Source of the DNA: a virus
Lineage: Duplodnaviria > Caudoviricetes
Strand: one strand, 5' to 3'
Virus record (IMG/VR): IMGVR_UViG_3300037722_000588
Coordinates: 1 to 32,452 of that record
DNA length: 32,452 nucleotides
Numbering within the stretch: the stretch's first letter is position 1; each line of letters starts with the position of its first letter. A model generated the notes under the pieces. It did no database searches, was not told where the DNA came from, and was given only the letters and a program-made list of their open reading frames with translations. This document shows positions 1-32,452 of this stretch, one piece after another. Both the position numbers and the translations under genes were made by a program.

Positions 1-2
1 GA

Positions 3-887
3 AGGGCTTTAGGGACGGGCATAGCTCAGCCCATAGAGCAAGGGCTTGATGCATTGGCCCAGAAAAAGATGGCTCAACTACAGCAACAAGGATCATTAGA
101 TGCCCTTAAACAGGCATTTAGACCTGAGGGACAAGGATTAGCTCAATTGGCATCACTTTTACCCCCAGAAAAAAGGGGTGATTTTCTTAAAGAATTTAAT
201 ATCGAAGAACTTTTGGCTTCACCTCAAATGCAAGATGCCCAGCAACAACCTTCTGGAGCATTACAATCATTGGCGCAAGGACAACCTGAAATGGAAGCAG
301 AAGAAAAGAGAGAGCCAGTTCAGGTGAAAAGACGTGAAAAAAGGGTTGAAGAAAGTCCTGCCAAGATGAAATTTTATGAGGACTTGCGCCATCAAGTTGG
401 AACGCTTGATGATACTATTGACACTATTGATCGAATGCTAAAGGAATTGGAAGGTGGAGATGTTAAATCTGGTATTGCTGCGGCTAAATTGGGTGGTGTT
501 GCGCCAAGTTGGCTTGGAGAATCATCAGAAAGTTTTCATAAAGATGCTGCCCACTTAGTTAACCTAGAAACCCAGCAACTTAAAGGAATACCATCAAGAT
601 TAAGAATTTCATATATTGCCCGCGAAAAGCCTGGATTAGAACATAGTTTGGCTGTAAATAAGAAGATTCTTCAACAAAAAAGAAAAGAGGCACTCGTCAA
701 GAAGAATCAAATTTTTAAGTCATATCCTCGCATGGAAGAGTTTGGCATGAGTGAACAAGGGGAAGGTGAAGATCTACTTGCCTCGATTCCTCAAGAGATA
801 CTTCAATCAGGTAAGCCATTTCGTAATAAGAAAACGGGAAAAACGTATCAGTATGTTAATGGTAAATTAGAGCTGTATGGAGGCTAA
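3..887 (+). CDS. Putative internal virion / DNA-ejection protein, 5'-truncated
   Basis: The frame is open from position 3 (RALGTGIAQPIEQGLDALAQKK...), so the TTG at 54 is probably not the start. Gln-rich helical protein with C-terminal GKPFRNKKTGKTYQYVNG; lies before the tail-fibre cluster. Confidence 0.5.
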   Translation, partial: RALGTGIAQPIEQGLDALAQKKMAQLQQQGSLDALKQAFRPEGQGLAQLASLLPPEKRGDFLKEFNIEELLASPQMQDAQQQPSGALQSLAQGQPEMEAEEKREPVQVKRREKRVEESPAKMKFYEDLRHQVGTLDDTIDTIDRMLKELEGGDVKSGIAAAKLGGVAPSWLGESSESFHKDAAHLVNLETQQLKGIPSRLRISYIAREKPGLEHSLAVNKKILQQKRKEALVKKNQIFKSYPRMEEFGMSEQGEGEDLLASIPQEILQSGKPFRNKKTGKTYQYVNGKLELYGG

Positions 888-888
888 A

Positions 889-2130
889 ATGAATGAATGG
901 GAAATAATAGAATCTCCATCAGATCAACAACAACCTCAAGAACAACAAATGCAACCAGCGGGAACCCTCCAGGGGCTGGCACAATCAGCTCTTGCGGGAA
1001 CATTAGGATTTCCTGGAAACATACTTGATATCAGCTCACGTGTAGGAAAAGCGATTGGACTACCAGAGGAAAAAGGAAAATATAAATTACCTACTTCTCC
1101 AGAAGTACTTCAAAAGATAGAAAGCATTACAGGAAGGCATTACGAGCCTGAAAATATTGTAACCAAAACGCTGGAGCGAACAGCTTCTAATATTCTACCC
1201 GCTTTGGCACTAGGCCCAGGATCTCCATTGGCTCGCGTTGCTCTAGACTTATCTATGAGCTTGGGATCAGAAATTGGTCATAAGTTGGGCCTCCCAGGAG
1301 CAGACTTACTAGGGGCTGTGGCAGGCGCAAAGCTATTCCACTCGCTCCCCGCGTTTAAGGGGGCCGAGACCTTAATACCACGAGCACAAGCACTACAGAA
1401 AGAGGCATTTACTACCGAAAAAGCCTTGGGATCAAAACTTCCTATCAAGAAATATAAATATAAATCACAGATGGAAGATCTTTTAAATAAAACAAAAAAG
1501 ATGTCCTTTAAAGACTCAGCACAAAAAGATTGGCTTAAAGATACCCTGCAGAATTTTGTTAATGATGCGGATGAGTTGCCTATGTATGCCTCAAAGCTTA
1601 CTGAGCGCCAACAGGAAATAAATGGCCTATGGGGGAATGTTCTTGGAGATAGAAATAAAAATGCAAAAAGAATATTGGGCAGCGCACACGACATTATTAT
1701 GAAGACAATAGATACCGTGGGTAAGCAACAACCAGAATGGCATCAATCGTGGAGGCAGGGACAAGAGCTTACAAAAGCGCTCGGAACGGCTAACTACTTC
1801 CAAGACTTGCTTAAAGACGTTCCTTATTTGGGAAAGAAAATAACATCAGGCCTTATTTATACACTTTTTGGTGGCGGAGCTGGGGCAGCGGCACTAAAAG
1901 GATTGCCTGTAGCGGGATTGGGACTAGCTGGAGTTGCAGTAGCTCCTCAAGCAGCAAAGACCTATGGTTTCCTTACGAGTGGTGAAACACCACGAAGGCT
2001 TTATTGGGAGGCAACTAAACAGCTGGCGGAAAGAAATTTCCCTGCAGCAGCCAAGACTATTTTAAAGCTCGATAAAGAAGCTAAGAAGTATGAGAAAGAT
2101 ATGGCTAATGATGAATGGGAGTTGATTTAG
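889..2130 (+). CDS. Putative DNA-ejection (pilot/injection) protein
   Basis: GGAGG at 880-884 favours ATG 889 over 877. Helical protein with Gly/Ala hydrophobic stretches (GGGAGAAALKGLPVAGLGLAGVAV), typical of podovirus ejection proteins. Function inferred from position. Confidence 0.5.
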   Translation: MNEWEIIESPSDQQQPQEQQMQPAGTLQGLAQSALAGTLGFPGNILDISSRVGKAIGLPEEKGKYKLPTSPEVLQKIESITGRHYEPENIVTKTLERTASNILPALALGPGSPLARVALDLSMSLGSEIGHKLGLPGADLLGAVAGAKLFHSLPAFKGAETLIPRAQALQKEAFTTEKALGSKLPIKKYKYKSQMEDLLNKTKKMSFKDSAQKDWLKDTLQNFVNDADELPMYASKLTERQQEINGLWGNVLGDRNKNAKRILGSAHDIIMKTIDTVGKQQPEWHQSWRQGQELTKALGTANYFQDLLKDVPYLGKKITSGLIYTLFGGGAGAAALKGLPVAGLGLAGVAVAPQAAKTYGFLTSGETPRRLYWEATKQLAERNFPAAAKTILKLDKEAKKYEKDMANDEWELI

Positions 2131-2234
2131 CGTTCCCGCCACCACTCTTCATCGTGCGAGTTTTTCACGATATCTATAAGAACACCCAGCGTAAAAAAGA
2201 AGGTGAAATAGGAAAAAATACTTAGGATATGCAT
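2127..2234 (-). CDS. 35-aa hydrophobic micropeptide (not in ORF track)
   Basis: MHILSIFSYFTFFFTLGVLIDIVKNSHDEEWWRER; AAGGA RBS 6 nt upstream; follows the HNH gene on the same strand. Confidence 0.5.
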   Translation of the reverse strand: MHILSIFSYFTFFFTLGVLIDIVKNSHDEEWWRER

Positions 2235-2250
2235 GCTTATTCCTTTGATG

Positions 2251-2817
2251 TTAAATGTGTTTCCAGGTTTTTCTAGCTTTAATTTTATTAAGATGGCGAT
2301 GACTTATTTTAAACATTTTAGCGAGTTTAGAACTACGATGTCCTTCTTTGGCCAGTTCTCTAATTCTTAAAACTTCCTCACCTTTTAATTTTGCCGTCCC
2401 ATTTTTTTCTCCGCGTGAAGGAGTATGCCTATGTCGCCCCTTTCTTTTAGAATCGGCCTGATTGTCTTTATTATTTCCTAAAAATAAATGGCGAGGGTTT
2501 GAGCAAATGGGATTATCACAATGGTGGCATACAAATAGGCCATCTGGTATTTCTCCTCTATGAATAATCCAAGAAGCTCTATGGGCACGAAAGCCCTTAT
2601 TTTTATAGCTTCCCATTCCGTAGCCAAAGCTATTTGTATGACCCTTCCATGACCAGCATCTATGATCGCCGTTCTTAATAACGTACATTTCATACTTTTC
2701 AGAAAGGCTTTTAATTTTATGTGCTCTATAACATCTCTGAGAGCAATATTTTCTACCCCTATATTCAGTATGGGAGAATTCTTTATTGCAATACAGGCAT
2801 ATCATCTTTAGTGGCAT
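2251..2817 (-). CDS. HNH homing-type endonuclease with N-terminal Zn finger and C-terminal HTH
   Basis: CLYC..CSQRC; CWSWKG..GYG..RAHRASW; VCHHCDNPICSNPRHLFLG (HNH_3-like); GEKNGTAKL...LAKMFKIS..KTWKHI tail. Confidence 0.9.
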   Translation of the reverse strand: MPLKMICLYCNKEFSHTEYRGRKYCSQRCYRAHKIKSLSEKYEMYVIKNGDHRCWSWKGHTNSFGYGMGSYKNKGFRAHRASWIIHRGEIPDGLFVCHHCDNPICSNPRHLFLGNNKDNQADSKRKGRHRHTPSRGEKNGTAKLKGEEVLRIRELAKEGHRSSKLAKMFKISHRHLNKIKARKTWKHI

Positions 2818-2968
2818 TATAAGTATCCTTTTTTAATCTATCGTGGATGGCGCGCGCCATCCAGCGATTAATACTAATGCCGAAATGAGCTGCTATTTTT
2901 TTTATTTCTCTATGAAGCTCTGGCGCAACATCAAAGGCCATCTGTTTTCGCTTGGTTTCTTCTTTCAT
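2783..2968 (-). CDS. Ribbon-helix-helix (Arc/HicB-like) DNA-binding protein
   Basis: KQMAFDVAPELHREIKKIAAHFGISINRWMARAI fits the RHH strand-helix-helix pattern; GAGGTG RBS upstream. Confidence 0.7.
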   Translation of the reverse strand: MKEETKRKQMAFDVAPELHREIKKIAAHFGISINRWMARAIHDRLKKDTYNATKDDMPVLQ

Positions 2969-2984
2969 TATTCACCTCGCTAAG

Positions 2985-3014
2985 ATGTTAACAAAATAGC
3001 GAATCATCTGTCAA
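2985..3014 (-). promoter_or_regulatory. Sigma70-like leftward promoter for the RHH-HNH cassette
   Basis: Minus strand TTGACA (3014-3009), 18-nt spacer, TG-n-TAACAT (2990-2985). Confidence 0.55.
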
Positions 3015-3092
3015 GTTATAGACTCATTTTGTATTTTGGCCATACGATGAGGCTGTATGATATTTTACATCCATTAAATTAAAGGGAGAGAT

Positions 3093-5045
3093 ATGGCAAC
3101 AAAGAAGATTAGGCAAAATGTTCTATATGGATATCCAAATCCACAAGCAAAGCAATCACAGCCTCCAATTATTATGCAGCGTGCTCCGCTCACAAATGAT
3201 GAGGCTGATTTGGGCGCAATTTGGGTCGATACTAGCGCCCAGAACTACTATGTTTTATGTGATGACACCGCAGGAACGTATACTTGGGCTCAAATTACAG
3301 GCGGTGCTACTACCCTCACATCGCTTACCGTTAATCCTGGAAACGCTACAATTACTGCAGGAGATTTAATTGTTTCTGCGGGCGATATTACCGCAACTTC
3401 AGGAACCACATCGCTCGGTGTGCTAACTGTAGGTGGTGCTACCACTCTTAACTCAACACTGGCAGTAACAGGTGCGGCAACCTTTAATGGGTTAGTAACC
3501 ACCAATGGCGATCTTGTGGTGAATGGGGACTTTGATATTAGTTCATCAGATGCTTTAAGTTTTTCTACTACCTCAAACACAGCGCCTGCCATCTCGTTTA
3601 CGAGTAACGGTGGAACGACAGAAACTATAACACTGACCAATACCCAGGGCACAAATGCCGCAGCCATCGCACTTACTTCATCTGCTGGTGGCGTAACACT
3701 AACATCTAATCTAGCTACTGCTGATGGTATAAATTTGAATGCGATCGGTGGGGGTGTAGATATAGATGCGGCGCTTGCTATAGCGGTTGACTCGGCGGCT
3801 GCGATCAGCTTAGATGCAGCAGCAGCAAGTAACTTCTCAGTAAGTGGTGCTGGTATCGACCTCACCTTGGCTTCAGCAGCAGGTCGTGTTGTAGTAAATG
3901 GCGAAGAAGCGGCCGACGATGCTGTCAGGCTCCTCAGTGCGGCTGGTGGCTTGGACGCAGATTTTGCGTTATCTGCCGTTATAACCTCTTCTGAAGCAAC
4001 AGCAGACGCCGTGGTCATCGAAGCGTCTAATGGTGCTGGTGGCTTACAATTGAAGGCGGGAAGCGCAGGTATCCTTGTTGGTAATGAAGCTGATACAGCG
4101 ATAATTGATATCGGTGATGTTGTGCCTACATCAGCACGTACTATCACAGTGGGTGGTGGAGCGGTTGCTACAGCCATTGCTGATACTATAGACATAGCCC
4201 CTGATGGCGCTACAACTGATGCTGGTGCAAGCAAAGTACTTAACTTGAACACGGGTGCTCTTGATACCGCAACTCTCACCACCAATATCGCTTCAGGTAA
4301 TGTTGCATCAGGTACTCATGCAGTAAATGTATCAAGTGGAACAGGAACCAAGACTATTAATGTGGGTAACGCTGATGGCTTAACGACCATTAATATAGAC
4401 GCTATCACCCTCATCAATGACTCAATAAACGTAAATACTTCTATCAACACGGGTACTTCAACAGGTGTAGTCGCTATAGGTAATAGTGCTGCGGGTGCGG
4501 TTTCCGTGGACTCAGCAGCAGGTATATCGCTTGATGCGGCTACGGCTAGTAATTTTACCGTTACAGGTGCTTCTGCCGACCTGACCTTGTCATCAAGCGG
4601 TGGTTCGGTGAATATCACAGCAACAGAAGCAGCCGCAGACAGTATTGTCTTCAATGCAAGTAATGCGGCTGGTGGCATAGACCTCTTAACTGGCGGAGGC
4701 GCTATAGATCTTAGTTCGGCTGGCTTTGTAACTGCAGTTGATGGTACTGATACCCAAGCAAGTCCGACAGCTACCGCTACGGTAAGCACCAATATTGGTA
4801 CAGCAACATTCACAGGCTTTACTACGGCCGCAGGTGTAGCGCAAGAGTTTATAATTACCAATACTCTGGCAACTACAACATCTGCATTACTAGTAACGGC
4901 GGCCAACGAAGGTGCAAACGATGCCCAGATGACGGTTACCCGTGTTGAACGTGCGGCTGGCTCATTTACCGTGACATTAACCAATAATGGTGCGGCAGCC
5001 TTAAACGGAAATGTAAGTATCTGCTTCTGGATATATAATGCGTAA
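3093..5045 (+). CDS. Long Ala/Gly/Thr-rich tail fibre / beta-solenoid adhesin
   Basis: 650 aa of beta-repeat-like sequence; internal duplication VDSAAxISLDAAxASNFxVxG at 3786 and 4506; N-terminal RAPLTND..LGAIWVD motif; GGGAG RBS. Confidence 0.7.
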   Translation: MATKKIRQNVLYGYPNPQAKQSQPPIIMQRAPLTNDEADLGAIWVDTSAQNYYVLCDDTAGTYTWAQITGGATTLTSLTVNPGNATITAGDLIVSAGDITATSGTTSLGVLTVGGATTLNSTLAVTGAATFNGLVTTNGDLVVNGDFDISSSDALSFSTTSNTAPAISFTSNGGTTETITLTNTQGTNAAAIALTSSAGGVTLTSNLATADGINLNAIGGGVDIDAALAIAVDSAAAISLDAAAASNFSVSGAGIDLTLASAAGRVVVNGEEAADDAVRLLSAAGGLDADFALSAVITSSEATADAVVIEASNGAGGLQLKAGSAGILVGNEADTAIIDIGDVVPTSARTITVGGGAVATAIADTIDIAPDGATTDAGASKVLNLNTGALDTATLTTNIASGNVASGTHAVNVSSGTGTKTINVGNADGLTTINIDAITLINDSINVNTSINTGTSTGVVAIGNSAAGAVSVDSAAGISLDAATASNFTVTGASADLTLSSSGGSVNITATEAAADSIVFNASNAAGGIDLLTGGGAIDLSSAGFVTAVDGTDTQASPTATATVSTNIGTATFTGFTTAAGVAQEFIITNTLATTTSALLVTAANEGANDAQMTVTRVERAAGSFTVTLTNNGAAALNGNVSICFWIYNA

Positions 5046-5077
5046 GTAACAATATTGATAAAACTAGGGAGATCCTC

Positions 5078-5644
5078 ATGAAGATAAAGATGTTATTAGC
5101 TCTGCAGCTTTCTTTGTGGGGATCTCTCCTCGCTAACCCTCCTATTACTAACAAAGTGGTGCTCTATCTACAGGAGTTACAGGAGCTTTTTAGCATCGTG
5201 GTAAGTACCATCCCCAAATCTCCTCCTCATGTGGTAGCAGTAGAACAAATAAAGCGTCTTCTTACTGAAGCTATTCACAAGGATAACATCACTGAGAATG
5301 CCAACTTATACGCTTTAGCAGCATTGGTGTTTGATGATCCTGTCTACCGAGGACGAGCTATCTCTCTTGAAAAAAGAGATCATAGGAACCGCCTTAATAC
5401 GGTGGAGCTTATACGACGACGTGGTAAGATACGGGACAACGGAGAGCGGGAGATAGATATACTGCAGGATAGGATAGAGGCGGAGGAAATGTTTTCCATT
5501 AACCCTCAATTGACTGATGAAGAGCGTTCCCACCATATGCTCGTTCTAAAAAACCTCAAAAAGACTTTGCGTTTTATGGAAGGACAGTTGATAGTAAATG
5601 GAGCATTAAAAGAAGCGTTGGAAAAACATCAAAACACTAAATAA
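5078..5644 (+). CDS. Hypothetical protein with predicted signal peptide
   Basis: MKIKMLLALQLSLWGSLLA N-terminus, then a charged helical domain; GGGAG RBS. Confidence 0.6.
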   Translation: MKIKMLLALQLSLWGSLLANPPITNKVVLYLQELQELFSIVVSTIPKSPPHVVAVEQIKRLLTEAIHKDNITENANLYALAALVFDDPVYRGRAISLEKRDHRNRLNTVELIRRRGKIRDNGEREIDILQDRIEAEEMFSINPQLTDEERSHHMLVLKNLKKTLRFMEGQLIVNGALKEALEKHQNTK

Positions 5645-5654
5645 AAGGAACCTG

Positions 5655-5918
5655 ATGGAAATTAAAAACTATATCGTTTTTGAAGTGAAAAAAGATGACG
5701 CTGTCTTTAGCTTTCATATGCCTATGGGAAGCACTTGGGGTAAAGCCCTTGATGCCAACTTTGAAGTGATGGATCACATACAAAAATTTATCGACGATGC
5801 TATTCAAAAATCAAAACCCCAGAAAGAGAAATGCGCTGATAAATGTGCAGAAACGGGAGCTGAACCAGTACGGCTGAACATTTCAAATCCTAAAGGAGTT
5901 GAGGATGGCGTCAAATAG
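5655..5918 (+). CDS. Hypothetical protein
   Basis: 87-aa ORF, AAGGA RBS, co-oriented in the operon. Confidence 0.65.
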   Translation: MEIKNYIVFEVKKDDAVFSFHMPMGSTWGKALDANFEVMDHIQKFIDDAIQKSKPQKEKCADKCAETGAEPVRLNISNPKGVEDGVK

Positions 5919-6231
5919 TGTAAAAGCCCTTGAATTAAGCACGTTTGATGCAGCAGCACTCACGAGTTCATATCAATCAATGAACGCACCTGGGCTAGCC
6001 GAAGCGTGCTTTATGATACGTATTGTAAATAATAGTAATGTAGCAATAACCGTCAGCTATGATGGGATAACTGATAATGAATATGTTGCCCCTACGAGTC
6101 CAGCAAAACTAGGATTCCAGCAAAATGCGCAGCCTGCTGCGTACGTTGCTCTTCTTCCCAAGTTTACCCAAGTATACGTTAAGGGGACGGCAGGCACGGG
6201 AACTATTGCGTTATCAGGGTACTATGTCTAG
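5905..6231 (+). CDS. Small beta-rich virion protein (paralogue of 6240-6587)
   Basis: AAGGAG upstream of ATG 5905; IVNNSNVAITVSYDGITD motif shared with the next gene. Confidence 0.6.
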   Translation: MASNSVKALELSTFDAAALTSSYQSMNAPGLAEACFMIRIVNNSNVAITVSYDGITDNEYVAPTSPAKLGFQQNAQPAAYVALLPKFTQVYVKGTAGTGTIALSGYYV

Positions 6232-6239
6232 GGAGAGTA

Positions 6240-6587
6240 ATGGCAGTAATAAGTTCGCTTCGTGCGACGTTTGAAGATTTACGTTCATTGGCCTTTGGGG
6301 GTATTTCGGGAACCTATGCGGCGGTGGGAACGCCGTTCGATAATCCTGTCCGCATGCTCGATATCACCAATCTTACTGATGCAAATCTCTTGGTGTCATT
6401 TGATGGCGTCTCGGACAAAATAGTTTTGGGGGCACAAAGTGGGAAGATATTTGACTTCTCCTCTAATAAATCAAACCAGGCAGGATTAATGGAACTCCCA
6501 CCTAAGCGTGTATATGTAAAGCAAGAAAGCGGCGCTGCTAGTAGTGGAACATTCTATGTGTCCGCTGTCTATGCATCTGACGTATAG
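6240..6587 (+). CDS. Small beta-rich virion protein (paralogue of 5905-6231)
   Basis: ITNLTDANLLVSFDGVSD and VYVK..G motifs shared with the previous gene; GGGAG RBS. Confidence 0.6.
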   Translation: MAVISSLRATFEDLRSLAFGGISGTYAAVGTPFDNPVRMLDITNLTDANLLVSFDGVSDKIVLGAQSGKIFDFSSNKSNQAGLMELPPKRVYVKQESGAASSGTFYVSAVYASDV

Positions 6588-6596
6588 GAGTTACTC

Positions 6597-7844
6597 ATGT
6601 CTCAAATAACCTTCTTTGGCGGTGGTGGCGGTGGAACGGTAACGAGTGTTAGTGGTGGTTCAAATATAAATATAACAGGGACTTCTACCGATCCCGTTGT
6701 TAATCTCGATAATACGGTATCTATTTCTGGATCCCTAACGGCGGGAACTGGTCTTACGGCTACCACGGGTGGCGTAACTGCCACGGGCAACTCTACCCTT
6801 AATGGTGGTGTGGTTAATATAGGCACTGATAATGCCGCTAATGCTATAAACATTGGTACTGGTTCAATCGCACGAGTTATCACTATAGGATTTTCTGCCG
6901 CAGCACACCAAGTGAAAATCGGTGTGGCCAATGGTGCAGCTTCTACTAATATCCAATCAGGAACTGGAGGTGCGATCCTTAACTCTATAGGGGGAACCGC
7001 AGCTGTTTCTGGCTCTACAGGAGCATCTCTTAGTTCAGCAGGAGGCGCTGTAACCATTAATGGCAACACGGGCATCCTTGCTGTTGGTATTGCAGGTAAT
7101 GTTCCTGCTAATAAAAATATGGTTACGATCGATACCACTACGGGAGAGCTTGGATCTGAAGCAGTTCCGTCAGGGGGAAGTGGCTTTACGTCTGTTGTTA
7201 TTCAAACTTTTACCTCTAATGACACCTACACCCCAACATCTGGTATGGACTATTGCATAGTAGAGTTAGTTGGGGGCGGTGGAGGCGGTGGTGGAAGTTC
7301 GACTACTGCTGCTAGTGAAGTTTCTATGGGTGGAGGAGGTGGAGGCGGTGGCTACTCTCGTGAAGTGGTGAGTGCTGCCACTATAGGAGCCTCTCAGGCT
7401 GTTACTGTTGGTGCGGGAGGTACGGCTGGCACTACAGGAGGTGGTACTGGTGGCACAGGGGGAACCTCTTCTCTTGGCGCACTTTTATCAGCAACAGGAG
7501 GTGTCGGTGGCGCTGGATCAGGTACTGGCGGAGGTATTTTTGCCACAGGTGGCGGAGCTGGTGGCACTGGCTCAGGAGGAGATATTAACGCAAATGGAAG
7601 CCCTGGCGCTCCAGCCTTCGCATCTGGAACTGGCCTAGGAGGATATTCTGGTACTGGCGGCTCCTCATATTTTGGAGGAGGTGGAGCGGCGACTGGAAAT
7701 TTTATAGGGAATTCTCAGGCTGGTACGGCAGGTTCAGCATATGGAGGAGGCGGAAGTGGGGCCTTTTCTCTTAATGGAGGAACCCAGCAGACTGGTGGAG
7801 CTGGTACTGTGGGACTTGTTATAGTTACAGAATTTATTTCCTAA
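6597..7844 (+). CDS. Glycine-rich tail fibre protein
   Basis: GTVTSVSGG N-terminus; C-terminal Gly-rich domain TFTS..YTP..CIVELVGGGGGGGG...GLVIVTEF, typical of phage fibres. Confidence 0.75.
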   Translation: MSQITFFGGGGGGTVTSVSGGSNINITGTSTDPVVNLDNTVSISGSLTAGTGLTATTGGVTATGNSTLNGGVVNIGTDNAANAINIGTGSIARVITIGFSAAAHQVKIGVANGAASTNIQSGTGGAILNSIGGTAAVSGSTGASLSSAGGAVTINGNTGILAVGIAGNVPANKNMVTIDTTTGELGSEAVPSGGSGFTSVVIQTFTSNDTYTPTSGMDYCIVELVGGGGGGGGSSTTAASEVSMGGGGGGGGYSREVVSAATIGASQAVTVGAGGTAGTTGGGTGGTGGTSSLGALLSATGGVGGAGSGTGGGIFATGGGAGGTGSGGDINANGSPGAPAFASGTGLGGYSGTGGSSYFGGGGAATGNFIGNSQAGTAGSAYGGGGSGAFSLNGGTQQTGGAGTVGLVIVTEFIS

Positions 7845-7853
7845 GGAGAGATA

Positions 7854-8570
7854 ATGAGCAATAGATTAGGTGGAAAACAAGGAACCGCATACCGTGGAAC
7901 GAATGCTATTCAGCCACCAAACTGGCGTTTTGAAAAGCGTGATCCTACCCCATTTGATATTTATGACGTTGTTGAGGGAGACCTTTGGCTGAATCAAGTC
8001 AGTGAAGAAGCCTTTCTGCTACTGTCGCTCAAGAATGACGGCGTAAGCGGCATCAAGGGAGCTATGGCAACGTGGGTGATGCTGACAGGGTCTGCGGGAG
8101 CGCTACTTACCCTTACGGGCAATAGTGGTGGCGTAGTCTCATCGGATATTAATGGCAATATTGATGTAGTAGGGGATGGCATCACAGTTGATGTTGTTGG
8201 TGATCCTGCAAATAATAGGCTTACTATTAGCTCTATAGTGGGAATGCCTTGGACTGACGTGATCCTTACCTCGCAACAAATGGCCGTCAATAATGGCTAC
8301 AGTGCTAATAATGGGGCCCTTGTAACCCTGACACTTCCAGTAACAGCAGCCTTTGGAGATCGGGTAGCAGTCGTGGGCAATGGTGTCGGCGGTTGGTCTA
8401 TAGCTCAAAATGCTGGCCAGACGATTCACTTCAATTCGGGTGATACAACACCAGGAGTGGGAGGATCTCTATCATCTACAGTCAGATATAACGCTGTGGA
8501 GCTTCTATGCACCGTGGCCAACACTGACTGGGTCGTGAGAAATGCTTCTGGCAATCTAACTATCGTTTAG
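7854..8570 (+). CDS. Tail fibre / tail-associated protein
   Basis: RDPTPFD..EGDLWLN N-terminal motif; TLTGNSGG spacer; C-terminal NNGY..TLTLP..GD.V.V.G..GGW.IAQNAGQTI domain. Confidence 0.7.
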   Translation: MSNRLGGKQGTAYRGTNAIQPPNWRFEKRDPTPFDIYDVVEGDLWLNQVSEEAFLLLSLKNDGVSGIKGAMATWVMLTGSAGALLTLTGNSGGVVSSDINGNIDVVGDGITVDVVGDPANNRLTISSIVGMPWTDVILTSQQMAVNNGYSANNGALVTLTLPVTAAFGDRVAVVGNGVGGWSIAQNAGQTIHFNSGDTTPGVGGSLSSTVRYNAVELLCTVANTDWVVRNASGNLTIV

Positions 8571-8577
8571 GAGAGAT

Positions 8578-9297
8578 GTGGCTACAAAAAATGATATCGA
8601 CACTGGCTATCCTATCGAAATAGAGGCTGGAGGAACTCTCAAGCAAAGTTTTGATTCGTATGGAGTTATATGCGCTGGCACAACGACCACAGGAGCGTTA
8701 CAGTCTGTCCCTGCTGCCGCCTCAGGACTTGTTCTTATGAGTCAGGGGCCATCTGCTCTTCCTACATGGGGGAGCACTTCTGGTATGGCAGGAGCGCTTG
8801 TGCTCCTTGATTCTCAAACAGCCAGTGCTTCTTCTGAACTAGAATTCATAACAGGAATAACTTCTACCTATAACGTTTATTACCTCATTTTTGACAAGAT
8901 TGTAGTGGGTACAGGTGGAGATTCTCTCTACCTTACGGTATCAACAGACGGCGGGAGTACGTACGTATCAACAGGGTATTTTTCTGGTATTAATACGATA
9001 GATCACGGCTCAACAACTACCGTCAATACGAATGTAAGCAATGGTGCTCAGTGGCAATTGTCACCCGCACTATCTACATCGGGTTTTTGTTCTGCTCTGT
9101 GGGTTACTAATGTAACTAGTGGTAGTACGGTGGGTATATTTGGCGATGCTACGTTATGGAATAATAGTGGCAACCTTAGAATAGGCTCCATTATGGGATA
9201 CAACAGTGGAGCGCTTACGGTTGATGCGCTAAAGATCGTGGCGAGTACGGGGAATATAGCCAGTGGAACGGTGTACCTTTATGGATTAACTCAATAG
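8578..9297 (+). CDS. Tail fibre / receptor-binding paralogue 1 (239 aa)
   Basis: GTG start with GGAGA RBS; YPIEIEAGGT, GTTTTG.LQ, LVLLDSQ, STDGGSTY and SGTVYLYG motifs shared with the next two genes. Confidence 0.7.
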   Translation: MATKNDIDTGYPIEIEAGGTLKQSFDSYGVICAGTTTTGALQSVPAAASGLVLMSQGPSALPTWGSTSGMAGALVLLDSQTASASSELEFITGITSTYNVYYLIFDKIVVGTGGDSLYLTVSTDGGSTYVSTGYFSGINTIDHGSTTTVNTNVSNGAQWQLSPALSTSGFCSALWVTNVTSGSTVGIFGDATLWNNSGNLRIGSIMGYNSGALTVDALKIVASTGNIASGTVYLYGLTQ

Positions 9298-9305
9298 GAG
9301 AATGA

Positions 9306-10025
9306 ATGAGTAAAAATTCAATCGATACTGATTATCCTGTAGAGGTGGCTGCGGGTGGAACGGGAAGTCAGAGTTTTGTGGCCAACACTCCACTTGTAGG
9401 TGGCACGACCACTACCAATCCCCTTCAATCTGTAGCAAGTGTTGCTGGATCTGGGCAAATATTACGCTCAACGGGAACCTCCAGTATCCCCACGTTCCAA
9501 AATGTTTCTGTTAGTCCTTCGCTTGTATGGCTACAGACACTTTCTGAAGATAACACCTCCAATCCCATCGACTTTACTATCTCATCAACCTACTCGGATT
9601 ACGTGCTTATTATTCATGAGCTTTATCCAACGGTAGGGGGAACTATTCCACAGATGAGATTTTCTACCGACGGTGGAAGCACCTATGTTAATACCACCTA
9701 TTACTCAGGTGTTAACCATCTAGCACTAGGAAGTGCTACGCTCAACAATGTTAATATTACCAGTGGAACCCAGTGGAACATTGCCCCTGCGCTATCTGCT
9801 ACTAATCCTCGATATTATGCCCGCATTAATTTCTTTAACCTCACTAATGGTGACAGGCCATTTTATACAGGGGAATGTATGTTTAGGCTGAATGGTGGAG
9901 CTGTTTATTTTGGATCTATTTTGGGATGGAATGGCAATGCCTCAACCATTGATCGCCTAAGGCTCTTAATCAGTAGTGGAAATTGGGTGGTACGGGCAGC
10001 CTTATACGGCTTAGCTAAATCATAG
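9306..10025 (+). CDS. Tail fibre / receptor-binding paralogue 2 (239 aa)
   Basis: YPVEVAAGGT, GTTTTNPLQ, STDGGSTY and ALYG motifs; AGGAG RBS. Confidence 0.7.
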   Translation: MSKNSIDTDYPVEVAAGGTGSQSFVANTPLVGGTTTTNPLQSVASVAGSGQILRSTGTSSIPTFQNVSVSPSLVWLQTLSEDNTSNPIDFTISSTYSDYVLIIHELYPTVGGTIPQMRFSTDGGSTYVNTTYYSGVNHLALGSATLNNVNITSGTQWNIAPALSATNPRYYARINFFNLTNGDRPFYTGECMFRLNGGAVYFGSILGWNGNASTIDRLRLLISSGNWVVRAALYGLAKS

Positions 10026-10032
10026 GAGTGTA

Positions 10033-10752
10033 ATGGCTACAAAAAATGAATTAGATTCAGATTATCCTATAGAAATTCTGGCGGGTGGAACGGGACGAGC
10101 AAGTTTTTCTGTTCCCTATAGTGTGATATGTGGAGGAACATCAACCACCAACCCACTTCAAGTTATTGCATCATTAGGCAGTAGTGGGCAAGTATTAGAA
10201 AATCAGGGTCCAAGTTTATTGCCCCAATGGGCTAATTTTACTCCCAGTGCAAATGCGGGACTCGTGCTAATTGAAAGCCAACAGGGAGCTGGGGGCGATA
10301 TAGAATTCACTACGGGCATTACTACCACTTACCAGAACTTTATGATTGTTTTTACGAATGTAATTACTTCGGGGACGAGCTTCCAATTCTCTTTAAATGG
10401 TGGCTCTAGCTATGTAAATACTGGCTACTTCGTTGATAACCATTGGCGTGCGTTTAATGCTACAACGTACAATACAAATAGCGCTTCCAATACCACGGCA
10501 TTAGGAATGGGAAGTATAGATTCAGGATTTCCTGTTAATGGTGTATTTACTCTCTATCGTGGATTTGCTGGTGCTTCACCATTTGACCCTGCAATGACAG
10601 GCATGTTCACAGGGCTGCAAAGTGGTGGTACTGATTTAACACTGACGCAATTTATGGGATATCATAATGGAAATATCGACCCTATAAATGCCATTAAGGT
10701 AAGTAATATAACCTCAGGCACAGTAAGTGTGTATGGATGGATATTTAGCTAA
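10033..10752 (+). CDS. Tail fibre / receptor-binding paralogue 3 (239 aa)
   Basis: YPIEILAGGT, GTSTTNPLQ, SLNGGSSY and SGTVSVYG motifs; AGGAG RBS. Confidence 0.7.
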   Translation: MATKNELDSDYPIEILAGGTGRASFSVPYSVICGGTSTTNPLQVIASLGSSGQVLENQGPSLLPQWANFTPSANAGLVLIESQQGAGGDIEFTTGITTTYQNFMIVFTNVITSGTSFQFSLNGGSSYVNTGYFVDNHWRAFNATTYNTNSASNTTALGMGSIDSGFPVNGVFTLYRGFAGASPFDPAMTGMFTGLQSGGTDLTLTQFMGYHNGNIDPINAIKVSNITSGTVSVYGWIFS

Positions 10753-10763
10753 AAGGAGAGAGG

Positions 10764-10967
10764 ATGTTTTGGTTTATGCCTAAATTGGATTTTGACGTGT
10801 TTGTTAAGATTGCGGTAGTATGCTGTGCGGCACTCGTGGGTATGAGTACCTATGTTGTCTTTAAGTATCCCCATGACAATATTATTGAAGAGCACGCAGA
10901 AAAAATTATATACTCGGAAATCGGTTTAGATATTGATCTAAGTCCTACCTCTAAAGAACCTCACTAA
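10764..10967 (+). CDS. Small single-TM membrane protein (possible lysis accessory protein)
   Basis: Hydrophobic VFVKIAVVCCAALVGMSTYVVF; last gene of the late operon; AAGGAG RBS. Confidence 0.55.
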   Translation: MFWFMPKLDFDVFVKIAVVCCAALVGMSTYVVFKYPHDNIIEEHAEKIIYSEIGLDIDLSPTSKEPH

Positions 10968-10988
10968 ATTCATTCTCCTTTTCAGACG

Positions 10989-11020
10989 CCCTTGGCTCGA
11001 ACCCTATAACGAGCCAAGGG
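10989..11020. terminator. Hairpin between convergent operons
   Basis: Perfect 11-bp stem CCCTTGGCTCG/CGAGCCAAGGG with a 10-nt loop; no clear U-tract. Confidence 0.55.
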
Positions 11021-11052
11021 ATCCAGTAATGATGATGGAGTATCAAACCACC

Positions 11053-11265
11053 TCACATACCGTTCAGTCGCTTATTAATAGCTTCTTCTATTTCTTTTAT
11101 GGAGTATGGTTCTTGCACCTCAAGATTCTCCCAGTTGGGATGATGCTCATCTCTACTGACTTGAAGAAACATTGTATGAGACTTACGTATTTTGCAGATG
11201 GTTCCATAAGGTGCTTTATCCAAGGTAGGGGGTTCGCCATGCCGAACTAGTATAAGGCGTGCCAC
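11053..11265 (-). CDS. Hypothetical protein
   Basis: 70 aa; GTG start overlaps the upstream ERF stop codon (coupled). Confidence 0.6.
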   Translation of the reverse strand: MARLILVRHGEPPTLDKAPYGTICKIRKSHTMFLQVSRDEHHPNWENLEVQEPYSIKEIEEAINKRLNGM

Positions 11266-11951
11266 TATCTCTTCCTTCCATACTCCTCTTCTGTGCGCTT
11301 AATCTTGAGGATCTTAGACCGTGCTTTATAATACTCACTCCTTGGCAGATCCGCTAAGGTATCAATGCCATACGCTTCGAGTATATCCTTGGCTAATTTA
11401 GGAAGTCCATCAAGTTCTATAATCAGGTCATTGTACTGATCGGACGTAATCACATCGTTACGATCTAGAGCATCTTTTGCTGGATTGTCTGGCTTGCGCA
11501 TTTCCTTCATGAGATGAACATCGGCAAGCTCTTCGCCATCATCGTCAAATGAATAAGGATCATTTTCTAGCGGCGCTATACCAAGAACCAGCAACGTATG
11601 CCGACGACGGTGTATTTCGTAGATGTTACCAGTTTGTCGCTCGGTAGATCCATGAATAATGCGGCTAAAGGATGAGATGAACTGCCCTGACTCGTGGCAC
11701 AACATCGTCTTAAGGAGTGCAGCACCCGACCCTTCATCAAGCAACTCCACATAGTGAAAGAGTGCTAGACCATTAGCGGAAAGTGCTTCTTTGGTAGCTG
11801 CGAGAATATCTCTAAGTAGAGCAAACTTGCCCCGTGAGGTTCGTCCAGAGGGCACTAACTCCTTATAGGAGCCTTGTGCCTTTGCTAACGCCCCCATAAT
11901 CTTATCTATGTCTGCTGATCGGTAAACGCTATACATCGTGTCCATACTCAT
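11265..11951 (-). CDS. erf: ERF-family single-strand annealing protein, divergent copy
   Basis: ALAKAQG..KFA.L.DIL.A.K.ALS.NGL..LKTML.HESGQFISS...DDDG; the canonical TY.RRY motif is altered to EIHRRRH. Confidence 0.8.
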   Translation of the reverse strand: MSMDTMYSVYRSADIDKIMGALAKAQGSYKELVPSGRTSRGKFALLRDILAATKEALSANGLALFHYVELLDEGSGAALLKTMLCHESGQFISSFSRIIHGSTERQTGNIYEIHRRRHTLLVLGIAPLENDPYSFDDDGEELADVHLMKEMRKPDNPAKDALDRNDVITSDQYNDLIIELDGLPKLAKDILEAYGIDTLADLPRSEYYKARSKILKIKRTEEEYGRKR

Positions 11952-12037
11952 CCTTAAAGTAATAGAGGTAGCAGGTATAACAGGTGGTACGCCACGGATA
12001 CCGTGTTAATTCCTGACATGCTGGACATACCTCTAGG

Positions 12038-12358
12038 TTAATTTTGTCCTGATTGTTCTTCTTCGGTCGGCTCAAGCTTCGCTCCTGCTTTTTTAATAAT
12101 CTCAATAAATTCGTTGTAACCATTAACCGCATTCACTACTGACTGGTGGCGCTGGGCAATAAAATTATAGGCAGGACACAGCTCCCCAAACTTCTCCTGT
12201 ATAGACTCAAGAAGGAAGTTAACCTTGTCCTTGTCTGCCTCATCAAACTCCTTATTGCGGAAGGCATCTAACTCGTTATGGAGATCAACATACTCTCCCC
12301 ATGCCTGAGTAACTTCCTCATTAAGGGCGCCAACCAACTCTTCAATCTTAGTCATCAT
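12038..12358 (-). CDS. Hypothetical helical protein
   Basis: 106 aa, AAAGGA RBS, first gene of the leftward unit. Confidence 0.7.
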   Translation of the reverse strand: MMTKIEELVGALNEEVTQAWGEYVDLHNELDAFRNKEFDEADKDKVNFLLESIQEKFGELCPAYNFIAQRHQSVVNAVNGYNEFIEIIKKAGAKLEPTEEEQSGQN

Positions 12359-12392
12359 ATTCCTTTCTTTACCTTTCTAAAAAACTTGTTTA

Positions 12393-12422
12393 AAATTACC
12401 AGAAATTACCAGAAATTGTCAA
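12393..12422 (-). promoter_or_regulatory. Leftward promoter overlapped by 10-bp direct repeats
   Basis: AAATTACCAG twice plus AAATTGTCAA; minus strand TTGACA, 18 nt, TG-n-TAATTT. Confidence 0.6.
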
Positions 12423-12431
12423 GGGAAATAG

Positions 12432-12623
12432 ATGACAGAGTATGTAACTATTGGAGAAGCTGCTCGCATGTTGGGCGTGAGTCCATCAACCGTTAGAAGA
12501 TTGGGTGAGGAGGGCTTATTAACGGTGTTTAGAAGGCCGACCAAAGAAAATAGTCCGTGGTCTTGGCGCTACTTTAGTCGAACTGAATTAGAAGAATTTG
12601 TATTACCTAAAGGAAGAGCATGA
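12432..12623 (+). CDS. MerR-like / excisionase-type HTH protein
   Basis: YVTIGEAARMLGVSPSTVRRL..EG.L...R...RYF..EL. Confidence 0.85.
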   Translation: MTEYVTIGEAARMLGVSPSTVRRLGEEGLLTVFRRPTKENSPWSWRYFSRTELEEFVLPKGRA

Positions 12624-13228
12624 GCGAATACAGCAAGAGTGAGTCTACCCATATGTCAGAGGACATACGGGAGTTAGGGGCAGCCCTTTTAAGGGCAAAG
12701 AATCAATTTAAGCACATAGAAAAGAGTGGGGAGAACTCTCATCAGCGTTATGAATATGCTCGCATAGGGGATATTTATAACGCTATTGAGGGTGCGCTGA
12801 TGGAAAATAATATTTTGGTTGTTCACGCAGGTGGCGTTACTGAGAAAGAGTATTTAATAACTCGATTGATTCACGTGCCAACGGGTCAGTTTATGCAAGA
12901 TGTTCGGTTGCTGGAAAGTGAGAAACCTGGCAATCAGGCTAAGGGGGCCACTAACACGTATATGCGTAAATATGCCCTCTTATCACTCTGCGCTCTATCA
13001 ACAGAAGATGATGATGGGGCGGCTGAGAGTGAGCATATTAACGAGAAGCCGCTTGTATCTACTGAGCAAGTACAGGAGCTTATAGCCCTTATTAAGGAAT
13101 GTGGTGATCCCAAGAAGGTCTACAGTGATATTAGGGGCTTTAATAAGATAAACGATCTTTATGAACTCAAGAGAGAATCATTTAATAGTGTTAAGTCATA
13201 CATTACCAAAGCACGGGACAAGAAATGA
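12620..13228 (+). CDS. erf: ERF-family single-strand annealing protein
   Basis: AALLRAK..K.G.N..YEYA..DI..L.T.LIH..TGQF..Q..GATNTYMRKYALLSL.AL..EDDDG. Confidence 0.88.
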   Translation: MSEYSKSESTHMSEDIRELGAALLRAKNQFKHIEKSGENSHQRYEYARIGDIYNAIEGALMENNILVVHAGGVTEKEYLITRLIHVPTGQFMQDVRLLESEKPGNQAKGATNTYMRKYALLSLCALSTEDDDGAAESEHINEKPLVSTEQVQELIALIKECGDPKKVYSDIRGFNKINDLYELKRESFNSVKSYITKARDKK

Positions 13229-13309
13229 ATAGGACTTTAAAGAGGGCGCTGAGGAGCTTATGAAGAATTTAGATAAAGAACTAGAGAACCGTAGAACTCA
13301 GGAGAACTC

Positions 13310-14128
13310 ATGAACTACGACGATAGAAAGCCGCCAAAAACTGATACTGAGAGGGTCTTGGAGTTTGTGCAGAAGCATCGACTCAAGCTTGTCCTATGGT
13401 TCGTGCTTATTTTTGTTGTTAATAAGCCGTGGTATACTGTGAGGCCTGGACAAGTGGCGATACGAACTCGCTTCGGCAAGATTGTAAGTGTAGACCGCCA
13501 AGGGGGCCTCTTTTACAAGACGCCATTCATTGAGCGGGTAACCTATCTTAACACTCGTATCGTTAAGGCCCATATAGAAACAAATTCCCTTTCTAAGGAC
13601 TTACAGTTTGTATCCATAGGTATCGCTATTAACTATCAAATAGACGACGCCCTGTTGCTCTATCGTGAGATAGGGAATGACTATGAGAAGGTGGTCATAG
13701 ATCCTCTTGCGCAGGAAAGCATTAAGGCGGTTGTCGCCCGCTATACAGCCGAGCAGCTGATACAGCATCGCCACGAGGCTAAGGATGCGGTGCTCACTGA
13801 TATCAAGGAGCGCTTACTTCCACGCTATATAACGCTCATAGACTGCAACTTTACGCATCTGGATTTCCATCAGGAGTTTATGAACGCCGTTGAGAGTAAG
13901 CAGATAGCTCAGCAAGCAGCAATGACATCCCATAACCTCACCGAGAAGGTTCGTGAGGAGATGCAACAAAAGAAGTTAAAGATAGATATGGATGCCTACG
14001 AGCTCAAAGTACTCCGTGATCAAACAACTCCACTGTTACTTGAGTTGAAGAAGATAGAGAAGTGGGATGGCAAGCTTCCTCGTTTGATGGGTGCTGGGAG
14101 TCCTCTCATAAGTTTTAATAACCCATAA
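13310..14128 (+). CDS. SPFH / prohibitin / band-7 domain membrane protein
   Basis: N-terminal TM helix, VRPG.V.I.TRFGK, SKDLQ.V, IKAVVARYTAEQLI, AVESKQIAQQ, IEKWDGKLP. Confidence 0.9.
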   Translation: MNYDDRKPPKTDTERVLEFVQKHRLKLVLWFVLIFVVNKPWYTVRPGQVAIRTRFGKIVSVDRQGGLFYKTPFIERVTYLNTRIVKAHIETNSLSKDLQFVSIGIAINYQIDDALLLYREIGNDYEKVVIDPLAQESIKAVVARYTAEQLIQHRHEAKDAVLTDIKERLLPRYITLIDCNFTHLDFHQEFMNAVESKQIAQQAAMTSHNLTEKVREEMQQKKLKIDMDAYELKVLRDQTTPLLLELKKIEKWDGKLPRLMGAGSPLISFNNP

Positions 14129-14142
14129 CACGAAAGGACTTC

Positions 14143-14757
14143 ATGAAGAAGTTTCTATTTTTATCCCTCTTGATGGTGGGTAGTATGCAAGCGGTACCGG
14201 TGTACCACATCAATGAGGACAACACGGTTGTGGGGCTTAAGTACCACAACGTACACAGGTTGGTGCGTGAGCTTCCGTATGACAAGGTTGCGGAGGTTCT
14301 TCCTCTGTTGGCCATGCGCATGAGTAGGAACGACGGTGGTGAGTATATGTTGGATGCGTATGTCCGTGGCAATGGTGGTGGGTATATAACGGGCCAAGTG
14401 TTGTATCACGCTACGAGGGTTGCGGGTTATTCGGTCGCTGGAACGGCAGCAGCAACAGCGGCAACAGCAGCAGTAGTCGCTGTAGTAGGTACGGGCGGAG
14501 CAGCAGCTCCTTTGGTGGCAGGAGCAGGTGCAGCGGCATCAGCGGCCGCTACACTCGGTGCAGGCTCAGCGGCAGTTACCGTAGTAGGCGTGGCAGCAGG
14601 TTCAGCGGCAGCCGGAGCGGCGGTAGGTGTAGCAGCAACTGAGCTCGTAGTGGCTACCAGTATGGCAGGTGGCAGTGTTGCCTTTGTTCCGGTGGCTATT
14701 GAGGGTGCAGCTTTCACTATGGGTGCATTGGGTACGGCAGCGTGGTTCTTGCCATGA
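14143..14757 (+). CDS. Secreted protein with Gly-Gly-Gly motif and long Ala/Gly/Val hydrophobic C-terminal half (bacteriocin-like)
   Basis: Signal peptide MKKFLFLSLLMVGSMQA; YVRGNGGG then about 110 nearly uncharged residues. Confidence 0.6.
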   Translation: MKKFLFLSLLMVGSMQAVPVYHINEDNTVVGLKYHNVHRLVRELPYDKVAEVLPLLAMRMSRNDGGEYMLDAYVRGNGGGYITGQVLYHATRVAGYSVAGTAAATAATAAVVAVVGTGGAAAPLVAGAGAAASAAATLGAGSAAVTVVGVAAGSAAAGAAVGVAATELVVATSMAGGSVAFVPVAIEGAAFTMGALGTAAWFLP

Positions 14758-14957
14758 CCTATTTTGAGTATGTTAAGCAGCAGTTCAATGCATATGTCTA
14801 TGCGGTGTGGGGAAGAACGGTCGCCATTTGGTTTCTAGAGACCTTCACGCGGTCAAGGGTCGATCCTCTCGACATTGGCAGTGTGGTTGGCTGGACCTTT
14901 GGGATCATCTTTATCGCAGCGTTCGTACGCTGGTGGTATCATGAGGTGGCACAATGA
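14754..14957 (+). CDS. Small membrane protein
   Basis: ATG 14754 overlaps the upstream TGA; hydrophobic IGSVVGWTFGIIFIAAFV. Confidence 0.55.
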   Translation: MTYFEYVKQQFNAYVYAVWGRTVAIWFLETFTRSRVDPLDIGSVVGWTFGIIFIAAFVRWWYHEVAQ

Positions 14958-15187
14958 AACTAGAACTAGAATACACGCTACAAGACGATACCGTACTGCT
15001 GGAGAAGATAGAGGCGGCTACTAAAAAAGAGGCGCTACAGGCGCTTAAGGCTCGTGTAGCAGATCAGCCGTTTATAGTGGTTGAGGCATGGGATGGCGAG
15101 AGGAGCAGTACGGCTCTTATCAATAGGAGTGCGATCAAGATGATAGAGATATTTGGGAGGGATCACGATGATGGTAACACTGACTGA
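14954..15187 (+). CDS. Hypothetical protein
   Basis: 77 aa, ATGA coupling, GAGGTGG RBS. Confidence 0.65.
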   Translation: MKLELEYTLQDDTVLLEKIEAATKKEALQALKARVADQPFIVVEAWDGERSSTALINRSAIKMIEIFGRDHDDGNTD

Positions 15188-15238
15188 GGTTCTCTTGGCG
15201 GTGATACTGGTAGTCCTGTTGTTGAAGTGAGGACTAAA

Positions 15239-15460
15239 ATGAACTGGATATCAGTAGAAAATGGATTGCCTAGAGATAAAACAGATGTGCTTGTTGTTCT
15301 AGATCTGGGTAAGCCAGAGTATGAGTATGTAATGAGCGCTTACTTTGGAGGAGGTTATTGGTGGCATCCGTCCTGCGCATGTGGAGAAATAGATAGCTCA
15401 AGAATCACTCATTGGATGCCTCACCCTCCTCTACCAGAACCACCAAAGGCCGAAAGTTGA
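15239..15460 (+). CDS. DUF551-family phage protein
   Basis: MNWISV...P....VLV...ITHWMP.P.LPEPP signature; GAGGA RBS before ATG 15239. Confidence 0.85.
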   Translation: MNWISVENGLPRDKTDVLVVLDLGKPEYEYVMSAYFGGGYWWHPSCACGEIDSSRITHWMPHPPLPEPPKAES

Positions 15461-15508
15461 AAGAAGAATCAAGGTTCCAGCGAAGATGCTAACTAACCTT
15501 ACATAACC

Positions 15509-15540
15509 AAAGGGGGCAATCTACAGCCCCCTTTTTGTTT
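15509..15540 (+). terminator. Rho-independent terminator
   Basis: AAAGGGGGC-8 nt-GCCCCCTTT followed by TTGTTT. Confidence 0.8.
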
Positions 15541-15576
15541 GGTATAGTGGGCGCAATAAACTAAGGAAAGGACTAA

Positions 15577-15786
15577 ATGACTAAGGAACAGCTTTTAACC
15601 AAGATTAAAATAGATACGGATACTATTGCCGAGTGTGTCGTTGGGCATCTTCTTGAAAAAAATAGCGACTATTTTTTTATGACGATGTCCAACGACATCA
15701 CCTACTTTGTTTTTAAAGATAAAGATCCAGCGATAAAGTTTGCATTGGAGCGGGCGTTTTGCGAAGAAGCAAACATAAAGGACTAG
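15577..15786 (+). CDS. Hypothetical protein
   Basis: 69 aa, AAGGA RBS. Confidence 0.6.
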   Translation: MTKEQLLTKIKIDTDTIAECVVGHLLEKNSDYFFMTMSNDITYFVFKDKDPAIKFALERAFCEEANIKD

Positions 15787-15978
15787 ATGGACATAAAAGA
15801 ACTAATCAAGGAATGGTATAGGATTGCTTTCTACGCTGTCTGGTGGGACGAGTACATAATTGTTTGTAAGAATGGCTACTATAACCGACTCAGCGTACTA
15901 GAGAACTTATATAGCCTCGGTCACCAAGAAAGCGTTAGAAAATATCATGAGCGGGATAATCACCAACAAGGATTGTAA
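15787..15978 (+). CDS. Hypothetical protein
   Basis: 63 aa, starts directly after the upstream stop; AAAGGA upstream. Confidence 0.45.
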   Translation: MDIKELIKEWYRIAFYAVWWDEYIIVCKNGYYNRLSVLENLYSLGHQESVRKYHERDNHQQGL

Positions 15979-16956
15979 GTGACCTTCATTGATCTCTTTG
16001 CCGGTATTGGGGGCATGCGCCTCGGCTTTGAATCGGCAGGATTTGCCTGTGTCTTTAGTTCCGAGTGGGACAAGTACGCCCAACAGACCTACCAAGCAAA
16101 CTTCAACGAAACTCCCCACGGCGACATAACACAGATACCAGCTAAAGATATACCACCTCACGACATACTCTTGGCAGGTTTTCCATGCCAACCATTCAGC
16201 AATGCGGGACTTAAAAAAGGCTTTGACGATACACGAGGCACACTGTTCTTCGATGTACTACGCATAATCCACCACCACGGCCCCAAGGTTGTCTTTTTAG
16301 AGAACGTTAAAGGGTTAGTATCCCACGACAAAGGTCGTACGCTAGAAGTCATTCTCGAACGCCTAAAATCGTGTGGCTACACCGTTTACTGGAAGGTACT
16401 CAACGCTAAGGACTTCGGTGTACCGCAGAACAGACAGCGTATTTATATCATCGCCTTTAGAGAGAACGTGTTGTTTAGTTGGCCGCAGCCTCCATGCACG
16501 CCTACCAGACTTGGCGATGTGTTGGAGCGTGAAGTAGATAAAAAGTACTATCTCACTGATAAGCAATGGACTTACCACCAAGAACGCAAGGCTCGCCACA
16601 AGGCTAAAGGCAATGGCTTTGGCTATAGTTCGGTCGATGCCGACTCTCCTTATGCACATACCCTTTCCGCTCGCTACTACAAAGACGGTAGTGAGATACT
16701 TATTAAACAGGACAATGCTAACCCCCGTCGACTTACTCCCCGTGAATGCGCACGCTTGCAGGGTTTCCCAGATAGTTTTATCATACCCGTCAGTGATACG
16801 CAGGCGTACAAACAGTTTGGCAACTCGGTTGCAGTTCTTGTTATTAAGGCACTCGCTCACAAAATAAAGGAGACTCTTGAGGCAGATAACCCTACCGCTC
16901 TACACGCCAAGAGATTATCAAATTCCGACAAAGGAACTAAATCTTTTGCTTGGTAG
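15979..16956 (+). CDS. C5-cytosine DNA methyltransferase (Dcm/EcoRII/SsoII/MspI-like)
   Basis: Motif I FIDLFAGIGG, IV GFPCQPFS, VI ENVKGL, VIII QNRQRIY, TRD TLSARYYKDGSEILI, X YKQFGNSV; GTG start with AAGGA RBS. No cognate restriction enzyme seen. Confidence 0.95.
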   Translation: MTFIDLFAGIGGMRLGFESAGFACVFSSEWDKYAQQTYQANFNETPHGDITQIPAKDIPPHDILLAGFPCQPFSNAGLKKGFDDTRGTLFFDVLRIIHHHGPKVVFLENVKGLVSHDKGRTLEVILERLKSCGYTVYWKVLNAKDFGVPQNRQRIYIIAFRENVLFSWPQPPCTPTRLGDVLEREVDKKYYLTDKQWTYHQERKARHKAKGNGFGYSSVDADSPYAHTLSARYYKDGSEILIKQDNANPRRLTPRECARLQGFPDSFIIPVSDTQAYKQFGNSVAVLVIKALAHKIKETLEADNPTALHAKRLSNSDKGTKSFAW

Positions 16957-17148
16957 TCCTGCTGATTAAGTAGGGATCCTGAGTTGTCAGCCGTAAATAA
17001 ATCGTGTATAAAAAGAGTCGCAGCAGGTGTACTGTTGTAGATAAGCTTTTGCGTAACGATACGCAGAAAGTGGGAAATAAAAAGAGGCCAGCTCTTTCGA
17101 ACTGACCATCTTTTTGAAATTAGTATTAATTGTAGTTGTCCTACTCAT

Positions 17149-18072
17149 GTGTACGTGAGTTTTGTAATGACGACTACTTTTAAGAATAAACTTAAAACCT
17201 GTAGAGGGATTCAAGTATATGATCAATCTAAGAAAGCTTATGAAACAATCGGAGGTTTTGATCAATATATGACCTATACTAAAGGCTTTTTAGCCAAACA
17301 TCAAGTAAAATCTCACCAGTATACCAGTAAACCGTCTCTAGCGGATGAGTTGTTGGTTCGCTCGTTGGCTCTTCGCTGGGGAGAGGCGAGGTTCATGGTA
17401 GAGTCGGAGAGGTTTTTAAGTTTTTATAAGAACCTAACCCCTAGGGGAAAGATGTTCTATGAGTACCTTATCTATCTATCTGAGGAGAACAATGCTTCTA
17501 CGGTTACTGTTTCACAGCAGTACCTTGCCGAGTTGACGGAGAGTGATAGGGGCTGGTTGGGATTGATGGGTGTAGAACTCCACGCCACTGGTTTAGTGAG
17601 AAAGAACAAGCCTACCTATTACAACCTTGGGGGAAGAACGCGCAAGGTTCCACGCATAAAGAAGAAGATTACTGATCTGGACTTTGACTATAGGTATGAA
17701 AAAGGAAGCCGTAGGAATAAGCCTACATCGTTCTATATAAACCCTACCTACAAAGCACTCTATATAGCACTGGGAGTGCGCAGTGTGCTTAAGGCCTTTG
17801 AGGGAGTGCCCAACTTCCTACAATTCATATGTACAATATCTAAAAAAACCTTTGTAACTTTATTGTCAAATGGACAGGGTTATTTTAAGGCTCTTCAAAA
17901 ACTCTACACAAGAGTAAATGACTTTTATTTTAGAGACTCCAACAAAGGGAATGACATGGTAAATGGCATCACCGATAGTCCTGTAACGGAAGGAGTAAAA
18001 GATTTTGACCCAGAAAATGCAACACCAGACGAAATCAATGCTTATCTCATGCAGAAGTATGGCGTCTCATAA
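17149..18072 (+). CDS. Putative winged-HTH DNA-binding / replication initiator-like protein (start uncertain, possibly 17269)
   Basis: LTPRGKMFYEYLIYL...VSQQYLAELT..R.......EL...GLV resembles initiator wHTH domains; adjacent to the helicase. Confidence 0.4.
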   Translation: MYVSFVMTTTFKNKLKTCRGIQVYDQSKKAYETIGGFDQYMTYTKGFLAKHQVKSHQYTSKPSLADELLVRSLALRWGEARFMVESERFLSFYKNLTPRGKMFYEYLIYLSEENNASTVTVSQQYLAELTESDRGWLGLMGVELHATGLVRKNKPTYYNLGGRTRKVPRIKKKITDLDFDYRYEKGSRRNKPTSFYINPTYKALYIALGVRSVLKAFEGVPNFLQFICTISKKTFVTLLSNGQGYFKALQKLYTRVNDFYFRDSNKGNDMVNGITDSPVTEGVKDFDPENATPDEINAYLMQKYGVS

Positions 18073-18092
18073 CAAAACTTATGTAAACAATG

Positions 18093-19769
18093 CTACTTCT
18101 CTAATTCTCGTGGCATAGGCGAGGACAGTGGTCGCTCACGCTTTTCTTTGCGTTTGAGGGCCATGAGTCGGCCTATTTCTACGGCAGCATGGGTTTTGGT
18201 TAGGTGGAGGTAGCTCGTTTGGGTGAGGTCGTAGAGCATTCTCTTTTGGCCAGCAGTCATAGGAATAGTGAGACCCTCTTGGAACCATGGTGCATTGCGG
18301 TTGGAAAGAGTAAAGTTGACTCCTACATCTTGGGCATCTATGACATATCTGTTAAGCGTTGCCTCATCAAGTTCAAGAACGCCCCCATGGACTTGTATGT
18401 GGTTATGGCCATTGTGTTCGGGGTCATGGCGATAAAGCCAGAGGGTGTAGAGACCAGTTCCCAAGTCTGATTTCACGAACTCCCATGTAGCTATTCTTTT
18501 GCCTTTTTCGTAGCGATAGCCGAGGGTGATCTCTTCTATAGGACTTATGGGTATCCAGAGAAGGTTGATAGGAGTTTTTCCCGCTCCTACAATATCAAAC
18601 TCGGTATCCTGTATGACTCGCTCTTTAGCCCGCAGCCGTTCTTCTTCCTCTTGTTGTAGTTCTTGTGGCGTCTTGTCTTTAATAACCTGTGCCTTGGGCA
18701 GCATGGATTTAAGATTGATAATCGTCTTAAGGTTGTGGAGGGAGTCGGATATATCAAGCACGAGACAATCCCTTTTTCCTTCATGGAGACGCAGGCCACG
18801 GCCTACGCACTGGATATAGAGAGTCTTTGATTTAGTGGGTCGTGCCATGACAATACATTCTATGGACGGCTCATCGAACCCTTCGGTAAGTACGCCGCAC
18901 GAGGTTAGCATCTGTACCTTTCCCTCATTAAACTGTTTAAGAGCGTCTTGACGTTGCTGTGGGCGCATGCCTCCCCATACGGCGAGAGCAGGTATACCAG
19001 CGTTCGTGTATTCAAGAGCAAGATTGATGCAGTGCTTTACGTTAACGCAGAACGTTACCCCCTTGCGTTTTGGGGCATGCTCAAGGTACTTGGCTACGAT
19101 GAGCTCATTGCGGTTGCTGGTGTCTACTTTGCGGGCAAGCATGTCCTGTTGGAAGTCTCCAGCGACTGTTTTCACATCATTCAGATCTATCTCGGTGCGT
19201 ATCTTTCTTCCCCGTACAGGCGAGAGATAGCCATCATTGATAAGCTCCTGTATCTCCTTGGTGTAGGTGATCTCCTCGAATATCTCATCCAGTGATCCCT
19301 TGTTCTCTCGATAGGGGGTTGCTGTTACCCCTACCATGAGCTTCGTCTTGTGCTTATGGAACCCCAGATGTTCTATGATCTTCTTGTAGCTTGGTGCGGT
19401 AGCGTGATGGGCTTCGTCTATGATGAGCAGATTAAACTTTTGCTTTTTAAGTTCCGTGAGCCGCTTGGGAGTCCTGCAGCTTTGTACTGAGCCAATGACT
19501 ACCTGAGCGCCATAGTCGGCATAATCACGCCATACAAATCCCGTCTGGGCTTCGGGCCAATATGACTTTATTTTGTCCTCTGCTTGATAGAGTAATTCCT
19601 GACGGTGGGCTAGCACTAATGCCCTACGTTTTGTCTTCTTGCACAACGCAGCAAATACAATAGTCTTGCCACTGCCTGTGGGTAAAACAATAAGTTGTTT
19701 AGTTACAGCATTGCGGTAGGCCTTTAGAATGGCTTTAAGGCTGTCCTCTTGGTACGGTCTTAGTTTCAT
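18093..19769 (-). CDS. SF2 DEAD/DEAH-box helicase (ResIII / Irc3 / RadD-like)
   Basis: LRPYQ, LPTGSGKT, DEAHH, TATP, LTEGFDEP, YIQCVGRGLR; AAGGGAG RBS. Confidence 0.93.
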   Translation of the reverse strand: MKLRPYQEDSLKAILKAYRNAVTKQLIVLPTGSGKTIVFAALCKKTKRRALVLAHRQELLYQAEDKIKSYWPEAQTGFVWRDYADYGAQVVIGSVQSCRTPKRLTELKKQKFNLLIIDEAHHATAPSYKKIIEHLGFHKHKTKLMVGVTATPYRENKGSLDEIFEEITYTKEIQELINDGYLSPVRGRKIRTEIDLNDVKTVAGDFQQDMLARKVDTSNRNELIVAKYLEHAPKRKGVTFCVNVKHCINLALEYTNAGIPALAVWGGMRPQQRQDALKQFNEGKVQMLTSCGVLTEGFDEPSIECIVMARPTKSKTLYIQCVGRGLRLHEGKRDCLVLDISDSLHNLKTIINLKSMLPKAQVIKDKTPQELQQEEEERLRAKERVIQDTEFDIVGAGKTPINLLWIPISPIEEITLGYRYEKGKRIATWEFVKSDLGTGLYTLWLYRHDPEHNGHNHIQVHGGVLELDEATLNRYVIDAQDVGVNFTLSNRNAPWFQEGLTIPMTAGQKRMLYDLTQTSYLHLTKTHAAVEIGRLMALKRKEKRERPLSSPMPRELEK

Positions 19770-19819
19770 GGGCTCCCTTTCCTGCAGGGAAGTTTATCAC
19801 ATTACTAGGAAGGAGGCGA

Positions 19820-20056
19820 ATGATCGACTATAAAAGACGCCAGTCTGAGCGTGATGATGACCAACCCACTCATGACTCGCCCTATAAACCCTACACACAC
19901 GAACACAGAGGCACTGAGAGCATCGACAAGGTAGCGGATACTATAAACACCTTCTATAAAAATAAAGAGCAGTACGAGGCGTTTGTGATGGCCGTAGGTA
20001 AGGATACGGCACTGAGATGGATGGCAAAGTTAATTGAGAGAGCTAACGAGGACTAA
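19820..20056 (+). CDS. Hypothetical protein
   Basis: 78 aa, AAGGAGG RBS. Confidence 0.65.
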   Translation: MIDYKRRQSERDDDQPTHDSPYKPYTHEHRGTESIDKVADTINTFYKNKEQYEAFVMAVGKDTALRWMAKLIERANED

Positions 20057-20061
20057 TAAAG

Positions 20062-20094
20062 ATACTTGACTATTTATATACAAGTATATAGAGT
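20062..20094 (+). promoter_or_regulatory. Sigma70-like promoter with overlapping palindromes
   Basis: TTGACT (20066-71), 17 nt, TAGAGT (20089-94); inverted repeats ATACTTG/CAAGTAT and TATATAC/GTATATA overlap it. Confidence 0.6.
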
Positions 20095-20175
20095 AGAGAG
20101 AGTAAAGAAAAGGCCACTGAGGAGACAGTGGCCCAATAATCAACACAACCAAACAGAATAAGGAAAGGTTTTGTC

Positions 20176-20493
20176 ATGTTGAATACTACAACAACAACCA
20201 CTACAACTCAACAACGAGTTTCTAAAAAGGAACGCTGGTTTCAGTTAGCCCAACGGGTACATGAGATCAGAGAAGTAACCAAACTCTACGAAGAAGAACG
20301 AGATCAGCTTATGACGGAGCTAAAAGAACTGTCTGATAATAAGAGTCTTGCTTACAAGGGGTTCTTTCTCGTGCGCTCTATGGCTAAGGGAAGGGTGGCG
20401 TACAAAGACATACCTCAACTCAAAGGGGTAAACCTTGATCTCTATCGTGGTAACCCCGTAGAGAGCTGGCGCTTAACCAAGGAGTCTCTATGA
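20176..20493 (+). CDS. Hypothetical protein (coiled-coil N-half)
   Basis: 105 aa, poly-Thr N-terminus, first gene after the promoter. Confidence 0.7.
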   Translation: MLNTTTTTTTTQQRVSKKERWFQLAQRVHEIREVTKLYEEERDQLMTELKELSDNKSLAYKGFFLVRSMAKGRVAYKDIPQLKGVNLDLYRGNPVESWRLTKESL

Positions 20494-20612
20494 AGCTCTA
20501 TGAAGTGCATTGTAGTCGTTGCGGATGGCTCTATTTCCCTGATGTATCAGAGTATAGCGTAACAACCTTCTGCCCACTCTGTGGCAGAGAGAACATTATT
20601 ATCAAGGAATAA
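20490..20612 (+). CDS. 40-aa zinc-ribbon protein (not in ORF track)
   Basis: MKLYEVHCSRCGW...FCPLCGRENIIIKE; AAGGAG RBS; ATGA overlap. Confidence 0.7.
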   Translation: MKLYEVHCSRCGWLYFPDVSEYSVTTFCPLCGRENIIIKE

Positions 20613-20615
20613 CCT

Positions 20616-20783
20616 ATGAAGAAAATAAAGATGGCCGTCTACCTTACTCCCAAGCAGAAGAAGATGCTTGATGAGCATTACGCCAATGCAATTAAGGACG
20701 GAGAAAAAAAGAACTACAGCGATATTATTGCTGAATCAGTTGAGGAACATATACAACGTTTAAACCAAGATAAGGAAGACTAA
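20616..20783 (+). CDS. 55-aa RHH-like DNA-binding protein (not in ORF track)
   Basis: MKKIKMAVYLTPKQKKMLDE...NYSDIIAESVEEHI; AAGGA RBS. Confidence 0.6.
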   Translation: MKKIKMAVYLTPKQKKMLDEHYANAIKDGEKKNYSDIIAESVEEHIQRLNQDKED

Positions 20784-20785
20784 CC

Positions 20786-21049
20786 ATGACCTTTAACACT
20801 AAGCTCCTCTACCACCTCTTCATAGCAGGTAGTTACACGGCAACGATGGTTGTAGATAAATTGGCAGGAGCAACAGGATCAACCGAACGCCTCTTCCTCC
20901 TCATACTCTGCTTGATGATCTTTTATTGCTGGGAGACGCTATGCGACATACTCATCGAACTTGAGATAACTACCCTTCACCACCAAGCCGCCCGACACGA
21001 ACGCTACCGTAAAAACTTTGAACGCCAAAAGAAAGAACCTAATGTTTAA
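20786..21049 (+). CDS. Small membrane protein
   Basis: Two hydrophobic segments and a basic C-terminus; AAGGA RBS. Confidence 0.55.
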   Translation: MTFNTKLLYHLFIAGSYTATMVVDKLAGATGSTERLFLLILCLMIFYCWETLCDILIELEITTLHHQAARHERYRKNFERQKKEPNV

Positions 21050-21470
21050 TTTTTTTAAAAAGAAGCCTGATATTGCTGCCTTCAAGAGAGACCTTGAACA
21101 CGGTTTCTATTGTCTTGAGCAGATCCAGAATATGAAAAAACAAGCAAAGAAATTTAATCAGACAACTATCAAGGTCAATATCGCACGCCACGAACTAGAA
21201 GATAAAGAAAGAGAGTTCTTTTCATTGAGCATGCAGCGCTTTATGGAACACGATAAGGTACTGAAACTCGCTCTGTCTTCCGCTCACTCACTAATAGATG
21301 AGATAATGCCTCACCTTAACGATGACGCCGACATACCCGATGAACTTCTTAGTGAAATGCAGGAACGCTGGGCGCCCCTCTATTCCAAGATTATTAAGGT
21401 GAAAGAAACCACGGAAGAATTTTTCGCCCTAGCTACCCATATGAGTGAGTGCTCGGAAATAGATCACTAA
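21042..21470 (+). CDS. Hypothetical helical protein
   Basis: The in-frame ATG at 21042 overlaps the upstream gene end and is preferred to TTG 21018. Confidence 0.6.
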   Translation: MFNFFKKKPDIAAFKRDLEHGFYCLEQIQNMKKQAKKFNQTTIKVNIARHELEDKEREFFSLSMQRFMEHDKVLKLALSSAHSLIDEIMPHLNDDADIPDELLSEMQERWAPLYSKIIKVKETTEEFFALATHMSECSEIDH

Positions 21471-21529
21471 CATGCATATCCTCTACTTCTTTGTCTAACA
21501 ACTCGACACACCACTCAATAATTTCTAAC

Positions 21530-21560
21530 CTCCTCCTAGCAGTAACCATACTAGGAGGAG
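21530..21560 (+). promoter_or_regulatory. RBS-sequestering hairpin upstream of rusA
   Basis: CTCCTCCTAG (21530-39) pairs perfectly with CTAGGAGGAG (21551-60), which contains the SD sequence. Confidence 0.7.
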
Positions 21561-21563
21561 TAC

Positions 21564-21971
21564 ATGAAACGATTAAAGAAGTACCATATACCCGTTTCAC
21601 CTATTGCATGGCAACGACCTCGACTAAACGGCCAACGATTCTACGACGCACAAACCCACGACAAACTAGCCTTCGGCCTCTACCTCAACCAACAACACGA
21701 CAACGAACCCCTATTTACCAACCCCATCCACATAACCATCTCATTCAATATAGAACGACCCCGCACCATCGCTAAACGAGAACAACTACCCTACCCATCC
21801 CGTAGACCAGACCTTGATAACTTTTGTAAATTTCTCCTCGACTCTATCCAAGGTGTACTTATAACCGATGATAAAATAGTATGCTCACTTACCGCTCATA
21901 AGCGGTATACCCGTGATGCTTCAATACTCATAGAAATAGAAGAGCTTGAATTAAATGAACAAAACGACTAA
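21564..21971 (+). CDS. rusA: RusA-family Holliday junction resolvase
   Basis: P..WQRPR..; RPDLDNFCKFLLDSIQGVLITDDKIV catalytic signature. Confidence 0.9.
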   Translation: MKRLKKYHIPVSPIAWQRPRLNGQRFYDAQTHDKLAFGLYLNQQHDNEPLFTNPIHITISFNIERPRTIAKREQLPYPSRRPDLDNFCKFLLDSIQGVLITDDKIVCSLTAHKRYTRDASILIEIEELELNEQND

Positions 21972-22521
21972 ACGAAAAAAAGTAAACCGTAGCACAGACT
22001 ATCTTCAACTGTCTCCTTTTTCCGATTTTATTGATTTTGATAGACAGAACGCCCTTATTCACTTCCCAAGCAAGGATCAATGGAGAGAGAGACTTTGCTA
22101 TGCGATGAGGGAATACCCTAATAGAGACGACGCTCTTACTGTTATGGGATTCTCTCGTTATATCAAGATACACCATGACACCATCTTGGATTGGGTGAGT
22201 AAGTACGATGATGTACGTGAAGCATATAAATATATGAAGATGGCTATAGCTGACAACAGACAGGTAGGCACTATGACCAAGAAGCTTAATGGTGAGTACG
22301 CCTATAGGGACATGTTTACCCTTATGCCTGGGTGGAAGGATGTAGACCGCTACCACGCAGATCTCAAGAAAGACACAGAACAGAAAGAAACTATTATTAA
22401 CGTTCATTTAACTAAACCTGAAGTAACCCCCAAGAAGGAAGGGAACCATGATACATTGGAGCAGCACGTGCAAGAGGACACAGGACGAGGTGATGGAGAA
22501 ACAGGTAACCAGTCTCCTTGA
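21955..22521 (+). CDS. Putative terminase small subunit (P22 gp3-like)
   Basis: TVMGFSRYIKIHHDTILDW..KYDDVREAY..MK..IADNR..G...KLN resembles the TerS HTH plus oligomerisation helices; upstream of TerL. Confidence 0.55.
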   Translation: MNKTTKRKKVNRSTDYLQLSPFSDFIDFDRQNALIHFPSKDQWRERLCYAMREYPNRDDALTVMGFSRYIKIHHDTILDWVSKYDDVREAYKYMKMAIADNRQVGTMTKKLNGEYAYRDMFTLMPGWKDVDRYHADLKKDTEQKETIINVHLTKPEVTPKKEGNHDTLEQHVQEDTGRGDGETGNQSP

Positions 22522-22660
22522 TGAAATAGAACGACTCAAGGCAATACAGGAGTACGCCGTCCATGAACTTGAGCAGGAGATACACCACCTCAAGAATAAA
22601 CTAAAGAAACACAAGGGACTTCCCGCTAAACGGGGGAGGAAACCTAAACCCAAGGAGTAA
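22448..22660 (+). CDS. Hypothetical coiled-coil protein (start may be ATG 22493)
   Basis: Coiled coil with a basic KRGRKPK tail; GAGGTG precedes ATG 22493. Confidence 0.55.
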   Translation: MIHWSSTCKRTQDEVMEKQVTSLLDEIERLKAIQEYAVHELEQEIHHLKNKLKKHKGLPAKRGRKPKPKE

Positions 22661-22661
22661 T

Positions 22662-22991
22662 ATGAAGCTCTATGAACAACAAGATGCATTTGCCCGTGAT
22701 GTAGCCAACCTCATTAAGTGGATACATGAAGGTGGCTACTCGGTAATCTTTCGGGAGGTCTATCGTACTCCTGAACTAGCAGCTCTCTATGCCCAGCAGG
22801 GTAAGAGTACACACGATAACCTCCACACCAAGAGCCTTGCAGTAGACCTCCATCTCTTTGACACGGATGGTAACCATCTCACCGACTCCAAGTACTATAA
22901 AGAGTTTGGTGCGTACTGGGAGGATCTACACCCCCTTAATAGATGGGGCGGCATTAAAGACAGTAAGCATTTCGAAAGACAGGAAGCATGA
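22662..22991 (+). CDS. M15-family peptidase (putative endolysin)
   Basis: E.YRT.E....Y...GKS...LH...LAVDL...WGG..D..HFE zinc-peptidase pattern. Confidence 0.85.
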   Translation: MKLYEQQDAFARDVANLIKWIHEGGYSVIFREVYRTPELAALYAQQGKSTHDNLHTKSLAVDLHLFDTDGNHLTDSKYYKEFGAYWEDLHPLNRWGGIKDSKHFERQEA

Positions 22992-23269
22992 AGAAAGAAC
23001 CAATAAGAACAGTTACCTCAGATGTGGCATACAAAGTACTCAATGAATACTTCGAACGACAGGATAAGAAGCAACTCGCCAATGTCGCCTCTACCCTTAC
23101 CTTGGATTTAAGCCAGTTTAAGGTGTTTGATAGGCTGCCCAAGGAGACACAGGAGAACCTTATATACCGCACTAATGTCTACCTAGCTGGCATAACGAGG
23201 CTTATAGAGGGAGAGAGGAAGGACATGGTATTGAAGGTTGGTTCGTTTGATTTAATAGAAGAGGCCTGA
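22988..23269 (+). CDS. Hypothetical protein
   Basis: 93 aa, ATGA coupling. Confidence 0.65.
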   Translation: MKKEPIRTVTSDVAYKVLNEYFERQDKKQLANVASTLTLDLSQFKVFDRLPKETQENLIYRTNVYLAGITRLIEGERKDMVLKVGSFDLIEEA

Positions 23270-23270
23270 T

Positions 23271-23831
23271 ATGAGCGTATTTAATGATATTAAGGACAAG
23301 GTAAGCATGGTTCACGTGCTTAGTAAGGTAGCAAACGTTCTCAAATTTGAAAGAAATAAACTGAATGAGGGTGAGTACTGTAGAACCACGTGTCCATTAT
23401 GCCATTCACCACGGGATAAGTTTGTTGTAGCTCTAAAAAAGAATATCTTCTACTGCTTTGACTGTGAGGCAATGGGCGATCCTGTGGCATTTGTTGCACA
23501 ATATAAGAAATTTAGCCCGCATGAAGCTGCTGTTTACCTTAATGAGACCTTTAACCTTGCTCTTGAAGAGAAGTTAGCCCAACTCAAGTCACCGGAACAA
23601 CCATTTGCTCAACCACTAGAGCAGGCAGCCCTTGAAGAACAGTTGGCTAATGAACTACGTGCTGTTATCAAGCCTATCAATGAGAAGTACAAAGATTTCT
23701 ACCACATCACCCTCATTACCCTTGTTGATATGAAAGAGATGTCATGCAATAAATGCACCGACGGGGAAATAAAATGCCAGTGCAGGAGAGCTGTGTTTAG
23801 CTATGAGAAGAGATACAAGGATGATAAGTAA
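23271..23831 (+). CDS. CHC2-type (primase) zinc-finger domain protein, no TOPRIM domain
   Basis: IKDKV.M..V...CPLCH...FYCFDC.A.GD.V.FV.......EA...L matches the DnaG zinc-binding domain. Confidence 0.8.
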   Translation: MSVFNDIKDKVSMVHVLSKVANVLKFERNKLNEGEYCRTTCPLCHSPRDKFVVALKKNIFYCFDCEAMGDPVAFVAQYKKFSPHEAAVYLNETFNLALEEKLAQLKSPEQPFAQPLEQAALEEQLANELRAVIKPINEKYKDFYHITLITLVDMKEMSCNKCTDGEIKCQCRRAVFSYEKRYKDDK

Positions 23832-23843
23832 AAGGATTAAAAA

Positions 23844-24074
23844 ATGAACGAGACTAAAAAATGCTATGTATGCGACGTTATTATTAATACTGATGATGAT
23901 TCACCACGGGGTACTATTATCTTTATCCATAAAGAGGGACAATTTGACGAGACACGCCTCGAGGCATGCTTCCTCTGCTATATGGAGTCTGTGCGCCGCA
24001 ATTTAGATGCTCTAAAGGTGTTTAATATGGAAGAGAGCCTTTTTCAGCAACCTCATATAGTACCGACAGAGTAA
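23844..24074 (+). CDS. Small CxxC-containing protein
   Basis: CYVC ... CFLC; AAGGA RBS. Confidence 0.6.
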   Translation: MNETKKCYVCDVIINTDDDSPRGTIIFIHKEGQFDETRLEACFLCYMESVRRNLDALKVFNMEESLFQQPHIVPTE

Positions 24075-24106
24075 CACATGAAAAAGTATAAAAGGGAGAC
24101 TCTTGA

Positions 24107-25468
24107 ATGAACGTAGAAACACAGGTAACCCTTGATCGTTTCCAGTTACGCTGGTATCAAGAGGAAGTCTTTGACGCTATTGAGACCGATGGTGTTAAAC
24201 GTGTGTTGTATGTGGCCGCAAGGCGCGCAGGCAAGGATGTCCTTGGATGGAACCTAGCCATACGTCAATGCATACGTAAGACATGCCTCGTGTTCTATGT
24301 ACTTCCTACCTACTCACAGGGCCGCAAGGCAGTGTTTGATGCGATTACTATAGACTCTATGAAGTTCCTCGACTTCCTTCCCTCAAAACTCGTGGCCTCT
24401 ATTAACCAAAGTGAAATGAAAATACGCTTCAAGAACGATAGCATCTTGCAGGTTATAGGCGGAGACTCCTATGATACCTCTCTTGTTGGTACTAACCCCT
24501 ACGCCGTCATACTCTCCGAGTACGCACTCATGCCGCCTGATATCTTCTCATTCATACGCCCTATCTTGGCAGCGAACGGGGGCTGGTGTCTGTTTGTTGG
24601 AACACCACGGGGCAAGAATCATATGTGGAGCCTTCATAAACTTGCTCAAGAACTACCCGAATGGAAGGTTTTTGTTCATCGAGCATCTGAAATACAGCAC
24701 ATTCCTGATGAAGTTCTCGCTCAGGAGCGGGCACAAATGAGTGAGGAACTCTATCTTCAAGAGTACGAGTGTTCCTATGAGCGTGGCATAGAGGGCAGTA
24801 TCTACGGCAGATACTTAGATAATCTTCGGCTAAAGACTCAGATTACCTCAGTCAACTGGGAACCATCAATGCTCGTATACACCGCATTCGACATAGGTGT
24901 GAACGATGCTACAACGATCATTTTTTATCAGCTTGTTGATTCAGGAAATGCCTCAATAAGGATTATAGATTGTTACTCGAACACGGGGCTCGGCATAGAT
25001 CACTATGTTAAATACATAAAAGACAAGCCCTATAACTACGCTACTCACTATGCCCCGCATGATATCAAGGTACGTGAATGGGGCGGTGGTGCTGTTACCC
25101 GTTACGAGAAGGCACGACAACTTGGTTTAACCTTCTCCCTTATAGAGCAAGTACCCCTTTGGGATGGTATAGAGAATGTTATGACCCACTTTCCCAAGTT
25201 CTGGATAGATGCTGAGAAGTGTCGTTCTCTTGTTGATGCGCTTGAAAACTATCAAAAGGAGTGGGATGAGGTGCGCCGTATCCATAAGACGAAGCCAATC
25301 CATAATTGGGCAAGTAACTACGCAGATAGTCTCCGTTATCTCTGTCTGTCTATTCATAAATCACGCAAGGGGCTAAGCGCAGAAGACTATGAGCGCAAGA
25401 AAAGGGAAGCCATGTATGGGCGCCAAGGAAACCTCCCCCGATTCTTTAACAGGGATCCTCGTTTCTGA
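24107..25468 (+). CDS. terL: Terminase large subunit
   Basis: Walker A-like ARRAGKD, Walker B ILSEYA, GTPRGKN coupling motif, QEYECS, nuclease DIGVNDAT and HNWASNYADSLRY. Confidence 0.93.
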   Translation: MNVETQVTLDRFQLRWYQEEVFDAIETDGVKRVLYVAARRAGKDVLGWNLAIRQCIRKTCLVFYVLPTYSQGRKAVFDAITIDSMKFLDFLPSKLVASINQSEMKIRFKNDSILQVIGGDSYDTSLVGTNPYAVILSEYALMPPDIFSFIRPILAANGGWCLFVGTPRGKNHMWSLHKLAQELPEWKVFVHRASEIQHIPDEVLAQERAQMSEELYLQEYECSYERGIEGSIYGRYLDNLRLKTQITSVNWEPSMLVYTAFDIGVNDATTIIFYQLVDSGNASIRIIDCYSNTGLGIDHYVKYIKDKPYNYATHYAPHDIKVREWGGGAVTRYEKARQLGLTFSLIEQVPLWDGIENVMTHFPKFWIDAEKCRSLVDALENYQKEWDEVRRIHKTKPIHNWASNYADSLRYLCLSIHKSRKGLSAEDYERKKREAMYGRQGNLPRFFNRDPRF

Positions 25469-25540
25469 AAGCTTGTTTTTATACTAGAGTCATGAGTAGA
25501 ATTTATTTAATGTTCTTTTTGAATAAAAAAGGAAGTAACG

Positions 25541-27571
25541 ATGTTAATGAGAGCGCCCGAATCCCTGAATGAAAACTTTCGAGCCGTTAAAAAGAAGATG
25601 GATGCGGATTATATTGCGCATCAGTCCCTCTGGGTTACCCACCAAGCTGAAGCATCTATAGATACCCGTCTTGAGGCGGGTGATTCATCGCTCATGGAAC
25701 AGTACACCAACTTCCCTTCTGCTTCTGGCAGGAGCTGGTACTTTAACCGTGTGCGTCCTTTATGCAGTATGGTGTCAGGACACCAACGGAAGAACCGTAA
25801 ATCAACGGTGGTCTTACCGCTAGAGAACGGCGATCAAAAGACTTCAGATCAATGGACAAAGATAATCCTTGGTATCTATAAGAGAGAGAACGTATATGAG
25901 ACTATATCGGATGCGTTCCACCAAGGAGCTTGTGTTACAGGGATGAACTTACTCCACGTCTATATTGATTACCGCAATGATCCTGTGTCTGGTGATGTTA
26001 AGGTGGACAACTTAGCCTATAACACCTTTTACATAGACCCGTATTTCAGGAAGGTTGATCTTTCAGATTGTGAGTTTGTCTGGCGTAGGAGTTATATAAG
26101 CCACTCACAAGCCGCTTCCCTTCTTCCTAAAAAATATTATGAAGAGATTATGAATCTGCCAGGCAATCCCACAGGAACAGGACGTGATGGTAAGTTCCAG
26201 TTTATGCCTGAAGCATCTGGGCAGATGCAGAGTAATAAGGTTGCCTATGATGAATACTACTATCGTGATTACCGACGACAAAAGTTGCTTATTGATGAAG
26301 AAACAGGGGAAATGCTTGATGTTACCGACAAAGAGCATATCGATATAGATCGGTTCCTTTTGGAAAACCCCACCGCCTACCTAGAAGAACAGGACATACC
26401 GACCGTACGGTTGGCTATAGCCGTACAGGATCAAGTATTTTACGATGGCCCCTCTGGTCTTGATATCTATCCCTTTGTGCCTGTTGTTGGGTATTACAAT
26501 CCGATGATGCCGTACTTTTATCAAAGAATACAGGGCATCTGTCGCTCACTTAGAGACCCTCAGATACTTTTTAACCGACGCCTCTTACTCTCTGCCGATG
26601 CTGCTGAGTCAGTTGTTAATAGTGGCTGGAAGTTTAAAGAGAACGCTATTATCGACGTGAAGCATCTGTTCCAGACTGGCCAAGGCCGCATTATCCCATT
26701 AAAGGAAGAAGCCGCCATGACTGACGTAGAACAGATATCACCACCCAATATCCCGCAATACTTCTTCCAGCTACAGGATTCATTCTCCAAGGAGATGAAC
26801 CTTGTCTCTGGTATTAACGAGGAAATGATGGGTGCGAACATGGATGATAAGGCAGCGATACTCTCAGCGCTCAGACAGAGCAGTGGATTGGTTACCTTAC
26901 AGCCTATATTCGACAAGCTTGATAACGCTCAGAACATTCTTGGTGAGCTTATTATGAGGGTAGTACGTAGTAGCTATGTCCCAAGTAAAATAAGAGCCCT
27001 TCTTGAGGGTGAAGAGCCAGCGCCACTGTTCTATGATAAGGCGTTCGGTAAGTATCACTGCATGGTTGAGCTTGGGCTTAATACCGAGTCACAAAAACAG
27101 ATGCAAGCGGCCCAGTTGATGCAGCTCACCGAGCTTGGTTATAAGTTCTCACCAAAAGTAATGCTTAATGCCTTCTCTATCCAGAACAAGGAAGAGATCA
27201 TCGAGGATATGATGCAACAGGAGAAACAGCAGGCTGAAATGGCGCAGCAACAGGCACAGGTTCAAATGGAGCAAATCAGGGCACAGACACAGCTCGCCCA
27301 AGCACATTCCGTTGCTAATCAAGGGTTAGGGGCAGAACGCTTCAGTAGAATACAGGAGAATCAGGCATTAGCGGTGGAGCGCAGAGCTGAGGCAGAAAAA
27401 GATGAACAACTTGCTTTACTCAACTTCGCTAAGGCGATAAAAGAAATAGAGAGTATTGATATTGCTCAACTTGAAAAAATAATATCGTTGCAGCGCATGC
27501 TTAAAGCAGCCGAAGAGCAGCGGGAACAATCTCCTCAACCCTTTCAGAGTAGTTTTGAAGGGGGTAGATAG
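25541..27571 (+). CDS. Portal protein (P22-like)
   Basis: 676 aa directly after TerL; FNRVRP...V.G.QR.NR, YPFVP, G..R.L.DPQ..N, Gln-rich C-terminal barrel. Confidence 0.88.
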   Translation: MLMRAPESLNENFRAVKKKMDADYIAHQSLWVTHQAEASIDTRLEAGDSSLMEQYTNFPSASGRSWYFNRVRPLCSMVSGHQRKNRKSTVVLPLENGDQKTSDQWTKIILGIYKRENVYETISDAFHQGACVTGMNLLHVYIDYRNDPVSGDVKVDNLAYNTFYIDPYFRKVDLSDCEFVWRRSYISHSQAASLLPKKYYEEIMNLPGNPTGTGRDGKFQFMPEASGQMQSNKVAYDEYYYRDYRRQKLLIDEETGEMLDVTDKEHIDIDRFLLENPTAYLEEQDIPTVRLAIAVQDQVFYDGPSGLDIYPFVPVVGYYNPMMPYFYQRIQGICRSLRDPQILFNRRLLLSADAAESVVNSGWKFKENAIIDVKHLFQTGQGRIIPLKEEAAMTDVEQISPPNIPQYFFQLQDSFSKEMNLVSGINEEMMGANMDDKAAILSALRQSSGLVTLQPIFDKLDNAQNILGELIMRVVRSSYVPSKIRALLEGEEPAPLFYDKAFGKYHCMVELGLNTESQKQMQAAQLMQLTELGYKFSPKVMLNAFSIQNKEEIIEDMMQQEKQQAEMAQQQAQVQMEQIRAQTQLAQAHSVANQGLGAERFSRIQENQALAVERRAEAEKDEQLALLNFAKAIKEIESIDIAQLEKIISLQRMLKAAEEQREQSPQPFQSSFEGGR

Positions 27572-27621
27572 AGGCAACCCCTTGCGGATACGTTCCGCAG
27601 TTTCTAATAAAGGAGCCGACT

Positions 27622-27864
27622 ATGGCAAAACGTTATCACGAATCATCATATGAAAAGAAAATGATGAAGAAGGCTGGTGGCATGATCAATGACGATCGTA
27701 GCGCACAAGCCAACCTTCCCCGCAATATAATACAGAAGAACTTTGGTATGCCTGGGTATGGAATGCCACGTGAATACATTGATGACCTGTACAAGGGTGT
27801 AGAAAAGCAAATGCAAGAAGACACCATGGGCTTCAAGAAAGTCTTTAAGCCAAGCAAATACTAA
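27622..27864 (+). CDS. Hypothetical protein
   Basis: 80 aa, AAGGAG RBS. Confidence 0.65.
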   Translation: MAKRYHESSYEKKMMKKAGGMINDDRSAQANLPRNIIQKNFGMPGYGMPREYIDDLYKGVEKQMQEDTMGFKKVFKPSKY

Positions 27865-27869
27865 GGATA

Positions 27870-28022
27870 ATGATGCCAGGACAAATACGAACCAATAAGA
27901 GGGCAGCTAAGATAGCCTATCGCTTGTTGAGAATCCCCAAAGAACTACAACAACGTCCCGACAAGAAGCCGTCAAAGCGTCGCCTTGAAGAATGGTTTAA
28001 AAACTCTAGCGCATCACAGTAA
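27870..28022 (+). CDS. 50-aa basic protein (not in ORF track)
   Basis: MMPGQIRTNKRAAKIAYRLLRIPKELQQRPDKKPSKRRLEEWFKNSSASQ; AAGGA RBS; fills the gap between genes. Confidence 0.55.
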   Translation: MMPGQIRTNKRAAKIAYRLLRIPKELQQRPDKKPSKRRLEEWFKNSSASQ

Positions 28023-28024
28023 GC

Positions 28025-28070
28025 AGTAAGGAGACAGTCTCTGGAAAGTCTCAGAGACTGTCTCCTTACT
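28025..28070. repeat. Perfect 19-bp inverted repeat
   Basis: AGTAAGGAGACAGTCTCTG-gaaagtct-CAGAGACTGTCTCCTTACT. Confidence 0.9.
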
Positions 28071-28086
28071 TAAAGAAGAGGAAATA

Positions 28087-28377
28087 ATGGAAAAGAAAAT
28101 AGCGAAGCACCTACGGAGCGACATTAAGACGTTCCATGAAGAGGCGCAGGACGACAGAAAACTATTAAAAAGTCTTGGTAACCATGAGCGCAAGGAGAAG
28201 AAATCAGCAAAAAAGCCCACTCCTGGTAAAAAGAAGTTCGAAAAAGTTCTTCATGAATACAAGGCAGGCGATCTTCGTTCAGGCTCCAAGAAGGGTCCAA
28301 AGGTTACCAACAAGAAACAGGCCCTCGCCATAGCTTTTTCTGAAAAGCGTCGTGCTAAAAAGAAGAAAAAGAAATAA
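28087..28377 (+). CDS. Lys-rich DUF6496-like phage protein
   Basis: KFEKVLHEYKAGDLRSGSKKGPKVTNKKQALAIAFSE motif. Confidence 0.75.
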   Translation: MEKKIAKHLRSDIKTFHEEAQDDRKLLKSLGNHERKEKKSAKKPTPGKKKFEKVLHEYKAGDLRSGSKKGPKVTNKKQALAIAFSEKRRAKKKKKK

Positions 28378-28413
28378 AGTTATTCACGAGGCTGATACTC
28401 AGCTCTCCTTTTT

Positions 28414-28446
28414 GACCCTCCCGCCTCACAGGGGGGGTTTTTATTT
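28414..28446 (+). terminator. Rho-independent terminator
   Basis: ACCCTCCC-8 nt-GGGGGGGT followed by TTTTATTT. Confidence 0.7.
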
Positions 28447-28493
28447 AGGAAAATTGTAGTAGAGTAACGCCAAACCCTATTCATGAGAGTGGT

Positions 28494-29021
28494 ATGAACG
28501 AAAAGAAGAAGGCTGGGCAACTGATTGTAGAGCATGAGCAGAAGCAAATCATGCTCGAAGACGATGTACGGGAGTATCGTAAGGCTATGGAGCCCCATGT
28601 ACTTCAAGATCTCTATAAAAAGGTGGCAGAAGCTCAAAAGCATGACATATATGCCAATAAAGATTTCTATGTAGTAATGCTATTCGGCCCCCAACGAGTA
28701 TTGAGACACCCGCAGCGTATTATTCTGGTGCGCCAGTCATGCCCGACCCCTGTCTACAAGCAAACCGTATGGAAATACAACCATCTTTCAGGAACTCTTC
28801 AATTTCTCTGGCAGCTACCAGACATGTTTCAATACTATGAAATAGTAAATAACCAGCATCGGTATCTTATGGATAAGAATCGTAAGGAGATAGCTCAGTT
28901 TGTGATATTAGATCACACAGGGGAGCTTCTAAAATGGGTTAAGAAAGAGAATGGCAATAAAATTGATGCAGTTATTAAAATAACACCACCACAGGAGGAG
29001 CAGGAATGCTTAATGAGTTAG
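28494..29021 (+). CDS. Hypothetical head-module protein
   Basis: 175-aa ORF between portal and scaffold. Confidence 0.7.
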   Translation: MNEKKKAGQLIVEHEQKQIMLEDDVREYRKAMEPHVLQDLYKKVAEAQKHDIYANKDFYVVMLFGPQRVLRHPQRIILVRQSCPTPVYKQTVWKYNHLSGTLQFLWQLPDMFQYYEIVNNQHRYLMDKNRKEIAQFVILDHTGELLKWVKKENGNKIDAVIKITPPQEEQECLMS

Positions 29022-29743
29022 ATCCAAACACCCAACAGTACACACAACCAACTGAACAACCAGAAGCACCAGCACCAGTAGAAGCAGCGCCCGCAGAAAA
29101 GCAACCCGTTGAATCAGATAGAGAGAATAATTTACGAGTGCTCCGAGAACGTGCCGAAGCAGCAGAGCGAAGAGCACAGGAACTGGAACGTTCTATACAT
29201 ACCTCCTACCAACAGCAGGCCGCCCCTAAACAGGTAGAAGCTGAGGATGAGGATGATGATATCAATGATGATATGTATCTTGATGGTAGAACCTATAAAA
29301 AGCAGCGTCAGTTACTAAAAAAAGAAGCTAAAGAGACACGGCAACAACTAGAACAGATGCGCATGGAAAGTGCTGAAATCAAACTACGCCAAGAGTTCCC
29401 AGACTTCACCAAGGTAGTAAATCAGGAAAACATGGCTAAGCTGGCACAGAACAAACCGTTGCTGTATAAAACAATCATTGAAAATAAAGATTGGTACACC
29501 AAGGGATACACGGCTTACGAAATGTTAATGGGAAGTGGTATCGTTCCAACAGTGCCACGTGAGTCGGTTCAACGAATACAAGAAAACCATGAGCGCCCTA
29601 AATCAATGTCGTCTGCAGCCCCTCAAACCTCCAATAGCCCTCTGGCTAAGGTTGGCGACTATGACCGACGCATACTTTCAAAAGAGCGGCAAGATGAAAT
29701 ACGCCGCATGGTAGAGATCAATAAGAGCTACCGCCCTTCTTAA
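29006..29743 (+). CDS. Putative capsid scaffolding protein
   Basis: Pro/Glu-rich N-terminus, coiled coils, acidic linker; immediately upstream of the capsid gene; GGAG RBS. Confidence 0.65.
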   Translation: MLNELDPNTQQYTQPTEQPEAPAPVEAAPAEKQPVESDRENNLRVLRERAEAAERRAQELERSIHTSYQQQAAPKQVEAEDEDDDINDDMYLDGRTYKKQRQLLKKEAKETRQQLEQMRMESAEIKLRQEFPDFTKVVNQENMAKLAQNKPLLYKTIIENKDWYTKGYTAYEMLMGSGIVPTVPRESVQRIQENHERPKSMSSAAPQTSNSPLAKVGDYDRRILSKERQDEIRRMVEINKSYRPS

Positions 29744-29759
29744 TATTGGCTTCTTTCAC

Positions 29760-29795
29760 GTCCCCTGAGTCTTTCCTTTTTTTCTATCAGGGGAC
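29760..29795 (+). terminator. Hairpin after the scaffold gene (possible terminator)
   Basis: GTCCCCTGA/TCAGGGGAC 9-bp stem with an 18-nt pyrimidine-rich loop; T-rich tract a few nt downstream. Confidence 0.45.
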
Positions 29796-29801
29796 ACCCA
29801 C

Positions 29802-29831
29802 TTGAGTTTTTCTTCCATTTTTTTCTATACT
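29802..29831 (+). promoter_or_regulatory. Sigma70-like promoter for the capsid leader
   Basis: TTGAGT (29802-07), 18 nt, TATACT (29826-31); predicted start site about 29837-38. Confidence 0.6.
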
Positions 29832-29837
29832 ACAGAC

Positions 29838-29986
29838 GAACGTAACGTGTAGTCGTTCAACACATCGACGTAAAGAGCCTCGTCAGCTTCCCTTCGGCGT
29901 ACCGATGCTCGCCACATCACGAACGTAATGAGTAGTCGTTCGACTCAATAGGTGTTCAAGTTGCCGACACTATGTTGATGACTTGA
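29838..29986 (+). ncRNA. Structured RNA leader: tandem H-type pseudoknot array
   Basis: Four 23-27 nt units with co-varying P1 and P2 stems and a conserved CG-UA / U-CG core, plus a fifth larger pseudoknot. Confidence 0.7.
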
Positions 29987-30023
29987 CGTGTATTGTTTTA
30001 ATCAAATTTTTCGGGAGTATGTG

Positions 30024-30971
30024 ATGATAACTTCACCTACAACCCTTCCTGCCCCGGTTCAGCAGTGGTTTGATGATGTACTTTTGTCGGTAAGAACTCC
30101 AAATCTTATCCACAAACTTGGTGCTATTAAAAAACGCTTGCCGTCCAAGAGCGGAAGGACATTGCGCATGGGAAGATACGATAGACTTCCTACCGCACCA
30201 ACTCCATTAAGTGGTAATGGGGATCCAATTCCAGCGACCCCTCTTAACAGAGTCGATATCGATGCGACAATTTCTTATTATGGATTGTTCGTTGCTATCA
30301 ACCAGCAAGTAACTGTTTCTAACCAAGATCCTGTCTTAAATGAAACAGCAGAACTTCTTGGTCTGTCTCTTCGTATGACCGAAGACCAACTGACCAGAGA
30401 TATGCTTGCTTCAACAGCGACCTTGTACAACTGTACTGGTGGTAGTAACGGTGATGTGCCGTCTGACCTCTCTTTGCCTGATATTGATGAAGTATCTGCT
30501 GCATTGCTAACTAACGATGCATGGATGATTCTCGAAGGCCAAGAGGGTGAAGATAAATTCGGCACTGGTCCGTTGAGAGACTCTTACCTAGCGCTCGGGC
30601 ATTCCAGATTGTCAAAAGATCTGAATAATATTAACGGATTTATTTCCAAATGGAATTATCCTGACTCAAATTCTGTGTTAAGAAGTGAGTGGGGGTCTGT
30701 TAATAACGTGCGCTTTATGCTCTCATCTGTAGGGTCTATCACCCCGAATGCATCCCTGCTTGGTAACGATGTGTATAACATCTTTGTCCAAGGTATGGAG
30801 GCACTCGCATGTGTTGAGCAAGATAATTACGCAGCACAGTTCTTGTATCGTCCACCTGTATTCTCTGATCCATTGTTCCAGAATGTAACTTTAGGCTATG
30901 TTTTCGCAGAAGTTCCTAAAATACTTCAAGATCTGTGGATCACTAAAATGGCGTGTACGCTACGATCTTAG
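30024..30971 (+). CDS. Major capsid protein (N4-gp56-like)
   Basis: GGGAG RBS favours ATG 30024; LP...G.T....RY..L, P...G.P, YG.., D.L.RD.L, EWG.V..VRF, DPL.Q..T.G pattern; follows the scaffold gene. Confidence 0.85.
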   Translation: MITSPTTLPAPVQQWFDDVLLSVRTPNLIHKLGAIKKRLPSKSGRTLRMGRYDRLPTAPTPLSGNGDPIPATPLNRVDIDATISYYGLFVAINQQVTVSNQDPVLNETAELLGLSLRMTEDQLTRDMLASTATLYNCTGGSNGDVPSDLSLPDIDEVSAALLTNDAWMILEGQEGEDKFGTGPLRDSYLALGHSRLSKDLNNINGFISKWNYPDSNSVLRSEWGSVNNVRFMLSSVGSITPNASLLGNDVYNIFVQGMEALACVEQDNYAAQFLYRPPVFSDPLFQNVTLGYVFAEVPKILQDLWITKMACTLRS

Positions 30972-30980
30972 GAGGTTATG

Positions 30981-32075
30981 ATGTCTGTACTTTTTTCTGG
31001 AACTAACCAAGGACGGTTCACCTCCACGGGCGCACCTGAAATCATTAAGATTCGCTCTGATTTAGATTGGATGTACGTTCTTAATGAAACAGTGGCCCAT
31101 GCGGCTGGTGCTGATACTGGCGCTGAATTTAGGTGGCAACGTGGCATGGCTGATGGTCGTGGAATAATCTACACCAAGACATCCGCCACAGATGCCCTCC
31201 AAATAGCACAGATAGCAGCACAATCAGGATTCTATTTGATTGATTCATCAGTCAATATACCTGGGGCTTCTACTGCGCTTACTGGGGTGAATGCCAACTC
31301 TGGTGCGTTCAGTTCACCACAAGCACTAACTGGTAATACCAACAACCTTCCTGTAACCGCCGTTGCTGGTGCTAATAACCCTGCGGGGGTTATTCGTATC
31401 TTTAACGTAACAGGTGCGCTACAGCTTGGCGGCTTGGATTTTACTGTTGCTAACGTTGTATCTAATACCAGTATGGATCTGATTTACATGGATTCTATTG
31501 TGTCTGCTGCTGCTGGTGGTGGAACCTACCGTGTGATTCCATTTGATCCTATTTTCTACCCACGTCGTCGTTACATCACCAAGGTGATTGTAGCTACTTC
31601 TGGTACTGCGGCTACAGGTAACCCAGCCCTCTCAGCGCAACAAGCGATTGTTACTCTGTCAGTTACTCATGGTTATACCGTTGGTCAGGTAATTCGTTTT
31701 GTCGTTCCTACTGTTACTGCAACAGCGTTCGGCATGACTGAACTTAACGGCGTTAAGGCAACCATTATCGCTGTAGGCGATCAGGATGCTGACGGCGCTA
31801 CCAACACCATCCGTGTAGACCTTGATGTAAGCTCATTTACTGCCTTTGCATTCCCACTTACAGCCGATGGCGGGTTTACTCCTGCTCAAATCGTCCCTGT
31901 TGGTGAAGACACTGCTCAAGCAATACTGAGCGGCGTTAACCTACTTGGTGATGCTACTATCAATACAGCGTACATCGGCATTAAACTACAAGCGGGGACA
32001 ACATCTCCTGCTGGTGTTTCTGGCGATGTCATTTACTGGATTGCTGGTAAATCATTTAACGTAGATAACAACTAG
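30981..32075 (+). CDS. Virion structural protein (capsid decoration / head-associated)
   Basis: Beta-rich, directly after the capsid gene; HGYTVGQVIRF..GMTELNG motif; GGAGG RBS favours ATG 30981. Confidence 0.6.
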   Translation: MSVLFSGTNQGRFTSTGAPEIIKIRSDLDWMYVLNETVAHAAGADTGAEFRWQRGMADGRGIIYTKTSATDALQIAQIAAQSGFYLIDSSVNIPGASTALTGVNANSGAFSSPQALTGNTNNLPVTAVAGANNPAGVIRIFNVTGALQLGGLDFTVANVVSNTSMDLIYMDSIVSAAAGGGTYRVIPFDPIFYPRRRYITKVIVATSGTAATGNPALSAQQAIVTLSVTHGYTVGQVIRFVVPTVTATAFGMTELNGVKATIIAVGDQDADGATNTIRVDLDVSSFTAFAFPLTADGGFTPAQIVPVGEDTAQAILSGVNLLGDATINTAYIGIKLQAGTTSPAGVSGDVIYWIAGKSFNVDNN

Positions 32076-32080
32076 TCATA

Positions 32081-32103
32081 GGGGGGCTTTGGCCCCTCTT
32101 TTT
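32081..32103 (+). terminator. Rho-independent terminator
   Basis: GGGGGGC-TTTG-GCCCCTC followed by TTTTT. Confidence 0.75.
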
Positions 32104-32113
32104 AAGGAGTTTT

Positions 32114-32452
32114 ATGGAAAAACCACAAGTAAATACAGGGCGCCTGATCAACAAGCAGCCACTCAAGAAAAAGATATCTCGTGAAGAAGTTAAAAAGCTT
32201 ATCGCTAAACTCTACGAACGTGATTCTGAACTCGTAACAGGTATCTTTAAGAACCGTGAGAACCCTGCTAGTTCATCTTCACTTGGCTCAGTCTCATTCG
32301 GCTTTAAGAAATGGCCACAAGATGACTACATCGAGTACGAGTTTCTTGATGGAGAGCGTTACACTATTCCTCGTGCCGTAGCACATCACCTCAATAACCA
32401 GTGTTACTATACAGAATATAAGCGCCTACAAGGTGAATTTGGCCAAGCGGGC
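32114..32452 (+). CDS. Hypothetical virion-module protein, 3'-truncated (not in ORF track)
   Basis: AAGGAG RBS; MEKPQVNTGRL...DGERYTIPRAVAHHLNN... stays open to the window end. Confidence 0.7.
   Translation, partial: MEKPQVNTGRLINKQPLKKKISREEVKKLIAKLYERDSELVTGIFKNRENPASSSSLGSVSFGFKKWPQDDYIEYEFLDGERYTIPRAVAHHLNNQCYYTEYKRLQGEFGQAG

Follow-up and report, generated by a model that had tools for sequence, protein, structure and literature searches.

The first 110 bases past the predicted promoter of the major capsid gene in an uncultivated tailed-phage genome consist of four copies of a 25-base predicted pseudoknot unit. The window (the whole stretch of DNA that was analysed, 32,452 nucleotides) holds most of the genome, with a terminase gene at 24107 and a P22-like portal gene at 25541. 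Comparison with related leaders supports reading the array as a conserved structured RNA family, apparently undescribed. We give a probability of about one half to the proposal that it forms a stacked barrier to the host RNase E/G, which would yield a long-lived capsid message and more coat than scaffold.

An earlier note, made from the sequence of the window, had proposed the four units. All 16 of the 16 stem strands were found at the coordinates it gave (Table 1), and the CGTA motifs are spaced 28, 29 and 26 nt apart, as it had counted. The linkers between successive units read ATC, CCCTTC and AC. A descriptor of the unit, run over the window, returned the four array units and one isolated match at 24275. 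Among 5000 dinucleotide shuffles of the 130-nt region, 4947 held no unit, 52 held one, a single shuffle held two and none held more, while 200 shuffles of the whole window gave a mean of 0.36 units and a maximum of 3. The four-unit array is thus far beyond chance. Nested folding of positions 29830–30030 was no better than that of shuffled sequences (z = +1.08), as expected if the signal sits in crossing pairs.

Table 1. Features of the capsid leader and its operon, in window coordinates.
Feature	Position	Strand	Details
Scaffold-like gene	29006..29743	+	245 aa; acidic disordered N-terminus, long helices and C-terminal helix (predicted)
9-bp inverted repeat with U-rich loop	29760..29795		between scaffold stop and promoter -35; -16.7 kcal/mol
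Predicted sigma-70-type promoter	29802..29831	+	-35 TTGAGT 29802-29807; 18-nt spacer; -10 TATACT 29826-29831
Unit 1	29838..29863	+	stem 1 29838-42/29854-58; stem 2 29847-50/29860-63; first paired base is the predicted +1
Unit 2	29867..29889	+	stem 1 29867-70/29881-84; stem 2 29875-78/29886-89, one G-U pair
Unit 3	29896..29918	+	stem 1 29896-99/29910-13; stem 2 29904-07/29915-18
Unit 4	29921..29947	+	stem 1 29921-25/29937-41; stem 2 29929-33/29943-47
Spacer from array to capsid gene	29948..30023	+	76 nt; window-specific hairpin, U-rich stretch, Shine-Dalgarno (SD) sequence GGGAG 30013-30017
Major capsid protein, N4-gp56 type	30024..30971	+	315 aa; phrog_1357, PF25209
Second gene of predicted 2.26-kb message	30978..32075	+	365 aa; no family match; position conserved in relatives
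Terminator-like hairpin with U run	32080..32103	+	would close the transcript of the capsid and second genes

Each unit comprises a 4–5-bp stem 1, closed on top by C-G and G-C pairs, and a 3–6-bp stem 2 of free sequence. The first loop (2–6 nt) begins with UA, sometimes AA or CA, the second (2–3 nt) ends in U, and the third measures 1–2 nt. The conserved core consists of CG-nA, U-CG and a single purine. Units are 23–27 nt long and 31–73% alike; the linkers between them, which span 0–2 nt in 68 of 157 cases, are rich in U and C (708 of 1169 nt) and contain no shared A-rich cut site. Covariation supports the crossing two-stem pairing implied by the label H-type, which the units had been given, but their loop lengths follow what we take to be the reverse of the classical H-type pattern. 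With the lengths inverted in this way, the three-dimensional fold of the unit is not predictable here. The isolated stems are weak, at -3.6 to -5.7 kcal/mol for stem 1 and -2.0 to -3.2 kcal/mol for stem 2. Bulged and hairpin-inserted variants occur among relatives. Core variants were seen as well: the leaders of L050, L057 and L073 have a stem 1 of GACC/GGTC followed by CAA, and those of L007, L045 and L060 have CG followed by TT, with both stems kept throughout. Such natural variants would be useful for mapping which core bases matter.

A protein search with the capsid sequence gave 470 relatives, of which the best 80 were kept. After gut and cultured-phage loci (L450–L535) were dropped and duplicates merged, 91 distinct leaders were left, 70 of which, the window included, had been fetched by capsid protein alone. 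By the descriptor, 53 of these 70 carry two to five full units, six carry one and 11 carry none; three of the 11 have a scaffold gene that abuts the capsid gene, and hence no leader, and several others show variant units by eye. The units are concentrated in this one place. Across 77 loci, the capsid leaders (19 kb in total) hold 168 of them; the remainder of the same strand, 583 kb long, has 16, and the opposite strand 15.

Pairing is kept while sequence changes. With stem 2 left out of the definition, so that units were recognised from stem 1 and the core, 173 of 227 formed a Watson-Crick stem 2, compared with a mean of 35 and a maximum of 53 of 227 in 500 swaps of their 3′ tails. In a set of 64 distinct units whose loop is 10 nt long, Watson-Crick pairing in register holds for 212 of 256 cells, compared with 51–63 at four off registers. 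Stem 1 covaries as well (GACG, GGCG, AGCG, AACG, GATG and others). An alignment of 17 units, hand-picked to fit and therefore illustrative only, shows 35 double changes. Wobble-pair strand counts were G-U 9 against A-C 12 in stem 2 and 4 against 1 in stem 1; a count that included the gut loci (A-C 25 against G-U 10) was confounded by these loci and by A/C-rich flanks. The internal covariation noticed in the window is thus present in homologous leaders. The invariance of CGTA holds for the four window units but not for the family, where the bases after CG are TA in 175, AA in 18 and CA in 17 of 210 units. A binding site in double-stranded DNA was also considered and was rejected, as it cannot explain the covariation of stem 2, the bulges or the inserted hairpins.

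The array had been placed at the predicted start site of a TTGAGT/TATACT promoter. The match is present and its position is conserved, but promoter-like matches in the region are by themselves at chance level (6 found, 8.4 expected), so that the promoter call in the window rests on conservation in relatives. There, TTG precedes the -10 by 16–18 nt in 53 of 60 leaders, against 3 at a control spacing. In the 58 leaders with a -10 found, among 70 with at least two units, the first paired base of the array lies 6–7 nt after the -10 in 40 and is a purine in 54, and we predict that it occupies the usual +1 position. From the last unit to the capsid AUG the distance in relatives has a median of 52 nt (range 31–109), and the intervening sequence is 69% A+U. 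Hairpins resembling the strong inverted repeat upstream of the promoter are visible in many relatives.

The gene before the leader is called scaffold-like from its position and predicted architecture; it has no match in PHROG, Pfam or PDB, and a fold search was empty at E ≤ 0.001. No unit occurs at its start. Downstream, five related contigs of 2.1–2.4 kb (L029, L031, L037, L050 and L057) run from inside the array region to the end of the second gene or close to it. Their size matches the 2.26-kb message predicted from the terminator at 32080, and we infer that they derive from RNA.

Several other features of these genomes were noted in passing. Between the portal and scaffold genes (27622–28377) the window has three small basic ORFs of 80, 50 and 96 aa, the last with DUF6496; similar ORFs occur in relatives and are candidate RNA-binding partners. 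Three tandem 239-aa paralogues, 38–40% identical, follow a tail-fibre-like gene at 8578–10752 and possibly form an exchangeable receptor-binding set. Two divergently oriented Erf-like annealing genes lie at 11265–11951 (minus strand) and 12620–13228 (plus strand). In 13 of 90 loci (L039, L040, L042, L044–L048, L202, L203, L206, L208 and L209) the capsid gene is split by insertions of 200–1100 nt near codons 78–107 and 144, some with ORFs; these carry short motifs that we take to be those of group I introns. In L027 and L032 the capsid gene is apparently interrupted near codon 12.

The earlier note had suggested a pattern search of phage genomes near capsid genes, and this showed that the unit recurs beside the head genes of other capsid families. 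Three sequence-pattern scans, in which most raw matches were chance, were followed by a pairing filter and led to two further families, phrog_9953 and phrog_14242, whose relatives were then fetched by protein. Three PHROG capsid families in all carry the unit. A placement missed in that note is the scaffold start, where the unit also occurs in related and unrelated phages. In phrog_9953, a strict unit is found in the scaffold-start zone of 25 of 62 distinct loci; the 16.7 kb of this zone contain 31 units, while 16 were found in the 289 kb outside it and 25 in the 305 kb of the opposite strand. The unit holds the in-frame scaffold AUG, just after the SD, in 10 of the 62 loci, two of which belong to the seed's own lineage. 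In several loci, paired units flank the scaffold start. Among 22 loci of phrog_14242, units are intercistronic only in 12, in the first scaffold codons only in 4, in both places in 2 (where the scaffold-side matches are non-canonical) and in neither in 4. Intercistronic units thus occur in 14 loci, and in 7 of these the first unit starts 6–20 nt past the scaffold stop and is preceded by a brief A/U-rich stretch.

Gut phages with a capsid about 24% identical to that of the window carry a unit in the first codons at 13 of 16 distinct scaffold 5′ ends; its stems covary and an inserted hairpin is present. Nine N4-type relatives have a scaffold gene that abuts the capsid gene, and four of them show a clear unit at the scaffold start. 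In L135, L550 and L551 the unit lies upstream of the scaffold SD. Where the gene arrangement is that of the window, none of 58 scaffold starts has a unit. From these placements across families, the unit tracks the 5′ edge of capsid-coding RNA. The four groups of scaffold proteins share no significant profile similarity (HH probability ≤36%), and a shared RNA-binding domain was not detected among them; with scaffold families lacking detectable homology, no common phage ligand is evident.

No window-type unit was found at the scaffold starts of P22, SPP1, phiCD119, A118, Pony, vB_Pun_Y3, DES1, IME10, Sf6 or APSE-1. Circularly permuted pseudoknot-like elements, with U-CG on the first strand and CG-UA after the second, were seen at about 4510–4580 of L567 (the scaffold leader of Listeria phage A118, apparently with two such elements in tandem that end at the SD), at about 1575–1605 of L452 (Bacillus phage Pony) and upstream of the scaffold gene in L550, L551, L552 and L563. 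A descriptor of the permuted form matched two of 13 scaffold starts, and its background was 12 matches in 64.6 kb. With this background of about 1 per 5 kb, and with A118-family leaders being diverse, the permuted form stays a lead. The diverse A118-family metagenome leaders lack window-type units, and the 20 loci tested had no Rfam match; in L697–L755, paired hairpins with GGCGTAAC loops precede the scaffold genes, together with two to three copies of a GGCGTG...TACGG repeat. In the P22 group, a conserved hairpin immediately precedes the scaffold SD, where the portal gene ends or slightly beyond (L455, P22, at about 555–575; L678, IME10; L679, Sf6; L680, APSE-1). It reads CGGC/GCCG or CTGCG/CGCAG, then AG, and may form a second stem, one pair of which is lost in IME10. 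This hairpin is a candidate site for the autoregulation of the P22 scaffold.

These placements bear on what the array might do. HK022 put is an RNA antiterminator that acts on RNA polymerase from a fixed position just downstream of its promoter, and the array, as nascent RNA at +1, might likewise modify polymerase for read-through of late-operon terminators. Its fixed position at the predicted +1 in the window's clade and the terminator-like site after the second gene are in keeping with this. We give it a very slim chance, however: the short contigs do not extend past the second gene, one polymerase site needs no two to five interchangeable copies, and units elsewhere lie just past a scaffold stop, as in half of the intercistronic phrog_14242 loci, or inside codons.

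We favour a barrier to RNase E/G. According to the part of the text of PMC9943677 that was available, RNase E binds the 5′ monophosphate of a message and scans linearly, pseudoknots block this scanning whereas stem-loops are bypassed, and the more coaxial pairs there are (8, 11 and 15 bp), the stronger the protection. Stem 1 of unit 1 would pair the first transcribed base and hinder attack on the 5′ end. Pairing of the +1 base should hinder pyrophosphate removal. Each knot of 8–10 bp would be a weak obstacle to 5′-tethered scanning, which is why two to five might be chained, and the ribosome site of the capsid gene would stay free 31–109 nt downstream. In phages without a separate capsid promoter, a unit right after the scaffold stop, or one that covers the scaffold start with its first codons, would set the 5′ boundary of a stable RNA in which the capsid gene is kept and scaffold initiation is lost or dampened. 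The role of the conserved core would be to keep so small a knot intact, and the obstacle may grow larger when a protein binds. For most placements, the RNA so protected would retain the capsid ribosome site and lose or bury that of the scaffold, with L135, L550 and L551 as exceptions.

Since pseudoknots impede RNase E, a barrier would explain why the units are knots and not hairpins, why they are chained, and why the sequence of stem 2 is free and hairpin insertions are tolerated; the last two properties fit an obstacle that acts by shape only. Covariation and position predict pseudoknotted pairing between the 5′ end and the coding region. The proposal is further favoured by the presence of RNase E/G in candidate hosts assigned by MAG binning, and by the five short contigs, which span the array region to the end of the second gene. 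The unit also follows the capsid message and not the scaffold gene, given its absence from all 58 scaffold starts of the clade and its mostly intercistronic position in phrog_14242. A further argument comes from the T4 gene 32 message, the most stable T4 mRNA, which RNase E cuts at -71, just upstream of the leader pseudoknot (PMC3014915, from the portion of the article available).

Other observations count against a barrier. The isolated stems are weak, and with a third loop of 1–2 nt, stacking along the scanning path as in the tested pseudoknots cannot be assumed. A pure obstacle needs no conserved core bases. The AUG-containing units in phrog_9953 look like translational control, and in L135, L550 and L551 a unit precedes the scaffold SD. 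Gut phages carry the unit too, and their presumed Firmicutes hosts presumably rely on other nucleases. The host link, lastly, is by MAG binning, and the closest genome match to the phage is a 3-kb contig in a Saccharibacteria MAG.

Candidate hosts were assigned only through the binning of free phage contigs into MAGs. The search of annotated phages gave no cultured close relative among 27 records, with about 21–26% identity in the 20 matches listed. In the phylum of a Babeliales MAG, 3 of 261 genomes have a capsid homologue; in that of a Parachlamydiaceae MAG, 13 of 400 do, many of these matches being weak; four MAG contig stretches that we inspected hold phage-like genes only. All 31 genomes examined from the phylum of the Babeliales MAG have RNase E/G over the cut-off, as do 5 of 5 MAGs that hold related phage contigs, the host link being MAG binning in both cases. 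RNase Y was found in 30 of 31 candidate-host genomes. For RNase J, none of 61 and none of 60 candidate-host genomes gave a match over the cut-off; there was one partial match of 277 bits, and the control gave 8 of 14. This lack of RNase J over the cut-off in candidate hosts weakens a literal reading of the units as xrRNAs. A nuclease-blocking 5′ cap is the best fit among the four functions listed in the earlier note, with the amendment that the modelled target would be the endonuclease RNase E/G and not a 5′–3′ exonuclease.

Another of those functions, a capsid or scaffold autoregulatory operator, is a live rival, although we consider it rather unlikely. Free scaffold or free capsid protein would bind the knots as feedback; a unit at the scaffold start would repress scaffold translation, and in the capsid leader binding would nucleate repression along the A+U-rich spacer, in the manner of T4 gp32, or stabilise the coat message. 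The AUG inside the unit in 10 of 62 phrog_9953 loci and the paired units that flank the start in several agree with this, and a core that is conserved while the stems vary freely suggests a surface made to be recognised. The tandem arrangement would suit binding by an oligomer, and the marginal stability of the stems also fits. A knot followed by some 50 A+U-rich nt and an SD is the layout of T4 gene 32, as far as the source seen in part describes it. Set against an operator are the use of one core across non-homologous scaffolds and three PHROG capsid families, the distance of arrays from the capsid AUG, never below 31 nt, and the scaffold starts of P22, SPP1, phiCD119 and A118, which lack a unit. 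Simple autorepression of the scaffold is contradicted by the 58 of 58 unit-free starts in the clade, so it is not a constant function of the unit. A barrier and an operator can coexist, since a bound protein is also an obstacle.

If a host machine were the ligand, the conservation of the unit across unrelated phage proteins would be explained. Protein S1 binds pseudoknots, and the knots and pyrimidine-rich linkers could recruit the 30S subunit or S1 to the capsid message and enhance its translation, in line with the U/C-rich linkers. Where a unit covers the scaffold AUG or falls within codons, it ought instead to hinder initiation. Nor was a host gene copy of the unit found: in 101 genomes, with up to 75 candidates scored in each, the only significant model match was a phage contig, and eight weak matches all lacked stem 2. 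We regard such an enhancer as improbable.

The conserved junction bases and weak stems would also suit a tiny aptamer, in which a small molecule stabilises the knot and alters message stability; riboswitch obstacles to RNase E are alluded to in the accessible part of PMC9943677. This is very improbable, as the leader has no terminator, no Rfam riboswitch match, no metabolic gene context and no conserved alternative pairing with the SD. The proposal of a tandem riboswitch likewise fails for want of an expression platform: the leader contains no terminator-like site, and pairing between the array and the start region is not co-adapted. Nested folding does pair the SD with the array in 50 of 65 leaders, yet these pairings are not stronger than those of swapped arrays (p = 0.55) and are weaker than those with shuffled arrays. 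Given the swap and shuffle controls, an anti-SD switch was rejected as an effect of composition.

Tailed phages need hundreds of coat subunits and fewer scaffolds, often from one operon, and what fixes the ratio of the two is to our knowledge still mostly unsettled. The unit is of interest here as a compact element, amenable to testing, that is found at the scaffold/capsid junction in at least three capsid families. A decay-barrier role would make it a natural device, built for the purpose, that exploits the blocking of RNase E scanning by pseudoknots; the 25-nt unit would then be a modular stabiliser of mRNA whose strength might depend on the number of copies. A role as a protein-bound operator would place it among the rare pseudoknot operators, of which a 2010 review, in the part available, calls T4 gene 32 perhaps the only viral one, and would offer a way into scaffold autoregulation. 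More tentatively, one module across unrelated capsids, scaffolds and hosts could possibly be the bacterial counterpart of xrRNAs, directed against scanning endonucleases, which through its placement would cut a long-lived coat-only message from the head operon and so set the capsid stoichiometry; with scaffold or coat bound, it might become an assembly sensor, and the A118 and Pony leaders may hold a permuted form.

The unit family appears to be undescribed, as had been suspected, and likely works like known leader pseudoknots and decay barriers. Rfam 15 gave no match to the window at E ≤ 1 or to positions 29780–30040 at E ≤ 10, only a tRNA in 18 loci of relatives and none in 12 loci of the two other capsid families. 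We found no published description of the unit in the literature covered, which included the main text of Weinberg 2017 and the candidates of Fremin 2023 as described there. Of known predicted structured RNAs, GP20-a (RF02991) and GP20-b (RF03003) also lie directly upstream of phage capsid genes, those of GP20. DNAVirus_3698 and DNAVirus_865 of Fremin 2023 (PMC10690425) lie upstream of N4-type capsid genes; they measure 85 and 62 nt with 2 covarying bases each and, compared by their description in the available text, could overlap with our family.

Tandem small pseudoknots encoded by a phage recall ToxI and the pseudo-ToxI of phage PhiTE, which in the available part of PMC3475682 is an intergenic locus of near-identical 36-nt tandem repeats cut into monomers. 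An anti-defence decoy of this kind, for which the probably high transcription of the array would speak, had been proposed but fits poorly, and we give it next to no chance. The window family consists of divergent 23–27-nt units, 31–73% alike, that are fused to the mRNA start, with short linkers and no conserved cleavage site between the window units. They are tied to the starts of head genes, within coding sequence and even across a start codon, and have no Rfam antitoxin match. No toxin family was found among 37 ORFs (Pfam) or 19 ORFs (PADLOC), which speaks to membership of a toxin–antitoxin system only, as a decoy needs no toxin gene.

Scaffold autoregulation in P22, which Wyckoff and Casjens are said to have described in 1985, is a precedent for an operator, with reportedly post-transcriptional control at a scaffold gene that precedes the coat gene. 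The start of P22 gene 8 has no unit, however, and the window array sits on the capsid leader and not at a scaffold start. Flavivirus and dianthovirus xrRNAs resemble the array as compact pseudoknots, sometimes in tandem, that define a protected 5′ end, but the sources, in the sections available, describe them as larger elements that stop exonucleases and depend on a ring of some 15 nt that surrounds the 5′ end (bioRxiv 10.1101/262683, PMC8374639).

The obstacles of PMC9943677, as presented in the accessible text, are 5′-leader pseudoknots with 8–15 coaxial pairs that protect downstream sites and raise protein output, as stem-loops do not. Those are single engineered inserts in reporters, whereas the present array is natural, conserved, tandem and predicted, has another loop geometry and belongs to phage head operons. 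The leaders of gene 32 in T4, T2 and RB69 place a pseudoknot about 50–70 nt before the AUG, followed by an A+U-rich stretch (PMC3014915, in part), and the same kind of stretch separates knot and SD here. Gene 32 has one classical coaxial knot and encodes a cooperative ssDNA-binding protein; the window family has two to five smaller knots with inverted loop lengths, its array precedes a major capsid gene, and units of the same type also occur inside coding sequence.
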